In this document: piece after piece, positions 1 to 8,601 of the stretch
How the letters are laid out: each line of letters begins with the position of its first letter
How positions within the stretch are numbered: position 1 is the first letter of the stretch
DNA from: a virus
Lineage: Duplodnaviria; Heunggongvirae; Uroviricota; Caudoviricetes
DNA length: 8,601 nucleotides
Reading direction: 5' to 3' (one strand)
Virus record (IMG/VR): IMGVR_UViG_2700989489_000020
Notes under the pieces: model-generated
What the model saw: the letters and a program-made list of their open reading frames with translations, nothing else
Told to the model about the DNA's origin: nothing
The model's database searches: none
Program-made: the position numbers and the translations under genes

Positions 1-1036
1 TTACCCCGGCGTGTAGTTCGCTATGGCATTTACGGCACAGCGGAATAACAAACAAATCATCAGCCTTTGTTCCCATCCCTCCCAGTCCATGACCAATGAT
101 GTGATGCGGATCATCTGCCTGATTACCGCACGTCATGCATTTCTGCGTTTTTACCCAGCGCGTGTATACAGGCATCTCTTCCCGTTGTGGTTTCTGGCGC
201 TGGAGATACTGAGCCGGTGACTCCGGATCAACGGCAATGCTGACCACCGTCTTTTCCTGTGGCGGGTTTTGCTGGTGGGCGTGAGGCAGCGGCGCAAGAT
301 TTTTTGTGCGCTGCTTCAGTATGATGGTGGCGGTCTGCTCTCCCGGTACGATGTCGCTTTCACGGTACATTGAGCGGATTTTTTCCGCACGCAACCCCAG
401 CGAACGACGTAATACCGCTTCCGGTAGCGCGTCCGCCACCTGATTGCGGACCGCCCACCAGGATAATTCAGCCAGAGATAATTCACGCTCCTGCGTACCG
501 CTTATTGCGTGACCGATGACGTCAATCATCCATGCTGACAGGTTTTGATGAGCAAGTTGCTCGAGTGATTCGGATGTCTGGTCACGCAGCTGGTTGTCGC
601 AGTGCCAGCACAACACCATTGCGCCGGTACCATAACGGTGAATAACGGTTTCACTGTGATGATAGTCACCATGAGGCCACTGGCAGGATTTGACATGACG
701 CAACAGCCAGTCAGACAGTGCACCAGCGCCACCAACAGCACGAATCACACGCTCATTGCTGAAAAACGGCAGTAATGATTTATCCTCCGCCAGCGGCTGG
801 CGAACGGCAGGGACGATGCCGGACGGCAGACCGCGCATGCTTTTCGGTTCCGGCTCCACAAGCACTCGAGGGTTATGGAATACCTGCATGGATTCACGGC
901 CTGGTTTAAGGACCACCAACCCAAGTTCCGGTACCGGAACAGGTCGAAGTAATACCCGCACGTTACCTCCAGATGCGTTGCTGGAATGTGCGGGACGGAC
1001 GCGGTGGGCGCTCGGAGTACGGCAGCCTGACGTAGA
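1..1036 (-). CDS. DUF968/YdfU-like prophage protein, C-terminal part (partial; continues past window start), with Cys/His cluster
   Basis: Minus-strand frame checked codon by codon for 1-760 and 740-1036: no stop from 1036 to 1. Translation ends ...EEMPVYTRWVKTQKCMTCGNQADDPHHIIGHGLGGMGTKADDLFVIPLCRKCHSELHAGV at the window edge. Not in the ORF track because no in-window stop. Family name is from memory of the Qin ydfU-rem-hokD neighbourhood. Confidence 0.6.
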
Positions 1037-1241
1037 TTATCCAGTGACGATAATCGAGGCTGAGGGCTTTCCTAAACTCATACCCACGTCTGCGGTAGTT
1101 CTGAATCAGCCATTCGGCCTGTTCTTCAGTGCATGGGGCGTGCCGGAACCAGTCAGATTTGAATGCATGAGAACGCCGCCCGTGCCTGCTGGCAAAGACG
1201 GCTGAATTATCAGAATTGTGTAGTCTGGAATTTTGCGCCAT
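963..1241 (-). CDS. 92-aa ORF with strong RBS; probably the 5' part of the same DUF968-like gene, separated by a frameshift in 963-1036
   Basis: ORF track 963..1241. ATG at 1241 preceded on the minus strand by GGAGAAAG. Overlaps the downstream open frame by about 70 nt in a different frame. Confidence 0.5.
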   Translation of the reverse strand: MAQNSRLHNSDNSAVFASRHGRRSHAFKSDWFRHAPCTEEQAEWLIQNYRRRGYEFRKALSLDYRHWIIYVRLPYSERPPRPSRTFQQRIWR

Positions 1242-1310
1242 CGGCTTTCTCCGGTGGCACAGTGTTACTCAACAGGGGTTCAGCCCTGCGCTGAATTGTA
1301 GATGAATTCA

Positions 1311-1571
1311 CTAATCTTCAAAAGCAGAAAAACCAGCCTTAATCCCAGCTTCTTTCAGAGACGGCAACGATGTGACAAATTCATTTGCACGCAAAATAAA
1401 ACCATCCGTCACAAGCCCATCCACAAAATGAATTAACGCAGCTCCACTCTTCCTTTGTTGAGACTGTAAACATTTAATACGGCAGTGGCTGACAATAGCG
1501 CCCTTCTCAACGCGCACAGTATAGAGGCCATCTTCACTAAAAATTTCACGTAATTCTTCGATTCTCATCAA
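1311..1571 (-). CDS. Small hypothetical protein (86 aa); sits where rem lies next to hokD in Qin-type prophages
   Basis: ORF track. GGAAGGA about 9 nt upstream of the ATG on the minus strand. Identity with Rem not verified. Confidence 0.5.
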   Translation of the reverse strand: MMRIEELREIFSEDGLYTVRVEKGAIVSHCRIKCLQSQQRKSGAALIHFVDGLVTDGFILRANEFVTSLPSLKEAGIKAGFSAFED

Positions 1572-1650
1572 CAGAATCCTTCCAGATAAATAGCACTCCC
1601 CTGTTCGGGGTCCATCCCTCTTCTCCCTGCGCGCTACTTAAGTATTTTTG

Positions 1651-1680
1651 ATTCTATTCCGGCGCCGTCCGGAACTTCAA
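1651..1680 (-). promoter_or_regulatory. Candidate sigma70 promoter for the 1311..1571 gene
   Basis: Minus strand reads TTGAAG (plus 1675-1680), 18-bp spacer, TAGAAT (plus 1651-1656). Lies just downstream of the hok terminator. Confidence 0.3.
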
Positions 1681-1685
1681 ACGCG

Positions 1686-1720
1686 TTGAAAATAAAAACA
1701 AAAACCCGCCGAAGCGGGTT
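1686..1720 (-). terminator. Rho-independent terminator after hok
   Basis: Minus strand reads AACCCGC-TTCG-GCGGGTT followed by TTTTGTTTTTATTTTC; 7-bp GC-rich stem plus U tract, about 70 nt after the hok stop. Confidence 0.6.
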
Positions 1721-1788
1721 AAGTGCGGGTGCGTTGAGGATGCCTGACACATCAGAGGTGGCGAGGGATTTCTCCCCCGCCTGGTCTC

Positions 1789-1944
1789 TTACTCCTCAGG
1801 TTCGTAAGCTGTGAAGACAGCGACCTCCGTCTGGCCGGTTCGGATTCGTACCTCGCAGAGGTCTTTCCTCGTTACCAGTGCCGTCACTATGACGGTTAAA
1901 CAGATGACGATCAGGGCGATTAACATCGCCTTTTGCTGCTTCAT
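1789..1944 (-). CDS. hokD: Hok/Gef family type I toxin (51 aa), HokD/RelF-like
   Basis: Translation from the internal Met of ORF 1789..2001: MKQQKAMLIALIVICLTVIVTALVTRKDLCEVRIRTGQTEVAVFTAYEPEE, matching my recollection of HokD. AAGGAG 9 nt upstream of that ATG. Single TM segment plus conserved Cys. Confidence 0.85.
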   Translation of the reverse strand: MKQQKAMLIALIVICLTVIVTALVTRKDLCEVRIRTGQTEVAVFTAYEPEE

Positions 1945-2136
1945 AGCCTGCTTCTCCTTGACCTTTCGGTCCGTAAGAGGCAATCTATATGTGACGAGCA
2001 TATAGGGGCCTCACTTCGATTTATAGTCGGGTGGGGCTTTTATCTATCTGCCGTTGGTGTTCATGCCCGAGGCAGATAGCCTCAAGCACCCGCAGCAATC
2101 CTACTTAACTCTGCCGTTACAGCAAACCGTTTTCGC

Positions 2137-2160
2137 CCGATATGGGAATTCCCATATCGG
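2137..2160. repeat. 24-bp perfect palindrome CCGATATGGGAATTCCCATATCGG
   Basis: Read directly; symmetry breaks at the flanking bases. Intergenic between the binding-protein gene and the hok leader. Confidence 0.9.
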
Positions 2161-2243
2161 AATGAATTCAGTTCACCTGGCGAGGCTTAGCGTACAATTT
2201 TTTCCGTTTTGTGAGCTGCCCCTACATGCCGCTGGCGCGGCAT

Positions 2244-2273
2244 CCGGAAAAAGAATCCACGTCCTGAAGGACG
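2244..2273 (-). terminator. Possible intrinsic terminator after the substrate-binding protein gene
   Basis: Short stem CGTCC-TTCA-GGACG directly after the TGA stop (2280-2282), followed on the minus strand by TGGATTCTTTTTCC. Stem is short, so weak. Confidence 0.35.
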
Positions 2274-2279
2274 AGGATG

Positions 2280-3038
2280 TCAAGTGCCTTTCCTGGTCCA
2301 GCCATATTTTTTGAATGCAGGCGCCGCTTCATCGGTTTGTAGCCATTCTGCAAATCGACGGGTTTCATCATTTGCATCCTGACGTACTGTAATGTTCATA
2401 TCACGCCATATCACGTAGTCTGGCGCTATTTCCACGACATCACCAATTTCTGGATTACTGGCTGCCCAGTCAGCCCAGGTTATCCAGACATCTGCTCCAG
2501 GCTGATTCTCAAGAGCCTTACGTGCAGTTCCGCTATTGGGCGCATATAAAATAATATTTTTTCGGATTGCGGCGACAGTTTCTATATTCCCTTTACGTCC
2601 GGCAATATCTTCCCAGACGCCAGTGCCTGATGTATTACTGGTACCACCACCATCATTAACAATTACGCCAATCCCAGGTCTGGTCAGGTCGTCAATACTC
2701 CGGATATTTTTAGGATTACCTTTCTTTACCAGTAAAATACTTTTTCGCAGATAAAGAGGCTGAATATCTTTTTCACTGAAGCTGTCTTTATGGTCCCGAA
2801 TGATAGCCAGAGCAGATTGTTCTGATGCGCCAAACAAGATATCTGCATTTTTTTTGGCATCTTCATTCCATTTGTTCTGTGGGCCGTAATGAACGTTCAC
2901 TATAATACCTGTTTTTTCGGCATAAAGTTTGGCTGCATCAAGCAAGGCTGTATGCGGGCCACCAGGACCATACAGATTGATATCAGCATAAGCAGCAGAA
3001 GACAGGAATATTAAAAAACCTGCCATTATGTTCCTCAT
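2280..3038 (-). CDS. Secreted periplasmic substrate-binding protein (ModA-like solute-binding fold), orphan cargo gene
   Basis: ORF track 252 aa. AAGGAG 7 nt upstream of the ATG at 3038. Sec-type signal peptide MRNIMAGFLIFLSSAAYA then DINLYG. C-terminal ...FKKYGWTRKGT resembles the ModA C-terminus from memory. Visibly AT-rich relative to neighbours. Confidence 0.75.
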   Translation of the reverse strand: MRNIMAGFLIFLSSAAYADINLYGPGGPHTALLDAAKLYAEKTGIIVNVHYGPQNKWNEDAKKNADILFGASEQSALAIIRDHKDSFSEKDIQPLYLRKSILLVKKGNPKNIRSIDDLTRPGIGVIVNDGGGTSNTSGTGVWEDIAGRKGNIETVAAIRKNIILYAPNSGTARKALENQPGADVWITWADWAASNPEIGDVVEIAPDYVIWRDMNITVRQDANDETRRFAEWLQTDEAAPAFKKYGWTRKGT

Positions 3039-3202
3039 AAAAAACTCCTTTTATTGGTTATCATGAAATAAAGTTATAAACACTACAAATAATATATATT
3101 ACATCCAGATAAACTTATCCGACTTTACCTCGTGCATAGCTTGTTATTTAAAGTCAACAAAATAAGGAAAATTATACGCATATTGAAGAGTATAAACCTT
3201 AC

Positions 3203-3230
3203 ATGTTGATTACATTTTTGTAATCAACAT
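3203..3230. promoter_or_regulatory. 28-bp palindrome ATGTTGATTACA-TTTT-TGTAATCAACAT upstream of the binding-protein gene
   Basis: Perfect 12-bp inverted arms, 4-bp spacer, inside the AT-rich leader about 165 bp upstream of the start at 3038. No U tract on either side, so not a classic terminator. Confidence 0.5.
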
Positions 3231-3289
3231 CCTGTTTGGAATAGCCAGCCTTTAATGGATAACTATTTCTGACAATGCAATGAGTATAA

Positions 3290-3897
3290 TCAAGTCCATC
3301 TTCCACTGAGAATTAGAGGCGGCATGCTTTTTCCGGCTCTTGCCGGATATCCGTAATTGTCCATAATCTGCAGATTTATACCTTCTGCATGACCTGTCAG
3401 CGAAAATTTGTCCGGTGTTTCTACGGGAATGACATCAAAAGTTACACGCACTCGCGTTACCGTGTAGACCTACTTTCCTGCACTTGCAAGATCACAGTGG
3501 TGTAACCGTAACAGGAATTTATTCTCTGGACCGGCAGTAAATCCCTGAGTGGCGTGGTTCCCATATCAATTTCCCGCCAGGCAGCCTCCATTGCCAGCGT
3601 ACAGGCTGGAGCCATGACCTGCCCTTTAAATCTGGCCCGACCATCCCACCGGACGTGTTCTTCTCCCCTGAACTTAGGTACAGTCATCTCCAGTGGCACA
3701 AAAGTGTCAGCGCCATAATTTTTGACCGTTATCGCGCTACGGATATTTTGTTGACTGGTGAAAATCACCCCGCAGAATCAGGCTTATTCCCTTAACCTGG
3801 GCTTTCATCCTGACCGCCGCCTCACTACGACCAATCAGACTGCCGATGCATTTTACCTTCATTGTTAGTATCATGATTTCAGGCCTGCACCATCCGC
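3290..3897 (-). pseudogene. Decayed coding region: protein-like minus-strand reading frames broken across three frames
   Basis: Minus strand gives a 42-aa stretch (MKVKCIGSLIGRSEAAVRMKAQVKGISLILRGDFHQSTKYP), ORF 3457..3768, then an unstarted open frame ...VTRVRVTFDVIPVETPDKFSLTGHAEGINLQIMDNYGYPARAGKSMPPLILSGRWT ending at 3290. No single intact ORF, no good RBS. Family not recognised. Confidence 0.3.
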
Positions 3898-4631
3898 TCA
3901 TTGCCCGGACTTCCGACAAATCCCGGCAACCATATCCCGGTGCTTGTTCAGCTCCCGCAGCGCGGCGCAGACTCGCTCCCACTTCTGGACATGATTCTTC
4001 GCCCTACGCAGTTCGCGATTTGCCATATGCAGCGATGGCAAAATCAAATCATCTTCTCGCGTTGCAGTAAACGATGGCAGCGACTGCACAATGTCCGCCA
4101 CAGTTTCTGTTTTAATATCTTCCTGTGTTGCATCTTTCTGTACCGGTAACGAACACCGGCTGGCTGAGGAAAGGCTTTACCATCGGTTTCCGCTACCGAT
4201 TCAACTTTCGGCTCTGCTGGTAAATTATCACCTGGTATGCAGTAACGAATTTTACCGTTCTGGTTTACGCGAATCAGACGACCTTTGCTGATTGCCATTG
4301 CCAGCGTTGAAGCAACTTTGCGGGATGTTGTACCGAACAGCGTAGCCAGTTCATCCGCCGTTTGTGGTCCGCGTTGTTCAATCGTCGCGGTTAAATCGCA
4401 CTCTGAGATTTTCGCTTCTGTTGCCGTGGTGGTTTCTTCTGGCGCTGGCTGTTCCTGCTGAACGTTGTTATCAGCCACACGCCAGGTGTATACGCTTTTA
4501 TCAACGAAGCCAGCCTTTTTCAGTTCCCACAGCTCGTTCAGTACTTCTTCACGACTGATATCAAGTCGCGCAGCCAGCTCTACCGACGTGGCTTTTCCCA
4601 TCGCTTTCAGTGCGTCAAAAACAGTCTCCAT
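3898..4631 (-). CDS. Winged-helix prophage protein (DUF1627-like), apparently frameshifted near 4140-4180
   Basis: ORF 4044..4631 has GGGAGGAAA 5 nt upstream of the ATG and an HTH-like N-terminus, but its last ~40 aa are low-quality. A second frame (open from 4176, ORF 3898..4101) encodes plausible sequence [73 protein letters not shown]1627 name is from memory. Confidence 0.5.
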
Positions 4632-4664
4632 AAATTTCCTCCCGGTAAAAAATCACTTCTCAAC

Positions 4665-5330
4665 TCAAACAAAACCAGCCGCTTTCCGGCGTTCATATTC
4701 CTGTTTCAGCAACTCAATTGGCGTTGGCCCCGACGGGCGTTTGGGGGCCGCCAGTTGTCGCCGGACTGGCGGAACGCTCAGGCCGTTACTAACATGCTTT
4801 GCCCATTTCGTCAGTTGCCGTTCTGCAAGCCGTTTTAATTCCCCTTCGGTCATCTGGCGCTCAATCCCCTTTGAACGCATCTCGAGGCAAATGTGATACA
4901 GCACAGGCTGAGACCACGGGTACTTATCACTTCCGTCGTATCGCCAGGACTCATTGCGCCAGCGGCGGTACTCCTCCATCACAGCATCCACCGTCAGACC
5001 GAATGGATTGGCTCCGCTTTTCGAAATCAGTGCCACAAACTCAGCCAGGTCCGGAGGCCATGTTTCACCCGCCCGGCAGCGGTCCATGCACTGGCGGCAG
5101 ACCTGCCGGATTTGCTGCTCAGTCATCGCGCCAATCTGTGCAATCCAGAGCTTCGAAGGTGCGGCCCCGTTCTTCTGGATCCAGCGGTTCGAATAAACCA
5201 CCCCCATGAGTTCCCACAGCTTCCAGGCCGTTTCCGTCGCTGATAAATCCGTTTTCACGTTCCCACTGCTCACGTGCTGCCCGAATTTCCTGAACTGCCC
5301 GTGATGCGGTGCCACCTGGTGCTGCTGCAT
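4665..5330 (-). CDS. Lambda P-like replication protein (DnaB helicase loader); true start uncertain (5330, 5204 or 5126)
   Basis: C-terminal half aligns by eye with lambda P (YPWSQPVLYHICLEMRSKG...GELKRLAERQ versus lambda YPWKSNAHYWLVTNLYQNMRAN...AELRRKAADE). Internal ATG at 5126 overlaps the O-like stop as ATGACTGA. Confidence 0.8.
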   Translation of the reverse strand: MQQHQVAPHHGQFRKFGQHVSSGNVKTDLSATETAWKLWELMGVVYSNRWIQKNGAAPSKLWIAQIGAMTEQQIRQVCRQCMDRCRAGETWPPDLAEFVALISKSGANPFGLTVDAVMEEYRRWRNESWRYDGSDKYPWSQPVLYHICLEMRSKGIERQMTEGELKRLAERQLTKWAKHVSNGLSVPPVRRQLAAPKRPSGPTPIELLKQEYERRKAAGFV

Positions 5331-6159
5331 GGTTTACCCCTTTGCTGACTGGTTTAACCTGCGCCCTGACGTGATTTACGTGACGGGCGAATTTCTGCTC
5401 CCACTGAATCTGCGTAAACACTTTCCCCTCCGCTGCCCAGTAGTCCCGGAAGGCGGCAAGTTCAGCAGGTGTAAATTCTGTCTCCGGCAAAGCCATCCCC
5501 CACAACGCAGCCCGTCGTCGAAAATCCCGTGACGGATACCAGCTATCGCTCATCGGGAATTTTCCGATGGGTTCGCTCAGGCCATACAGGAATACAGGGG
5601 GGGCTGCCTGTAACGACAAAACTTCCTGCTCACTGGTCGGAGCACTCTCGCGTGCGTTATGTGTGGGGTTTAGATCTTTGGGTTCCTTTGGGTTCCGTGA
5701 TCCGTTTTTGGGTGTCTTTGATGGAAAATTTGGGTGTCTTTGGTTATTTTCCATGCAGCTAAGAGTTCTGTTTTTGGGTCTGTTTTGTGCTGAAACATAA
5801 CCATTTTCGGTACTGTTTTTATTAACAGCACCAATTTTACCCACCTTTAAAGACTCCCGTTTTTGGGTGTATTCAGGCTCGGCAACACTTTCTTCTACAC
5901 CGATAAGTCGGTACACCACAATTTGCTTTGTTCTGCCTTTTCTCTCACCGGTATCAACAATTAACCCAATCTCCATCAGGTGTCGTAAGCTGTCCTGCAC
6001 AGTCTTTTTGTTCAGTTCCGTTACTTCTGCCAGTGCAGATACAGACGGGTATGCACACAAATCGGCACCGCACATATCAGCAAGCCAGGTCAATACTGAC
6101 TTACTGGATGAACTGCCGGTTTTCACCTTTTTAGCCCATCGTAGTGCATCGATACTCAT
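5119..6159 (-). CDS. Replication initiator (O-like): N-terminal winged-helix DNA-binding domain, low-complexity linker, DnaT-like C-terminal domain
   Basis: ORF track 5119..6234; start placed at the internal Met MSIDALRWAKK (ATG 6157-6159, AGGGG about 8 nt upstream). Linker region coincides with the iteron array. Domain assignment from recalled family features. Confidence 0.8.
   Translation of the reverse strand: MSIDALRWAKKVKTGSSSSKSVLTWLADMCGADLCAYPSVSALAEVTELNKKTVQDSLRHLMEIGLIVDTGERKGRTKQIVVYRLIGVEESVAEPEYTQKRESLKVGKIGAVNKNSTENGYVSAQNRPKNRTLSCMENNQRHPNFPSKTPKNGSRNPKEPKDLNPTHNARESAPTSEQEVLSLQAAPPVFLYGLSEPIGKFPMSDSWYPSRDFRRRAALWGMALPETEFTPAELAAFRDYWAAEGKVFTQIQWEQKFARHVNHVRAQVKPVSKGVNHAAAPGGTASRAVQEIRAAREQWERENGFISDGNGLEAVGTHGGGLFEPLDPEERGRTFEALDCTDWRDD
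5676..5871. repeat. Iteron array and AT-rich stretch: candidate phage origin of replication inside the initiator gene
   Basis: Six direct copies of core TTTGGGT: CTTTGGGTTCC at 5676-5686 and 5686-5696; TTTGGGTGTCTTTG at 5707-5720 and 5729-5742; TTTGGGTCTG at 5773-5782; TTTGGGTGTA at 5862-5871. AT-rich 5783-5858 lies between the last two. Confidence 0.6.
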
Positions 6160-6682
6160 ACGAACCCCTGGCAGACATTTGTTTATCTGCAAAGTAATAT
6201 TGGTATTGCTGACGATACGCGTGCTTGAAAGCAATAGCTTTTTCTATAAGCTCGTCAGTCTCACGTTCCACAACAACTGGATCCGCAAAAAGCAGCCCGG
6301 ACTCCACCACATCGCCATATTCTTTGTTTAACCCGGCGATCATGTACGTAATGCTTTTTCCGTCAGTAATTTCACAATACAATCTGAAATCGCTGATCCG
6401 GATAGCCTCCATAATTGCCGGAATCAGCGCCGTGAATTTGTCACGCTTATCTCTGGTGTCGATAGCTTTCCAGCGTTCGAATATCTTCACCCGGTTAACG
6501 CCCAGCGCCCGTTGATCAACCTCGCCATCATTAAACGTGACGCGTTGAACATCGATGTTCGGGCGTTCTTTCAGAGCCCAGAATGCTTCCGTGATTAATA
6601 TCGTCGCCTGCTCCTGTGTCATTCCTGGTCGGCATACCCAGGTATCCAGAGCCTCACAAACCTGTTCAGTGGTGATTTTCAT
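6131..6682 (-). CDS. YdaT-like protein in the cII position (183 aa)
   Basis: ORF track. Sits between the Cro-like gene and the initiator; overlaps the Cro-like stop by 17 nt and the initiator start by 29 nt. YdaT call rests on synteny with Rac racR-ydaS-ydaT and a loosely remembered motif. Confidence 0.55.
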   Translation of the reverse strand: MKITTEQVCEALDTWVCRPGMTQEQATILITEAFWALKERPNIDVQRVTFNDGEVDQRALGVNRVKIFERWKAIDTRDKRDKFTALIPAIMEAIRISDFRLYCEITDGKSITYMIAGLNKEYGDVVESGLLFADPVVVERETDELIEKAIAFKHAYRQQYQYYFADKQMSARGSYEYRCTTMG

Positions 6683-6893
6683 TGTTCAACCGCCCCGCCC
6701 GCTTTGCCTTACGATATTCGTCATAAACTTTGGGGTCGTACTGAAGTTCCCCGCCGGATGCCTCTTGCAGGCGCATCGCGCGACCTTCAGGAACCAGTTC
6801 CCCCCATGCAGCAACGCTTGCCAGCCTAACTCCTGCGACATTGGCAAGCTTTGTTTTGCTGCCAAAAAACGCTATAGCATCAATTTTCAACAT
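6666..6893 (-). CDS. Cro-like HTH regulator (P22 Cro / YdaS family)
   Basis: 75 aa. AAGGGG 6 nt upstream of the ATG. Core FFGSKTKLANVAGVRLASVAAWGELVPEGRAMRLQEASGGEL resembles P22 Cro from memory. Divergent from the repressor. Confidence 0.75.
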   Translation of the reverse strand: MLKIDAIAFFGSKTKLANVAGVRLASVAAWGELVPEGRAMRLQEASGGELQYDPKVYDEYRKAKRAGRLNNENHH

Positions 6894-6969
6894 ATCGAAC
6901 CCCTTAGATTTTCCTAAGGAAACTAGATCGTAGAGAAACCTAAGTCAAGAAAAATTAGAATTACCTAAT
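6894..6969. promoter_or_regulatory. Divergent control region with three 16-bp dyad operators and two back-to-back promoters
   Basis: Operators of form YTTAG-N6-CTAAR: CTTAGATTTTCCTAAG (6903-6918), CGTAGAGAAACCTAAG (6929-6944), ATTAGAATTACCTAAT (6954-6969), spaced 25-26 bp. Minus-strand promoter: TTGACT (plus 6943-6948), 17 bp, TAGTTT. Plus-strand -10 TAGAAT (6956-6961) ends 8 nt before the repressor ATG, with a poor -35. Confidence 0.6.
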
Positions 6970-7377
6970 ATGAAAAACGAAACCTTCGGTGCTCGCCTCT
7001 TATACAGGCGAAAAAAATTAAAACTGTCTCAGGCCGCATTAGGTAAGCTGGTCAAAGTGGCTCACGTAACAATTTCTCAATGGGAAAGAGATGAAACACA
7101 GCCAGCGGGGAAGAGATTATTCGCACTGAGCCAGGCGCTTCAGTGCTCGCCGACTTGGCTTCTTTTTGGAGATGAAGATAAGCAACCAGGCGAACCGATC
7201 CCAGATAATCAGCCAGTCAATCTGACAGAAGATCAAAAAGAGTTGCTTCAACTGTTCGACGCACTGCCTGAGTCAGAGCAAAAGGCTCTGTTGTCAGAGA
7301 TGCGTGCTCGAGTTGAGAATTTCAACAAACTTTTTGAAGAACTACTCAAAGCTCGCAAAAGAAGCGCAAATAAATAA
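6970..7377 (+). CDS. CI-like prophage repressor, XRE-family HTH, no S24 peptidase domain
   Basis: 135 aa. HTH in LSQAALGKLVKVAHVTISQWERDE. Too short for a LexA-like autocleavage domain and no such motif seen. No Shine-Dalgarno; apparently leaderless. Confidence 0.85.
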   Translation: MKNETFGARLLYRRKKLKLSQAALGKLVKVAHVTISQWERDETQPAGKRLFALSQALQCSPTWLLFGDEDKQPGEPIPDNQPVNLTEDQKELLQLFDALPESEQKALLSEMRARVENFNKLFEELLKARKRSANK

Positions 7378-7410
7378 CCCCCCTTTTTTTCGCAACTCTC
7401 TGTAATAAAA

Positions 7411-7440
7411 AGCACAAACTTTCAAATACTTGTGTTTTTT
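7411..7440 (+). terminator. Weak candidate terminator after the repressor gene
   Basis: AGCACAA pairs with UUGUGUU (one G-U), 12-nt loop, then UUUU. Large loop makes it weak. Confidence 0.3.
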
Positions 7441-7451
7441 ACATCAAGAAG

Positions 7452-7505
7452 CTTAGGTTTTTCTACACAAAAAGCTTGACCATAACTCTTAGGCTATTCT
7501 AAATT
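7452..7505 (+). promoter_or_regulatory. Putative PL-like promoter with two operator-like sites
   Basis: CTTAGGTTTTTCTACA (7452-7467) and CTTAGGCTATTCTAAA (7488-7503) share the half-site and N6 spacing of the 6903-6969 operators. -35 TTGACC (7476-7481), 18-bp spacer, -10 TAAATT (7500-7505). Confidence 0.45.
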
Positions 7506-7584
7506 CTACTCATCAAGACACCGCACGGTGTTCTCAGCAAACAGTTCCGCTACCCGGCGTTAAGGGGAAGCAGAGGATTTCTCA

Positions 7585-7941
7585 GTGGGCGAAGTCAAAC
7601 ATCAGAATGGAAGGCGTCCAGGGATCAGCAAAGAAACAGCGATGGCGCTTTATATTGATATCAGCGCCATTGCCGGACAGGTAAGAGTTATCAGAGCGGT
7701 AACTAAGCGGTATGCGCCTTTACTTCAGAAAGTCTCTGGTGAGTGCACCGAAGATATTGTCAACGATTTCGTCATCGAACTGCGAGGACTCATCTTCAGT
7801 TACAAGGTGACCACAATTTTTGCAGATGGCTCCCGCGAAACTGTCAGAGCCCTGCGGCTTAAAGGATGTGTCAAAGACTTAGCCACCACATTCTGGGCAA
7901 GAAAACTTGATTGTATTCATAACCAATTTCCTCTCGAGTAA
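7585..7941 (+). CDS. Hypothetical protein, first gene of the left operon (118 aa from GTG; alternative ATG at 7642)
   Basis: ORF track. GAGGA 7 nt upstream of the GTG at 7585. No recognisable family; no N-like arginine-rich motif. Confidence 0.5.
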   Translation: MGEVKHQNGRRPGISKETAMALYIDISAIAGQVRVIRAVTKRYAPLLQKVSGECTEDIVNDFVIELRGLIFSYKVTTIFADGSRETVRALRLKGCVKDLATTFWARKLDCIHNQFPLE

Positions 7942-8013
7942 CAGACCCCTCAGAGGATACCACCTCGCCTGACGTGGTTAAAAAGCAGGCAACGCTAACC
8001 ACAAGGAGCCGAC

Positions 8014-8232
8014 ATGCAGAAACGAGACCCCGTCATCATCGCGCCAGACTATACCGATGATGAACTTTATGAGTGGATGCACCAGAAAATTAAGGCGGTG
8101 CAGGACCTGAAATGGGCCAATGAAGCCAGGGCTAAGCAGGCTGAAAATCTGTCCGCTCTGGAGCAGGATATCACCAATCTGGAAAAAGCAGCGGCATTAA
8201 GCATTGCCAGAATGATTACATACCCACGTTAA
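8014..8232 (+). CDS. Hypothetical small protein (72 aa)
   Basis: ORF track. AAGGAG 7 nt upstream of the ATG. Predicted helical, acidic N-terminus. Function unknown. Confidence 0.55.
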   Translation: MQKRDPVIIAPDYTDDELYEWMHQKIKAVQDLKWANEARAKQAENLSALEQDITNLEKAAALSIARMITYPR

Positions 8233-8254
8233 TAGCTAACCAACGAGGCTAATA

Positions 8255-8521
8255 ATGGAATTTAAAGATTTACCAACGCCATTACAGGAAATGGCATCGA
8301 ATATAGTTCGTTCACAACTGGCTACTCTTGACCTTAGTACCGCAGAAAAAGAAACCATCGATAATATGGTTCGTAATGTGCGCAATGCTTTTTCTGGGCT
8401 ATATGGTTCTGATAATCAAAAGCAGGAAAGCGATGTTAATAAACGGGTAATTTCTGTTTGCGTGAATGGCCATGTGAGGTGTACTGGCAATAGCGGACAC
8501 TACCATTTGTTCTTTTTTTAA
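8255..8521 (+). CDS. Hypothetical protein (88 aa as read); 3' end probably replaced by IS-derived sequence from about 8480
   Basis: ORF track. GAGG 8 nt upstream. Last ~13 codons lie inside the inferred IS terminal repeat. Confidence 0.5.
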   Translation: MEFKDLPTPLQEMASNIVRSQLATLDLSTAEKETIDNMVRNVRNAFSGLYGSDNQKQESDVNKRVISVCVNGHVRCTGNSGHYHLFFF

Positions 8522-8601
8522 GCAGCCATCTGATGATATTTTTCCCTGAAGGCTGCCGGGGAGATATTCCCCAGACGAGAGTGACGACGCTGACGATTGT
8601 A
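8480..8601 (-). mobile_element. Right end of an IS3-family insertion sequence (terminal repeat plus transposase 3' end); element continues past the window
   Basis: Plus strand from 8480 reads TGTACTGGCAATAGCGGACAC, resembling the IS3 terminal repeat as I recall it (TG..GCAATAGTGGACAC). Transposase stop lies 38 bp inside that end. Confidence 0.55.
8518..8601 (-). CDS. IS3-family transposase (OrfB-type), C-terminal 27 codons only
   Basis: Minus-strand translation YNRQRRHSRLGNISPAAFREKYHQMAA-stop, matching the conserved C-terminal pattern of IS3-family transposases (compare IS3 ...[24 protein letters not shown], from memory). Confidence 0.65.
   Translation of the reverse strand, partial: YNRQRRHSRLGNISPAAFREKYHQMAA

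Follow-up and report, generated by a model that had tools for sequence, protein, structure and literature searches.

A gene for a HokD-type toxin in a phage genome, without the relBE genes that precede hokD in the Qin prophage of Escherichia coli K-12, raises the question of whether it is a displaced piece of the K-12 arrangement or part of a toxin–antitoxin locus with regulatory elements of its own. The gene lies in a stretch of 8,601 nucleotides from IMG/VR record IMGVR_UViG_2700989489_000020 (Caudoviricetes), referred to here as the window, to which all coordinates apply. Taken together, the homology, predicted folds, and covariation described below make it highly probable that positions 2126..1699 of the minus strand and 1958–2047 of the plus strand form a complete hok/mok/sok type I toxin-antitoxin module.

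The setting of the gene is a familiar one. The window is 99.855% identical to prophage Sp9 of E. coli O157:H7 Sakai across 8263 nt, and the two have the gene order cI-cro-ydaT-O-P-DUF1627-paa-hok-DUF968-rusA-Q in common. At the hok locus, 480 of 481 nt are identical, and the Sakai Hok protein differs by a single substitution (T17I). Sp9 is integrated at ompW in Sakai, and both identity and synteny with it place the locus with the paa(adfO)-ckf pair of Sp9/OI-57; the carrier of the module can be assigned on this basis to the Sp9/OI-57 type of lambdoid prophage, with the module in its nin-like region. In the literature on enterohemorrhagic E. coli, adfO (z2053) and ckf (z2054, "putative phage-associated cell-killing factor") are a pair of O-island 57 markers that are reported to co-occur invariably (PMC8565820), and Sakai carries the 70-codon ORF as ECs_1773, a "phage maintenance protein" adjoining ECs_1772 paa/adfO. 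A literature search for Z2054/ECs1773 found no expression data. The region 1600–2300 is 100% identical in many Shiga toxin–producing (STEC) genomes (O26, O103, O111, O145, and others), is also found in "PPompW" prophage records, and is present at a coverage of at least 80%, in the paa-hok arrangement, in 573 of 5426 complete E. coli genomes. Because paa-hok is the well-known adfO/ckf pair, the context is not unusual, and the locus as a whole is an ordinary, previously known type of system at a previously known site, identical across hundreds of genomes.

The neighbor upstream of hok, on the same strand, is paa (2280–3038, minus strand, with its stop at 2280 in the ORF list), which encodes an SBP_bac_11/AcfC-family protein with a solute-binding fold, named "AcfC family adhesin Paa" in RefSeq. 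A sequence-only reading of this region had described the upstream neighbor as a binding-protein cargo gene and relBE as missing, and both descriptions hold. A terminator-like hairpin 3' of paa (2260..2273, minus strand; terminator scan) stands between paa and the hok unit.

The toxin itself leaves little room for doubt. The hok coding sequence (1944..1789, minus strand; named hokD in RefSeq) specifies 51 amino acids behind a Shine-Dalgarno (SD) GGAG at 1957–1954. Its product fits the Hok class, whose members have about 50 amino acids, a conserved Hok/Gef core, and a transmembrane helix toward the N-terminus, and it scores 81.6 bits against Pfam PF01848 (Hok/Gef; cut-off 22). The match to HokD proposed earlier was correct, as the protein is identical to K-12 HokD at all 51 positions; identity is 47/51 (92%) to HokW, 41/51 to HokC, and 23/51 to the Hok of plasmid R1. 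Matches to the NCBIfam Hok subfamily models stayed below their cut-off (48.5 versus a curated 73), a point on the other side; the family assignment is unambiguous. The ORF list also contains a 70-codon frame, mok (2001..1789, minus strand), that begins at an ATG at 2001 with GAGG ahead of it, is in frame with hok, and ends at the same stop codon. This is the architecture of the annotated mokW of phage 933W (70 amino acids), and mokC of K-12 has 69 amino acids. The locus thus appears to have an overlapping mok frame whose start would serve as the antisense target.

Comparison with K-12 indicates which of the two arrangements is the altered one. Homology between the window and Qin reaches no further than 16 nt ahead of the hok ATG (~1960), the point where relE ends in K-12. 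Downstream of it, the coding sequence, 3' UTR, terminator, and flank are near-identical to Qin as far as they were compared (to ~1640), with two differences in the 3' UTR. K-12 hokD has neither the hok promoter nor any of sok, and it is short of 131 nt of leader and of the 19 codons with which mok begins. It is co-transcribed with relBE (PMC3598666), and a passage of PMC6379469 that cites Ramisetty and Santhosh 2016 holds that integration of relBE cut an ancestral hokD ORF of ~70 codons to 51. Membership in such a relBEF operon would entail relB-relE upstream and a leader cut to ~16 nt; no relBE lies upstream of the window hok, and its leader is not truncated as in K-12 (147 nt versus 16 nt). 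The relE-hokD junction is found in 1165 genomes, versus 573 for paa-hok.

One could suppose instead that a K-12-type hokD lost relBE by rearrangement and was left beside the cargo gene, a history that would suit both the identity of the Hok protein to K-12 HokD and the flank held in common with Qin down to ~1640, the limit of the comparison. Such a history is very improbable in our estimate, as the leader, promoter, mok start, and sok that are missing in K-12 are present in the window and homologous to those of hokC, hokW, and R1, the cited passage has relBE integrating into a longer ancestral frame, and strain E2865 carries both arrangements in one genome. By this comparison of sequences, the relBE-hokD arrangement of K-12 is the derived one and the window has the untruncated form of hokD. 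The "rearranged context" proposed for the window had the polarity reversed, given where the K-12 homology stops and the insertion of relBE described in that part of the literature.

A full leader of 147 nt is present in the window, in keeping with the earlier suggestion that the toxin may depend on a leader of its own. Positions 1–157, the entire Rfam model RF01794 ("sok"), align with 2091..1942 at 103.9 bits, against a gathering score of 59. The alignment runs in the hok sense and finishes within the hok AUG, and so speaks for the hok leader, which has sok in its complement. Position 1 of the model aligns at 2091, and a terminator was found at 1720–1703, which together predict a full-length hok mRNA of ~393 nt (2091..1699, minus strand); the hok mRNA of R1 is 398 nt. 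The intrinsic terminator with its U-run (AACCCGCUUCGGCGGGUU, 1699..1720, minus strand) was identified by terminator scan. Two sub-threshold Rfam matches were set aside as chance: isrK, which fell on the 3' UTR and terminator of hok with 24.9 bits (gathering score 50), and a snoRNA model at 512–573. A 12-nt complementarity between 1998–2009 and 2218–2229 is likewise probably a chance match.

The putative −10 element of the hok promoter, TAGGAT (2098..2103, minus strand), lies 6 nt ahead of the +1 G at a conserved position: in all of ~35 homologues, a −10-like hexamer is found at this fixed 6-nt distance from the GGGYGCUU 5' end. The hexamer is TAGGAT in the window and K-12 hokB, TAGAAT in 933W, TATAAT in hokC, and TATGAT in R1, and TATATT is also seen. 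A weak putative −35 (TTTGCT or TTGCTG; 2120..2126, minus strand) is placed 16–17 nt further upstream, and the window has AAAACGGTTTGC in common with 933W hokW and the locus L012. A consensus promoter scan of 1600–2300 detected neither this promoter nor the one proposed below for sok, so both are called solely by positional homology. The same scan picked up an unrelated promoter-like TTGAAG-18-TAGAAT at 1680–1651. A perfect 24-bp palindrome (2137–2160) lies 46 nt ahead of the hok +1.

On the opposite strand, the hairpin that had been singled out as the possible end of a Sok-like antisense RNA does exist (GCCUCAC at 2008–2014, GUGGGGC at 2031–2037, and UUUU at 2038–2041). Its stem has 11 bp (2008–2019/2027–2037) in which U2016 is bulged out. 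For the 57-nt RNA of the plus strand, the folding energy is −21.4 kcal/mol (z = −4.2; none of 200 shuffles as good), and the hairpin coincides with the Sok terminator site of K-12 sokC, 933W sokW, and R1. Annotated K-12 sokC and 933W sokW begin 8 nt inside mokC and mokW, and by homology we place the start of the window Sok at G1993. The predicted RNA (1993..2047, plus strand, ~49–55 nt) would consist of a 5' tail (GACGAGCAU) with 9–11 nt single-stranded in the predicted fold, the terminator hairpin at 2008–2037, and the U-run at 2038–2041, and its 3' end is predicted in or just past that run (~2041–2047). The antisense strand of every homologue has the same plan, a variable tail followed by GCCUC...GGGGC and a U-run, with at least three U in most and fewer in sokB and an R1-type sequence. 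Among 18 aligned Sok loci, 98.1% of hairpin cells are paired, compared to 36%–57% with slid partners, and 5 of 12 pairs show compensatory changes.

The sequence-only reading had found no convincing promoter for such an RNA. That holds for a search by consensus, but a putative promoter is present at the homologous position (1958..1986, plus strand), with a −35 TTGACC (1958–1963), a 17-nt spacer, and a −10 CAATCT (1981–1986). The −10 is weak, matching only at A2 and T6, which is why both that reading and the scan missed it. The corresponding promoters are TTGACC-17-CACTCT for sokC, TTGCCT-17-TAACCT for sokW, and TTGCGC-17-TATCCT for R1. Of these antisense RNAs, sokC carries a small-RNA annotation in K-12, and sokW, whose promoter has the geometry seen here, has been detected by Northern blot (PMC8621323).

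The hairpin could instead be nothing but the reflection of the ucb/mok-SD stem of hok mRNA (described below), terminating no antisense transcript. Identical bases do form that minus-strand helix, which covaries as well (helix 4), and a simple terminator scan did not flag 2008–2041, since its run of only four U fails the rule. What speaks against this is the asymmetry between the strands. A U.G pair is invariant in 18/18 Sok hairpins and the window has two further G.U pairs, all of which become A.C mismatches on the mRNA strand, so the hairpin is the better structure on the Sok strand; the invariant pair points to selection on the antisense-strand hairpin as such. With GGGGC and then a U-run in every homologue, and with Sok annotated at the homologous place in K-12 and sokW seen as a transcript, we regard the reflection as a most improbable account. 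The hairpin at 2008–2041 is accordingly read here as the putative terminator of Sok, and the locus as encoding a predicted cis-antisense RNA with a 5' tail, a terminator hairpin, and a promoter inside mok.

Alignment with characterized hok/sok loci for mok, the Sok target, and the fold-back elements, had been suggested as a check, and every element of the R1 paradigm is present. All lie on the minus strand: tac, the translational activator (mRNA nt 1–12, GGGUGCUUGAGG, 2080..2091); fbi, the fold-back inhibition element (nt 353–365, CCUCAACGCACCC, 1727..1739); ucb, the anti-SD (nt 53–61, AAGCCCCAC, 2031..2039); the mok SD GAGGC (nt 80–84, 2008..2012); and dcb GCCUC (nt 111–115, 1977..1981). The full-length 393-nt mRNA has a minimum free energy (MFE) of −165.3 kcal/mol (z = −7.4). 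In this fold tac and fbi form a long-range 5'–3' pairing of 12 bp and the GAGG of the mok SD (nt 80–83) pairs with ucb nt 55–61, burying the SD; blocking fbi costs 12.6 kcal/mol. Shortening the 3' end to 352 nt or less switches the MFE structure: tac nt 1–8 now pairs with ucb nt 53–59, the SD pairs with dcb, and a Sok target hairpin forms at nt 87–107 (1985..2005). In the predicted target hairpin, the mok AUG is part of the 5' arm and the loop has 7 nt, CUCGUCA, of which CUCG fits YUNR, the U-turn rule said to go back to Franch et al. in 1999. The first 30 nt alone fold into a metastable hairpin (−18.8 kcal/mol) that sequesters tac, so that folding of the 3'-truncated RNAs gives closed and open alternative pairings together with a metastable 5' hairpin. 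Each element of the modeled switch has its counterpart in the published folding pathway of R1 hok mRNA (PMC9841398).

We used comparative analysis to address how far these pairings are conserved. The set comprised 53 Hok-encoding loci (from Escherichia, Shigella, Kluyvera, Citrobacter, Pantoea, Photorhabdus, and others), of which 37 full-length hok mRNAs were aligned with MAFFT, and slid partners served as the control. Across the 37 mRNAs, the window structure is 87.1% paired, compared to 41%–46% for slid partners, and 39 pairs change on both sides. The 5' GGGYGCUU and a complementary 3'-UTR motif covary at a constant offset, 49–63 nt past the stop codon and mostly 52–56 nt. Across genera, tac/fbi reads GGGUGC/GCACCC in enteric sequences, GGGCGCUUG/CAAGCGCCC in Photorhabdus and Pantoea, and GGGUGCC/GGCACCC in hokB; its central column pair is U-A in 23 and C-G in 12 of the 37 mRNAs (GGGUGC/GCACCC versus GGGCGC/GCGCCC). 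The tac/ucb helix (99.2% paired in the 37 sequences) is mostly invariant and the SD/dcb helix (96.8%) nearly so, as is GAGG, so for these two helices covariation is uninformative and they count as conserved, not as proven by covarying pairs. The target-hairpin helix is only 59.8% paired on the MAFFT alignment, probably due to indels in the variable region; folded singly, every homologue has an SD/dcb-closed target hairpin whose 5' arm contains the mok AUG.

Sequence, homology, folds, and covariation are what is shown above; how the locus would be transcribed and processed, how toxic it would be, and what role it would serve are inferred by homology to R1. A weak constitutive promoter (TAGGAT) would produce the ~393-nt hok mRNA, and in the nascent transcript the 5' tac would be held in the metastable hairpin. 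In the complete mRNA, with tac and fbi paired and the mok SD buried by ucb, the message would be neither translated nor bound by Sok. Slow trimming of the 3' end would remove fbi, upon which tac would capture ucb, the SD and dcb would pair, and the mok AUG/YUNR hairpin would form. An unstable Sok of ~50–55 nt (1993–2047) would then bind the target loop with its single-stranded 5' tail, blocking translation of mok and the coupled translation of hok, and RNase III would cut the duplex. Were Sok no longer supplied, because the prophage is lost or transcription is shut off, the stored hok mRNA would be translated and Hok would depolarize the inner membrane. The module would probably serve to retain the prophage, to assist lysis when it is induced, or both, as has been reported for hokW-sokW.

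[quoted passage not shown] The window locus might in the same way be intact in sequence and silent in function, a passive passenger in which Sok is in excess or hok mRNA is never activated, with no PSK, defence, or lysis phenotype. The weak promoter hexamers would fit such silence. We think it unlikely, as no regulatory element is missing and the predicted switch can be reproduced in silico, the locus is nearly perfectly conserved across serotypes (565 records at 99% identity or more), and the close relative hokW-sokW is a working toxin–antitoxin with a phage-release phenotype (PMC8621323).

A more far-reaching reading can be put forward tentatively, as a possibility with the odds against it: an active, allele-specific addiction or lysis-assist module, whose distinct Sok tail and hairpin would prevent cross-talk with the several other hok loci of one enterohemorrhagic E. 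coli genome and which would stabilize the prophage carrying the virulence cargo paa/adfO and the nleG effectors or time its release. If true, this could explain the constant co-occurrence of ckf and adfO. As a bolder addition, the 24-bp palindrome may be a candidate protein-binding operator coupling hok transcription to the state of the prophage.

The main value of these results is a correction of annotation. RefSeq names only the 51-amino-acid hokD, and mok, Sok, and the mRNA switch are unmarked in RefSeq, in Sakai, and in STEC risk-marker lists. With the identity of a complete type I system, "ckf" would be a bacterial self-toxin module and not a host-directed virulence factor. The window would also display the ancestral, untruncated hokD locus, a natural full-length allele usable for prophage hok/sok experiments. 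The locus opens no new question.

Among known systems, the nearest is ckf (z2054)/ECs_1773, the OI-57/Sp9 marker beside adfO/paa in E. coli O157:H7, which is the same locus; the virulence-marker literature treats it as a "putative cell-killing factor / virulence factor" and leaves mok, sok, and the mRNA elements without description. The hokD (relF) gene of the cryptic K-12 prophage Qin encodes an identical Hok, has a near-identical 3' UTR with fbi and terminator, and, like the window gene, is situated between replication genes and Q of a lambdoid prophage. It differs in that the promoter, tac, ucb, mok start, Sok target, and sok are replaced by relBE.

The hok/sok (parB) locus of plasmid R1, which mediates post-segregational killing, has in common with the window tac, fbi, ucb, dcb, a 70-codon mok, the Sok tail and hairpin, the metastable 5' hairpin, and the folding switch between full-length and truncated RNA. 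Unlike the window locus, it is plasmid-borne with PSK demonstrated, its Hok is only 23/51 identical, its leader is ~22 nt longer, and its sok −10 (TATCCT) is stronger. The hokC (gef)-mokC-sokC locus of K-12 belongs to the same short leader class (~147 nt) as the window. The N-termini of MokC and the window Mok are similar (MLxTxRxPLTDRKVKEK), the sok promoters have the geometry TTGACC-17-CAxTCT in both, and both Sok hairpins contain a bulged U. The two differ in Hok (only 41/51 identical) and in the Sok stem interior and tail, where the changes are compensatory; in K-12 hokC and hokE the 3' fbi motif has been lost to IS186.

The hokW-mokW-sokW locus of Stx2 phage 933W (Sakai Sp5) is, like that of the window, a lambdoid-prophage hok/mok/sok, with Hok 47/51 identical and a Mok of 70 amino acids. 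It has been shown to act as a toxin–antitoxin that requires RNase III and Hfq, and it promotes the release of Sp5 after mitomycin C (PMC8621323). Promoter region, first ~65 nt of leader, and coding sequence are near-identical in the two, with a hok −10 of TAGGAT in the window versus TAGAAT in 933W, and sokW starts 8 nt inside mok as predicted for the window Sok. In contrast, the central Sok hairpin/target segment of 933W is another allele, of the long class and ~21 nt longer, the Sok 5' tail is GUUCAGCAU versus that given above for the window (GACGAGCAU), and hokW lies near attR while the window hok is in the nin-like region beside paa. Since the difference from 933W falls in the central segment, allele variation is concentrated in the Sok tail and hairpin. 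Judged by these alignments, the window locus is a mosaic, in which a 933W-like promoter, early leader, and coding sequence are combined with a shorter central allele and with a Mok N-terminus and leader class like those of hokC.

Upstream of hok, a perfect 24-bp palindrome, CCGATATGGGAATTCCCATATCGG (2137-2160), lies 46 nt before the predicted hok transcription start and coincides exactly with the end, at about position 2133, of the homology shared with other phage hok modules (the Stx2 phage 933W and the homologous locus L012). The paa-hok spacer with this palindrome is carried by 580 genomes; among the cases listed, the paa-hok context is kept with a single exception. These ~42 nt also occupy the equivalent prophage slot of strain STEC299, where they adjoin IbrA/IbrB-like cargo in place of hok. 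This arrangement suggests a cargo-junction element or a candidate binding site. The spacer also contains one arm (2218-2229, GCCCCTACATGC) of a 12-nt inverted match (92%) whose other arm (1998-2009, GCATATAGGGGC) falls in the region of the mok start and the Sok 5' end; this match is likely due to chance.

The cargo region next to paa is decaying, with hok/sok intact. In this region (about 3290-3770 and 4044-4631), the fragmentary ORFs that separate paa from the DUF1627 gene correspond to a fimbrial-protein pseudogene with a frameshift and an internal stop. The annotation of strain E2865, whose prophage is identical, marks the DUF1627 gene itself as frameshifted.

Within hok itself, the Tyr47 codon is UAC followed by G (1803-1806, minus strand). 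Because the window's allele keeps this UACG motif, recoding linked to the motif could apply here too. The hok 3' UTR (1699-1780, minus strand) gives a full-length match to the Salmonella sRNA IsrK that is below threshold (24.9 bits, E = 0.038; Rfam gathering score, 50). This UTR consists of a GC-rich hairpin and a terminator, and the match is probably driven by the terminator.

The interior (CCUCACUUCGAUUUAUAGUCGUGUGGGG) of the Sok hairpin at 2008-2037 recurs almost unchanged in two hok loci of Photorhabdus temperata/kayaii (L043 and L044). The flanks there are typical Photorhabdus sequence, and the neighboring paralogues have a different Sok hairpin. The likeness of this Sok "specificity" cassette in the window and in Photorhabdus could reflect either exchange or convergence.

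Both arrangements of hokD meet in a single genome, that of E2865 (NZ_AP018808.1), which has the full-length paa-hok locus (1751253-1751408) and, at about 2157762-2158012, a relBE-hokD copy of the K-12 type. Since the Sok target is missing from the copy linked to relBE, that copy should lie beyond control by the Sok RNA of the Sp9 prophage.

Follow-up and report, generated by a model that had tools for sequence, protein, structure and literature searches.

A 24-bp perfect palindrome upstream of hok in an EHEC lambdoid prophage is probably the stranded core of a KilA-N/BstA-like gene

Rickettsia palindromic elements (RPEs) are reportedly inserted in frame in protein genes, and gene remnants or boundary sequences are said to occur at the mosaic joints of lambdoid phages. 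In PPompW/OI-57 prophages, adfO (paa) and the hok-like ckf serve as virulence markers. BstA proteins are neutralised by a short cognate DNA element, aba, that lies inside their own locus (Owen et al. 2021, PMC8585504). At a length of 63 bp, aba lies right at the beginning of bstA-BTP1, and it requires the CCCGCC direct repeats at its two ends (PMC8585504).

The palindrome described here resembles aba in being a short DNA-level element within a prophage gene that carries a KilA-N(-like) DNA-binding N-terminal domain; aba is cognate to its own protein, and the E. coli genes bearing the palindrome have a BstA C-terminal domain. It differs from aba in that it is spacer-less and occupies codons ~55–61 of canonical PF04383 KilA-N domains. 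That it is the published aba itself could be ruled out, since there is no resemblance in sequence or architecture and no inverted repeat of the palindrome's kind is present in the BTP1 bstA gene. As in the RPEs, a palindromic element is found inside ORFs and is read in more than one frame, and in a weak alignment with yeast Mbp1 (E 0.27) the residues that the palindrome encodes lie within an insertion as compared with fungal APSES domains. The RPEs, however, measure 100–150 bp and occur in many unrelated genes, whereas the present element measures 20–30 bp and occupies one fixed site in one domain family. As at other lambdoid mosaic joints, a short conserved stretch lies between exchangeable nin-region modules, with flanks that differ between prophages; here, by contrast, the retained piece is exactly the conserved palindrome of what appears to be a lost gene, and the breakpoints cluster at its edges.

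The window, that is, the whole stretch of 8,601 nucleotides that was analysed, belongs to an EHEC lambdoid prophage of the OI-57/PPompW type. The 1.1 kb around the palindrome showed 100% identity to many EHEC chromosomes, in which paa (AcfC-family adhesin) and a hokD-like gene are annotated. On the minus strand the order is replication genes, DUF1627, a fimbrial pseudogene, paa, hok, a rem-like gene, DUF968/ydfU, rusA and Q; locally, paa is followed by its terminator, the palindrome and hok/sok. The features of this region are as follows.

2280–3038, minus strand: paa/adfO cargo gene (AcfC-family adhesin).
2260–2273, minus strand: intrinsic terminator hairpin of paa, followed by a T run (terminator scan).
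2168–2184, minus strand: small-ORF remnant, comprising the last codons and the TGA (2170–2168); identified by alignments, intact in related prophages.
2137–2170, plus strand: 34-nt patch of a KilA-N (PF04383)/BstA-like gene (33/34 identity to KilA-N coding segments; BLAST hits within KilA-N CDSs of three phages; Pfam and PADLOC matches of the parent genes).
2137–2160, no strand: 24-bp perfect palindrome CCGATATGGGAATTCCCATATCGG, centred on an EcoRI site.
2092–2133, minus strand: putative hok promoter region with −35 TTGCTG (2125–2120) and −10 TAGGAT (2103–2098), from 933W homology and hexamers.
1942–2091, minus strand: hok mRNA 5′ leader with antisense sok region (Rfam RF01794, 103.9 bits, model 1–157).
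1789–1944, minus strand: hok (ckf/hokD-like) toxin CDS.

An earlier note on this DNA had described the palindrome as perfectly self-complementary, and CCGATATGGGAATTCCCATATCGG was indeed found exactly at 2137–2160, with 12-bp arms and a spacer of 0. The placement given there, between the cargo-gene terminator and hok, was borne out as well, the spacer measuring 278 bp from the paa stop (2280) to the mok/hok frame (1789–2001, minus strand). The same is true of the reported lack of a U tract, as the palindrome runs on as GCGAAAACGG on the minus strand and as AATGAATTCAG on the plus strand. It is the longest perfect palindrome of the 8.6-kb window; the runner-up, GTTCCGGTACCGGAAC, measures 16 bp and lies at 925–940. 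A search tolerating 3 mismatches found no second occurrence in the window, and none of 200 dinucleotide shuffles yielded a match. The expected number of perfect palindromes of at least 24 bp in 8.6 kb is 5e-4, and a length of 24 bp was reached in 1 of 1000 first-order Markov simulations; a chance palindrome was ruled out on these grounds. The 44-kb PPompW prophage contains a single match, even allowing 3 mismatches, and an operator of the resident prophage repressor could be ruled out by the lack of further related sites. The EcoRI sites at 2165–2170 and 2146–2151 lie 13 bp apart (19 bp start to start).

A Rho-independent terminator was also rejected; a hairpin can form, but a T run is present on neither strand and the terminator scan was silent at the palindrome. 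Scanning of positions 1500–2400 on both strands against Rfam 15 (E ≤ 1) returned nothing over 2137–2160, which rules out a curated RNA family as the identity of the palindrome. The element is similar to intrinsic terminators and REP-type extragenic palindromes in being a stable, G+C-containing, intergenic hairpin downstream of a gene, and it is set apart from them by the missing U tract, the zero-spacer perfect dyad, the probable coding origin and the absence of any terminator-scan or Rfam call. A second hairpin (ATGCCGC GCCA GCGGCAT; 2222–2245, minus strand) was observed just downstream of the paa terminator, in the paa-specific part of the spacer.

The relation of the palindrome to hok/sok was assessed using the Rfam RF01794 hok/sok leader model, which matched end to end on 2091–1942 (103.9 bits) with model position 1 at 2091. 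By comparison with the R1 hok mRNA (GGCGCUUGAGG...), the hok 5′ end of the window would lie at 2091/2090. The −10 and −35 hexamers were read relative to the Rfam-defined 5′ end, a simple consensus scan having made no call, and the palindrome would accordingly be placed at about −46 to −69 of the putative hok start, upstream of the putative −35. The possibility that it forms part of the hok mRNA leader was not upheld, because the RF01794 match covers 2091–1942 and the palindrome lies 46–69 bp upstream of the predicted 5′ end; judged by the same match, it is within neither the hok transcript (~400 nt) nor the sok gene. Like the described hok/sok elements (tac, ucb/dcb, fbi and the sok promoter), the palindrome is associated with a bona fide hok/sok locus, which it directly adjoins; it differs from them in lying outside the transcript and outside the common hok cassette and in being absent from most hok loci.

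Comparison with related hok loci revealed that the palindrome is not kept with them. In the hokW locus of 933W, promoter homology extends up to window position 2133 and is followed directly by another small ORF, the palindrome being absent, while the hok locus of phage 673R7 differs upstream of the −10. The palindrome was ruled out as a part of the hok cassette, since the 933W hokW cassette ends at 2133 without it. Conversely, E. coli JNEC-KY203 (L004, 2850–3270) retains the small ORF, the palindrome with 1 mismatch and a hok-promoter-like stretch, and hok/sok has been swapped from ~+1 for oppositely oriented PAPS-reductase/IbrB-like (ibrAB-like) genes. Matches to hok-like sequences were found in 4727 genomes and the palindrome in only about 800–950. 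A binding site for an activator or repressor dimer of the hok promoter, centred near −57.5, would suit both the dyad symmetry and the position, as −46 to −69 is typical of upstream activator sites. Most hok loci nevertheless lack the palindrome, hokW of 933W has coding sequence at this place, the palindrome stays in JNEC-KY203 where hok is gone, and no second site is present in the prophage, so that a regulatory site of this kind seems highly improbable. The hok loci function without the palindrome, which is not needed by hok.

Two further observations concern the hok region itself. The putative −10 (2098–2103) reads TAGGAT in the paa-linked haplotype and TAGAAT in most other prophage copies, a difference that may weaken the hok promoter of the window. 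At 1699–1780 on the minus strand, Rfam gave a match to isrK that stays below threshold (24.9 bits; gathering score 50); it covers the hok 3′ region and terminator and is probably driven by the terminator hairpin alone.

The full paa–hok spacer was present in 577 of 5426 complete E. coli genomes, and a further ~200 contained only its hok-proximal ~90 nt. Prophages of the latter kind lack paa and carry instead a hydrophobic 34-aa ORF, MSDDISLAMEGALAVIAVVGVYCLVVFLMDRLGN, which ends 7 nt before the palindrome and is annotated as WP_001278450/WP_001278459 in related prophages. As only the last ~17 nt of this small ORF are left in the window (2184–2168), the joint of the paa cassette can be placed at about 2185–2188, and that of the hok cassette lies at about 2133–2136. 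In L115, a variant small ORF (type B) is joined exactly at the palindrome edge, and the palindrome thus persists with three right-hand partners, namely paa, small ORF type A and small ORF type B. Its presence in paa-less prophages, to which homology begins at ~2184, ruled it out as a part of the paa cassette. On the basis of these joints and of the comparisons with 933W, L115 and JNEC-KY203, the palindrome belongs to neither the paa nor the hok cassette. Relative to 933W (L128), the small ORF and the palindrome (~170 bp; L003 and L002) are bracketed by a ~19-bp direct repeat, GGGTAAAAACG(G)TT.GC.GG, the only 933W copy of which abuts a different small ORF (MTWPEAF...CRWR) on one side and the hok promoter on the other. 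Judging from this arrangement, the small ORF and the palindrome have the look of a module that entered at a boundary sequence.

A sensitive search of phage genomes located the palindrome and its right flank inside CDSs of ~255 aa in three phages, where they encode ..LSRDMGIPISELIQSFKGG... Window positions 2137–2170 on the plus strand were 33/34 identical to KilA-N coding segments and 32/34 identical to that of Proteus phage vB_BPM-V3, with homology beyond the palindrome over 10 nt on the plus-strand side only (GGAATGAATTCA vs GGAATTAATTCA). The parent genes were identified by a Pfam KilA-N match (4e-27) and a PADLOC match to the BstA C-terminal domain (3e-21). In the plus frame the patch reads ..DMGIPISE followed by TGA, compared with ..DMGIPISELIQ.. 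in intact genes, and another stop lies 11 codons upstream; the patch has lost its open reading frame, and the annotation of the 44-kb prophage contains no KilA-N gene. Phage vB_EcoS-673R7 (L006) has an intact KilA-N gene on the promoter side of hok/sok (Rfam 101.5 bits) in divergent orientation. A KilA-N gene divergent from hok was also found in 117 complete E. coli genomes. In the phage and in these genomes alike, the gene occupies the slot that the patch has in the window, downstream of the replication and DUF1627 genes. The patch has the same orientation relative to hok as the intact KilA-N genes of 673R7 and of these 117 genomes.

These alignments point to a KilA-N gene as the source of the palindrome, a conclusion that we hold with high confidence, tempered by the shortness of the flank match and by the fact that no intermediate, larger KilA-N relic was found between hok and the small ORF. 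Several details do weigh against reading the patch as a relic. The homologous flank extends over just 10 nt, of which 9 are identical, and on the left the resemblance is weak (TCGCCC against TCGGCC/TCGACC). Immediately upstream of the −10, the hok side of 673R7 and the window part ways, so that a simple deletion in this particular phage would not give the window. Furthermore, the breakpoints lie 0–14 nt from the palindrome in several independent contexts, and such edge breakpoints, together with the free-standing copies and the low counts for control palindromes described below, suggest that the palindrome itself was retained or has spread more than they suggest random decay. The several orphan copies of each O157 genome (see below) count on the same side. 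Donation of the sequence by the prophage block to KilA-N genes is very unlikely, given that the motif occurs in the KilA-N genes of many phyla. In most KilA-N alleles of enterobacterial phages the sequence is instead GGGGATTCCC, in which the central EcoRI site is destroyed at the price of one arm pair; the change may reflect restriction avoidance.

Taken as a whole, the statement that the palindrome is a core left over from a KilA-N/BstA-like gene, stranded at a mosaic joint and by now largely passive, is probably correct, and is held less firmly than the KilA-N origin by itself. In the ancestral lambdoid prophage, a KilA-N gene would have adjoined hok and pointed away from it. Deletions and module exchanges would then have removed the rest of the gene, stranding the core between the hok cassette (~2133–2136) and the small ORF, most of which was presumably replaced later by the paa cassette in this lineage (joint at ~2185–2188). 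The palindromy would have been inherited from the parent gene and not evolved in place. The orphan copy is now probably largely passive, offering at most a hairpin of −18 kcal/mol in antiterminated read-through RNA or a leftover dyad site. The suggestion in the earlier note of a recombination junction scar was therefore right in essence, though in a particular sense: a 34-nt remnant, apparently of a KilA-N gene, lies between the joints at ~2133–2136 and ~2185–2188, but the palindrome was not made by the junction and its symmetry appears to be inherited.

The palindrome was further followed within KilA-N genes across phyla. The exact 20-mer GATATGGGAATTCCCATATC was found at 82 loci in a one-genome-per-species collection, compared with ~0.5 expected for a random 20-mer; these loci span cyanobacteria, Chloroflexota, Bacteroidota, Patescibacteria, Proteobacteria and others. 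Approximately 45 of the 82 lie within KilA-N ORFs encoding DMGIPIS (among L186–L265). Composition-matched control palindromes gave 0, 0 and 2 matches in the viral collection, compared with >120 for the real one. As a control for retrieval bias, 160 KilA-N loci from viral and metagenome contigs (L268–L428) were retrieved by peptide patterns only, and the homologous 20 nt were extracted. The 61 distinct 20-mers obtained included 16 different perfect palindromes, and most of the others were complementary at 9/10 positions. Complementary cells amounted to 486/610, against 363.5 ± 8.2 in the shuffle null (maximum 395 in 2000 shuffles), and sliding the partner arm by 1–3 nt lowered complementarity from 0.85 to 0.06–0.32.

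The third base of codon 2 was paired with the third base of the Pro codon as C-G in 20, G-C in 32 and otherwise in 9, which is a synonymous choice without a protein-level reason. Variants encoded DIGIPIS (GATATCGGAATTCCGATATC), DAGIPAS, ETGIPVS, VAGIPAT and AMGIPIA, and in the DMRIRIS variant (GATATGCGAATTCGCATATC) the conserved Gly and Pro are both changed to Arg with the symmetry kept. The central four bases co-vary too (AATT, TATA, GATC and ATAT), and the mismatches comprised 10 sense-strand G.U and 17 A.C, with no preference for G.U; since the central bases co-vary and G.U is not preferred, symmetry at the DNA level is favoured over an mRNA hairpin. In a divergent Bacteroidota KilA-N subfamily (MAGs L186, L193, L212, L242 and L263), the same 20-mer lies within a 30-bp palindrome, GGAGCGATATGGGAATTCCCATATCGCTCC, starts one nucleotide later relative to the conserved upstream RLKST motif and encodes RYGNSHI; further downstream these genes return to the usual frame, having gained about 4 residues. 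In a Calothrix MAG (L189, 2600–3090), three palindromes were observed in or upstream of a KilA-N-RHH fusion gene adjoining parA: the exact 24-mer inside the gene; GATACGGGAATTCCCGTATC, which belongs to a KilA-N relic that is non-coding and has arms that co-varied; and TATGGGAATTCCCATA, a bare 16-mer. No second copy of the palindrome that would indicate a general operator layout was found in the 300-nt flanks of the 160 KilA-N loci.

Quasi-palindrome correction is an established mutational process, and the symmetry could be its by-product if template switching copied one arm onto the other, leaving a DNA element without function. The co-variation of the arms is strand-symmetric and includes the central bases, as this process predicts. 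It leaves unexplained, however, why the same 20-mer is kept in different phyla, and even out of frame, when the protein around it has drifted to ~30–60% identity, and why a conserved Gly and Pro were sacrificed jointly for symmetry; we therefore give it very little credence. The KilA-N gene family apparently keeps the palindrome because the DNA itself matters. Full-text literature searches returned no description of a palindrome or inverted repeat in KilA-N genes, nor of GGGAATTCCC in phages, and as far as we found the co-varying palindrome inside KilA-N genes is undescribed.

The orphan copies were then compared among themselves. The 34-mer was present in 959 of 5426 complete E. coli genomes, as ~800 intergenic orphans and ~120–130 copies within KilA-N CDSs. 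Genomes of O157:H7 had 8–12 BLAST places, corresponding to 4–6 loci each, as the palindrome matches both strands. Among 123 copies retrieved from viral contigs by their flanks, the form ACGATATGGG..CATATCGG, in which the outer pair is lost, accounted for 73 and for 1 more whose 3′ flank differs, the window type for 20 and a 1-nt deletion in one arm for 25. Four rarer types, making up 5 copies, each had a single core substitution, some with a change of the outermost base. No compensatory arm changes were found among the 123 copies; the changes were one-sided, and the single substitutions were C-to-T. The flanks (hok promoter and leader) are as invariant as the palindrome itself, so that there is no sign of selection special to the orphan copy in this comparison, which has no power to detect it. 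The orphan core has been kept although its flanks were replaced several times independently, the joints falling at the edges of the core.

At the RNA level, transcripts of the early-right operon that read through the paa or small-ORF terminator might contain a functional hairpin, which would block 3′ exonucleases or be processed, thereby defining upstream 3′ ends and insulating the hok promoter and 5′ end. Folding predicts a 10-bp stem with an AAUU loop from either strand (−18.3/−18.2 kcal/mol, z about −4 to −4.6), forming the apex of a longer stem in the 194-nt intergenic RNA. The palindrome begins 7 nt after the small-ORF stop in related prophages (in the window, TGA at 2170–2168 and palindrome from 2160), and the two single substitutions of the orphans, both C-to-T, would keep G.U pairs on the transcribed strand. 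Two such changes are too few to be meaningful, however, the U tract is absent and the variant with a 1-nt bulge is common. In addition, the parent family has no sense-strand G.U preference and its would-be loop bases co-vary, and loci of the 933W type manage without the palindrome. A role in RNA appears improbable, if somewhat less so than a regulatory site of the hok promoter.

Outside KilA-N genes, ~30 exact copies of the 20-mer in other phyla are free-standing. Their neighbourhoods are varied (ribosomal protein S6 (rpsF), PfkB kinase, integrase, Bro-N and antiterminator Q), and a common gene neighbourhood was ruled out, as the neighbours are unrelated to each other. Such copies include L210, L221 (Patescibacteria), L229, L207/L261, L252 and L236. 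Their form varies: in some the palindrome reaches 42 bp, some have A/T runs on their flanks in the manner of bidirectional terminators, and some are accompanied by further palindromes that share the GGAATTCC centre.

The stranded-core reading outlined above has its main competitor in a DNA site that still works, a protein-binding site having been among the options of the earlier note. The orphan may be kept as a cis-acting dyad site for KilA-N/BstA-like proteins of co-resident or invading phages, serving as a decoy or in self-immunity in the manner of aba; a prophage with the site and without the gene could then escape or tune KilA-N-mediated interference. The constraint on the DNA of KilA-N genes (486/610 vs 363.5 ± 8.2, 16 perfect palindromes and DMRIRIS) is consistent with such a site, as are the co-varying Pro third bases and central bases with no G.U excess (10 vs 17 A.C) and the Bacteroidota 20-mer kept one base out of frame. 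The neutralisation of BstA by a cognate DNA element in its own locus (PMC8585504) provides a precedent. The orphans are moreover abundant (~800 in 5426 E. coli genomes, 4–6 per O157 genome), their core is kept through flank replacements, and the free-standing exact copies in other phyla exceed control rates by far (the controls being from the viral collection). On the other side, the published aba differs in sequence and place and BTP1 bstA lacks the palindrome, changes in the arms would ordinarily be incompatible with a protein site whose specificity does not co-evolve, one orphan lineage carries an uncompensated 1-nt deletion, and KilA-N genes generally have no second copy in their 300-nt flanks. 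On balance, a working orphan site is possible yet rather unlikely. The broader proposal that the palindrome is a portable functional DNA element, a cognate site of the encoded KilA-N protein used for self-recognition or self-immunity like aba, with arm variants giving specificity and orphans acting as decoys, is one that we put forward tentatively and regard as doubtful to a similar degree.

For hok biology the result is deflationary, as the palindrome can be ignored when hok/sok (ckf) regulation in OI-57 is modelled. For the KilA-N family, a widespread subfamily holds a perfectly symmetric 20-bp word at a fixed site, and compensatory changes maintain it even where conserved residues or the reading frame are sacrificed. 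Among the KilA-N proteins is the BstA anti-phage defence family, for which a DNA element within the gene itself acts as an off switch. The idea that follows is that the KilA-N domain may recognise a site in its own coding sequence, in which case the orphans might matter in prophage–prophage conflict. If this is true, orphan copies would let a prophage that lacks the gene escape or exploit interference of the KilA-N/BstA type.

Follow-up and report, generated by a model that had tools for sequence, protein, structure and literature searches.

Introduction

Paa was reportedly named an adhesin in the original papers that described it. The gene, paa or adfO, lies beside hok in O-island 57 (OI-57). 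It has long been known as a virulence gene, linked to adherence, in attaching-and-effacing and Shiga-toxin Escherichia coli, and is already in use as a molecular marker of risk in EHEC/STEC. In OI-57, adfO is always accompanied by ckf (PMC8565820), and the gene shows a strong association with seropathotypes that are eae-positive and linked to HUS (PMC4366395); its transcription, reported under the name acfC, is induced when EDL933 is incubated in the contents of rumen and rectum (PMC8524897). Porcine EPEC mutants lacking the identical or orthologous protein have reportedly lost attaching-effacing adherence (PMC8565820, PMC2749873), and EHEC adfO mutants both adherence to HeLa cells and secretion of several proteins (PMC8565820).

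Two described proteins are close relatives of Paa. PEB3 of Campylobacter jejuni (2hxw, 3fir, 3fj7, 3fjg) shares 54% identity with it across the entire mature protein, is of equal length and has the same invariant motifs. It resembles Paa in being encoded by an orphan gene in the Campylobacter loci; however, that gene is chromosomal, unlike the copy of paa described here. PEB3 also has a sequon, DFNVS, at which it is reportedly N-glycosylated, whereas Paa has DSFSEKD at that place and no sequon. PEB3 binds 3-phosphoglycerate (3-PG) and phosphoenolpyruvate (PEP) (PMC8835900). The second relative, AcfC of Vibrio cholerae (VC0841; 4jb7), is 52% identical to Paa. Like Paa, it is a colonisation factor gained by horizontal transfer and encoded on a mobile island, and it too is exported without a transporter partner. 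In VPI-1 a gap of 6 bp separates acfC from the chemoreceptor gene acfB upstream of it (PMC5976639), whereas paa has no chemoreceptor neighbour. AcfC is periplasmic by fractionation, and ELISA showed binding to mucin and to the sulfated glycans heparin and chondroitin sulfate; its deletion leaves adhesion to Caco-2 and HT-29MTX cells unchanged, the phenotype being one of chemotaxis to mucin and not of adhesion (PMC5976639). The binding proteins ModA, Sbp and CysP also belong to Pfam family SBP_bac_11 and match Paa weakly and locally, around the NTSGT anion loop. Sbp is some 80 residues longer than Paa, and paa shares no operon with a permease or an ATPase.

Comparable genetic settings have also been described. 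Lambdoid morons between genes P and Q (nin-like), for example relBE-hokD of Qin, likewise place one cargo gene, with putative signals of its own and atypical composition, in a slot that varies between sister prophages. They are expressed in the lysogen, as is paa according to the literature; unlike relBE-hokD, the paa cargo is a mosaic that was probably imported along with the remains of a dead fimbrial gene. A second allele of paa is found on ETEC-type IncF virulence plasmids (for example pCFS3246-1, WP_001257942.1), where it is flanked by IncFII repA and by IS1 and the STa enterotoxin gene. Here we compare with these systems a prophage-borne copy located in a stretch of 8,601 nucleotides, which we refer to in full as the window.

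Results

The orphan binding-protein gene of the window is paa/adfO

The open reading frame analysed here is intact, with 252 codons, and the features in and around it are collected in Table 1. At the DNA level it is 100% identical to loci that RefSeq labels 'paa: AcfC family adhesin Paa' (WP_001449026.1), and the same complete identity was found in at least 563 complete Escherichia coli genomes annotated with paa (EHEC/STEC/aEPEC); in all, the gene is present in 624 of the 5426 complete E. coli genomes. Both of the adfO primers from the literature have exact matches, at 2947–2964 and 2463–2482, giving a product of 502 bp against the 501 bp published, and eleven PPompW/Stx2a phage records carry the annotation Paa or adherence factor. 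On the strength of the identity to annotated loci, the primer matches and the hok (ckf) neighbour, we conclude that the gene is paa/adfO (Z2053, O-island 57/CP-933O-type prophages). The preliminary description of this DNA had left the function of the gene as unknown, and this has to be replaced by a named virulence gene.

The gene itself does not differ in any way from the published paa/adfO, and the identity of hok with the ckf neighbour and the type of prophage (PPompW records) match as well. Differences were seen only around it: the O-like gene is intact here, whereas it is interrupted by IS1203 in the O157 prophage PV15-279, and in comparison with the published paa/adfO prophages the DUF1627 gene is frameshifted in this copy and the end of an IS600 element is present at 8474–8601.

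Table 1. Positions of features at the paa locus (numbering of the window).
Feature	Position	Strand	Remarks
hok/mok/sok type I toxin-antitoxin locus ('ckf' of O-island 57)	1789..2091	-	hok 1789–1944; mok 1789–2001; Rfam sok 1942–2091
Variable slot of the prophage holding the cassette	2111..3927		Homology to paa-less sister prophage ends at 2110 and restarts at 3928
Perfect 24-bp palindrome CCGATATGGGAATTCCCATATCGG	2137..2160		Within the paa–sok junction piece
Mobile paa module (terminators, CDS and leader)	2212..3240	-	Common to IncF ETEC-type plasmid alleles
Second hairpin ATGCCGC-gcca-GCGGCAT	2226..2243	-	Downstream of paa; sequence reading; kept in plasmid allele
Terminator-like hairpin AUCC-U-CGUCC UUCA GGACG-U-GGAU, then UCUUUUUCC	2246..2278	-	Directly 3' of paa stop
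paa/adfO CDS	2280..3038	-	252 aa; PEB3/AcfC/Paa family; Pfam SBP_bac_11
Signal-peptide coding part	2985..3038	-	Residues 1–18, MRNIMAGFLIFLSSAAYA; cleavage predicted after AYA
AT-rich leader, ~28% GC	3039..3240	-	Moves together with paa
Shine-Dalgarno AAGGAG	3045..3050	-	6 nt before ATG (3036–3038); kept in plasmid and E. albertii alleles
Perfect 12-bp inverted repeat ATGTTGATTACA-N4-TGTAATCAACAT	3203..3230		In leader; candidate operator
Dead fimbrial-subunit gene fragment	3244..3711	-	Joined to paa module; tblastn with intact plasmid fimbrial protein

Paa is predicted to be an exported member of the PEB3/AcfC/Paa family

The Pfam model SBP_bac_11 matches the protein along its full length (residues 20–247, E 5.5e-34, 118 bits against a cut-off of 25). 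The N-terminus MRNIMAGFLIFLSSAAYA, followed by DINLYGPGG, was assigned as a signal peptide by reading the sequence: a basic n-region leads into a hydrophobic core and the cleavage motif AYA, and there is no lipobox cysteine in the peptide or at the residue after it. The alignment with the mature PEB3 crystal chain 2hxw begins at residue 19 of Paa. Together with the AAGGAG and the unbroken frame, these features uphold the earlier reading of the locus as a complete gene for a secreted binding protein.

In searches Paa matched the PDB entry for PEB3 with an E value of 1.2e-81 over residues 11–248, and Vibrio AcfC with 3.5e-81 over residues 16–248. The protein retains all 58 of the positions that are invariant among 24 family members, it has the mature N-terminal motif of the family, D[IV]N[LM]YGPGGPH, and the motifs YGPGGPH, NTSGT-VWED, SG and D-WITW-DW are intact. 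Since identity to three crystal structures is 52–54%, the fold is not in question, and on this evidence Paa is a predicted Sec-exported protein of roughly 26 kDa with the class-II periplasmic-binding-protein fold of the PEB3/AcfC/Paa family. Comparison of paa with the plasmid allele gave a dN/dS ratio of 0.07, and comparison with that of E. albertii one of 0.055; by this estimate the gene is under strong purifying selection.

A ModA or tungstate-type protein had been the initial framing, and this was not sustained. The modA model TIGR01256 scored 18.3 bits against a cut-off of 62.5, the sulfate-binding-protein models TIGR00971 and NF008022 scored 21.5 against 155.5 and 22.6 against 288, respectively, and the CysP model NF008106 scored 19 bits against 308, so that assignment to any of these groups was rejected. 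Weak local similarity to Sbp and CysP was nevertheless detected, at E values of 6e-5 to 6e-4 (1sbp, 3.5e-4).

The gene occupies a variable slot inside a lambdoid prophage at ompW

It can be seen from the neighbouring genes that paa sits between the replication gene P/DUF1627 region and hok-DUF968-rusA-Q. In strain 20.1, which has an identical prophage integrated beside ompW, the gene lies some 12 kb inside the element, with int/xis at ompW on one side and Q, lysis, terminase and capsid genes on the other. Related prophages hold other genes at this place: HNH, ead and DUF977 genes occupy the slot in the paa-less sister prophage, and relBE-ydfV-flxA occupy the equivalent slot in K-12 Qin. The slot is therefore variable and lies next to hok, and the data support the view that paa is a prophage moron in the usual sense, as had been suggested at the outset. 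The Rfam sok match in the hok locus scored 103.9 bits, and sok was the only Rfam family matched significantly; matches to isrK (24.9 bits against 50) and sR55 fell below threshold and were dropped. The piece at 2105–2225 was present in 580 genomes and never apart from chromosomal paa, so that the idea of an independent mobile repeat was rejected.

Comparison with the IncF plasmid allele showed that the module is 86–87% identical at the nucleotide level and 93% identical in protein, with the coding sequence, leader and terminators in common over 2212–3224. The plasmid allele differs in that it has no fimbrial fragment, no phage-type hok neighbour and no junction piece (2111–2211). The upstream end of the module agrees with the limit at 3240 that was drawn in the preliminary description. 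The fimbrial fragment covers residues 22–182 of 195, with two frameshifts, one stop and both ends missing, and RefSeq labels it 'fimbrial protein, frameshifted; internal stop'. We conclude that the prophage cassette is a mosaic of the paa module and a dead fimbrial fragment. This points to assembly of the cassette on a virulence plasmid before it was captured by the phage.

The leader is strongly AT-rich and contains a conserved palindrome

The paa open reading frame has a GC content of 43.9% and a GC3 of 34.8%, against 49.9% GC for the rest of the window and a GC3 of 47–67% for the neighbouring genes, with the exception of a rem-like open reading frame at 36%. The region 3039–3289 has 27.9% GC, and the minimum of the window (0.293, at 3001–3300) falls within the leader region. 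From these figures the gene is moderately, and its leader strongly, richer in AT than the surroundings, which gives a graded form to the contrast in base composition that was first noted.

The leader is 73% identical overall to that of the IncF plasmid allele, its 5' 100 nt being better conserved. It holds TATAAT at 3171–3176, which is kept in the plasmid allele, and TTGACT at 3152–3157; however, a sigma-70 consensus scan of 1600–3900 returned 5 sites against 4.2 expected by chance. The core of the inverted repeat, ATTACAAAAATGTAAT, is also kept in the plasmid allele. Beyond the stop codon, the terminator-like hairpin has a U-run and a folding energy of -18 kcal/mol for its 55-nt context (z -2.4), and it too is kept in the plasmid allele.

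The absence of a transporter partner is a trait of the family

No permease or ATPase gene was found in the window or in the 35 kb of the identical prophage of strain 20.1, where the closest ABC gene is oppF of the host, which lies beyond the prophage at a distance of about 20 kb. Paa had been called an orphan when the locus was first described, and the absence of a cognate transporter from the larger prophage sequence agrees with this. The plasmid allele is likewise a single orphan gene. Among homologous loci from taxonomically diverse bacteria, none of the 23 had an ABC ATPase within four genes on either side, and no ABC or permease Pfam family was among the 25 most-matched families (each with at least two of the 132 neighbour proteins scanned). 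We conclude that the orphan state is a trait of the PEB3/AcfC/Paa family at the 23 loci sampled. Members of the family were found in Escherichia, Citrobacter, Edwardsiella, Aeromonas, Vibrio, Campylobacter, Helicobacter, Mucispirillaceae, Desulfovibrio, Spirochaetes, Cetobacterium and Endozoicomonas, and many of them come from animal hosts or gut samples.

Discussion

Taken as a whole, the locus is very probably explained as paa/adfO, a horizontally acquired lambdoid P-to-Q moron that codes for an exported, orphan, putative oxyanion binder aiding adherence. Identification of the gene brings no new biology, since a known virulence moron has been found again; what the present analysis adds is the mosaic nature of the prophage cassette with its dead fimbrial gene fragment, the orphan status of the family across the 23 sampled loci, and the conserved palindrome in the paa leader. 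The point of remaining interest is the mechanism, as a soluble binding-protein fold without a transporter has been named an 'adhesin'.

A true adhesin, as the RefSeq name of the protein has it, would reach the surface and bind receptors on host cells or in mucus, for example sulfated glycans, in the first step of attaching and effacing. This would account for the poor adherence reported for paa and adfO mutants (PMC8565820; PMC2749873), it would be in keeping with the ELISA results for AcfC (PMC5976639), and PEB3 has also been described as an adhesin, to go by the titles cited in PMC5976639. However, the sequence of Paa has a signal peptidase I type signal peptide only, with no lipobox, beta-barrel, autotransporter or anchor domain, and the soluble fold takes up the entire mature protein. 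Moreover, AcfC is periplasmic and its loss does not alter adhesion to the two cell lines assayed (PMC5976639), and because the adfO mutant also loses the secretion of unrelated proteins (PMC8565820), the effect of the mutation is suggested to be indirect. We regard direct adhesion as possible but somewhat doubtful. A conventional substrate-binding protein would instead feed 3-PG, PEP or a sulfate-like nutrient to a distal chromosomal ABC importer and so give a metabolic gain. Such a role fits the SBP_bac_11 fold and the weak similarity to Sbp and CysP, and a missing adjacent transporter is compatible with a distal one. Unlinked genes of this type do occur in E. coli, where sbp lies apart from cysPTWA. 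The ligands reported for PEB3 (PMC8835900) would suit such a role too. Against it stand the absence of ABC ATPases within four genes of all 23 family loci and of permeases or ATPases among the 25 families most matched by neighbours; as linkage would normally be expected at least somewhere, a dedicated transporter is disfavoured. The gene also travels on its own, as a one-gene module of both plasmids and phages, and all models for transporter-linked binding proteins score far below their cut-offs. We therefore consider nutrient import unlikely.

Two further explanations concern whose gene this is. A protein that serves the phage, for example by changing the envelope so as to exclude superinfecting phages, would be at home in a moron slot beside the accessory cargo gene hok, relBE occupying the equivalent slot of Qin, and the PHROGs entry for the family reads 'unknown function'. 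However, most homologues reside on the chromosomes or plasmids of many bacteria in surroundings that are not those of a phage, no defence-type neighbours or domains were seen, and the documented phenotypes are in host colonisation and adherence (PMC5976639; PMC8565820). A part in phage–host surface interactions, which had been raised earlier, is left unsupported, and we think a phage-serving function very improbable. That the gene is host core DNA, with the prophage boundary elsewhere, has next to no probability and can be taken as refuted: only 624 of 5426 complete genomes have the gene, it lies well within a prophage that has int/xis at ompW as its boundary and is absent from sister prophages, and nothing was found in favour of this reading.

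For the exported oxyanion binder that we prefer for the locus as a whole, the following course of events can be envisaged. Paa would be exported to the periplasm, and possibly released in part, and would there bind a host-derived oxyanion, which may be a phosphorylated metabolite or a sulfated glycan. Binding would in turn promote early adherence and colonisation, probably in an indirect manner, through effects on sensing or secretion, rather than by way of a surface-anchored adhesin. In its most specific form, which we put forward tentatively and would not be surprised to see fail, Paa is not an adhesin at all; instead it belongs to a family of transporter-less oxyanion binders of the periplasm that sense a mucosal phospho- or sulfo-compound and signal to chemotaxis or secretion, the 12-bp repeat in the leader being the operator of a regulator. 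If this is true, the repeat would be the site through which some regulator controls the gene, and the prophage would provide its lysogen with a portable 'mucosa sensor'.

Results

Identity of the gene

Of 5426 complete Escherichia coli genomes, 624 contain the 1.4-kb region surrounding the ORF, and in 563 of them its identity is 99% or higher; the matching loci are annotated 'paa: AcfC family adhesin Paa' followed by 'fimbrial protein (frameshifted)'; 11 deposited PPompW/Stx2a phage records likewise annotate the gene as Paa/adherence factor. According to a review of O157 O-islands, adfO (Z2053) of O-island 57 (OI-57) resembles Paa and never occurs without ckf (Z2054), which encodes a killing factor of the hok type (PMC8565820). 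Published adfO PCR primers (PMC4366395) were located in the window, with exact matches at 2947-2964 (-) and 2463-2482 (+) and a predicted amplicon of 502 bp compared with the published 501 bp. Taken together, the genome identity, the phage annotations, the adfO/ckf pairing and the primer matches identify the gene as paa/adfO and its hok neighbour as ckf. In PHROGs v4 the protein falls in phrog_11834 (E 4e-176), filed under 'unknown function'; as Paa/AdfO is nevertheless named in the literature and in RefSeq, the phage database has an annotation gap here.

The N-terminus, MRNIMAGFLIFLSSAAYA followed by DINLYGPGG, looks like a typical Sec/SPase-I signal peptide and lacks a lipobox cysteine. The ORF has a GC content of 43.9% (GC3 34.8%) and the 250 nt upstream, where GC reaches its minimum for the window, only 27.9%, compared with 49.9% for the rest of the window. 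Every feature in the preliminary description is thus found at the coordinates given there (see table).

Features of the window around paa
Feature	Position	Strand	Remarks
hok/mok	1789-2001		
sok	1942-2091		Rfam match, 103.9 bits
Perfect 24-bp palindrome	2137-2160		CCGATATGGGAATTCCCATATCGG, EcoRI site within; in 100-nt junction piece between paa terminators and sok
Terminator-like hairpin	2255-2278		after paa stop codon, then U-run
paa/adfO ORF	2280-3038	-	intact, 252 codons
AAGGAG	3045-3050		6 bases ahead of ATG
Perfect 12-bp inverted repeat	3203-3230		ATGTTGATTACA-N4-TGTAATCAACAT, in paa leader
Dead fimbrial subunit gene fragment	3244-3711	-	residues 22-182 of 195
DUF1627 phage gene	4044-4631 / 3898-4101	-	HTH-containing, frameshift-split
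P-like gene	4665-5330	-	
O-like gene	5119-6234	-	
CII/YdaT-like gene	6131-6682	-	
cro	6666-6893	-	
cI-like repressor	6970-7377	+	

Prophage setting

The window represents a lambdoid prophage's early-right arm, in which P and DUF1627 are followed by the paa cassette, hok and then DUF968-RusA-Q. The DUF1627 gene is frameshifted here; O157 PV15-279 and a sister prophage without paa (L002) have intact copies. The hok/mok and sok genes lie approximately 190 nt downstream of the paa ORF. A sub-threshold Rfam isrK match at 1699-1780 (-) (24.9 bits, threshold 50) overlaps the strong post-hok terminator hairpin at 1703-1720 and is probably just that terminator.

Window bases 1-8475 are contiguous and 100% identical in the bovine E. 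coli strain 20.1, whose prophage integration site adjoins ompW, with int/xis at one end and the genes for Q, lysis, terminase and capsid at the other. The last 127 bases match, in two aligned pieces, an IS600 copy approximately 2.5 kb further on in that strain. The right end of the window (8474-8601) is the terminus of an IS600-family element that cuts into an ORF (8255-8521), with loss of a portion of the early-left arm that strain 20.1 still has.

A mosaic cassette in a variable slot

Homology between the window and L002 stops at 2110 and restarts at 3928. The intervening slot holds paa and the fimbrial fragment in the window, and HNH, ead, DUF4406 and DUF977 genes in L002 (2623-6383); in K-12 Qin, relBE-ydfV-flxA lies upstream of hokD. 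The interval from DUF1627/P to hokD is a hot spot for cargo, and paa sits in it as a moron.

The segment 2212-3224/3240, comprising two terminator-like hairpins, the CDS and the leader, is shared at 86-87% identity with alleles on IncF ETEC-type plasmids, and the end coordinate of 3240 in the preliminary description proved to be the true upstream edge of this mobile module. Plasmid paa is also solitary, with repA on one side and IS1/STa on the other. The fimbrial fragment has two frameshifts, one stop and neither end, is 86% identical in nucleotide sequence to an intact gene on IncFIB plasmids, and is fused by its 3' truncation to the paa module at approximately 3240. From this mosaic structure it seems that fusion of the module with fimbrial DNA, for which a virulence plasmid is a plausible site, preceded its capture by the phage. 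Comparison with the plasmid allele gives paa a dN/dS of 0.07, and comparison with Escherichia albertii one of 0.055; Paa is therefore under strong purifying selection.

The hairpin after the stop codon has a folding energy of -18 kcal/mol in a 55-nt context (z = -2.4). In the leader, the repeat core ATTACAAAAATGTAAT is conserved in the 86%-identical plasmid allele, as is a TATAAT (3171-3176) approximately 30 nt downstream of the repeat. The two form a candidate operator/promoter; because a generic promoter scan gave a result not above chance, no promoter is claimed. The junction piece with the 24-bp palindrome tracks chromosomal paa across the 580 complete genomes that have it, and was seen on a plasmid only once.

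Family membership and lack of a transporter partner

Residues 20-247 are covered end to end by Pfam SBP_bac_11 (E 5.5e-34). In a structure-database search the protein matched Campylobacter jejuni PEB3 (E 1.2e-81) and Vibrio cholerae AcfC (E 3.5e-81), compared with only about 1e-4 for classical sulfate-binding proteins; protein identity is 54% to PEB3, 52% to AcfC and 93% to the plasmid allele. The ModA/tungstate-type assignment raised earlier was rejected on HMM comparison, because the NCBIfam ModA, Sbp and CysP models scored 18-23 bits against cut-offs of 62-308.

A family scan with one genome per species returned 24 loci, from E. albertii, Citrobacter, Edwardsiella, Aeromonas, Vibrio, Campylobacter, Helicobacter, Mucispirillaceae, Desulfovibrio, a spirochaete, Cetobacterium, Endozoicomonas and Elioraea. 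Paa and 23 of these 24 homologues share 58 invariant positions, including YGPGGPH, NTSGT-VWED, SG and D-WITW-DW, so that the family motifs are intact in Paa.

No permease or ABC ATPase was found in the 35 kb of the strain 20.1 prophage, which upholds the earlier description of an orphan; the nearest ABC gene to paa is host oppF, beyond the prophage. Likewise, at none of the 23 usable family loci is the homologue four genes or fewer away from an ABC ATPase. This crude test works, since it did detect ABC ATPases farther off in the same loci. Among 132 neighbour proteins, the 25 most frequently matched Pfam families also included no ABC_tran or permease family. We conclude that orphan status is a trait of the whole PEB3/AcfC/Paa family and not a peculiarity of the prophage copy. 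Among the 23 loci, a chemoreceptor neighbour was seen at the V. cholerae locus only, where acfC starts 6 bp after acfB, a methyl-accepting chemotaxis gene (6073-8729 of that locus). A DcuC-type C4-dicarboxylate carrier lies near the homologue in four Campylobacter-type loci.

Discussion

The gene is the known paa/adfO in a known context, an OI-57-type prophage with ckf adjacent. What the preliminary description recorded therefore stands, and its reading as a ModA-type gene of unknown function falls, the gene having already been named. Four minor points, for which we found no statement in the available literature, leave this verdict unchanged: transporter linkage is lacking throughout the family, the cassette is a mosaic with a fimbrial fragment, the palindrome in the leader is conserved, and PHROGs still labels the family 'unknown function'.

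In porcine EPEC, paa contributes to A/E lesion formation (PMC2749873). In EHEC, adfO favours HeLa adherence and the secretion of a number of proteins, both of which are reduced in the mutant (PMC8565820). Contents of the rumen and rectum induce the gene in EDL933 (PMC8524897). A direct adhesin would fit the adherence phenotypes; AcfC, a periplasmic protein that binds mucin and sulfated glycosaminoglycans, affects chemotaxis to mucin and intestinal distribution, with no effect on adhesion to cell lines (PMC5976639). We regard direct adhesion by Paa as possible but rather doubtful. That Paa serves a distal ABC importer, as its binding-protein fold might allow, seems to us improbable beside the family-wide absence of linked transporters. 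The ligands of PEB3 are 3-phosphoglycerate and PEP (PMC8835900). We favour a reading in which Paa would be a periplasmic, possibly partly released, oxyanion-binding protein whose ligand binding may promote adherence indirectly.

Follow-up and report, generated by a model that had tools for sequence, protein, structure and literature searches.

A perfect 28-bp palindrome upstream of the adherence gene paa contains a predicted HprR/CusR-type box of a putative activator-dependent promoter

What is the role of a perfect 28-bp palindrome that lies upstream of the adherence gene paa in a lambdoid prophage? The stretch of DNA analyzed here (8,601 nucleotides, hereafter the window) has 100% identity with the early-right region of a prophage present in EHEC O157, O26, O103, O111, O145 and others, which is named Sp9 in O157 Sakai (Sp9/CP-933O) and whose EDL933 counterpart lies inside the OI-57 island. 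On the minus strand, the genes follow the order cro/DicC-like, ydaT-like, replication genes, a DUF1627 pseudogene, a fimbrial-subunit pseudogene, paa (2280-3038), the hokD/sok locus, nin-type genes and Q; sok (1942-2091) is the only Rfam 15 match above the gathering score. The gene paa, also called adfO, is the "binding-protein gene" of an initial annotation of this DNA. Its product is an adherence factor according to the literature, and the gene is in wide use as a marker of virulence for EHEC, EPEC and porcine ETEC. We found no published account of its regulation, our literature search yielding only growth-phase data and a negative result for Fur, which was shown experimentally not to regulate paa. 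The initial annotation had placed the palindrome in the paa leader and had proposed either a dimeric regulator site or a structured RNA element. Two features thus define the question.

3203-3230, no strand assigned: perfect palindrome with 12-bp arms and a 4-bp gap
2280-3038, minus strand: paa/adfO, AcfC-family gene with an SBP_bac_11 periplasmic binding-protein fold, served by the predicted promoter

The 28-bp palindrome is present exactly as annotated and reads ATGTTGATTACA-TTTT-TGTAATCAACAT. The 8.6-kb window contains two perfect inverted repeats whose arms measure 12 bp or more and whose loop does not exceed 10 (the second lies at 2137-2160), against an expectation of 0.01 per dinucleotide-preserving shuffle. 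Moreover, the local AT-rich 262 bp gave such an inverted repeat in only 0.04% of shuffles. These expectations are so low that the palindrome is real and no chance event. A search for other genomic copies, one of the checks suggested initially, showed that it is single copy per E. coli genome and travels with paa. Of 5,426 complete E. coli genomes, 608 carried the element, at a median of one place each, and paa adjoined it at every locus inspected. It did not vary (99% identity or more over 61 bp) among 575 records, which included O157, O26, O103, O111 and O145 strains. The window held no second copy with up to three mismatches, and TTGATTACANNNNTGTAATCAA gave 45 matches in 185,579 reference genomes, all in unrelated taxa and none in Enterobacteriaceae, which is about chance level. 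A repeat family was ruled out by these copy searches.

As a footprint, the upstream regions of 13 distinct paa lineages from prophage, plasmids and metagenomes were aligned. Paa identity in these lineages was 92-95% for plasmids, 88% for Salmonella pSalMiami and 86-87% for metagenome loci, and the most distant of the 13 was a 69%-identical Paa homologue adjoining queF. Perfect arms measured 12 bp in the EHEC prophage lineage only, 9-10 bp in two plasmid lineages and 6 bp in the ten others. The 28-bp perfection is thus lineage specific, since the relatives keep no more of it than the inner 6-bp arms and the paa-proximal arm. We observed conservation of an asymmetric core, which in the paa direction reads ATTACA-AAAA-TGTAAT-(5 nt)-YGTAAGGTT-(about 21 nt)-TATAAT, the consensus of the gapped pair being ATTACA-N4-TGTAAT. 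Across the 13 lineages, the majority-base frequency was 0.98 in the 16-bp inverted pair, 0.93 in the third hexamer plus GTT, 0.73 in the stretch to the -10 and 0.50 in the 40 nt distal of the box. The start of TGTAAT was 38-39 nt from the -10 hexamer in every lineage, and both core and spacing persisted where the remaining upstream sequence could not be aligned, i.e., in pSalMiami, in the 86-87% metagenome loci and in the 69% homologue. The distal outer arm, TTGAT in the window, reads TTA, TGC, TAC, GGT, CTC, CAC or TAT elsewhere, and no compensatory changes between the arms were found across the lineages. Several other lineages of Paa homologues have unrelated upstream regions without the box.

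This pattern bears directly on the possibility that the palindrome acts as a nucleic-acid structure, either as an RNA hairpin (terminator, insulator or stabilizer on the early-right transcript) or as a DNA cruciform. In the lineage of the window, folding is indeed favorable, with a centroid of -13.8 kcal/mol and z = -3.8 on the paa strand and z = -4.6 on the other strand, and a terminator that insulates a moron-like module could be of use at its upstream edge, where the site lies. However, homologous promoters folded no better than shuffled sequence (z = -0.3 and 0.1), the changes in the distal arm are uncompensated, only 2 of 12 pairs are G-C and a terminator scan found none at the site. The initial remark that a trailing U tract is missing was borne out, as there is no U tract on either strand. 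Rfam 15 had no match for the palindrome, those within 2950-3350 being at chance level (E above 1). We consider a structural role very improbable. The conserved core and spacing, together with the unconserved distal arm, the absence of compensation, the unconserved hairpin and the lack of a U tract or Rfam match, point to an asymmetric, promoter-linked protein site, which would be neither an RNA structure nor a symmetric 12+12 operator.

Which protein might bind there is suggested by the promoter of hiuH. The response regulator HprR (YedW/HypW) has a partner, HprS, that senses H2O2 and HOCl, and the partner of CusR, CusS, senses copper and silver (PMC9302797; bioRxiv 10.1101/2021.09.09.459708). 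Both regulators are reported to recognize the same sequence with different affinities and to have essentially only two targets in K-12, where HprR has a higher affinity for the cusC box than for a box of the hiuH type. A third target is not expected from K-12 SELEX, though K-12 lacks paa. The published HprR/CusR box of hiuH is CATTACAAAATTGTAATG, located 87-70 bp before hiuH (PMC9302797; bioRxiv 10.1101/2021.09.09.459708). In the K-12 hprR-hiuH spacer we read, in order, the flank GAAACAGCCTGGTTC, the box ATTACAAAATTGTAAT, GCTGC and a third element, TGTAAGGTT ACC; upstream of paa in the window, the corresponding order is the flank CCAAACAGGATGTTG, the box ATTACAAAAATGTAAT, CAACA and the third element TGTAAGGTT TAT. 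The layout predicted for the paa promoter is as follows.

3208-3225, minus strand: predicted HprR/CusR-type box, 18 bp, GATTACAAAAATGTAATC in the paa sense, with its center at about -52.5
3219-3224 (ATTACA) and 3209-3214 (TGTAAT), minus strand: inverted hexamers of the box, with 4 bp between them
3195-3203, minus strand: third hexamer, a direct repeat, plus GTT, TGTAAGGTT in the paa sense, at about -39 to -31
3171-3176, minus strand: predicted -10 hexamer TATAAT, invariant in the 10 close lineages and TATAGT, TATGAT or TATAAT in the distant ones

In EDL933 (NZ_CP008957.1) the paa box corresponds to about 1,853,218-1,853,235 and in Sakai (NC_002695.2) to about 1,768,169-1,768,186, with the predicted start near 1,768,230 of the latter. 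The paa box GATTACAAAAATGTAATC equals the hiuH box CATTACAAAATTGTAATG at 15 of 18 positions and has 13 of the 14 positions common to both E. coli boxes (ATnACAAnnTTGTnAT). One box position is unlike both E. coli boxes (TTGT to ATGT in the promoter-proximal half), which counts against the match. The third hexamer sits 5 nt promoter-proximal of the box, and TGTAAGGTT at 3195-3203 is identical to the hiuH element at 9 of 9 positions and at the same 5-nt distance. Taking the three elements together, the paa and hiuH promoters agree at 25 of 26 specified positions with identical spacing. A related arrangement was seen at cusC, whose published CusR box is AAAATGACAATTTTGTCATTTT (box quoted in PMC11195947) and for which the 18-bp string used in the comparison was AATGACAATTTTGTCATT. 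In the cusR-cusC spacer, AAAATGACAATTTTGTCATTTT is followed by TC TGTCAC, i.e., a three-hexamer layout with TGTCA-type hexamers; the third hexamer, which comes 5 nt after the box toward the promoter, is TGTAAG in hiuH and TGTCAC in cusC. This three-hexamer layout is our own observation on two K-12 promoters, and we did not find a published definition of it. In promoters of this class the box should be centered about one helical turn upstream of the -35 position, at a fixed distance from the -10; from the proximal hexamer to a -10-like hexamer the distance is 38-40 nt in paa, hiuH and cusC, as measured at the sequence level.

The resemblance to hiuH extends beyond the box. Local alignment of the hiuH promoter with those of four paa lineages gave scores of 20-27, against a mean of 7.5 (sd, 1.3) and a maximum of 13-18 in 2,000 shuffles, and one lineage, L052, has the same 12 nt as hiuH immediately before the box (GAAACAGCCTGG). 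The alignment scores and this flank identity suggest that the paa and hiuH promoters share common descent. Thus, of the two options offered initially, the regulator site gains support, since the core is a near copy of the hiuH HprR/CusR box, and the structured RNA element does not.

The position of the palindrome is also informative. On the basis of the -10 hexamer TATAAT, transcription of paa is predicted to start near 3164, relative to which the palindrome spans about -39 to -66. It therefore lies upstream of the sole conserved -10 and of the predicted -35 position, and its initial placement in the leader is probably wrong. No match to a -35 element was found upstream of TATAAT, where AGGTTT stands in its place, and the missing -35 fits an activator-dependent promoter. 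The palindrome is 165-192 bp upstream of the paa ATG and the box 187-170 bp before it, versus the 87-70 bp given above for hiuH; compared with hiuH or cusC, the start codon is 100 bp more distant. This distance counts against the HprR/CusR reading, as it implies that the 5' UTR is unusually long, at about 126 nt, or that a second promoter lies nearer to paa.

We consider it likely that the palindrome is a binding site for an OmpR-family regulator of the HprR/CusR type and that it forms an activator-dependent promoter of paa. The outer arms that extend it to 28 bp are, on the predicted layout, a lineage-specific extension of the HprR/CusR-type box. From sequence identity, conservation, spacing and homology with the hiuH promoter, on which this reading rests, we infer binding, the start site, activation versus repression and the dominant regulator alike. 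What is new is the predicted HprR/CusR-box promoter for paa, the class of box being already known. In the mechanism that we propose, HprR and/or CusR, phosphorylated and dimeric, would occupy the inverted pair centered near -52, the third hexamer would stand in the -35 region in place of a recognizable -35 element, and RNA polymerase would be recruited to a promoter with a perfect -10 and without a -35. Since HprS senses H2O2/HOCl and CusS senses Cu/Ag, paa is predicted to be induced by oxidant (HOCl/H2O2) or copper stress of the kind met in the inflamed gut. The predicted promoter accompanies its gene on prophages and plasmids and would use regulators encoded in the core genome.

HprR of EHEC O157:H7 is reported to be functional, to be required for adherence and to bind the hiuH promoter (PMC13064566), which speaks for the HprR/CusR reading. 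The text of this ChIP-seq/RNA-seq study does not mention paa (PMC13064566), and our search found no papers that connect HprR, CusR or YedW with paa or with AcfC-family genes. The one published expression datum that we found for paa (z2053/ECs1772) is a transient rise in early stationary phase, which is uninformative for the HprR/CusR reading. A divergent spacer next to the regulator/kinase operon is the "type-A" organization of single-target regulators (PMC8249747). The paa box does not have this placement beside a regulator operon: neither the prophage nor any of 15 plasmid contexts and two metagenome loci (L078 and L085) had a response-regulator or kinase gene beside paa.

Other proteins could in principle read TGTAA-type repeats, namely, CpxR, PhoB by cross-binding or the plasmid regulators PcoR/SilR, and the A-tract at about -54 to -51 might instead serve as an UP-like element. 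Indeed, GTAAT-N6-GTAAG fits the loose published CpxR consensus GTAAA-N4-8-GTAAA, and PhoB occupies both the cusR/cusC and the yedW/yedX boxes in ChIP-chip. However, this consensus is degenerate in DNA rich in A and T, and the second repeat upstream of paa reads GTCAG in two lineages (L056 and L079), where the third hexamer is TGTCAG. The three-element match to hiuH (25/26 positions) is far more specific than such a loose consensus, and the experimental result quoted above excludes Fur for paa. We therefore regard another regulator, or an UP-like element, as a quite improbable explanation of the core.

The consensus dyads of CRP and FNR are TGTGA-N6-TCACA and TTGAT-N4-ATCAA, respectively. The likeness of TTGAT/ATCAA to CRP/FNR-family half-sites, which had been pointed out initially, did not hold: the distal TTGAT is unconserved, and the two motifs are 12 bp apart, which is the wrong spacing. 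Dyads of Fur, Fis, IHF, LexA, TyrR, ArgR, the LacI family and ArcA gave partial or no match to the consensus sequences, and the same was true of those of PhoP, PmrA, KdpE, RstA, GadE, toxbox/Rns and P2 Ogr type; all were set aside in favor of the hiuH match.

A further question is whether an HprR/CusR-type box at this position still acts. The box could be an evolutionary relic of a hiuH-like promoter, to which no regulator binds or where binding has no effect, paa being constitutive or expressed from another, nearer promoter. The flank homology GAAACAGCCTGG would agree with this, as it points to common descent and not only to convergence. So would the predicted 5' UTR, about 100 nt longer than that of hiuH or cusC, the further conserved blocks between the -10 and the paa ATG, a 1-nt insertion in the box spacer of one lineage (L057) and an IS located between the box and the -10 in one prophage copy. 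Yet the box and the third hexamer are nearly invariant, including in the 69%-identical homologue with its different genomic surroundings, compared to flanks that are 50-73% conserved, and a neutral site would be expected to decay as the distal arm did. A relic is thus unlikely in our view.

The palindrome is carried by a mobile unit. The match to plasmid-borne paa (86-90% DNA identity) runs from just beyond the paa stop codon and ends at 3224-3242, with the palindrome included, so that the palindrome is part of a mobile paa module of ~1 kb (about 2195-3242), in which it lies 10-13 bp inside the distal edge. In prophages that lack paa, hok/sok homology stops at about 2110-2178, and the module therefore looks like a moron between the replication genes and hok. 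IncF and IncI plasmids of E. coli, E. albertii and Shigella carry the ~1-kb module too, in many cases immediately downstream of the IncFII replicon, and related paa alleles are found on Salmonella plasmids; plasmid-borne alleles are thus seen in these four. The distal limit of the module in the window is defined by two features.

3240-3243, no strand assigned: junction between the paa module (about 2195-3242) and a 3'-truncated fimbrial gene, from homology limits on both sides
3243-3732, minus strand: decayed fimbrial subunit pseudogene with frameshifts, stops and a truncated 3' end

A module boundary 10-13 bp from the palindrome in several contexts would be accounted for if the palindrome were a past or present site-specific recombination site or the end of a mobile element, for instance like res site I (12-4-12) or dif (11-6-11). 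The 28-bp length fits the core sites of serine recombinases and Xer. On the distal side of the box, similarity among five or six different genomic contexts is lost within about 20 bp, and the neighbor of the module is the truncated fimbrial gene in this prophage and a Tn3-family tnpA, also truncated, in a plasmid lineage (L064). However, the outer arm positions that such enzymes read are unconserved, no accessory sites or cognate recombinase move with the module, the element is single copy per genome and always with paa at the inspected loci, and the downstream boundary is variable and not fixed. Moreover, the shared boundary coincides with the end of the hiuH-promoter homology, so that retention of a complete functional promoter is the simpler account. 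A recombination site is barely credible in view of these observations, and no support emerged for reading the module boundary as a resolvase, Xer or Tus/Ter site or as an IS end.

If the promoter reading is carried further, paa/adfO and its plasmid alleles would form a mobile third target of HprR/CusR, with a promoter derived from a hiuH-like ancestor; we judge the chances of this broader proposal to be evenly balanced. Any new host with HprSR/CusSR would then express Paa upon exposure to neutrophil-derived HOCl/H2O2 or host copper, which could explain in part why EHEC hprR mutants are defective in adherence. This proposal would also suggest that Paa functionally joins the periplasmic oxidant/copper stress response (HiuH-MsrPQ, CusCFBA) and is no classical adhesin. 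Control of paa by HprR/CusR via an 18-bp box is in any case a specific prediction that is cheap to test. If it is true, two near-single-target regulators gain a natural, horizontally transferred target, a colonization factor is tied to the sensing of inflammation-derived oxidants and copper, and a gene carried as phage moron or plasmid cargo brings a promoter prewired to a two-component system of the core genome.

Comparison with known systems places the paa promoter closest to the following arrangements. Like the box of hprRS-hiuH(msrPQ), that of paa has the 6-4-6 ATTACA/TGTAAT pair, TGTAAGGTT 5 nt downstream, the -10-like distance of 38-40 nt and a homologous upstream flank. It differs from the hiuH box in a central T to A change, in the outermost pair, which is swapped from C...G to G...C, and in the 12-bp arms of the EHEC lineage. 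Furthermore, the distance from the paa box to its start codon is 100 bp greater, and the paa box has no divergent regulator operon beside it and belongs to a prophage/plasmid module, whereas hiuH is in the core genome. The CusR box of cusRS-cusCFBA (AAAATGACAAnnTTGTCATTTT) and that of plasmid pcoE share with paa a perfect long-armed palindrome, the three-hexamer layout and the -10 spacing; their hexamer is TGTCAT where paa has TGTAAT, and TGTCAG is the third hexamer in the two paa lineages named above.

In Pseudomonas, a site quoted as the palindrome ATTCATnnATGTAAT is bound by CusR, CopR and CzcR (PMC11195947). As printed, ATTCATnnATGTAAT is not self-complementary, and the mutant ATTACATnnATAGCCT quoted there (PMC11195947) suggests that the wild-type site reads ATTACATnnATGTAAT. 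The half-site ATGTAAT is common to this site and paa, and if ATTACATnnATGTAAT is correct, the core ATTACAAAAATGTAAT differs from it at one specified position. One site that serves several paralogous response regulators with different outputs, as in that system (PMC11195947), is a model for cross-regulation by HprR and CusR at paa. Unlike paa, the Pseudomonas site belongs to another genus and to copper-resistance operons and has no adhesin-type cargo. With phage morons, paa shares the form of an inserted unit with its own predicted promoter and a downstream hairpin, in the early-right direction; it lies between the replication genes and the hok/sok-nin-Q region, and the unit is found on IncF/IncI plasmids as well. 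Unlike usual morons, its promoter appears to be wired to a host two-component system, and it arrived with a fragment of a fimbrial operon.

This fragment leads to a last point, which concerns annotation. The fimbrial pseudogene at 3243-3732 is outside the regulatory element, and the RefSeq annotation extends it to 3199, i.e., over the palindrome. Intact fimbrial homologues (88% identity) align to the window only from 3240 on, and the intact gene has 13 more codons beyond the junction (DYYAALRFKLDYE). Since the homology ends at 3240-3243, the palindrome as C-terminal coding sequence of the fimbrial gene was ruled out and the tail of the RefSeq pseudogene is read-through. The "fimbrial protein" pseudogene call thus reaches spuriously into the predicted paa promoter.

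Two natural variants of the paa promoter were found that alter the predicted HprR/CusR-type box or may alter its link to the -10 hexamer. In plasmid pEsST2350_SE_2 from E. coli (L057, about 2810-2830), the two hexamers of the box are separated by 5 nt (ATTACA-AAAAA-TGTAAT), and the metagenome copies of this lineage (L079-L081) carry the usual 4-nt spacer. The pEsST2350_SE_2 box is a natural spacing mutant, whose 5-nt spacer should make the predicted dimer binding weaker. In a single prophage copy (IMG/VR contig 2698536348_000010, L180 7555-7648), unrelated sequence TGAACCGCCCCGGGTTTCCTGG... substitutes for part of the paa promoter, beginning just upstream of the -10 hexamer and running onward. 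We take this sequence to resemble an inverted-repeat end of the IS3-family/IS629 type. If it is a true IS insertion, the box is split from the -10 and paa should be uncoupled from it.

The surroundings of paa were also compared in plasmids. In the IncF plasmids pE105-3 and pSTEC299_1 (L052 4437-5859 and L053), genes for a YncE-like beta-propeller protein and a DUF305 protein lie directly upstream of the paa box and share the transcription direction of paa. Next to the box, these plasmids have the flank with the greatest similarity to the K-12 hiuH promoter (GAAACAGCCTGG). Their setting may be nearer to the ancestral one. In several IncFII plasmids, including pCFS3246-1 (L051) and p3 of E. coli J2 (L064), paa follows about 880 bp downstream of repA. 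In pCFS3246-1, paa and an IS1-flanked gene for heat-stable enterotoxin (sta1) are about 1 kb apart, and the DNA beyond the box in p3 is a truncated Tn3-family transposase gene. Separately, the minus strand of an unrelated metagenomic viral contig (IMG/VR 3300028029_000055, L192 9343-9436) bears a box of the hiuH type that also has the third hexamer (CATTACAATATTGTAATCAATCTGTAAGG). Other mobile genes may use a hiuH-type promoter as well.

The immunity region of the prophage (window 6666-7377), in which we detected no sequence like the 3203-3230 palindrome upstream of paa, encodes two proteins:
plus strand, helix-turn-helix repressor-like protein, 135 aa
minus strand, Cro/CI-family protein, 75 aa
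These two resemble the Qin prophage's DicA/DicC pair. The annotation of the O103 prophage copy (L001) places ydfC and dicB farther along.

Upstream of paa, RefSeq annotates a gene remnant:
3199-3732, minus strand, "fimbrial protein" pseudogene
It is cut off at 3240-3243 and lacks its final 13 codons, which read DYYAALRFKLDYE in an intact homologue. Its annotated 3' tail (3199-3240) is an annotation artefact, a read-through into the predicted paa promoter.

Directly downstream of the paa module lies a hok/sok locus (1789-2091), and the stretch that separates it from the module's downstream end holds a second perfect palindrome:
1789-1944, minus strand, hokD toxin gene (annotation)
1942-2091, minus strand, full-length sok antitoxin RNA (Rfam RF01794, 103.9 bits)
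2137-2160, palindrome CCGATATGGGAATTCCCATATCGG, 12-bp arms without a gap
The "ckf" that is paired with adfO in the literature is probably hokD. An EcoRI site forms the centre of the palindrome. Since the homology of some paa-less prophages to the window reaches to about 2178, this palindrome may be part of the hok-locus flank rather than of the paa module.

Follow-up and report, generated by a model that had tools for sequence, protein, structure and literature searches.

The repeats embedded in the replication initiator gene of this lambdoid prophage are probably iterons that are bound by the winged-helix (wHTH) N-terminal domain of the protein encoded by the same gene, and together with an AT-rich stretch they would form the replication origin of the prophage. 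The architecture as such is already known, as it is the classic lambdoid arrangement with ori located within O. The window (the whole stretch of 8,601 nucleotides that was analysed) comprises the part of a lambdoid prophage that carries the immunity and replication genes; in megablast, 'PPompW' prophages from Shiga-toxin-producing E. coli match it with 99.9% identity. On its minus strand the gene order is Cro-like (6666-6893), YdaT/cII-like (6131-6682), initiator (5119-6159) and lambda-P-like helicase loader (4665-5330), and a DicA/CI-like repressor gene (6970-7377) is located on the plus strand. The loader gene, the partner of the initiator, was recognized by Pfam Phage_lambda_P (E=1e-16) and by phrog_109, 'P-like helicase loader' (E=1e-61), and it lies directly downstream of the initiator gene, as is characteristic of a lambda-type origin.

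The initiator gene and the P-like ORF share up to 212 nt (5119-5330), with the 3′ end of the former and the 5′ end of the latter read in different frames; in lambda and phiV10 the corresponding overlap is 4 nt. The phrog_109 match of the P-like ORF begins at residue 19, and a single profile, phrog_15931, covers both the initiator and the P-like protein. A hok/sok toxin-antitoxin locus was found on the minus strand at 1789-2091, with Rfam sok (RF01794) at 1942-2091 (104 bits) and a Hok-like ORF of 70 aa at 1789-2001. When the whole window was scanned with Rfam, sok was the sole match and none was obtained in the repeat region. A consensus scan of 5000-7100 for promoters and terminators gave no match in the array.

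The initiator gene, taken from the ORF list, encodes 346 aa from an ATG at 6159, and all homologues that were compared start with MSIDA. The protein matches a Pfam DnaT domain (E=9e-17), weakly HTH_36, and phrog_1032, 'replication initiation protein' (E=9e-91). The N-terminal winged-helix domain (aa 1-88; 5896-6159, minus strand), presumed to bind the iterons, was modelled by AF2 as H-H-H-H plus a beta hairpin with a pLDDT of 60-84. HTH_36 (PF13730) reached 23.6 bits in the window protein against a cut-off of 25; it was matched by 29 of 29 diverse family members at an E-value limit of 0.1 (best 3.6e-15), and precomputed HTH_36 hits exist for close homologues of the initiator. In Foldseek searches with the full-length model the N-domain retrieved generic wHTH proteins, including the plasmid RepA_N initiators 4pql, 4pt7 and 5kbj. 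The E-values to plasmid RepA_N were weak (0.01-0.04), so that no more than the fold class is shared with these proteins. The following segment (aa 89-195; 5575-5895, minus strand) encodes a linker that is predicted by AF2 to be disordered (pLDDT about 30), and it holds the whole iteron array. It is followed by a DnaT-like ssDNA-binding domain (aa about 196-278; 5326-5574, minus strand) that was identified by Pfam PF17948, NCBIfam DnaT and Foldseek, where it matched 6aeq/4ou6 with a target-normalised TM of 0.9 and 49-58% identity over about 70-80 residues.

Two family assignments of the protein were not supported. The match to NCBIfam DnaT (E=1e-26, 93 bits) is below the equivalog cut-off of the family, which is 201, and only the C-terminal ssDNA-binding domain matches, so that a classification of the initiator as DnaT (primosomal protein I) is not supported. 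Membership in the lambda O family (Pfam Phage_rep_O, PF04492) was not supported either: the N-domain alone gave E=0.046 and 14.7 bits against a cut-off of 28.7, and Phage_rep_O was absent from the Pfam matches of the full-length initiator.

The sequence-only reading had described six direct repeats sharing the core TTTGGGT within the initiator coding sequence, and had quoted the linker peptide correctly. All six were found on one strand (plus) inside the initiator gene, at 5677, 5687, 5707, 5729, 5773 and 5862 (5677-5868), and they are the only copies in the 8.6-kb window. About 1.5 copies are expected per window, and 1 of 200 shuffles gave six. Chance as the origin of the repeats is ruled out by these shuffles together with the recurrence of the repeats across phages. 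The two exact 14-bp copies that had been pointed out (TTTGGGTGTCTTTG) are likewise present, starting at 5707 and 5729, as is the 10-bp pair in tandem at 5677/5687. The heptamer TTTGGGT is not the full iteron, however: the conserved unit has 11 bp and reads CCCAAAAACGG on the coding strand and CCGTTTTTGGG on the plus strand. A degenerate copy at 5801-5811 had been missed. In homologues the unit also occurs in the variant form [AC]CC[AG]AAAACGG.

The window has seven such sites, all read on the minus strand: four full sites, of which two are exact, one has one mismatch and one is degenerate, and three half-sites. Iteron 1 (5857-5867) is an exact CCCAAAAACGG that is read as T-Q-K-R, and the TQKR/TQNR position is kept in homologues. 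Iteron 2 (5801-5811) is the degenerate ACCGAAAATGG, read as T-E-N-G, with ACCGAAAACGG in several close relatives. Iteron 3 (5768-5778) is CCCAAAAACAG, read as P-K-N-R; at its single mismatch the majority of close relatives keep the consensus ...ACGG. Iteron 4 (5702-5712) is again an exact CCCAAAAACGG, read as P-K-N-G. The half-site ACCCAAA at 5729-5735, read as H-P-N, lies within the 14-bp repeat, and the two tandem half-sites ACCCAAAGGAACCCAAA at 5677-5693, read as N-P-K / E-P-K, are degenerate in distant homologues. In the homologues of 50-57% identity, which come from Klebsiella, Enterobacter, Kluyvera and Salmonella, the half-sites at 5677, 5687 and 5729 are not kept as such. At 5768 the window has A and most close relatives have G, which changes CCCAAAAACGG to CCCAAAAACAG and Gly to Arg in the peptide; this A may make iteron 3 slightly weaker in this prophage.

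The array extends from 5677 to 5867 (codons 98-161 of 346), between the wHTH and the DnaT-like domain, and it is irregular, with spacings of 56, 33, 44, 22, 20 and 10. No other iteron-like cluster of the CCCAAAAACGG motif was found elsewhere in the window. Inverted repeats are present in the array as well (5721-5754, 5741-5803), namely ATGGAAAAT/ATTTTCCAT, perfect over 9 nt, and a 13-nt pair with 85%. The AT-rich stretch that the repeats had been said to flank is indeed present; it lies within the array, between iterons 1 and 3 (5779-5856), and it is modest. As judged from GC content and duplex stability it is a candidate unwinding region. The GC content is 0.32-0.38 at 5760-5859, with a minimum of 0.32 at 5780-5839, whereas the 3′ half of the gene has about 0.55-0.6. 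Within the initiator gene, duplex stability over 60 bp is lowest at 5792-5851 (z about 1.9 for the window); still lower values occur in intergenic parts of the window.

Genome loci with the DnaT-like C-domain in common were compared and searched for the motif with at most one mismatch. The CCCAAAAACGG motif was present in all six loci with an HTH_36-type N-domain (1-5 copies, coding strand only) and in none of their flanks (about 3 kb on each side). In loci in which other N-domains are joined to the same DnaT-like C-domain, it was found in 0 of 15. Initiators with the same N-domain thus keep the repeats at this position, and the proposal withstands a refuting condition that the sequence-only reading had named, the lack of the repeats in homologous initiator genes. 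Seven of the 15 loci with other N-domains contain repeated 9-mers of their own, suggesting that each N-domain type comes with its own embedded iterons. In-gene repeats in the initiator genes of loci L002, L010, L012, L015, L018 and L024 include TGTCACGAC (five times), GGAAGGGAA (three times) and GGATCAGGG (three times). Rac-type ydaU genes encode another N-domain, and the point from which they resemble the window coincides exactly with the array edge: a pairwise alignment places the mosaic junction at codons L-N-P-T-H (5665-5679), and the megablast match to Rac-SA53 covers only 4603-5679 of the window. Given this break at the array edge and the linkage between N-domain and motif, the N-domain together with its iterons forms one exchangeable cassette, and a second inherited module consists of the C-domain plus the P-like gene. 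By these comparisons, the iteron sequence co-varies with the DNA-binding domain of the initiator.

Phages of E. coli, Vibrio, Acinetobacter, Burkholderia and Edwardsiella have the same motif at the same place in the gene. Among annotated phages, tblastn with the N-domain identified phiV10, Bcep176, the Acinetobacter phages LZ35/AB1/AP22, Vibrio H20-like phages, Edwardsiella GF-2 and an EBPR podovirus. We inspected six of these loci (phiV10, Bcep176, LZ35, Vibrio H20, GF-2 and EBPR podovirus 1; GC 35-61%). Each harbours two to five copies with at most one mismatch, all on the coding strand and directly following the wHTH segment, and elsewhere in these loci the motif was found in 0 of 6. In four of the six, more than one reading frame of the motif is used. 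When viral contigs were scanned for two exact copies 4-34 nt apart, at least 120 loci were obtained. Among the matches listed, 113 ORFs form one BLAST component with 38 clusters at 60% identity, the modal iteron spacing is 24 bp and the flanks give a family-wide dyad consensus, AGTCCC-AAAAAC-GGGACT; in the window the arms of the dyad are weak and the conserved core has a length of 11 bp. Choosing the longest ORF led to the wrong frame in at least one contig of high GC (L193), and judged by its sequence pattern the real ORF there is again an initiator of this wHTH type.

With the N-domain alone as query, 2,274 clusters at 50% identity were retrieved from a protein library. In the best 125 of those matches (at least 180 aa), residues 81-200 contain [PT][KE]NG 123 times, QKR 91 times and PKT 79 times (frames 0/1/2), compared to 0, 4 and 4 in the remaining residues of the same proteins. 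On these data we lean towards the view that CCCAAAAACGG, with its dyad form, is the recognition site of an HTH_36 initiator superfamily of about 2,300 clusters at 50% identity, with hosts from Acinetobacter to Burkholderia, and that it is a shortened relative of the lambda O iteron. In an incomplete literature search we found no relevant paper on the 11-bp iteron (in both orientations), on HTH_36 origins or on the phiV10 origin repeats, and no description of the family-wide conservation of the 11-bp iteron or of its three-frame peptide shadow.

In contigs L134, L189, L195, L201 and L209, ATCCCAAAAACGGGTACATTCAAA arrays with a 24-bp period were found in non-coding DNA (e.g. L195 6212-6330), and the contigs also have ATCCCAAAATTGGGAA variants and one inverted copy. 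No initiator-like ORF of at least 70 aa was recognized within 2.5 kb of the non-coding arrays. Possibly these contigs are satellites, or else phages with a trans-acting initiator.

The sequence-only reading had likened the architecture to that of lambda ori, and this holds at the level of position. In the lambda paradigm, iterons to which O dimers bind lie, together with an AT-rich tract, midway in gene O (PMC7466680). The lambda origin, with an O-some on four 18-bp iterons, an AT-rich tract and P as the DnaB loader, likewise lies between the segments encoding the N- and C-domains. The annotated lambda iterons (TCCCTCAAAACGAGGGA and variants) are spaced by 20, 24 and 23 bp and are also read in different frames. 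Common to both systems are an iteron core of CCC / AAAAC / GG(G) with about 20-24 bp spacing and several reading frames, a P-like loader directly downstream with transcription from the cro side, and an N-domain that is swapped together with its iterons as a single cassette. The claim that the iteron is unrelated to that of lambda did not hold up: the CCC-AAAAC-GGG core, the spacing of about 24 bp and the position in the gene are shared, and on this comparison the window iteron is a relative of lambda's. The N-domains of the window protein and of lambda O match the same regions of phrog_678, phrog_345 and phrog_270, which suggests that the N-domain is a remote relative of that of lambda O. In a direct profile comparison the match between the two N-domains was weak (hhalign probability 17%) and the protein was therefore not filed in the lambda O family. 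Further differences from lambda are the Pfam assignment of the N-domain (HTH_36, not Phage_rep_O), the DnaT-like instead of lambda-O-like C-domain, the irregular spacing with an 11-bp core and weak dyad arms, and the position of the AT-rich DNA, which is inside the array here and to one side in lambda.

Edwardsiella phage GF-2 (L229) combines parts of the two systems. Its HTH_36 N-domain with CCCAAAAACGG and CCCAAAATTGG repeats is followed by a lambda-O-type C-domain, which is 62% identical to lambda O residues 156-299, and these residues start just past ori-lambda. In L145, exact CCCAAAAACGG copies accompany a bona fide Phage_rep_O N-domain (E=1.5e-31). As far as these two sequences tell, the modules of the initiators are reshuffled around one shared type of iteron.

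Among other known systems, the Stx phages 933W and P27 have an O/ori with six iterons, of which the extra, weakly bound ones are still needed (PMC7466680). They resemble the PPompW type as lambdoid prophages of STEC with ori within the initiator gene, but they have a true lambda-type O with its iterons, whereas the PPompW type is another combination of N-domain, iteron and C-domain. The Rac prophage, of the YdaU / 'primosomal protein I' type, shares the gene order dicA/dicC-ydaT-ydaU-ydaV, and its C-domain and P-like gene are 92% identical in DNA; Rac-type YdaU has a distinct N-domain, its N-terminal sequence matches genome-locus ORFs as well as homologues annotated as DUF1376, and the CCCAAAAACGG motif is absent from it. 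Iteron plasmids (pSK41 RepA_N, 4pql/5kbj) also have a wHTH initiator on direct repeats beside AT-rich DNA, although their iterons usually lie outside rep. DnaT of the PriA primosome of E. coli / Salmonella has an ssDNA-binding domain that matches the C-domain of the initiator, but the initiator lacks the DnaT N-domain and its context is that of a phage initiator.

The main alternative is that the repeats are initiator sites for autoregulation, copy control, handcuffing or an exclusion target, and that the true origin is elsewhere in the prophage. We consider this unlikely. Linkage to the N-domain shows only that motif and domain belong together; seen this way, sequence conservation proves a DNA-level constraint tied to the N-domain and does not by itself prove initiation rather than regulation. 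The modest character of the AT-rich stretch would also fit regulatory sites, as would the fact that some Stx-phage iterons are weakly bound and yet matter (PMC7466680). Against this, the GF-2 cassette sits exactly at the place of ori-lambda, the arrays of 2-8 sites with about 24-bp spacing resemble ori-lambda, and the window has no second iteron-like cluster of the motif.

It could also be argued that a repeated or low-complexity linker peptide (PKNG-like) is selected for protein function and that the DNA repeats are a by-product. P150-K151-N152-G153 is invariant in a 17-sequence protein alignment, where PKNG/PENG recur. This reading is very improbable, and it was largely refuted by frame usage and codon fixation. 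Within this one gene, ACCCAAA on the coding strand falls in each of the three reading frames (T-Q-K, x-P-K and (H/N)-P-(N/K)), and in relatives one DNA word is read as PKNG, (S/T)QKR and PKT(G/V) within single genes. More than one reading frame was used in 25 of 38 diverged clusters among the matches listed, e.g. 'WPKNGSTENGTTQKRDNPKTVRQLSQKR'. The codons of [PT][KE]NG peptides were then examined in 13 genes that had been picked by protein similarity only. Pro was encoded by CCC in 26/26 cases inside the peptides compared to 28/197 elsewhere (p=3e-19), Lys by AAA in 21/21 and Asn by AAC in 35/36; as some of the 13 genes are related, these counts are not fully independent, and the effect is still very large. 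The DNA-level constraint that had been proposed earlier is thus borne out by three-frame reading and fixed synonymous sites. In addition, the same word forms non-coding arrays in other contigs, and AF2 predicts the segment to be disordered. From these patterns, the repeats are constrained as DNA and not as peptide.

A third possibility is that the repeats are functionless, neutral products of slippage or recombination at the mosaic junction. The array does adjoin the recombination junction, and tandem 24-bp duplications were seen in relatives. Nevertheless there is little to be said for this explanation: the same 11-mer is found across hosts, in phage loci with a GC content of 35-61% and at an N-domain identity of about 30-45%, and close relatives show almost no variation in the iteron cluster. 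In 53 distinct near-full-length close relatives of the initiator, the cluster at 5680-5754 has a nucleotide diversity of 0.002-0.004, as low as that of the wHTH domain despite encoding a disordered linker. The first protein scan of viral contigs had returned close relatives only (92-100% identical), and it served this diversity analysis and not depth.

The pattern X XXY YYZ is the slippery pattern of -1 ribosomal frameshift sites. That C CCA AAG / C CCA AAA words would be such sites and yield a truncated, N-domain-only initiator is hardly credible: C CCA AAG and C CCA AAT at 5687-5693 and 5729-5735 (minus strand) match the pattern and the -1 frame from 5693 stops after about 10 codons, but the motif is used in all three frames, so that most copies are outside the slippery register, and it is also present in non-coding arrays.

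Since the repeats are DNA-level sites in the disordered-linker part of a lambda-O-like initiator gene, they are very probably the replication origin of the prophage. In the mechanism that we propose, rightward early transcription (cro, cII-like, initiator, P) would make the initiator. Its wHTH domain would bind the CCCAAAAACGG sites and, as the consensus of the whole family, AGTCCC-AAAAAC-GGGACT, has dyad symmetry, would probably do so in dimeric form. An O-some-like complex would then form and destabilise the AT-rich DNA at about 5779-5856. The DnaT-like C-domain would engage the exposed single strand and/or the P-like loader, and host DnaB would be delivered as in lambda.

For the prophage, this locates the probable origin together with the cassette that would set replicon specificity. 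If the wider reading is true, the linker peptides PKNG, (S/T)QKR and PKT(G/V) would be translational shadows of the origin, and origins could be read straight from protein sequences in thousands of uncharacterized phages. The non-coding arrays could then be satellites or elements that borrow the initiator of a helper. The motif would be of use as an annotation rule for phage origins, in predicting cross-talk or incompatibility among co-resident prophages and satellites, and in the design of minimal replicons. For the family, the origins of a very large, experimentally untouched group of initiators appear to share the 11-bp word as their mark; it would tie this group to the lambda O/ori paradigm and explain its odd low-complexity linkers.

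Follow-up and report, generated by a model that had tools for sequence, protein, structure and literature searches.

A probable DicA/DicC-type immunity switch in the ompW-integrated lambdoid prophage of Escherichia coli O157:H7 and related lineages

The DicA/DicC pair of the Qin prophage in Escherichia coli K-12 forms a bistable switch, in which DicA has no cleavage site and is relieved by the antirepressor Rem (PMC10448788). Three operator sequences are found in the gap between dicA and dicC, and three more in the gap between dicA and dicBp (Ragunathan et al. 2023, PMC10448788); the Oc/Om/Oa layout, together with a second operator set at dicBp, was described in 1986-88 (Bejar et al., as relayed in PMC10448788). 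The operator Oc, TTGTTAGTCATAACTAACAA, comprises a TTAG-N6-CTAA core extended to arms of 7 bp (Yun et al. 2012, PMC3441716). DicA binds Oc, and in an in vivo assay this binding was lost on a single A-to-C change in the CTAA arm; Om and Oa are sequence-defined operators, neither of which bound DicA alone in the same kind of assay (PMC3441716). When DicA sits at Oc, dicC is repressed, and this occupancy is also required for transcription of dicA, whose promoter is not recognisable by sequence. The combination of CnuK9E and H-NS antagonises DicA at its operator (PMC3441716).

The same pair of genes has been manipulated in E. coli O157:H7, where overproduction of DicC lowered dicA and raised dicB expression, overproduction of DicA lowered dicB, and dicA could not be deleted (Pan et al. 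2019, PMC6915034).

We analysed a stretch of 8,601 bp of viral DNA (hereafter the window), in which a first-pass annotation had recognised a lambda-style switch with three operators between divergent repressor and Cro-like genes. That architecture is borne out by our comparisons, and the locus is very probably the immunity (lysis/lysogeny) switch of a lambdoid prophage, belonging to the DicA/DicC type and related to P22 immC but with a short repressor. The accompanying proposal that the operators represent a distinct, uncharacterised motif was mostly wrong, as their core is that of the K-12 DicA operator Oc, and the three-operator layout has, according to the later literature that cites it, been known since 1986-88. 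By sequence, the window operators are instead a common variant that departs from K-12 by one or two bases at each half-site edge, and the window probably holds a separate immunity allele of a known module.

The locus and its control regions

A 1-kb region of the locus is 100% identical to the chromosomes of E. coli O157:H7, O55:H7, O145:H28 and O103, and 99.9% identical to records of the 'PPompW' prophage, in which the genes are annotated dicA and dicC. Of the 5426 complete genomes searched, 751 carry at least 80% of this 1-kb query. A prophage of the lambdoid kind, adjoining ompW, contains the locus in the O157 genome, with ydfC and dicB downstream; the window represents this prophage, integrated at ompW in E. 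coli O157/O55/O145/O103. The primers for DicA, for DicC and for the dicC deletion arm published in PMC6915034 match the window sequence, except that the deletion arm is one base off, at a position where it equals a variant found in related loci. It follows that the switch logic has already been tested on this allele in O157:H7.

The two switch genes and the gap between them are as follows.

6666-6893, minus strand: Cro-like gene, dicC homologue, 75 aa (Pfam P22_Cro, E 3e-13)
6894-6969, no strand: divergent control region of 76 bp, OR-like and equivalent to PdicAC, between the CAT of the 75-aa ORF and the ATG of the 135-aa ORF
6970-7377, plus strand: repressor gene, dicA homologue, 135 aa (Pfam HTH_3, E 4e-14)

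The Cro-like protein is 83% identical to K-12 DicC and in a comparison with the PDB matches the structure of P22 Cro (1rzs, E 6e-7). The repressor is 63% identical over 131 aa to DicA of K-12 Qin, and its residues 2-69 match structures of the P22 C2 N-domain (1adr/2r1j, E 1e-21); for both proteins these P22 structures are the top hits in the PDB. Judged by sequence, then, both switch genes are homologues of dicA and dicC. A Peptidase_S24 (LexA-like) domain is absent from the 135-aa repressor in the Pfam search, which returned only HTH families. Beyond the Cro-like gene lie a YdaT-like gene and then O-like and P-like replication genes.

Three dyads of 16 bp lie in the 76-bp gap.

6903-6918, no strand: operator site 1, equivalent of Oc, CTTAGATTTTCCTAAG; arms CTTAG and CTAAG around ATTTTC, perfect core
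6929-6944, no strand: operator site 2, equivalent of Om, CGTAGAGAAACCTAAG; arms CGTAG and CTAAG around AGAAAC, with one core mismatch in the left arm (GTAG)
6954-6969, no strand: operator site 3, equivalent of Oa, ATTAGAATTACCTAAT; arms ATTAG and CTAAT of 5 bp around AATTAC, perfect core, adjoining the repressor ATG

These are the three dyads that had been noted earlier, and the spacing of 25-26 bp given for them agrees with the start-to-start distances, which are 26 bp from site 1 to site 2 and 25 bp from site 2 to site 3. The consensus proposed for them, YTTAG-N6-CTAAR, does not hold and fits site 1 only: in site 2 the left arm carries a G where the consensus has T, and the outermost bases of site 3 are A and T rather than Y and R. 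What the sites have in common is the core TTAG-N6-CTAA, with one mismatch in site 2. Site 1 is the best of the three, and its dyad extends to a perfect 18 bp (CCTTAG...CTAAGG, 6902-6919).

A pattern search for this core, allowing at most one mismatch, gave five matches in the 8,601-bp window, all of which fall in the two non-coding stretches that flank the repressor gene. For the window as a whole, five matches against 2.4 expected is not significant alone, and the gap is A+T-rich (51 of 76 bases), but the clustering of the matches is extremely improbable. With 76 nt of equal composition, three or more matches were obtained in only 2 mononucleotide shuffles out of 200,000 and in 20 first-order Markov simulations out of 200,000, and two perfect matches in 1 of 200,000 simulated sequences. 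By chance, the three intergenic matches would be expected with a probability of roughly 1e-5 to 1e-4. Nor was the pattern simply picked after the fact, since its core is that of the published K-12 DicA operator Oc (PMC3441716). An inverted-repeat search over 6850-7010 reported none, the 5-bp arms being below its 6-nt seed, and Rfam gave no match in or near the control region.

Both promoters of the gap were assigned by homology to K-12 and P22 and from the pattern of conservation; neither reaches threshold in a consensus promoter scan.

6943-6948, minus strand: predicted -35 (TTGACT) of the Cro-like promoter, read from the sequence; the identical hexamer stands in the same place in K-12 and is kept across types
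6920-6925, minus strand: predicted -10 (TAGTTT) of the Cro-like promoter, at 17-nt spacing from TTGACT, in the position of the K-12 dicC -10 (TATCTT)
6900-6905, minus strand: AAGGGG, likewise read from the sequence and predicted to be the Shine-Dalgarno element for the Cro-like gene, at 6 nt from its ATG (6893)
6956-6961, plus strand: TAGAAT within site 3, predicted as the -10 for the repressor gene, 8 nt ahead of its ATG (6970)

The K-12 dicC -10 was placed from the 5' end of dicC mRNA mapped by RACE, and Oc overlaps it (PMC3441716). In sequences of the window's own group (W type, described below) the -10 of the Cro-like promoter is conserved as TAnTnT, and every type has TAGAAT or TAGCAT as the repressor -10. 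Transcription from the Cro-like promoter is predicted to begin near 6913, within site 1, which would cover about -5 to +11 of this promoter, while site 2 occupies the promoter spacer and touches the -35, and site 3 overlaps the repressor -10. The promoter overlaps are thus essentially those described in the first-pass annotation. The same annotation had suggested a weak repressor -35 and a leaderless repressor mRNA. Only a poor -35 can be read from the sequence, and there is no Shine-Dalgarno sequence upstream of the ATG at 6970. K-12 dicA is among the few leaderless mRNAs of E. coli (PMC4681348, Fig. 2A; PMC8794815), and this homology makes a leaderless repressor mRNA plausible for the window allele.

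A second control region lies downstream of the repressor gene and contains the other two core matches.

7452-7467, no strand: distal operator of the PL/dicBp-like region, CTTAGGTTTTTCTACA; core at 7453-7466
7476-7505, plus strand: PL/dicBp-like promoter, TTGACC-18-TAAATT, a match in the promoter scan
7488-7503, no strand: proximal operator, CTTAGGCTATTCTAAA; perfect core at 7489-7502, in the spacer and -10 of the PL/dicBp-like promoter

The TTGACC hexamer occurs at the equivalent place in K-12 dicBp and in P22 PL, and in the identical O157 locus the promoter leads to ydfC and dicB. We also scanned the 17-kb O157 locus for additional operators of the W type, for example before an antirepressor gene, and found none beyond the five sites. 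One extra operator match in that locus lies inside a coding region and is likely due to chance.

Conservation and an allele-specific arm base

To place these sites among their relatives, we drew on species-representative genomes and on IMG/VR for 247 loci of the DicA family, which yielded 86 distinct upstream regions. The layout of the control region is kept in all 86; an alignment of homologous control regions for conserved half-sites had been proposed as a check in the first-pass annotation. For the window's own group, the W type, 29 distinct in-register sequences were available for a comparison of mean column entropy, which is 0.14 bits in the arms, 0.24 bits in the N6 centres and 0.67 bits between sites, and rises to 1.21 bits in the hypervariable Cro-side leader just outside site 1. 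The arms of site 1 are near-invariant in these 29 sequences. The K-type loci show no variation in the Oc arms, while their N6 occurs in at least seven versions. In the second control region, a C stands 5' of TTAG at the distal operator in 27 of 27 distinct W-type sequences, and in the same number of sequences the CTTAG of the proximal operator is invariant beside a hypervariable promoter spacer. This is the conservation pattern expected from selection on a dimeric DNA-binding site.

The picture is less simple for the other two sites in the gap. Site 2, including its left arm GTAG, is kept within the W type, but other DicA types keep only its right half, the left half being missing in the R, Citrobacter and Yersinia types; site 3 is almost identical in the W, R, Citrobacter and Yersinia types. 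The conservation of site 3 is confounded by the overlapping repressor -10 and start codon, and that of the right half of site 2 by the -35 of the Cro promoter. Because of these overlaps, and of the missing left half of site 2, the operator status of sites 2 and 3 rests more on homology to P22 than on their conservation.

The groups differ in the outer bases of the arms. W-type arms read (T/C)CCTTAG at site 1, and the two operators downstream have CTTAG. In the same places, K-12, the R type (a common type in E. coli, E. ruysiae and E. albertii), Citrobacter, Yersinia and one further lineage have TTGTTAG and GTTAG, respectively; at the position of the proximal operator, the K and R types read GTTAG. 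The window itself has CCCTTAG/CTAAGGA at site 1, and the K-12 arms TTGTTAG/CTAACAA are not found there. Immediately 5' of TTAG, W-type loci carry C in 57 of 58 site 1 arms and in 54 of 54 arms on the PL side, and loci whose repressor has TQR in helix 2 carry G in 107 of 108 and in 135 of 135, respectively. The split between C and G follows helix 2 of the repressor (L-SQA/SQS-AL in the W type versus TQR) and not the recognition helix, whose sequence (VAHVTISQWERDETQP) the W and R types have in common. The change is symmetric, occurring in both arms, and lies beside hypervariable flanks. It may trace to a single ancestral event or to very few, so the number of independent observations behind the association with helix 2 would be small.

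These data bear on the strongest of the alternatives, which extends the first-pass annotation's own version: an immunity specificity apart from those of K-12 Qin, P22, lambda and 434, with no cross-recognition. We give this a little less than an even chance. The exchange of C for G next to TTAG, made symmetrically beside variable flanks and with one further lineage in agreement, speaks for a distinct specificity, although it may stem from one ancestral event, and the core, including the CTAA adenine that K-12 DicA needs, is common to K-12 Oc. W- and R-type prophages also share one genome, IMG 2671180710 (loci L014 and L212; read by eye from locus tables), as would suit separate specificities, but their repressors have identical recognition helices and their Cro-like proteins are nearly identical. 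The P22 half-sites (AAG-N4-CTT) also stand 2 bp closer together.

Taking these points together, it is plausible that the specificity of the W-type repressor is distinct from that of the K-12-like groups. A sharper form of the proposal, which we put forward only tentatively, is that the W group (SQA/SQS; CCTTAG-N6-CTAAGG) constitutes an immunity class apart from the TQR class (TGTTAG-N6-CTAACA), set by one symmetric base pair bordering the TTAG core, which would be read by helix 2 or by an N-terminal arm of the repressor and not by its recognition helix, with Cro remaining cross-reactive. If this is true, co-resident EHEC prophages could each stay under the control of their own repressor and yet have anti-repression by Cro in common.

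Proposed operation of the switch and remaining alternatives

Our preferred reading remains that of a DicA/DicC-type immunity switch, and its operation can be outlined as follows. The sites, their clustering, their conservation and the homologies come from the present analysis, and the regulation by DicA and DicC from the literature on K-12 and on the window allele. The 135-aa DicA-like repressor, presumably as a dimer, would bind dyads of 16-20 bp. Site 1, which is the best dyad and lies just downstream of the Cro-like -10 and over the start point, would when occupied shut off the dicC-ydaT-replication operon and, by analogy with K-12, also stimulate the weak repressor promoter. The resulting repressor transcript is predicted to start at the ATG or no more than about 3 nt from it and to be effectively leaderless. 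The same repressor, bound to the two downstream dyads at the promoter 7476-7505, would silence the ydf-dicF-dicB operon. Since the repressor has no LexA-like cleavage domain, its inactivation would probably be by an antirepressor, after which Cro-like DicC would be made. DicC would then bind this same region in turn, its most plausible first target being site 3, and turn off repressor synthesis, giving bistability.

Within this outline, the assignment of proteins to sites 2 and 3 and the sequence of their binding are inferred. As isolated Om and Oa of K-12 did not bind DicA, sites 2 and 3 may be weak, cooperative-only or Cro-specific. A more restrictive alternative is that only site 1 and the operator at 7488-7503 work as repressor operators, sites 2 and 3 being either inherited P22-like remnants, maintained through their overlap with promoter elements and the start codon, or sites for Cro only. 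We consider this unlikely. K-12 DicA did bind Oc and neither Om nor Oa alone (PMC3441716), but cooperative binding escapes assays of isolated sites. The left half of site 2 is missing in the R, Citrobacter and Yersinia types, yet within the W type its GTAG arm is kept. Site 3 has none of the type-specific CC arms, is near-identical across types whose site 1 arms differ, and is overlapped at the start of its N6 by the -10 TAGAAT; however, even the K type, with another N6 and another -10 (TAGCAT), retains TTAG and CTAA at this site, and OR3 of P22, at the same position, is annotated as an operator of the C2 repressor.

The idea that the dyads are chance palindromes, or targets of the YdaT-like CII analogue or of H-NS/Cnu, has a negligible probability, for although the gap is A+T-rich, the excess over the whole window is small and CnuK9E with H-NS does antagonise operator binding by K-12 DicA (PMC3441716), all matches cluster around the repressor gene, their arms are kept across Enterobacterales while the flanks diverge, and they are homologous to the DicA-bound operator Oc; the clustering simulations and the conservation effectively refute chance palindromes in particular.

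The preferred reading, a DicA/DicC switch of known type, carries little weight for basic biology, as this switch has been known in K-12 since the 1980s and was revisited in 2012 and 2023. Its value lies in annotation: the control sites of a prophage present in many EHEC-lineage genomes can be placed to the base, including those of the promoter that controls dicF and dicB, which inhibit cell division. The arm-base difference is possibly a new point; the outer arm positions (CC here, TG in K-12) alone are allele-specific, and they may mark a separate immunity class. The difference between C and G in the arms provides a testable hypothesis for how cross-repression is avoided or allowed among co-resident prophages.

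Comparison with K-12 Qin, P22, lambda and HannyBb

The nearest likeness is to K-12 Qin. Both loci have a homologous 135-aa repressor and Cro-like protein, three core sites about 25 bp apart, a TTGACT -35 for the Cro-like promoter, a repressor gene without a Shine-Dalgarno sequence, and a second operator pair on a downstream TTGACC promoter leading to ydfC and dicB. In K-12 (locus L002) the cores of Oc, Om and Oa lie at 2369-2382, 2394-2407 and 2419-2432, and the dicA ATG is at 2435. The spacing is therefore 25/25 in K-12 and 26/25 in the window (outer spacing 50 and 51 bp), the centre of the first site is 59.5 nt from the repressor ATG in both, and Oa ends 2 nt before the ATG compared with 1 nt for the core of site 3. 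The differences lie in the outer arms of both control regions, with (T/C)CCTTAG in the window against TTGTTAG in K-12, and in the repressor, where helix 2 is SQAALGK here and TQRSLAK in K-12 DicA and three residues of the recognition helix differ (AHVTIS here, SHVSVS in K-12). The middle site is the better dyad in the window (GTAG...CTAA versus TTAA...CATA). Finally, the Cro-like operon is intact here, with its YdaT-like, O-like and P-like genes, whereas only ydfX and ydfW follow dicC in K-12 Qin.

The immC region of Salmonella phage P22 also has three operators between divergent genes, with OR3 adjoining the c2 ATG. The centres of P22 OR1-3 lie 57.5, 34.5 and 9.5 nt from the c2 ATG, and those of the window sites 59.5, 33.5 and 8.5 nt from the repressor ATG. 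The annotated 5' end of the PRM transcript of P22 is 4 nt before the c2 ATG, giving a very short leader. The N-domain of the window repressor resembles that of C2, the Cro-like protein resembles P22 Cro, and P22 PL has a TTGACC -35 followed by an operator, as in the window. The P22 operators, in contrast, are 18 bp long with AAG-N4-CTT, the half-sites of the window (TAG-N6-CTA) being 2 bp further apart. P22 C2 has 216 aa, and the C-terminal 65 aa of the 135-aa window repressor are unrelated to it, the S24 self-cleavage domain being absent here; the phage collection annotates repressors homologous to C2 as members of the LexA family.

Lambda OR offers a more distant parallel, in that it has divergent repressor and Cro promoters, three dyad operators common to both promoters and a further set of operators at the early leftward promoter. 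The lambda cI transcript from PRM is leaderless, and the PRM -35 is weak. The lambda operators are 17 bp long, unrelated in sequence to the window sites and about 10 bp further from the repressor start, with the OR centres near -19, -42 and -66 from the PRM start. Given this difference in promoter geometry, the mechanism of activation through contact of OR2-bound repressor with sigma is not simply transferable. A sequence search found no lambda CI or Cro among the homologues, the best matches being P22 C2, P22 Cro and phage 21-type repressors, and by such comparison the lambda and window proteins have in common only the helix-turn-helix class. Membership of P22 immunity proper was rejected on the operators and on the S24 domain, and membership of lambda immunity on the operators and on protein homology. 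Induction also differs, as it proceeds by RecA-stimulated cleavage in lambda, while K-12 DicA is relieved by Rem (PMC10448788).

Other regions with short, DicA-like repressors are found, for example, in Escherichia phage HannyBb and in phages of the mEp460 type. HannyBb has a divergent Cro-like gene, three dyads of which the last lies by the ATG, and dicBp-like operators that precede the same conserved leader, all as in the window. Its half-sites (TTGAG/CTCAA) and its recognition helix (SGSSISLWES) are both unlike those of the window. HannyBb thus keeps the architecture with other half-sites, which indicates that specificity swapping is normal in the DicA-type family.

DicA-type prophages within and beyond the O157 lineage

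Some genomes carry two copies of the window's own repressor/operator type, as exemplified by loci L043 and L047 in IMG genome 2869924733, and the 1-kb control-region query matches two to four places per O157-lineage chromosome. DicA-type prophages that would apparently be homo-immune thus share a genome in such cases. The record for 'Stenotrophomonas phage vB_SmeS_BUCT708' (OM816834.1; locus L257) also contains a DicA-type control region of the kind typical of enterobacteria (TGTTAG...CTAACA, TTAGAATTATCTAACT-ATG), which is unexpected given the recorded Stenotrophomonas host. This oddity may reflect a wrong host assignment or a recent transfer.

Replication, operon and cargo genes

Two genes of the rightward operon region are relevant here:
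5119-6234 (-), intact O-like/DnaT-domain replication gene, 371 aa
6131-6682, YdaT-like (CII-analogue) gene, overlapping the end of the Cro-like gene at 6666-6682

In O157:H7 strain PV15-279 (L001 5208-7560), the replication gene is split by an IS1203 insertion. The window, where this gene is intact, therefore derives either from a strain or from a copy of the prophage that lacks the insertion element. The 17-nt overlap between the YdaT-like and Cro-like genes suggests that the two could be translationally coupled in the rightward operon.

Two further loci were annotated:
1789-2091 (-), hok/sok type I toxin-antitoxin, combining an ORF of the Hok family (RefSeq name hokD) with a match to the Rfam sok family
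2280-3038 (-), periplasmic-binding-protein-like gene, 252 aa (RefSeq: AcfC-family adhesin Paa)

The hok/sok pair lies within the prophage, and its sok antitoxin match covers 1942-2091 with 104 bits. The Paa gene is virulence-associated cargo lying between hokD and the replication region, and the O157 record has a frameshifted fimbrial gene remnant annotated beside it.

A conserved leader after the dicBp/PL-like promoter

Just 3' of the dicBp/PL-like promoter lies one further element:
7517-7556 (2944-2985 in the K-12 sequence, L002), conserved leader segment GACACCGCACGGTGTTCTCAGCAAACAGTTCCGCTACC

This leader is kept across all immunity types, being found in all loci of the window, K-12 Qin and E. 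coli/E. ruysiae/E. albertii groups that hold the anchor motif, whereas the operators upstream of it differ between types. The overall fold of window 7512-7600 is no more stable than shuffled sequences (z -0.38). The leader begins with a hairpin of a 6-bp stem and a 4-nt loop (ACACCG CACG CGGUGU), and it may act as a nutL/boxB-like site or as a leader element of another kind.

Follow-up and report, generated by a model that had tools for sequence, protein, structure and literature searches.

A DicA-type repressor without a self-cleavage domain and a Rem homolog as its candidate antirepressor in the EHEC prophage PPompW

What inactivates a prophage repressor that is too short to carry a LexA-like self-cleavage domain? 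The question is raised by a gene in the window, by which we mean the whole stretch of 8,601 nucleotides analysed here (IMG/VR record IMGVR_UViG_2700989489_000020). The window is 100% identical to the prophage beside ompW in EHEC O26, O111, and O103 genomes and matches the deposited records of that prophage, PPompW, at 99.9%; the repressor gene is annotated dicA in those records, and RefSeq annotates WP_000787428.1 at exactly 6970..7377 in an identical genome. PPompW is a defective lambdoid prophage with a lambda-like gene order (int-xis-exo-dicB-dicF...ydfC-(OL)-dicA-(OR)-dicC-cII-O-P...hokD-rem-ydfU-rusA-Q-lysis-structural genes), in which dicC is followed by a cII-like gene of the YdaT family, an O-like gene, and a P-like gene (Pfam). 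Its cargo includes paa and T3SS effectors, and in the window's lineage the portal gene is frameshifted and an IS600 splits the left operon. Nakamura 2021 (PMC8112680) describes PPompW as never packaged and every examined copy as defective. EHEC genomes are rich in lambdoid prophages, with 8-22 matching places per record among the genomes listed.

The repressor consists of an HTH domain and a short tail with no S24 domain, as the sequence-only reading had proposed. Pfam finds HTH_3 at residues 12-64 (E 4.3e-14), and Peptidase_S24 (PF00717) gives zero matches at E ≤ 10 with either the full repressor or the tail (residues 68-135) alone. Residues 1-69 match the solved DNA-binding domain of P22 C2 by sequence (E 1e-21), and the AlphaFold2 model of the HTH domain superposes on that structure with a TM score of 0.97 and an rmsd of 0.5 Å at 62% identity. 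Aligned with full-length P22 C2 (216 aa), the repressor and three relatives resemble it no further than about residue 70, and gaps stand opposite the cleavage site of C2 (VSA/GQWM), the GDSM motif with the catalytic Ser, and the remaining S24 fold. The linker (residues 70-86) contains neither an Ala-Gly nor a Cys-Gly cleavage site. The sole Ala-Gly of the protein, at residues 46-47 (QPAGK), falls between helices 3 and 4 of the HTH domain, at a position that is TG in K-12 DicA and NG in P22 C2; judged by this placement and lack of conservation in the sequences, it is not a LexA-type cleavage site. The repressor therefore lacks both hallmarks of the LexA/S24-type self-cleaving class, an S24 domain with its Ser/Lys dyad and a cleavage site in the linker, the very signs that would have spoken against the earlier proposal. 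With the S24 domain, the linker Ala-Gly, and the dyad all missing, RecA-stimulated self-cleavage of the repressor is impossible. The presence of Ala46-Gly47 might still suggest cleavage, spontaneous or RecA-assisted, at a cryptic site of this kind, a prospect that we consider negligible: the dipeptide lies within the folded HTH domain, the predicted fold is all-helical, and the related Gifsy repressors have been shown to remain uncleaved (PMC3121763).

The tail deserves separate attention. The AlphaFold2 model (pLDDT 88) has five HTH helices, the linker, and two tail helices at residues 87-98 and 101-134; it contains no beta structure, and the tail is all-helical. The earlier description of an acidic, helical tail is thus borne out for the helices and holds for the charge only over residues 70-100 (linker and first tail helix, net -5), the last helix being +3 and the whole protein +4. 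The linker is poorly conserved, and conservation of the tail equals that of the HTH domain across the DicA family, so that the tail is evidently functional; it probably supplies dimerisation or cooperativity, and possibly a surface for partner recognition. In a whole-chain Foldseek search the top matches are SinR, taken from its complex with SinI, and arbitrium-phage repressors whose structures include AimX, though the whole-chain fits are poor (rmsd 8-10 Å). Yun 2012 (PMC3441716) proposed that the DicA tail resembles the winged helix of MarR/SlyA/RovA. We did not find such a resemblance: no MarR, SlyA, or RovA chain is retrieved with the tail at E ≤ 10 or with the profile of the DicA family at E ≤ 1, Pfam gives no MarR match, and the two modelled helices are wingless.

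By all these features the repressor is an ordinary full-length member of the DicA family, short and non-self-cleaving. It scores 241.6 bits (cutoff 101) against the NCBIfam model for transcriptional repressor DicA (NF007257) over residues 1-135 of 135, it is 63% identical to the DicA of the E. coli K-12 prophage Qin, which has the same length, and it shows the family architecture of about 135 aa with a P22-C2-like HTH domain and a conserved non-S24 tail. Its best 120 homologs, from many Enterobacterales genera, are all 104-168 aa long with HTH domains only. Among 103 matches in the phage collection, 25 span at least 80% of the repressor, and in the partial matches listed the similarity is confined to the HTH domain, most of the matched repressors carrying the label C2, cI, or LexA-family. 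Short, uncleavable, antirepressor-controlled DicA-type repressors have already been published (PMC3121763; PMC10448788): Lemire 2011 (PMC3121763) names DicA within the Gifsy-type repressor group, and Ragunathan 2023 (PMC10448788) describes Qin DicA as having no Ala-Gly bond. The absence of self-cleavage in this family, and the need for an antirepressor or another inactivation route, are thus established, and the same need as voiced in the sequence-only reading agrees with the published view of the DicA/Gifsy class. What that reading called "non-canonical induction" belongs to a known family and is no novelty.

The surroundings of the gene are likewise those of a DicA-family immunity region, with a divergent dicC and operator-like sites on both flanks (Table 1). 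The dicC product scores 167.6 bits (cutoff 130) against NCBIfam DicC and is 83% identical to K-12 DicC. Five of the six CTTAG-N6-CTAAG matches in the window (pattern search) sit in the two intergenic regions that flank dicA, and the three OR-like sites follow one another at centre-to-centre distances of 26 and 25 bp. In K-12, the operator Oc has been defined by experiment as TTGTTAG-N6-CTAACAA (PMC3441716), and the core TTAG-N6-CTAA is common to it and to the operator-like sites of the window. OR-like site 3 would overlap a TAGAAT -10 element (6956-6961) that appears to yield a near-leaderless dicA mRNA, and OR-like sites 1 and 2 would overlap a leftward candidate promoter of dicC, TTGACT-17-TAGTTT. 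On the other flank, the -35 element and downstream leader of the left promoter align with K-12 dicBp. Downstream of dicA in the identical genome lie DicF (76.7 bits) and dicB, with the IS600 in between; from this synteny, the repressor is predicted to control the DicF/DicB operon.

Table 1. Coordinates of the repressor, its immunity region, and the rem locus in the window
Feature	Position	Strand	Basis or remark
dicA-type prophage repressor gene	6970..7377	+	ORF, ATG start, 135 aa
HTH domain of repressor	6970-7176	+	aa 1-69
Linker of repressor	7177-7227	+	aa 70-86
Two-helix tail of repressor	7228-7371	+	aa 87-134
Repressor stop codon	7375-7377	+	
dicC, Cro-like partner	6666..6893	-	75 aa; Pfam P22_Cro E 3.2e-13
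OR-like putative operator cluster, dicC/dicA intergenic	6903..6969	.	three CTTAG-N6-CTAAG-type sites
OR-like site 1	6903-6918	.	perfect CTTAG-N6-CTAAG; CCTTAG..CTAAGG with flanks
OR-like site 2	6929-6944	.	pattern search
OR-like site 3	6954-6969	.	pattern search
PL/dicBp-equivalent promoter and two operator-like sites	7452..7505	+	promoter scan, operator pattern
Left promoter TTGACC-18-TAAATT	7476-7505	+	promoter scan
OL-like operator site	7452-7467		pattern search
OL-like operator site	7488-7503		pattern search
Left operon, orf	7642-7941	+	predicted
Left operon, ydfC	8014-8232	+	predicted
Left operon, dicF and dicB	past window	+	predicted
rem homolog, candidate antirepressor	1311..1571	-	86 aa from TTG 1571, or 85 aa from ATG 1568
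rem control region	1572..1720	-	scan; 96% identical to K-12
hokD terminator	1720-1703	-	scan
rem sigma-70 promoter TTGAAG-18-TAGAAT	1680-1651	-	promoter match
Upstream ATG in rem leader	1615-1613	-	its TGA (1570-1568) overlaps rem ATG (1568-1566)

The sequence-only reading had stated that no candidate antirepressor was evident in the window. This is incorrect, because the window encodes a close homolog of Rem, 5.4 kb from dicA. The protein is 73% identical to K-12 Rem (E 2e-40) and matches phrog_340 (E 5.3e-22), and its homologs are all tagged PF27490 in precomputed Pfam annotation. Position agrees with sequence in placing it in the Rem family: the order in the window is hokD - rem - 92-aa ORF - ydfU, with the hokD-rem-ydfU synteny of Qin. 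The ORF is labelled rem in PPompW records, and in the related record MN652886 Rem is labelled "prophage antirepressor", its gene standing directly upstream of irsA with no dinI. Ragunathan 2023 (PMC10448788) identifies Rem, encoded between hokD and ydfU, as the K-12 antirepressor of DicA, and in that study ectopic K-12 Rem raises expression of the DicA-controlled dicBp-lacZ fusion 165-fold; the evidence given there is genetic, from ectopic expression. By analogy, the Rem of the window would relieve repression by the DicA of the window; identity to the tested K-12 proteins is only 73% for Rem and 63% for DicA. The structure model of Rem, beta-rich at low confidence, is unreliable (pLDDT 64).

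The company that Rem keeps is consistent with this assignment. All 15 phage records with Rem fall in the DicA-type group. On 51 IMG/VR contigs rem is preceded by at least 7.5 kb of sequence. In 50 of them a full-length DicA-type repressor is encoded 5-8 kb upstream of rem, and the remaining contig encodes a distant relative in which the match to the tail persists; a P22-C2-type S24 domain occurs in none. Over 141 loci we counted 54 distinct (Rem, DicA) pairs, in 53 of which DicA is exactly 135 aa. Identities of Rem and DicA do not co-vary (Spearman -0.01 and 0.05 for the two domains of DicA): near-identical Rems accompany DicAs of 50-100% identity with at least five recognition-helix variants, which have in common the tail motif L(F/Y)xALPxSEQ..RARVxNFNxLFxELLxA, and K-12 and mEp460 are 96% identical in Rem and only 55% (HTH domain) and 64% (tail) in DicA. 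This pairing pattern resembles the cross-immunity action of the Gifsy antirepressors, and it would also be expected of two genes that simply reside on the same phage backbone. The Rem family is small: a profile search of 1.84 billion representatives gave 49 matches. Distant relatives of 56-91 aa in Cronobacter and Buttiauxella have only the C-terminal core GF.LR.DEFVTS..L.EA..KAG in common with it, and a Klebsiella phage combines a 60-aa Rem-like ORF with a 135-aa DicA in the same synteny as in the window.

The prophage might instead have no dedicated inducer. As a defective remnant, it would lose DicA function through instability, temperature, or antagonism by nucleoid proteins, DicC would lock the flip, and Rem would be irrelevant. 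Several observations lend this alternative weight. In K-12, about 1% spontaneous derepression, and derepression by urea or heat, occur without rem or recA and with a requirement for dicC (PMC10448788); DicA binds its operator more weakly at 37 C and is antagonised by a Cnu-H-NS complex (PMC3441716); and the defects noted above, in every copy studied (PMC8112680) and in the portal gene and left operon here, are those of a remnant. Yet rem is intact in the window and strongly retained, being present in 3016 of 5426 complete E. coli genomes; its -10 element and leader are conserved above its coding sequence; a DicA-type repressor stands nearly always alongside; and the functional temperate phage mEp460_ev081 keeps both dicA and rem. 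An inducer-free route is, moreover, compatible with a Rem route. We therefore consider it somewhat unlikely, though a serious contender, that Rem plays no part.

If Rem is the dedicated antirepressor, the trigger would lie in what controls rem. Upstream of the -10 element we found at least five unrelated sequence classes across 44 distinct upstream sequences, and every class retains a TTGA-type -35 element 16-18 nt from an invariant TAGAAT. The leader of about 75 nt is nearly invariant, and its 29-nt core, TAGCGCGCAGGGAGAAGAGGGATGGACCC, is identical even in a clade whose Rem is only 60% identical; the -10 hexamer and leader are conserved better than the rem coding sequence. The short reading frame in the leader varies in frame and length between variants, so that this conservation is not protein-coding. 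A structured RNA in the leader is not convincingly supported (covariation term -0.2 kcal/mol, z-score -1.44). The leader might act as a switch that responds to some non-SOS cue, through translation or through binding of a protein, in loose analogy with the Gifsy-1 isrK-orf45-anrP locus. An Rfam isrK match at 1699-1780 on the minus strand was rejected, since it reaches 24.9 bits against a threshold of 50 and covers the 3' hairpins and terminator of hokD; AnrP, encoded at the isrK locus, is of the Ant type, larger than Rem and not homologous to it. We also rejected the palindrome TTCCGG-N6-CCGGAA in the spacer of the rem promoter as an operator, since the spacer is not conserved among variants, and a search for CTTAG-N6-CTAAG found no DicA-type operator in the rem control region. 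That a signal of the repressor class acts at the rem control region, and separately that a LexA-like box in the origin (described below) ties LexA to the prophage, are propositions to which we give little credence.

The sequence-only reading had recommended a search of the rest of the prophage for a LexA-controlled antirepressor, and such a gene finds no support in cis. We scanned for LexA boxes with a weight matrix whose genuine training boxes have a median of 20.5 bits. Upstream of rem there is none, the best nearby site (6.2 bits, 1294-1313) lying at the rem 3' end, and no box precedes any credible small ORF in the whole prophage. The single strong LexA-like site in the prophage, TACTGTTTTTATTAACAGCA at 5811-5830, scores 21.1 bits, a score reached in 0 of 300 simulated windows, and the next-best site scores 10.1 bits. 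A search with the simple pattern CTGT-N8-ACAG gave this site as its one match, which is not significant by shuffling and is significant under the weight matrix. The site lies within the O-like gene amid iteron-like repeats, and thus probably in the replication origin; it has no promoter match nearby, is kept in 21 of 21 relatives, all of them close, and lacks its left half in the one diverged relative. LexA bound there could control prophage replication or an antisense transcript directly, and if so, the site would provide the DNA-damage input missing from the repressor itself. A second recurrent LexA-like site of related phages, at the start of a DNA methylase gene, is missing from this prophage.

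PPompW, with an identical DicA, is reported to be excised and circularised in mitomycin-C-treated cells (PMC8112680); some DNA-damage input may thus reach the element, perhaps in trans, and it is not accounted for by a Rem whose gene lacks a LexA box. The excision, together with the abundance of lambdoid prophages in EHEC genomes and the ability of LexA-controlled Gifsy antirepressors to act across heteroimmune and unrelated prophages (PMC3121763), would fit an SOS control of Gifsy style, in which a LexA-repressed antirepressor encoded elsewhere in the prophage, or in trans by a co-resident prophage, inactivates DicA. We regard this as unlikely. In cis, the LexA scan speaks against it; the window has no dinI-antirepressor-irsA module; the Klebsiella phage with DicA and a Rem-like ORF likewise has no LexA box; derepression in K-12 is recA-independent (PMC10448788); and the mitomycin-C-treated strains carry inducible Stx phages, so that the effect of the drug could be indirect.

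A further candidate lies outside the window, in the lysis cassette: a P22-Ant-like protein (L002:13342-13908, minus strand) that matches P22_AR_N (E 1.4e-45) and the PHROG "anti-repressor Ant" (E 5.7e-110). Its candidacy as the antirepressor of DicA gains from the close likeness of the DNA-binding domains of DicA and P22 C2 (62% identity), since P22 C2 is the natural target of P22 Ant. Within the Q-dependent late operon, however, the gene is flanked by those for lysozyme and Rz; derepression would have to come before synthesis of its product, which therefore cannot act as the trigger. The protein is, moreover, only 188 aa, as against about 300 aa for P22 Ant. The lysis cassette, including the Ant-like gene, is deleted in PPompW record LC567822, and the PPompWs of O145 are reported to have IS-mediated lysis-cassette deletions (PMC8112680), with dicA and rem kept in both cases. 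This alternative is accordingly very improbable.

Our preferred reading, which we hold to be likely, is that the repressor is the uncleavable CI-equivalent of PPompW, from the DicA family, with Rem as its most probable dedicated inactivation route. The P22-C2-like HTH domain would bind TTAG-N6-CTAA operators, three OR-like between dicA and dicC and two OL-like at the leftward early promoter, and would thereby silence genes in both directions: dicC and the replication and late genes to one side, and to the other the ydfC-dicF-dicB operon. The two-helix tail would stand in for the S24 domain of self-cleavage and oligomerisation. Because DicA cannot self-cleave, RecA cannot inactivate it directly. 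Rem, made from its own promoter, would bind DicA and remove it from DNA by analogy with the Gifsy antirepressors; both the direct contact and the action of this Rem on this DicA are extrapolated from those systems. A second route, independent of Rem and RecA, may run through a bistable DicA/DicC switch that flips once a stress such as heat or urea destabilises DicA, in keeping with the partly dicC-dependent K-12 derepression described above (PMC10448788).

A common EHEC prophage with virulence cargo would thus use a switch of the DicA/Rem type, not RecA-triggered repressor cleavage, and derepression of PPompW may follow cues besides, or instead of, classical SOS. Knowledge of the trigger of rem would reveal when pathogenic strains express the early genes of the prophage along with DicB and DicF, which are linked to a cell-division block and phage resistance. 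The importance of the result is modest, and the rem-trigger question is common to PPompW and K-12 Qin.

Among known systems, P22 C2 and phage 21 cI have a nearly superposable DNA-binding domain, a divergent cro, and a multi-operator OR/OL layout in common with the window; in DicA, their S24 domain is replaced by a two-helix tail of about 50 aa. SinR/SinI and the arbitrium repressor/AimX (PDB 1b0n, 9sf2, 9iaq) resemble DicA in combining an HTH domain with a short helical tail. SinR and the arbitrium repressors are inactivated by a small protein partner, not by proteolysis; the likeness to DicA is architectural only, with negligible sequence similarity beyond the HTH domain. Rem, with its beta-rich prediction at low confidence, also differs from SinI, which is helical.

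The Gifsy-1, -2, and -3 prophages offer a closer parallel. Their repressors GfoR, GtgR, and GfhR are uncleaved, and their small LexA-controlled antirepressors GfoA, GftA, and GfhA bind and release them from DNA, as GftA does with GtgR on operator DNA (PMC3121763). Both systems have a CI-type repressor without a cleavage site (about 136 aa in Gifsy, 135 aa here) and a small antirepressor gene that lies apart from the immunity region, in the interval from the replication genes to Q, its antirepressor activity in the window being ascribed by analogy. A relatedness of Rem and GfoA in sequence, by transitive PSI-BLAST, is reported in PMC10448788. In Gifsy, one antirepressor serves heteroimmune repressors. 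The Gifsy repressors resemble the N-terminal domain of lambda CI nearly throughout (PMC3121763); DicA differs in its helical tail, which is distinct and conserved. Unlike the Gifsy antirepressor genes, rem in the window has neither a LexA box at its promoter nor the order dinI - antirepressor - irsA; no dinI lies upstream, and a promoter private to rem follows the hokD terminator. The Gifsy-like position relative to irsA occurs only in the relative MN652886.

The closest system is the cryptic prophage Qin of K-12 (Bejar/Bouche; Yun 2012; Ragunathan 2023), with which the window has in common the two-part, 135-aa repressor architecture, the three regulators (DicA, DicC, and Rem at 63%, 83%, and 73% identity), the TTAG-N6-CTAA operator core, a dicBp-homologous promoter and leader with ydfC, DicF, and dicB downstream, and a rem gene between hokD and ydfU whose promoter region is 96% identical. 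The operator flanks differ, CCTTAG in the window and TGTTAG in Qin; with a different allele and different flanks, the DicA of the window may well be of a different immunity from that of K-12. PPompW is also far more complete than Qin, keeping the O/P replication genes, Q, and the lysis and structural genes; it carries paa and T3SS effector cargo, and IS600 interrupts its left operon.

The sole strong LexA-box-like site of the entire prophage is a palindrome, TACTGTTTTTATTAACAGCA (window 5811-5830, 21.1 bits), which lies within the O-like replication gene and whose score was reached in none of 300 simulated windows. No promoter match was found near this site. It is kept in all 21 close relatives; in the single diverged relative compared, Edwardsiella phage EPP-1, its left half is missing. 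The linker-coding portion of the same gene contains two sets of iteron-like direct repeats, conserved in EPP-1, that probably constitute a lambda-style replication origin within the initiator gene. The coordinates of these repeats and of the other features are collected in the table.

Features in the window, elsewhere in the prophage (L002, the genome identical to the window) and in a Klebsiella phage (L145)
Feature	Location	Strand	Details
hokD/sok type I toxin-antitoxin locus, complete	window 1789-2091	minus	Rfam sok, 103.9 bits
paa, adhesin gene	window 2280-3038	minus	AcfC family; SBP_bac_11 domain
Degraded fimbrial gene	window ~3199-3732		adjoins paa
DUF1627 gene	window 4044-4631	minus	downstream of P-like gene
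Iteron-like direct repeats	window 5677-5873		TTTGGGTGTCTTTG x3 and GTTTTTGGGT(G/C)T x3
IS600	window ~8476-8601 (L002:28518-29674)		splits gene starting at 8255
P22-Ant-like protein, 188 aa	L002:13342-13908 (outside window)		P22_AR_N and ORF11CD3
Rem-like ORF, 60 aa, unannotated	L145:~8989-9171		Klebsiella phage ST405-OXA48phi1.2

A second recurrent LexA-like site, AACTGGATATTTTTACAGTA (23.5 bits), occurs at L099:12286-12305, a locus from another DicA/Rem phage, and at 37 other loci, and is not present in the window's prophage. In those other phages it overlaps the start of the coding sequence for a DNA adenine methyltransferase, a gene found ∼3.2 kb downstream from rem. The AT-rich intergenic region ahead of the Rem-like ORF of Klebsiella phage ST405-OXA48phi1.2 (L145:8690-8990) contains no LexA box; it does carry three copies of AAATAGGGGGTTG, to which a regulator of this antirepressor-like gene may bind.

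The leader of rem itself (window 1572-1650, minus strand) is more highly conserved than rem, and its 29-nt core is unchanged between clades whose Rem proteins are only 60% identical. The leader includes an upstream ATG, with a stop that overlaps the start codon of rem and a frame that differs among variants; a search for RNA structure in the leader yielded nothing convincing. Directly upstream of rem is the hokD/sok locus, where a sub-threshold isrK match spans the terminator and the 3′ hairpins of the hok mRNA.

Within the late lysis cassette, the gene for the P22-Ant-like protein is flanked by those for lysozyme and Rz. This cassette is deleted from the PPompW sequence deposited as LC567822, which has ISEc20 between the Q and terminase genes. 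Between the replication genes and hokD, paa and the degraded fimbrial gene are carried as cargo. The DUF1627 gene is frameshifted according to RefSeq (in the genome identical to the window), which, together with a frameshifted portal gene, fits the reported defectiveness of PPompW.

In this lineage, IS600 lies between the left-operon promoter and both dicF and dicB; the window match of most other PPompW copies ends at 8475. Downstream of that promoter is the transcribed leader CATCAAGACACCGCACGGTGTTCTCAGCAAACAGTTCCGCTACCCGGCGTTAAGGGGAAG (window 7513-7570), in which a CACCG..CGGTG hairpin occurs and which might serve in RNA processing or as a nut-like element. Although the operators and first genes are not the same, this leader is nearly identical to the K-12 dicBp leader.

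Follow-up and report, generated by a model that had tools for sequence, protein, structure and literature searches.

The DNA analysed here, a stretch of 8,601 nt that we refer to as the window, carries a dicA-type repressor gene with the divergent dicC gene on one side and a promoter followed by the first genes of an operon on the other (Table 1). The window was 100% identical to prophage DNA in Escherichia coli O26:H11 and O157:H7 genomes and in O145, O103, and O55 genomes. This prophage has already been deposited as PPompW (complete record, 43.8 kb), integrated at ompW, where the repressor is annotated "dicA: regulator for DicB". The element is a Qin-like lambdoid prophage at ompW in enterohaemorrhagic E. 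coli. The repressor matched NCBIfam NF007257 over residues 1-135 of 135 (241.6 bits; cut-off 101) and is 63% identical to K-12 DicA, and DicC matched NF007282 (167.6 bits; cut-off 130) and is 83% identical to K-12 DicC. Residues 2-69 of DicA match the N-terminal domain of P22 C2 (PDB 1ADR, 2R1J, and 3JXB; E ~1e-21), for which DNA complexes have been solved, and no S24 peptidase domain was found in the 135-aa protein. A further 86-aa ORF is 73% identical to K-12 Rem and is annotated rem in PPompW; it matched no Pfam family. All three genes, dicA, dicC, and rem, are intact in the window, and several neighbouring genes are pseudogenes.

The operon beyond the promoter had been called uncharacterised in the earlier note, which was made from the window sequence alone. 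That description did not hold: because the downstream genes in IS-free copies are dicBF-type, we assign it as a dicBF-type early-left operon, in which the first ORF matched no known family in Pfam or NCBIfam. Read from the O157 copy L001 and the PPompW record, the uninterrupted gene order is the 99/118-aa ORF, ydfC, a 135-aa ORF, a DicF variant, and dicB, followed by a DUF1482/YdfD-like gene, an exonuclease gene, xis, int, and then ompW. Host-killing, recombination, xis, and int functions of an early-left operon are thus all found in L001 and PPompW. The DicF variant lies at 8609-8658 of L001, outside the window and beyond the IS600 position, and scored 43.5 bits with Rfam RF00039 (E = 1.2e-7). 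Because the gathering score is 48, annotation with Rfam defaults would narrowly miss this copy, and at that threshold no DicF was reported in L001. L001 and K-12 share 96% identity over the dicF-dicB stretch, in which the 3′ hairpin of DicF is a variant one. An IS600 copy interrupts the third ORF in O26:H11 strains FWSEC0001 and MBT-5 (8476-8601 in the window; 8919-10075 in L002). The O157, O145, and O55 copies have an unbroken operon, and some have IS1203 in the replication gene.

Other features were noted on the minus strand of the window. A hok/sok type I toxin-antitoxin locus at 1789-2091 consists of a HokD-like ORF and an Rfam sok match of 103.9 bits, and its relative position is equivalent to that of hokD in K-12 Qin. 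Positions 1699-1780, between hokD and the rem homologue and on the same strand, gave a sub-threshold match to Rfam IsrK, an sRNA of Gifsy prophages (24.9 bits against a gathering score of 50; E = 0.038); the segment ends in a strong terminator hairpin, and the match could be due to chance. Positions 2280-3038 hold paa, an adhesin gene of the AcfC family ("porcine attaching-effacing associated protein"), as cargo in the early-right region of the prophage; a frameshifted fimbrial-protein pseudogene follows it.

Table 1. Positions of the regulatory features, leader elements, and genes in the window
Feature	Position	Strand	Basis or remark
rem homologue, 86 aa, probable antirepressor of the DicA-type repressor	1311-1571	-	PPompW annotation, K-12 identity
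dicC, Cro-like regulator, 75 aa, divergent from repressor gene	6666-6893	-	NCBIfam NF007282
OR-side operator 1, CTTAGATTTTCCTAAG	6903-6918	.	Perfect palindrome beside dicC; positional equivalent of K-12 Oc
OR-side operator 2, CGTAGAGAAACCTAAG	6929-6944	.	1 mismatch
OR-side operator 3, ATTAGAATTACCTAAT	6954-6969	.	2 mismatches; abuts dicA start codon
dicA-type repressor gene, 135 aa, HTH and short C-terminal domain	6970-7377	+	NCBIfam NF007257
A/U-rich hairpin after dicA, weak terminator-like	7406-7441	+	RNA fold
Predicted operator, OL2 equivalent, CTTAGGTTTTTCTACA	7452-7467	.	Sequence read, motif count, cross-locus and P22 alignment
-35 hexamer TTGACC	7476-7481	+	Promoter scan; same hexamer in K-12 dicBp and P22 PL
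Predicted operator, OL1 equivalent, CTTAGGCTATTCTAAA	7488-7503	.	Overlaps spacer and first 4 bp of -10
-10 hexamer TAAATT	7500-7505	+	Promoter scan; 18-nt spacer; same as P22 PL -10
Conserved 5′ leader, ~60 nt	7511-7567	+	Cross-locus alignment, covariance model
Predicted transcription start, A of CATCAA	7512	+	P22 and K-12 comparison
Leader 5′ hairpin	7517-7532	+	Directly after CAUCAA
Leader core GTTCCG	7544-7549	+	Invariant; GTTCYG across loci
Leader 3′ hairpin	CCC 7553-7555 with GGG 7564-7566	+	Stem sequence varies between loci
Possible overlapping helix (pseudoknot)	CGCT 7548-7551 with GGCG 7556-7559	+	Near-invariant pairing
First operon ORF, 118 aa from GTG, GAGG Shine-Dalgarno	7585-7941	+	RefSeq: 99 aa from ATG 7642
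ydfC homologue, 72 aa	8014-8232	+	Annotated ydfC in identical records
5′ part of third ORF, truncated by IS600	8255-8475	+	Identity to uninterrupted O157 locus stops at 8475
End of IS600 copy	8476-8601	.	Splits operon from dicF/dicB in the window's strain

Operator-like sites on both sides of the repressor gene

The earlier note had described two motif copies that bracket TTGACC and overlap the -10; its coordinates were accurate, and our promoter scan of the window returned the same hexamers, with TTGACC-18 nt-TAAATT matching the consensus at 9 of 12 positions. The upstream site ends 8 bp before the -35 and is centred 16 bp upstream of it, and each site has an imperfect right half (CTACA at 7452-7467 and CTAAA at 7488-7503). 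We placed the predicted +1 at A7512, 7 nt past the -10, by homology with P22, whose record puts the 5′ nucleotide of the PL transcript at the A of CCATCA.

We then counted the motif. Exact CTTAG-N6-CTA gave five matches at four sites in the window (6903-6918, which as a perfect palindrome was counted on both strands, 6931-6944, 7452-7465, and 7488-7501), against 0.13 expected, and none of the four sites lies outside the two intergenic regions that flank the repressor gene. Extending the search to the complete 43.8-kb PPompW added no further exact site, so that the two control regions hold all four where 0.5 would be expected. The exact motif exceeds chance, since five matches were reached in 0 of 200 shuffles of the window and the prophage result in 0 of 100 shuffles. 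Under a looser scoring, counting mismatches over the 10 specified positions of CTTAG-N6-CTAAG, the OR-side sites carry 0, 1, and 2 mismatches and the sites at 7452-7505 carry 1 and 2, with both mismatches of 7452-7467 in its right half. At up to two mismatches the motif showed no genome-wide enrichment (6 found vs 9.8 expected), and five of the six occurrences fall in the two control regions.

The resulting layout consists of dicC on the minus strand, the OR sites at 6903-6969, dicA on the plus strand, and a second cluster at 7452-7503 on the far side of the repressor gene, where the sites carry the OR motif and overlap a sigma-70-type promoter directed away from that gene. The parallel with lambda OL/PL drawn in the earlier note therefore stands in so far as a second, PL-like cluster reuses the OR motif, but not as a lambda-like triplet: the spacer between dicA and the first ORF contains just two sites at up to two mismatches rather than three tandem operators, and upstream of 7452 no third operator was found, that position being occupied by the dicA hairpin. 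This hairpin (12 bp, -9.6 kcal/mol, z = -3.76 by RNA folding) corresponds to the weak terminator described after the repressor gene, but the consensus terminator scan makes no call at 7406-7441 because the stem has too few G-C pairs. The logic shared with lambda is that the repressor gene lies between operator clusters, the distal of which controls the leftward early operon, and that this operon, like the dicBF-type one, carries recombination, excision, and host-killing functions. Lambda differs in that neither its operators nor its repressor show detectable sequence homology to those of the window, in that it has three sites and relies on N/nut for antitermination, and in that its induction follows RecA-stimulated cleavage.

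Comparison with K-12 Qin and P22

In K-12 Qin, the gene order dicC, OR, dicA, promoter, ydfC ... dicF, dicB is the same as here, and a Rem antirepressor is also encoded upstream. The K-12 dicA-ydfA spacer aligned in register with window positions 7440-7575, with TTGACC kept and a nearly identical transcribed leader. At equivalent positions, the window has CTTAG-N6-CTACA and CTTAG-N6-CTAAA, whereas K-12 has GTTAG-N6-CATAC and GTTAG-N6-CTAAT. The same C/G difference recurs in the OR palindrome, which reads CTTAGATTTTCCTAAG in the window and (TT)GTTAGTCATAACTAAC(AA), the operator Oc, in K-12. Differences from K-12 also include the spacer between -35 and -10 (17 nt in K-12, 18 nt here), the first genes (ydfA and ydfB in K-12, the 118-aa ORF here), and the terminator-like hairpin that follows dicA in the window. 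On the basis of these sequences, we read the region as a heteroimmune counterpart of the known dicBp system.

This system has been studied in K-12 Qin by Bejar, Bouche and Bouche 1988 (as cited in PMC10448788), Yun 2012 (PMC3441716), and Ragunathan 2023 (PMC10448788). DicA is required for repression in vivo through Oc, TTGTTAGTCATAACTAACAA, in which one A-to-C change abolishes repression (PMC3441716); Oc shares its TTAG-N6-CTAA geometry with the sites of the window. In the in vivo assay of the same work, K-12 DicA bound Oc alone and not the two other OR sites predicted from sequence, so not every copy of the motif need be bound (PMC3441716). Rem relieves DicA repression of dicBp (PMC10448788). 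The operators at dicBp have been described in the K-12 literature from sequence inspection only, and the binding location of DicA at dicB is recorded as unknown, with low evidence (PMC7567609). An O157:H7 study of DicC and DicA could not be linked to the PPompW copy, as no locus identifiers were found in the text searched.

The two sites at 7452-7503 might mainly be targets of DicC, so that the promoter would be switched off after induction rather than held off in lysogeny. Cro and repressor share operators in lambdoid switches, and a DicC that is 83% identical to that of K-12 is present. Reporter fusions to K-12 dicBp nevertheless make such a role improbable, since deletion of dicA caused 22-fold derepression and deletion of dicC no change (PMC10448788); control by DicC and control by DicA are, besides, not mutually exclusive.

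The promoter region also matched OL/PL of P22, for which OL1-3, PL, nutL, gene 24, and the position of the PL transcript's 5′ nucleotide are annotated. The P22 sequence reads ATTTAAGTTTTCTTCAAA, 7 nt, TTGACC, 4 nt, AATTAAGAAGTCTTAAAT, with TAAATT as the -10 and the A of CCATCA as the start, such that the -35, the -10, and the CATCA start are all as in the window. P22 OL2 is centred 16 bp upstream of the -35, like 7452-7467, and in both systems another operator overlaps the -10; that of the window lies one base further out owing to its 18-nt spacer. Written in the same frame, the P22 half-sites read TTAA-N6-TTAA and those of the window TTAG-N6-CTAA, and the DNA-binding domains of P22 C2 and the window repressor are homologous (E = 1e-21). 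P22 differs in three respects: it has three annotated OL sites as against two; its C2 has a RecA-cleavable C-terminal domain, whereas the window repressor is short and lacks one; and its leader has nutL (boxA and boxB) followed by gene 24, the N analogue, whereas the window has neither a boxA nor an N-like ORF. The PL-like character proposed in the earlier note is thus backed by homology, through the in-register alignment with K-12 dicBp, a promoter that DicA represses 22-fold in reporter fusions (PMC10448788), and the match to annotated P22 OL/PL.

Covariation of sites and repressors across DicA-type loci

We scanned species-representative genomes with a DicA alignment and obtained about 25 full-length DicA-type loci from Escherichia, Citrobacter, Pantoea, Enterobacter, Erwinia, Buttiauxella, Serratia, and others, as well as from Cronobacter phage phiES15. 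When anchored on the start-proximal CATCAA, 22 loci showed one layout, namely a site, ~8 nt, TTGAC/TTGCC/TTGAT, 5-6 nt, a second site, ~9 nt, and CATCAA; each has two downstream sites, not three, and the set includes loci of Escherichia, Citrobacter, Pantoea, Enterobacter, and Serratia and that of a Cronobacter phage. The half-sites are of several types (CTTAG, GTTAG, CTAAC-N4-GTTAG, and CTTAAC...GTTAAG) that differ by repressor subgroup, and at each locus those of the promoter match its own dicA-dicC spacer. When each promoter region was compared with its own OR, the best-matching 16-mers agreed on average at 14.0 of 16 positions, compared with 11.6 +/- 0.7 in shuffles and 12.4 for loci below 60% DicA identity; the 16-mer matrix separates subgroups only coarsely because most share a TTAG...CTAA core. 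This cross-locus comparison puts the predicted DicA sites at two fixed positions around the -35 and the -10.

Within the CTTAG subgroup (the window, Pantoea, Enterobacter, and Erwinia), the sites are nearly identical and the DNA between and around them has diverged, a pattern that, judged from the aligned sequences, is that of a phylogenetic footprint. Among the aligned repressors, those of loci with CTTAG sites have SQAA in helix 2 and those of loci with GTTAG sites have TQR(S/E/T/A), whose Arg may contact the G of GTTAG.

All 22 loci, and P22 with OL2, have the upstream site at one position, centred 16 bp from the -35; its sequence tracks the OR motif of its own locus, and its left half and spacer are conserved between diverged flanks. 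These observations argue against the main rival reading, in which 7488-7503 is the only working operator and 7452-7467 is weak or vestigial, or makes cooperative or looping contacts with OR ~550 bp away. We consider that reading rather unlikely, even though the right half of 7452-7467 deviates from the motif at two positions, K-12 DicA leaves two of its three predicted OR sites unbound in vivo (PMC3441716), and the equivalent site starts with TTTAG, not CTTAG, in Pantoea and Erwinia relatives. Less likely again, as is control mainly by DicC, is that promoter and motifs are a non-functional, decayed relic of a P22-like ancestor in front of a left operon already broken by IS600. Such decay might be suspected where IS600 parts the promoter from dicF and dicB, as in the window's strain, and where several nearby genes are pseudogenes, but many O157, O26, O145, O103, and O55 genomes, IS-free copies included, match the control region with 100% identity, the regulatory genes dicA, dicC, and rem are intact, and the sites match their own OR palindrome with no sign of drift, so that we regard a relic as very improbable.

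The motif, its geometry, the homology, and the covariation across loci are best explained if 7452-7505 is the OL/PL equivalent, corresponding to dicBp, that is, a promoter for the early-left operon that is silenced by the prophage's own DicA-type repressor; we put the probability of this reading at about 0.8. The sigma-70 promoter (TTGACC, TAAATT, predicted +1 at A7512) would transcribe away from the repressor gene into the early-left operon. Dimers of the DicA-type repressor, whose binding at 7452-7503 we infer from K-12 genetics and homology, would occupy 7488-7503 and 7452-7467 and exclude RNA polymerase, which would keep the toxic dicBF genes silent. Since the repressor lacks a RecA-cleavable domain, the Rem-like protein of 1311-1571 would be expected to act as antirepressor and relieve repression, as Rem does in K-12. 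Points against this reading are the 18-nt spacer that the -10 needs, the imperfect right half-sites, the unbound OR sites of K-12, the low-evidence record for DicA at K-12 dicB, and the coarse separation given by the 16-mer matrix.

The products of dicBF, a cell-division inhibitor and an sRNA, are toxic when derepressed and affect phage resistance and, in EHEC, virulence regulation, so the location of the repressor sites matters. The half-site is CTTAG in the EHEC prophage PPompW as against GTTAG in K-12, and from this difference we predict heteroimmunity between co-resident Qin-like prophages. A promoter with two predicted DicA sites is real but ordinary, the system having been known since the 1980s, and the accepted picture of lambdoid immunity regions is unchanged.

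The conserved leader downstream of the promoter

The leader at 7511-7567 is the only part of the region that may repay further work. The sequence shared with K-12 sets in right at the predicted +1 and extends over ~60 nt between mosaic flanks. Behind the promoter, 24 of 27 loci carry this leader (e.g. L003 1938-2000, L004, L005, and L008-L028, downstream of dicA), and its distribution covers at least six genera of enterobacteria. A search with a covariance model built on the core and 3′ hairpin returned one copy per locus, always at the leader position, with no PR-side copy and nothing credible in HK022 or P22; the best HK022 match (10.2 bits, E = 2.1) lies inside IS903. The leader had no Rfam match at E <= 1.

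Support for a structure is confined to the 3′ hairpin, where covariation is seen once the leaders are realigned with the model. In that alignment, 98.5% of cells pair, compared with at most 71% in slid controls; the outer pair occurs as CG/GC/AU and the inner pair as CG/UA/GC/UG, and two of the four pairs never vary. The covariation score was reached by 0 of 500 shuffles, in an alignment that was fitted to the model and so favours it. The candidate pseudoknot helix, CGCY with RGCG, is 97% paired and almost invariant. RNAalifold found no structure in the raw MAFFT leader alignment, and by RNA folding the leader of the window is no more stable than shuffles (z = -0.96).

Two known kinds of element were compared with the leader and rejected. 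A nutL/N element was set aside because no boxA was found on the plus strand after the promoter and no N-like ORF in the window or its relatives; the first operon ORFs of both are not arginine-rich and matched no Pfam or NCBIfam family. The other is put of HK022, an N-less lambdoid phage element whose putL copy, like the leader, lies directly downstream of a PL-type promoter and is a multi-hairpin RNA of similar size, ~60-70 nt (PMC9378689). The put element has L and R copies, whereas the leader has no PR-side copy; the leader signature is absent from HK022, the putL sequence is unrelated, and the covariance model gave no credible match there.

On a further reading, which we consider rather unlikely, the leader would be a structured RNA that acts in cis in DicA-type lambdoid prophages lacking N and has not been described before, possibly with a factor-independent anti-pausing or antitermination role that would be put-like but unrelated to put. 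The idea of antitermination draws solely on the position of the leader and on the terminator-like 3′ hairpin and T-run of DicF upstream of dicB. If true, the leader would let PL-type transcripts pass internal terminators, that of dicF for example, to reach dicB, exo, xis, and int.

Further elements were observed past the leader in some loci. In Citrobacter and Buttiauxella (L014, L016, L017, and L018), a hairpin AGCGCCC...GGACGCT lies ~15-60 nt past the leader and is followed by a boxA-like CGCTCTTTAAC/AAATC, in rrn-like order; this arrangement is absent from the window and K-12. In the loci with GTTCTGAC leaders (L005, L019, L023, and L027), the leader is followed at a distance of 60-130 nt by a further occurrence of the loop motif GGAAAGAC within a ~500-nt untranslated stretch, and this recurrence suggests a larger structured leader in the GTTCTGAC subclass.

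Follow-up and report, generated by a model that had tools for sequence, protein, structure and literature searches.

The window, that is, the whole stretch of 8,601 nt analyzed here, carries on its plus strand between positions 7585 and 8521 three successive open reading frames (ORFs) of 118 aa (with a GTG start), 72 aa and 88 aa. The initial annotation had described them as three small genes of a repressor-controlled left operon, the last of them cut by an insertion sequence (IS), and the ORFs were confirmed at these positions; the RefSeq records identical to the window annotate all three, as a hypothetical protein (99 aa), as 'protein YdfC' and as a hypothetical protein without its C-terminus. 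They are called gene 1, ydfC and gene 3 below, and the features of the locus are as follows.

1311–1571, minus strand: gene for a Rem homologue of 86 aa, a likely antirepressor judging from its 73% identity to K-12 Rem
6666–6893, minus strand: P22-Cro/DicC-type gene (Pfam P22_Cro match)
6904–6968: right-operator region between the repressor gene and the cro/dicC-like gene, with TTAG-N6-CTAA palindromes (pattern search; exact copies at 6904–6917 and 6955–6968, a copy with one mismatch at 6930–6943)
6970–7377, plus strand: gene for a DicA-family immunity repressor of 135 aa (NCBIfam NF007257, 241.6 bits, full length)
7453–7505, plus strand: predicted left-operon promoter, the dicBp equivalent (promoter scan and pattern search; function by homology), with -35 TTGACC at 7476–7481, -10 TAAATT at 7500–7505 and a spacing of 18
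7453–7466 and 7489–7502: candidate left operators (pattern search), the first with one mismatch and the second an exact palindrome
7511–7569, plus strand: conserved leader with about 97% identity to the K-12 Qin leader, its flanks diverging
7518–7531: leader hairpin ACACCGCACGGTGT
7544–7569: joint of 26–27 nt, GTTCCGCTACCCGGCGTTAAGGGGAA / GTTCCGCTACCCCGGCGTTAAGGGGAA, which precedes the first cassette gene
7585–7941, plus strand: gene 1, 118 aa from GTG 7585 or 99 aa from ATG 7642 (RefSeq, WP_001240336.1)
8014–8232, plus strand: ydfC, encoding an acidic protein of 72 aa (WP_001171903.1; RefSeq 'protein YdfC')
8255–8474, plus strand: native part of gene 3, codons 1–74 of the 135-aa protein WP_000394552.1
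8472–8474: left copy of an ATG target-site duplication
8475–8521, plus strand: IS-encoded tail of the chimeric 88-aa ORF, 14 codons and a stop
8475–8601, transposase on the minus strand: end of IS600 (IS3 family), which runs off the window (RefSeq 'IS3-like element IS600 family transposase')

The E. coli MBT-5 chromosome contains the whole window with 100% identity, and identical copies of the block 7380–8601 were found in the O26:H11 strain FWSEC0001 and in strain 05_3471. Identical blocks carry the name PPompW in the LC5678xx records, and by this sequence identity the element is a defective lambdoid prophage at ompW (PPompW). A study of a set of complete E. coli genomes biased toward STEC and EPEC reported such prophages in 44% of them and described the prophages as always defective, often with IS insertions and with general gene decay (PMC8112680). 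In the source-strain prophage, the RefSeq record shows the DUF1482, exonuclease and integrase genes to be frameshifted. Lack of conservation, which would have counted against the ORFs, was not seen: starting at 7380, the block was covered to 80% or more in 510 of the 5,426 complete E. coli genomes. YdfC, gene 1 and gene 3 thus occur in about 9% or more of the completely sequenced genomes of this species, and inducible phages carry them as well.

A full-length PHROG match was obtained for each ORF, namely phrog_21318 for gene 1 (E 9e-67; a family without assigned function), phrog_1744 for YdfC (E 9e-39) and phrog_1363 for gene 3 (E 5e-30). Shine-Dalgarno sequences precede ydfC (AAGGAG) and gene 3 (GAGG), and the ORFs were intact with their Shine-Dalgarno sites in hundreds of genomes and in the inducible phages Evi, vB_EcoS-640R1 and 813R8. 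The pN/pS ratio was below 1 in most allele comparisons and mostly 0.2–0.5, these values resting on few substitutions. The spread in genomes, the PHROG matches, the homologues, the pN/pS values and the Shine-Dalgarno sites together indicate that the ORFs are more than chance.

For gene 1, a GAGGA sequence at 7573–7577 lies 7 nt before GTG 7585 and nothing similar was seen before ATG 7642. It was also observed that GTG 7585 aligns with the ATG of K-12 ydfA directly past the shared joint, and that the 19 extra codons between GTG and ATG remain in frame in diverged gene 1 alleles. Based on these three features of the sequence, we favor GTG 7585 rather than the RefSeq ATG 7642 as the probable start. 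Homologues of equal length and 56–63% identity were found in Klebsiella and Citrobacter with no frame disruption, and the family comprised 24 clusters among 5.8 billion proteins, from E. coli, Klebsiella and Citrobacter. When the gene 1 profile was searched against 1.84 billion representatives, only 10 matches were obtained, all of them short proteins and among them no fused domains or annotated relatives; they are taken to be one enterobacterial family.

YdfC showed 94% identity to K-12 YdfC over residues 1–72, and its homologues were confined to E. coli and E. albertii. In our reading of the sequence by eye the protein appears helical; neither a Pfam family nor, in a profile search of PDB sequences, a PDB relative was found for it. 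In the papers found, YdfC is named, with no function or phenotype described; one paper evolved a YdfC-GFP fusion in yeast and contains nothing on the native function.

The three proteins, the intact gene 3 product and a 77-aa antisense ORF that lies beyond the IS were scanned against Pfam, NCBIfam, PADLOC and PHROGs, and only PHROG families without function and sub-threshold noise were returned. At a threshold of E ≤ 1, PADLOC matched neither the antisense ORF nor any of gene 1, YdfC and intact gene 3, and no toxin match was seen in Pfam or NCBIfam among the scanned proteins. Profile searches of the three families against PDB sequences gave nothing significant, the best hit being a MatP coiled coil with an E value of 0.057. 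Homology to known recombination or regulatory proteins was also sought as evidence against the initial annotation, and none was recognizable for the three proteins in the profile and family searches. Structure prediction, which had been suggested together with these searches, gave poor models without any functional fold match: the AlphaFold model of gene 1 reached a pLDDT of 60.8, with the order helix-helix-strand-strand-helix, and that of gene 3 was unusable (pLDDT 44.7). The same predicted secondary-structure order had raised the idea that gene 1 and gene 3 are distant paralogues, and this was rejected at an hhalign probability of 0.1%. No segment hydrophobic enough for a membrane span was found in the three proteins; the pI is about 5.3 for YdfC and gene 3, which are acidic, and about 9 for the basic gene 1. 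The statement that none of the three proteins belongs to a recognized family was thus upheld with respect to recombination and regulatory proteins, but it went too far in that the second gene is the named YdfC and all three are catalogued.

Control region and operon context

The repressor encoded at 6970–7377 has 63% identity to K-12 DicA, and a YdaT/cII-like gene comes next after the divergent cro/dicC-like gene. The 8.6-kb window contains three exact TTAG-N6-CTAA palindromes where 0.06 would be expected, and all of them lie in the immunity region; when the copies with one mismatch are counted, the operator layout is three-plus-two. The same three-site layout was found in K-12 Qin around dicA/dicC and dicBp, and the -35 of the left promoter aligns with the K-12 dicBp region. 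By analogy, we infer that the candidate operator inside the left promoter, between -35 and -10, serves as a repressor site. With a DicA-family repressor (242 bits) and an operator in this position, the repressor control of the left operon that had been proposed for this locus is well supported. The only internal plus-strand promoter-like match found in the promoter scan was weak (9/12, at 8229–8256). In K-12, Rem derepresses dicBp 165-fold (PMC10448788).

The genes beyond the IS are in keeping with this control region. In the source genome, the IS is followed by the rest of gene 3, the antisense 77-aa ORF, DicF, dicB, ydfD, exonuclease, xis and int, and DicF scored 76.7 bits (12095–12146 of the source locus L002) at a gathering threshold of 48. 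An intact operon was sought in a relative free of the IS, and the prophage of O157:H7 PV15-279 (locus L001) provided it, with the 135-aa gene 3 and then DicF, dicB, DUF1482/ydfD, an 823-aa exonuclease gene, xis and int; DicF there scored 43.5 bits. The early-left position assigned to the genes by comparison with lambdoid phages is therefore correct, since genes for division inhibition, exonuclease, xis and int come after them. The repressor, the operators, the promoter, the downstream DicF/dicB/ydfD/exonuclease/xis/int and the Rem homologue lead us to read the region, with a probability of about 0.8, as the promoter-proximal part of a dicBF-type early-left operon under the control of a DicA-family repressor. 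The operon, YdfC and both hypothetical genes are already catalogued, and the gene context holds nothing unexpected.

The leader between promoter and gene 1 is conserved, and its joint of 26–27 nt was unchanged in every aligned locus, even in those with unrelated immunity regions. The leader was considered as a structured RNA or a put/nut-like element, and this was not retained: its fold was not exceptional (z -0.36), Rfam returned nothing in 7380–8601, and sequence conservation alone remains. These data also bear on the idea that gene 1 encodes an antiterminator of the N type which acts on a nut-like site in the leader. Gene 1 comes first behind the early-left promoter, its product is basic, and the conserved leader before it contains, besides the hairpin, a CGCTAC...CCCGGCGTTAAGGGG element, all of which would suit such a factor. 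However, the N-terminus of gene 1, MGEVKHQNGRRPGISKETA, has no arginine-rich motif, just as the initial annotation had noticed, and no N-family match was obtained for it in Pfam or PHROGs. The hairpin is not of the boxB-like kind with a 5-nt loop, and some carriers of gene 1, such as phage Evi, lack the half of the leader that contains it. Moreover, the unrelated ydfA and ydfB replace gene 1 behind the same joint, and an antitermination role for gene 1 is accordingly highly improbable.

The IS600 insertion and the downstream dicF and dicB genes

When the window was compared with the IS-free locus L001, the two were identical up to 8475, where the insertion adds 1,266 bp, and the junctions read GGCCATG/TGAGGT...ACCTCA/ATGTTC. 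The inserted element starts with TGAGGTGTACTGG and ends with ...GGCTACCTCA; it has TG...CA ends, a 3-bp duplication and an IS3-type transposase. An IS had been placed at about 8480; it is indeed present and cuts the third gene after codon 74, with the junction lying at 8475. IS600 insertions in PPompW share with this copy the TG...CA ends, the 3-bp duplication and the two-frame transposase. This particular site is rare, with only 3 of 5,426 complete E. coli genomes having IS600 there, in comparison with IS insertion in general, which is reported for PPompW (PMC8112680).

The stub of gene 3 keeps the whole N-module (residues 1–50) and the linker, while the C-module lies on the far side of the IS. 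These 50 residues are common to proteins of 124, 133, 201, 208 and 212 aa whose C-termini are unrelated, and the N-module itself exists in two alleles of about 60% identity, both joined to one C-module. In 933W-like Stx2a phages, distant homologues of gene 3 with 35–38% identity over 125 residues were found within the early-left operon, downstream of the recombination genes.

In K-12, a single polycistronic ydfABC-dicF transcript is made from dicBp, RNase III and RNase E cut DicF out of it, and no internal promoter was found for DicF/DicB (PMC10448788). By analogy, IS600 probably uncouples the present dicF/dicB copy from dicBp, its only known promoter, because about 1.26 kb of IS now stands between dicBp and dicF/dicB and no other promoter is known, and this copy is probably silenced as a result. 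Thus the claim that the IS severed the operon from whatever followed is right as to the physical separation, but the remainder was not lost and lies directly behind the IS. Silencing of dicF/dicB would fit the observation that this prophage also carries frameshifts in its DUF1482, exonuclease and integrase genes. On the other hand, the ends of IS3-family elements can form outward promoters, and the dicF/dicB copy may therefore still be expressed. The start site, the transcription and the polarity of IS600 in this prophage are here presumed from K-12. Since EHEC strains have several dicF copies, which contribute to virulence regulation, the uncoupling by IS600 is of relevance to EHEC.

Cassette exchange and possible roles of the three proteins

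A total of 84 loci bearing ydfC were compared, 80 IMG/VR contigs and four reference loci, with a YdfC identity of at least 96%; many are near-identical prophages, and the counts do not represent independent events. The slot before ydfC was occupied by gene 1 in 35 loci and by ydfA with ydfB in 45. The slot after ydfC was empty in 35 loci, held the 135-aa gene with the antisense ORF in 36 (a count that takes in the IS-split source locus L002), a 124-aa variant in 6 and a 201-aa variant in 2. The 135-aa gene and the convergent 77-aa ORF were always paired in the 36 loci. Compared with the K-12 operon, the pair of gene 3 and antisense ORF is a clean insert of 634 bp, bounded by the stop codon of ydfC on one side and by the region upstream of dicF on the other; the latter region is itself 97–100% conserved. 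All combinations of the two slots were seen among the 84 loci, with any immunity type. Gene 1, YdfC and gene 3 are independent swappable cassettes and not an obligate trio; since the slots recombine freely across the 84 loci, an obligate three-protein system is excluded. The treatment of the three genes as one group, as in the initial annotation, was not borne out. Variation of the genes around dicF had been illustrated earlier for O157 prophages (PMC5069750).

The ORFs could also matter mainly as RNA, forming the 5′ body of the DicF precursor, with the proteins dispensable or decaying. DicF of K-12 is processed from such a polycistronic ydfABC-dicF transcript (PMC10448788), the contents of the slots are interchangeable or missing, the carriers are mostly defective prophages, and no function is assigned to any of the three proteins. 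Nevertheless, this explanation seems improbable to us against the maintenance of the reading frames: as described above, the ORFs stay intact with their Shine-Dalgarno sites in hundreds of genomes and three inducible phages, the gene 1 protein is kept in other genera at 56–63% identity with its frame undisturbed, and the pN/pS values are mostly low.

It had also been suggested that genes in this position may be exclusion, anti-defence or toxin-like cargo, and lysogen-expressed cargo for superinfection exclusion, defence or toxicity is indeed frequent in prophage accessory regions. DicB, encoded in the same operon, was reported to protect against some phages (PMC6832061), and the 77-aa antisense ORF beside gene 3 has, in our own reading, a strong AGGAGG Shine-Dalgarno sequence and could be expressed in the lysogen. 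However, the PADLOC search was empty, the proteins lack membrane segments, and the promoter is of the DicA-repressed type with the weak match at 8229–8256 as the sole internal plus-strand candidate. Furthermore, induction of the K-12 operon from Plac no longer inhibited growth at all once dicF and dicB had been deleted (PMC5069750), which means that YdfA, YdfB, YdfC and YdfD were not toxic at that expression; this result covers these four proteins and leaves out gene 1 and gene 3. Taking together the lack of a PADLOC match, the repressed promoter and the lack of toxicity in K-12, the proteins are unlikely to be toxins or lysogen-expressed defence, and we consider the cargo explanation quite improbable.

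A role as early counter-defence or host-takeover effectors, in which gene 3 would join an adaptor N-module to exchangeable specificity C-modules, is possible though doubtful. It would suit the location of the genes, which open the early-left operon and lie ahead of DicF and DicB, inhibitors of host division; it would also suit the small size and solubility of the proteins, the acidity of YdfC and gene 3, and the high turnover of the cassettes. The modular make-up of gene 3, whose residues 1–50 occur on unrelated C-termini (124 to 212 aa) and whose two N-module alleles share the same C-module, and the distant homologues that 933W-like Stx2a phages carry in their pL operon point the same way. 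Against it stand the lack of similarity to known anti-defence or takeover proteins in the family and profile searches, the lack of a usable structure model, the absence of a YdfC phenotype from the literature, and the fact that most carriers are defective prophages in which lytic function is no longer selected (PMC8112680). That the cassettes make up an early effector set of counter-defence proteins or host-factor inhibitors, swapped at the joint GTTCCGCTACCCCGGCGTTAAGGGGAA and at the ydfC boundaries and with the N-module of gene 3 as the adaptor, is in our estimate unlikely.

Returning to the reading of the region as the 5′ part of a dicBF-type operon, the following course of events may be envisaged. 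In the lysogen, as in K-12 Qin, the DicA-family repressor would silence the operon from the TTAG-N6-CTAA operators, until derepression by the Rem-type antirepressor (1311–1571) or by stochastic switching. One polycistronic transcript would then start near 7512 and carry the leader, gene 1, ydfC and gene 3, followed in intact relatives by the untranslated stretch that is the source of DicF, and by dicB, ydfD, exonuclease, xis and int. The three proteins would, with low confidence, be small soluble cytoplasmic and non-essential accessories of the early lytic program, acting neither as toxins nor in the lysogen and forming no obligate complex. Each of them may bind a factor of the host or of a competitor phage, as the accessory genes of the lambda pL operon do, a suggestion based solely on position, size and cassette turnover. 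In the present prophage, the IS600 at 8475 would leave a gene 3 stub with the N-module only and separate dicBp from dicF/dicB by about 1.26 kb of IS sequence.

The trio described as unrecognized can hence be placed in the known circuit in which DicA, DicC, Rem and dicBp lead to DicF and DicB, and specialists in lambdoid prophages will find nothing surprising here. The cassettes may, with a small probability, be untapped early phage effectors, and YdfC, gene 1 and gene 3 are cheap candidates for early phage effector screens.

Comparison with lambda and with the K-12 Qin operon

The accessory genes of the lambda pL operon (ral, the ea genes, kil, cIII and the exo-xis region) are small, non-essential and mosaic, and are expressed only upon derepression. 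As in that operon, the accessory genes described here are situated between the immunity region and the genes for recombination and integration, and a division inhibitor is encoded in the same operon, namely DicB together with DicF here and Kil in phage Evi. Unlike lambda pL, the operon has no sequence similarity to it, no N gene and no recognizable nut site, and in contrast to lambda the repressor is of the short uncleavable DicA/Gifsy type, which is controlled by an antirepressor and not by RecA cleavage (PMC10448788).

The closest comparison is with the dicBF operon of K-12 Qin, in which the order is dicA, then ydfA-ydfB-ydfC-dicF-dicB-ydfD-ydfE. Several features are common to both, including a DicA-family repressor (63%) with a divergent cro/dicC-like gene, the TTAG-N6-CTAA operator layout with an aligned -35 and a leader of about 97% identity, ydfC (94%) and an untranslated stretch upstream of dicF (97%) that is followed by DicF, dicB and ydfD, and a Rem-type antirepressor adjoining hokD. 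On the other hand, the operator sequences, and hence the immunity specificity, differ from those of Qin; the first slot holds the 99/118-aa gene and not ydfA with ydfB; and a 634-bp cassette with the 135-aa gene 3 and the convergent 77-aa ORF stands between ydfC and the region upstream of dicF. Gene 3 is in addition interrupted by IS600, and the prophage occupies the ompW site and has kept the exonuclease, xis and int genes, with frameshifts in the source strain.

The operon leader and its joint

Window 7511-7569: operon leader, with the joint (the sequence ending the leader) at 7544-7569

This leader was about 97% identical to that of the cryptic prophage Qin of K-12, whereas the first gene, the operators and the repressor (about 70% nucleotide identity) differed from their K-12 Qin counterparts. 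The 3′ half of the leader, GTTCCGCTAC(C)CCGGCGTTAAGGGGAA, was invariant even where the immunity region of the phage was unrelated, and it always preceded the first cassette gene; in the window the joint was one C short relative to the other copies. The fold of the leader was unexceptional (folding z -0.36). The 3′ half of the leader may mark a recombination joint, or it may act as an RNA element.

Gene 3 and its antisense reading frame

Gene 3, the third cassette gene, is split by IS600 in the window, and it was followed in the IS-free relative from O157:H7 PV15-279 (L001) and in the source genome past the IS (L002).

L001 9875-10508: insertion comprising gene 3 and the antisense ORF
L001 10261-10494, minus strand: antisense ORF, 77 aa, basic, phrog_10348
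L002 11527-11760: antisense ORF in the source genome, just past the IS

Relative to K-12, gene 3 and the antisense ORF together formed a clean 634-bp insertion, in which the two were convergent with their 3′ ends overlapping by 23 bp. An AGGAGG Shine-Dalgarno sequence was present 5 nt upstream of the ATG of the antisense ORF, and no promoter for this ORF was found. The antisense ORF accompanied every 135-aa form of gene 3 but never the 124-aa or 201-aa forms, suggesting that the 135-aa gene 3 is a 201-aa ancestor truncated by insertion of the antisense ORF.

The Rem homologue and other features of the window

Window 1311-1571, minus strand: Rem homologue, 86-aa ORF annotated as hypothetical, 73% identity to K-12 Rem
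Window 1699-1780, minus strand: sub-threshold Rfam match to IsrK, an sRNA of Salmonella Gifsy-1
Window 1789-2091, minus strand: hokD/sok type I toxin-antitoxin locus
Window 2280-3038 and 3199-3768, minus strand: low-GC island of the early-right region

Rem of K-12 is the antirepressor of DicA, and with its homologue encoded in the window the DicA/DicC/Rem switch appears to be complete in this prophage. The IsrK-like match was weak (24.9 bits against a Rfam gathering score of 50, E 0.038), ending in a terminator-like hairpin with the Rem homologue just downstream. Since IsrK of Gifsy-1 also lies upstream of an antirepressor gene, the synteny of this sub-threshold match with the Rem homologue may be meaningful.

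In the hokD/sok locus, the sok RNA (1942-2091) scored 103.9 bits, and hokD is annotated in a record identical to the window. The low-GC island (GC 0.36-0.46), an insertion of virulence-type cargo amid the replication genes, carried paa, an AcfC-family adhesin gene, adjoined by a pseudogene for a fimbrial protein that is disrupted by both a frameshift and an internal stop.

Relatives and decay of the prophage

In K-12, the RNase III processing that yields the long DicF forms takes place within the stretch upstream of dicF. In some PPompW copies (loci L005, L009, L020 and L063), about 80 nt (positions 123-200) were missing from this 320-nt untranslated stretch. Phage Evi (L004) carried gene 1, ydfC and gene 3, preceded there by a different repressor.

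L004 5222-5747: two ORFs of phage Evi, flanked by the repressor on one side and the left-operon joint on the other

Judged by eye, these two ORFs look like a ParD/ParE-type antitoxin-toxin pair.

The source prophage is decaying. Downstream of the IS (L002 12503-16674), the genes for DUF1482/ydfD, the exonuclease and the integrase were all frameshifted, as was, within the window, the DUF1627 gene (4044-4631 region). Such decay fits the published view that every PPompW copy is defective (PMC8112680).

Follow-up and report, generated by a model that had tools for sequence, protein, structure and literature searches.

The window analysed here, an 8,601-bp stretch of DNA that represents a lambdoid prophage's early region, almost certainly ends in the right end of an intact IS600 element, inserted in the middle of a gene in the dicB-type left operon of this ompW-adjacent prophage in one sublineage of E. 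coli O26:H11. All 8601 bases are an exact substring of NZ_CP031922.1 (E. coli O26:H11 FWSEC0001). The window itself holds just 127 bp of the element, so its completeness and the target duplication were read from this matching public genome, where a window position equals the position in locus L001 of NZ_CP031922.1 minus 3621. The remaining IS600 bases lie past the window end, the whole element occupying L001 12096-13359 (1264 bp). Since both ends are present there with an ATG duplication, the element is complete and the event is a simple insertion.

Structure and identity of the element

The features that define the element and its junction are the following:

8475..8601, minus strand: right end of IS600, terminal 127 bp (the window being an exact substring of NZ_CP031922.1)
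8475-8501, unstranded: IRR (right terminal inverted repeat) TGAGGTGTACTGGCAATAGCGGACACT, 27 nt, one member of an inverted-repeat pair
8518..8601, minus strand: IS600 transposase (OrfB part of OrfAB), last 27 codons and stop, the translation being the end of the OrfB frame
8472..8474, unstranded: left copy of the target-site duplication ATG; the right copy, at L001 13360-13362, is outside the window
8255..8474, plus strand: 5' part of the disrupted gene, codons 1-73 and one base (from its reconstruction; labelled 'missing C-terminus' by PGAP)
8475..8521, plus strand: IS-derived tail of the chimeric ORF 8255-8521 (from the ORF list compared with the reconstructed native protein)

The boundary is fixed at 8474/8475, where the plus strand reads ...GTGAATGGCCATG on the prophage side and TGAGGTGTACTGGCAATAGCGGACACTACCATTTGTTCTTTTTTTAAGCAGCC... 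on the side of the element. The two flanks of the whole element read ...GGCCATG before the IS and ATGTTCTTT... after it. The IRR pairs with L001 13333-13359 at 19 of its 27 positions (70% complementary), the repeats being 1210 nt apart, and the element begins with TGAGGTG... at window position 8475 and ends with ...CCTCA at L001 13359, which gives it TG...CA termini.

Minus-strand frame 1 of positions 8470-8601 translates as YNRQRRHSRLGNISPAAFREKYHQMAA, followed by a stop codon whose complement lies at 8518-8520, and the OrfB frame of the complete element ends in exactly this peptide. The corresponding RefSeq coding sequence (L001 12139-13295), which equals the window from 8518 onward, is annotated as 'IS3-like element IS600 family transposase, programmed frameshift'. 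The product of orfA matches the Pfam domain HTH_Tnp_1 (1.5e-20), and that of orfB matches HTH_21, rve (3.6e-26), rve_2 and rve_3, of which rve represents the DDE domain. Against the NCBIfam model NF033516 (transpos_IS3), orfB scores 352.4 bits at a cut-off of 160. The overlap of the orfA and orfB frames lies at an A7G run (complement of L001 13039-13045), the predicted site of a -1 frameshift.

With its TG...CA termini and imperfect inverted repeats, overlapping orfA and orfB, a score above the cut-off of the curated family model and a 3-bp target duplication, the element is a member of the IS3 family. The RefSeq annotation of identical copies suggests the name IS600, as does the length of the element, which agrees with the 1264 bp of the ISfinder reference.

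A sequence-only reading of this DNA had recognised an IS3-family element near the end of the window, a transposase C-terminus on the minus strand and a terminal repeat starting with TG. All three were borne out: the element is of the IS3 family by the Pfam and NCBIfam matches and IS600 by the RefSeq annotation, the C-terminus occupies 8518-8601 within a stretch matched in 3646 E. coli records, and the repeat is the 8475-8501 sequence pairing at 19 of 27 positions with the other end. The IS boundary had been put near 8480, within 5 bp of the true one at 8474/8475. The same reading had proposed a search for the other IS end and for a target duplication of 3-4 bp, and both were found, the duplication being the 3-bp ATG.

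Insertion site and operon context

Removal of the IS and of one ATG in silico yields a 408-bp ORF of 135 codons, into which IS600 is inserted after codon 73, that is, mid-gene. The plus-strand ORF at 8255-8521 (88 aa) consists of 73 native codons and of 15 final codons plus a stop that are derived from the IS: codon 74 (8474-8476) owes its second and third bases to the element, and 14 IS600 codons and a TAA stop follow. Its translation runs ...VNGH and then VRCTGNSGHYHLFFF up to the stop, in place of the native ...VNGH followed by VLSSIKTETATV... This ORF is the product of a chimeric pseudogene and not a real gene. The IS boundary had been put inside its 3' end; the ORF is indeed interrupted, but the insertion is in the middle of the gene, and what looked like the 3' end is IS sequence.

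The restored 408-bp sequence is found in 659 E. coli genomes, with query coverage of at least 80% in 521 of them. Among the 25 matches listed, which include serotypes O157:H7, O145, O26, O103 and O121, the restored gene is 100% identical over its full length. The O26 strain RM10386 carries the intact gene, encoding the hypothetical protein WP_000394552.1, at the same prophage position between ydfC and dicB, and the site matching window position 8475 is empty of IS in this strain. The intact gene at the same place in RM10386 and the wide occurrence of the restored sequence indicate that the insertion is recent and lineage-restricted. The intact protein falls in phrog_1363 (PHROG match 4.8e-47), every PHROG family matched being of unknown function, and a search of the 135-aa protein against Pfam gave no match.

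According to this reconstruction, an IS600 copy transposed into the middle of the 135-codon gene, duplicating the 3-bp target ATG. The disrupted gene would thereby be inactivated: 15 residues encoded by the IS would follow the truncated 73-aa product, and the 135-aa protein has presumably lost its function.

The genes surrounding the insertion are arranged as follows:

6970-7377, plus strand: DicA-like HTH repressor gene, followed by a hypothetical gene, ydfC and the disrupted gene
within the window, minus strand: genes for a Cro/CI-family regulator and a YdaT-family protein, two replication genes (encoding a protein with a DnaT-like domain, and replication protein P), then paa, and hokD with sok
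L001 14096-14147, operon strand: DicF sRNA (Rfam, 76.7 bits), about 740 bp beyond the far IS end

Beyond the IS, on the same strand, follow DicF, dicB, a DUF1482 gene, a 2.5-kb exonuclease gene, xis and int, and then ompW. IS600 thus sits within a dicB-type left operon, with its transposase gene antisense to the operon, and separates DicF and dicB from the repressor-proximal promoter region. The view that the element merely abuts the left operon does not hold, the 3' half of the disrupted gene, DicF and the genes from dicB through int all continuing beyond it. The Qin prophage of E. coli K-12 has the same order around the site (DicA-like HTH repressor, small ORF, ydfC, DicF, dicB). Unlike Qin, the prophage studied here has an extra gene between ydfC and DicF, the 135-codon target of IS600.

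In Qin, the dicB operon comprises ydfA-ydfB-ydfC-dicF-dicB under DicA control, and DicF is processed from the operon transcript. Insertions of about 1.26 kb are commonly polar. In the prophage of FWSEC0001, an antisense insert of this size would lessen the read-through by which the repressor-controlled promoter reaches DicF, dicB, the exonuclease gene, xis and int, and IS600 is probably polar on these downstream genes. Since a consensus scan for terminators on the plus strand of the IS found two weak sites, no more than in shuffled sequence, polarity is put no more strongly than that. A hybrid promoter directed outward from the IRR was considered and rejected: the IRR contains a -35-like hexamer, TTGCCA, and the flank has no acceptable -10 sequence at a distance of 16-18 nt.

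Several other features of the prophage are of note. A hok/sok type I toxin-antitoxin system is encoded on the minus strand, with the hokD coding sequence at 1789-1944 and the sok RNA match at 1942-2091 (103.9 bits). The paa gene (2280-3038, minus strand) encodes the AcfC-family adhesin Paa of 252 aa, a virulence-associated cargo among the early genes of the prophage, and after it comes a fimbrial-protein pseudogene with a frameshift, at approximately 3199-3732. The DUF1627 gene (3898-4631, minus strand) carries an annotated frameshift and is represented in the window by two ORFs, 3898-4101 and 4044-4631. At the end of the prophage in FWSEC0001, the type III effector gene espK is present.

State of the prophage and alternative readings

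The FWSEC0001 prophage is probably defective, on evidence other than the IS600 copy of the window. Its late-gene end adjoins tRNA-Ser (serT) and the hya operon, and its int end adjoins ompW. No att-type repeat, and no repeat of 14 nt or longer, was found to be common to both ends. In RM10386 the prophage is flanked by yciE and ompW, and 3'-end sequence of ompW is duplicated at its two ends. The serT/hya and ompW flanks in FWSEC0001 point to a chromosomal rearrangement between prophages, and the gene order there differs from the outcome of a single inversion. The prophage ends were located at L006 11003-11400 and L001 18683-19367.

Other lesions are present within the prophage. ISCro1, an IS66-family element comprising tnpA, tnpB and a transposase gene (in the region L006 13517-17808), divides the tail-fibre gene into an N-terminal and a C-terminal part. 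Frameshifts are annotated for portal and for DUF1627, and an internal stop for a gene of the TerB family; sequencing error could account for some of these. The earlier proposal that the prophage is defective therefore stands as probable, by its non-cognate flanks and by the other IS and frameshift lesions; it is not implied by the IS600 insertion, since defectiveness does not follow from the disruption of a small accessory gene.

In RM10386, a second IS600 (in the region L127 5832-7935 of this strain) is bordered by a shortened antirepressor gene and a C-terminal fragment of the tail-fibre gene, and the entire terminase, head and tail module has been lost at this place. This looks like an IS-adjacent deletion. 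IS600 has clearly had a part in the decay of this family of prophages, but not via the copy in the window.

The second IS600 of RM10386, which marks the site of a lost head and tail module in the same prophage, lends some colour to the idea that the IS end in the window is likewise a breakpoint, either a solo end or the product of an IS-mediated adjacent deletion or inversion, and the fact that the window stops at 8601 would by itself be compatible with it. It is nevertheless exceedingly improbable, because the exactly matching genome contains the complete 1264-bp element with its ATG duplication, and because the two flanks of the IS join into an uninterrupted gene that is 100% identical in hundreds of genomes. 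The rearrangement point suggested by the sequence-only reading is instead a clean insertion, with both ends and the target duplication present in the matching genome. The possibility that chance alone gave this prophage DNA a transposase-like translation and a TG repeat can be discarded altogether, given thousands of matches at 99% identity or more annotated as IS600 and family models passed by wide margins.

It is also unlikely, if less so, that the prophage owes its defectiveness to the window copy of IS600, through a block on the expression of xis, int and the recombination genes from the left-operon promoter. Such an effect would fit the antisense placement of the IS, which has the repressor-proximal promoter region on one side and DicF, dicB, the exonuclease gene, xis and int on the other, and insertions of this size are commonly polar. 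What was hit, however, is an accessory ORF, small and of unknown function, and lesions independent of this IS are at hand: serT/hya and ompW flanks without a shared repeat, unlike in RM10386, the ISCro1-split tail-fibre gene, and portal and DUF1627 genes annotated as frameshifted. The preferred reading thus remains a simple insertion of intact IS600 into an accessory gene of a prophage that is probably defective on other grounds.

Distribution of IS600 and relation to known insertions

IS600 was first described in Shigella sonnei and is common and amplified in E. coli strains that make Shiga toxin (STEC; O26, O121, O145 and others) and in Shigella. The distribution of the element was assessed by megablast of window positions 8380-8601 against 5426 complete E. 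coli genomes. The part at about 8475-8601 is matched in 3646 E. coli records at 6807 places, with identity of at least 99% in 2846 records, and the annotation beneath these matches is always 'IS3-like element IS600 family transposase'. Counted by genome, the match is present in 3067 of the 5426, at up to 43 places per genome; in the FWSEC0001 chromosome, the same search located nine IS600-end places. Copies 100% identical over the full 1264 bp occur on many E. coli plasmids, where they are annotated as IS600, as are 100% identical copies on E. coli chromosomes, and 140 Shigella plasmids also match the element. Occurrence in multiple copies in Shigella and pathogenic E. coli is the distribution expected of IS600.

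The junction between prophage and IS is rare by comparison: the whole query is matched at 100% in three of the 5426 genomes (O26:H11 FWSEC0001, MBT-5 and 05_3471). It could therefore mark the lineage of an O26:H11 subclade. Beyond this, the insertion adds one further case of IS3-family elements eroding the prophages of STEC, and is of little importance beyond annotation.

A preferred target of IS600 was considered as well. When the best partial megablast matches, representing three independent IS600 insertions, were aligned, a GAATGGYC-like motif appeared just outside the IRR. IMG/VR (loci L007-L126) supplied 103 independent flanks of IS600 right ends. AATGG was found in the last 15 nt of none of them, and over these 15 nt they agreed with the window flank at 4.2 positions on average, against 3.75 expected by chance. 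The GAATGGYC motif, absent from these flanks, was dropped; its appearance is an artefact, because thousands of places had been ranked by query coverage. A weak bias in composition is seen outside the IRR in the same sample, G standing at position -6 in 40 of the 103 flanks, and A or C at -5 in 71. The chi-square values of 14-16 are uncorrected for the 20 positions, and the flanks give no clear target consensus.

The IS-excision enhancer (IEE) is known to assist excision of IS600 (PMC9397093), and the insertion described here, as with other IS3-family copies in such strains, may be reversible by this route if the strain carries iee. It has also been considered whether IS600 acts as a reversible, IEE-excisable switch that uncouples DicF/DicB, the exonuclease gene, xis and int from the left promoter and would stabilise the paa-carrying prophage. 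This is very unlikely. If true, such a switch would uncouple the toxic cell-division inhibitors DicF and DicB from the repressor-controlled promoter in this O26:H11 sublineage.

Overall, the element is an already known one acting in a known manner, routine for such a pathogen. IS600 is described as an IS3-family member that is amplified in STEC, including O26:H11, and has a 3-nt target sequence (PMC9397093). The copy at the window end shares with known IS600 the length of 1264 bp, the TG...CA termini, the 27-nt imperfect repeats, the A7G site, the transposase with an rve domain and the 3-bp duplication. No difference from known IS600 is detectable, and just the insertion site is particular, as seen from the junction present in three of 5426 E. 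coli genomes. The closest parallel is the IS600 insertion in lacZ of STEC O121:H19 (PMC9397093), in which the same element lies antisense to the host operon at a 3-nt target and inactivates a gene, by an insertion that is potentially reversible by IEE-mediated excision. Unlike that case, the target here is an accessory gene, without known phenotype, of a prophage.
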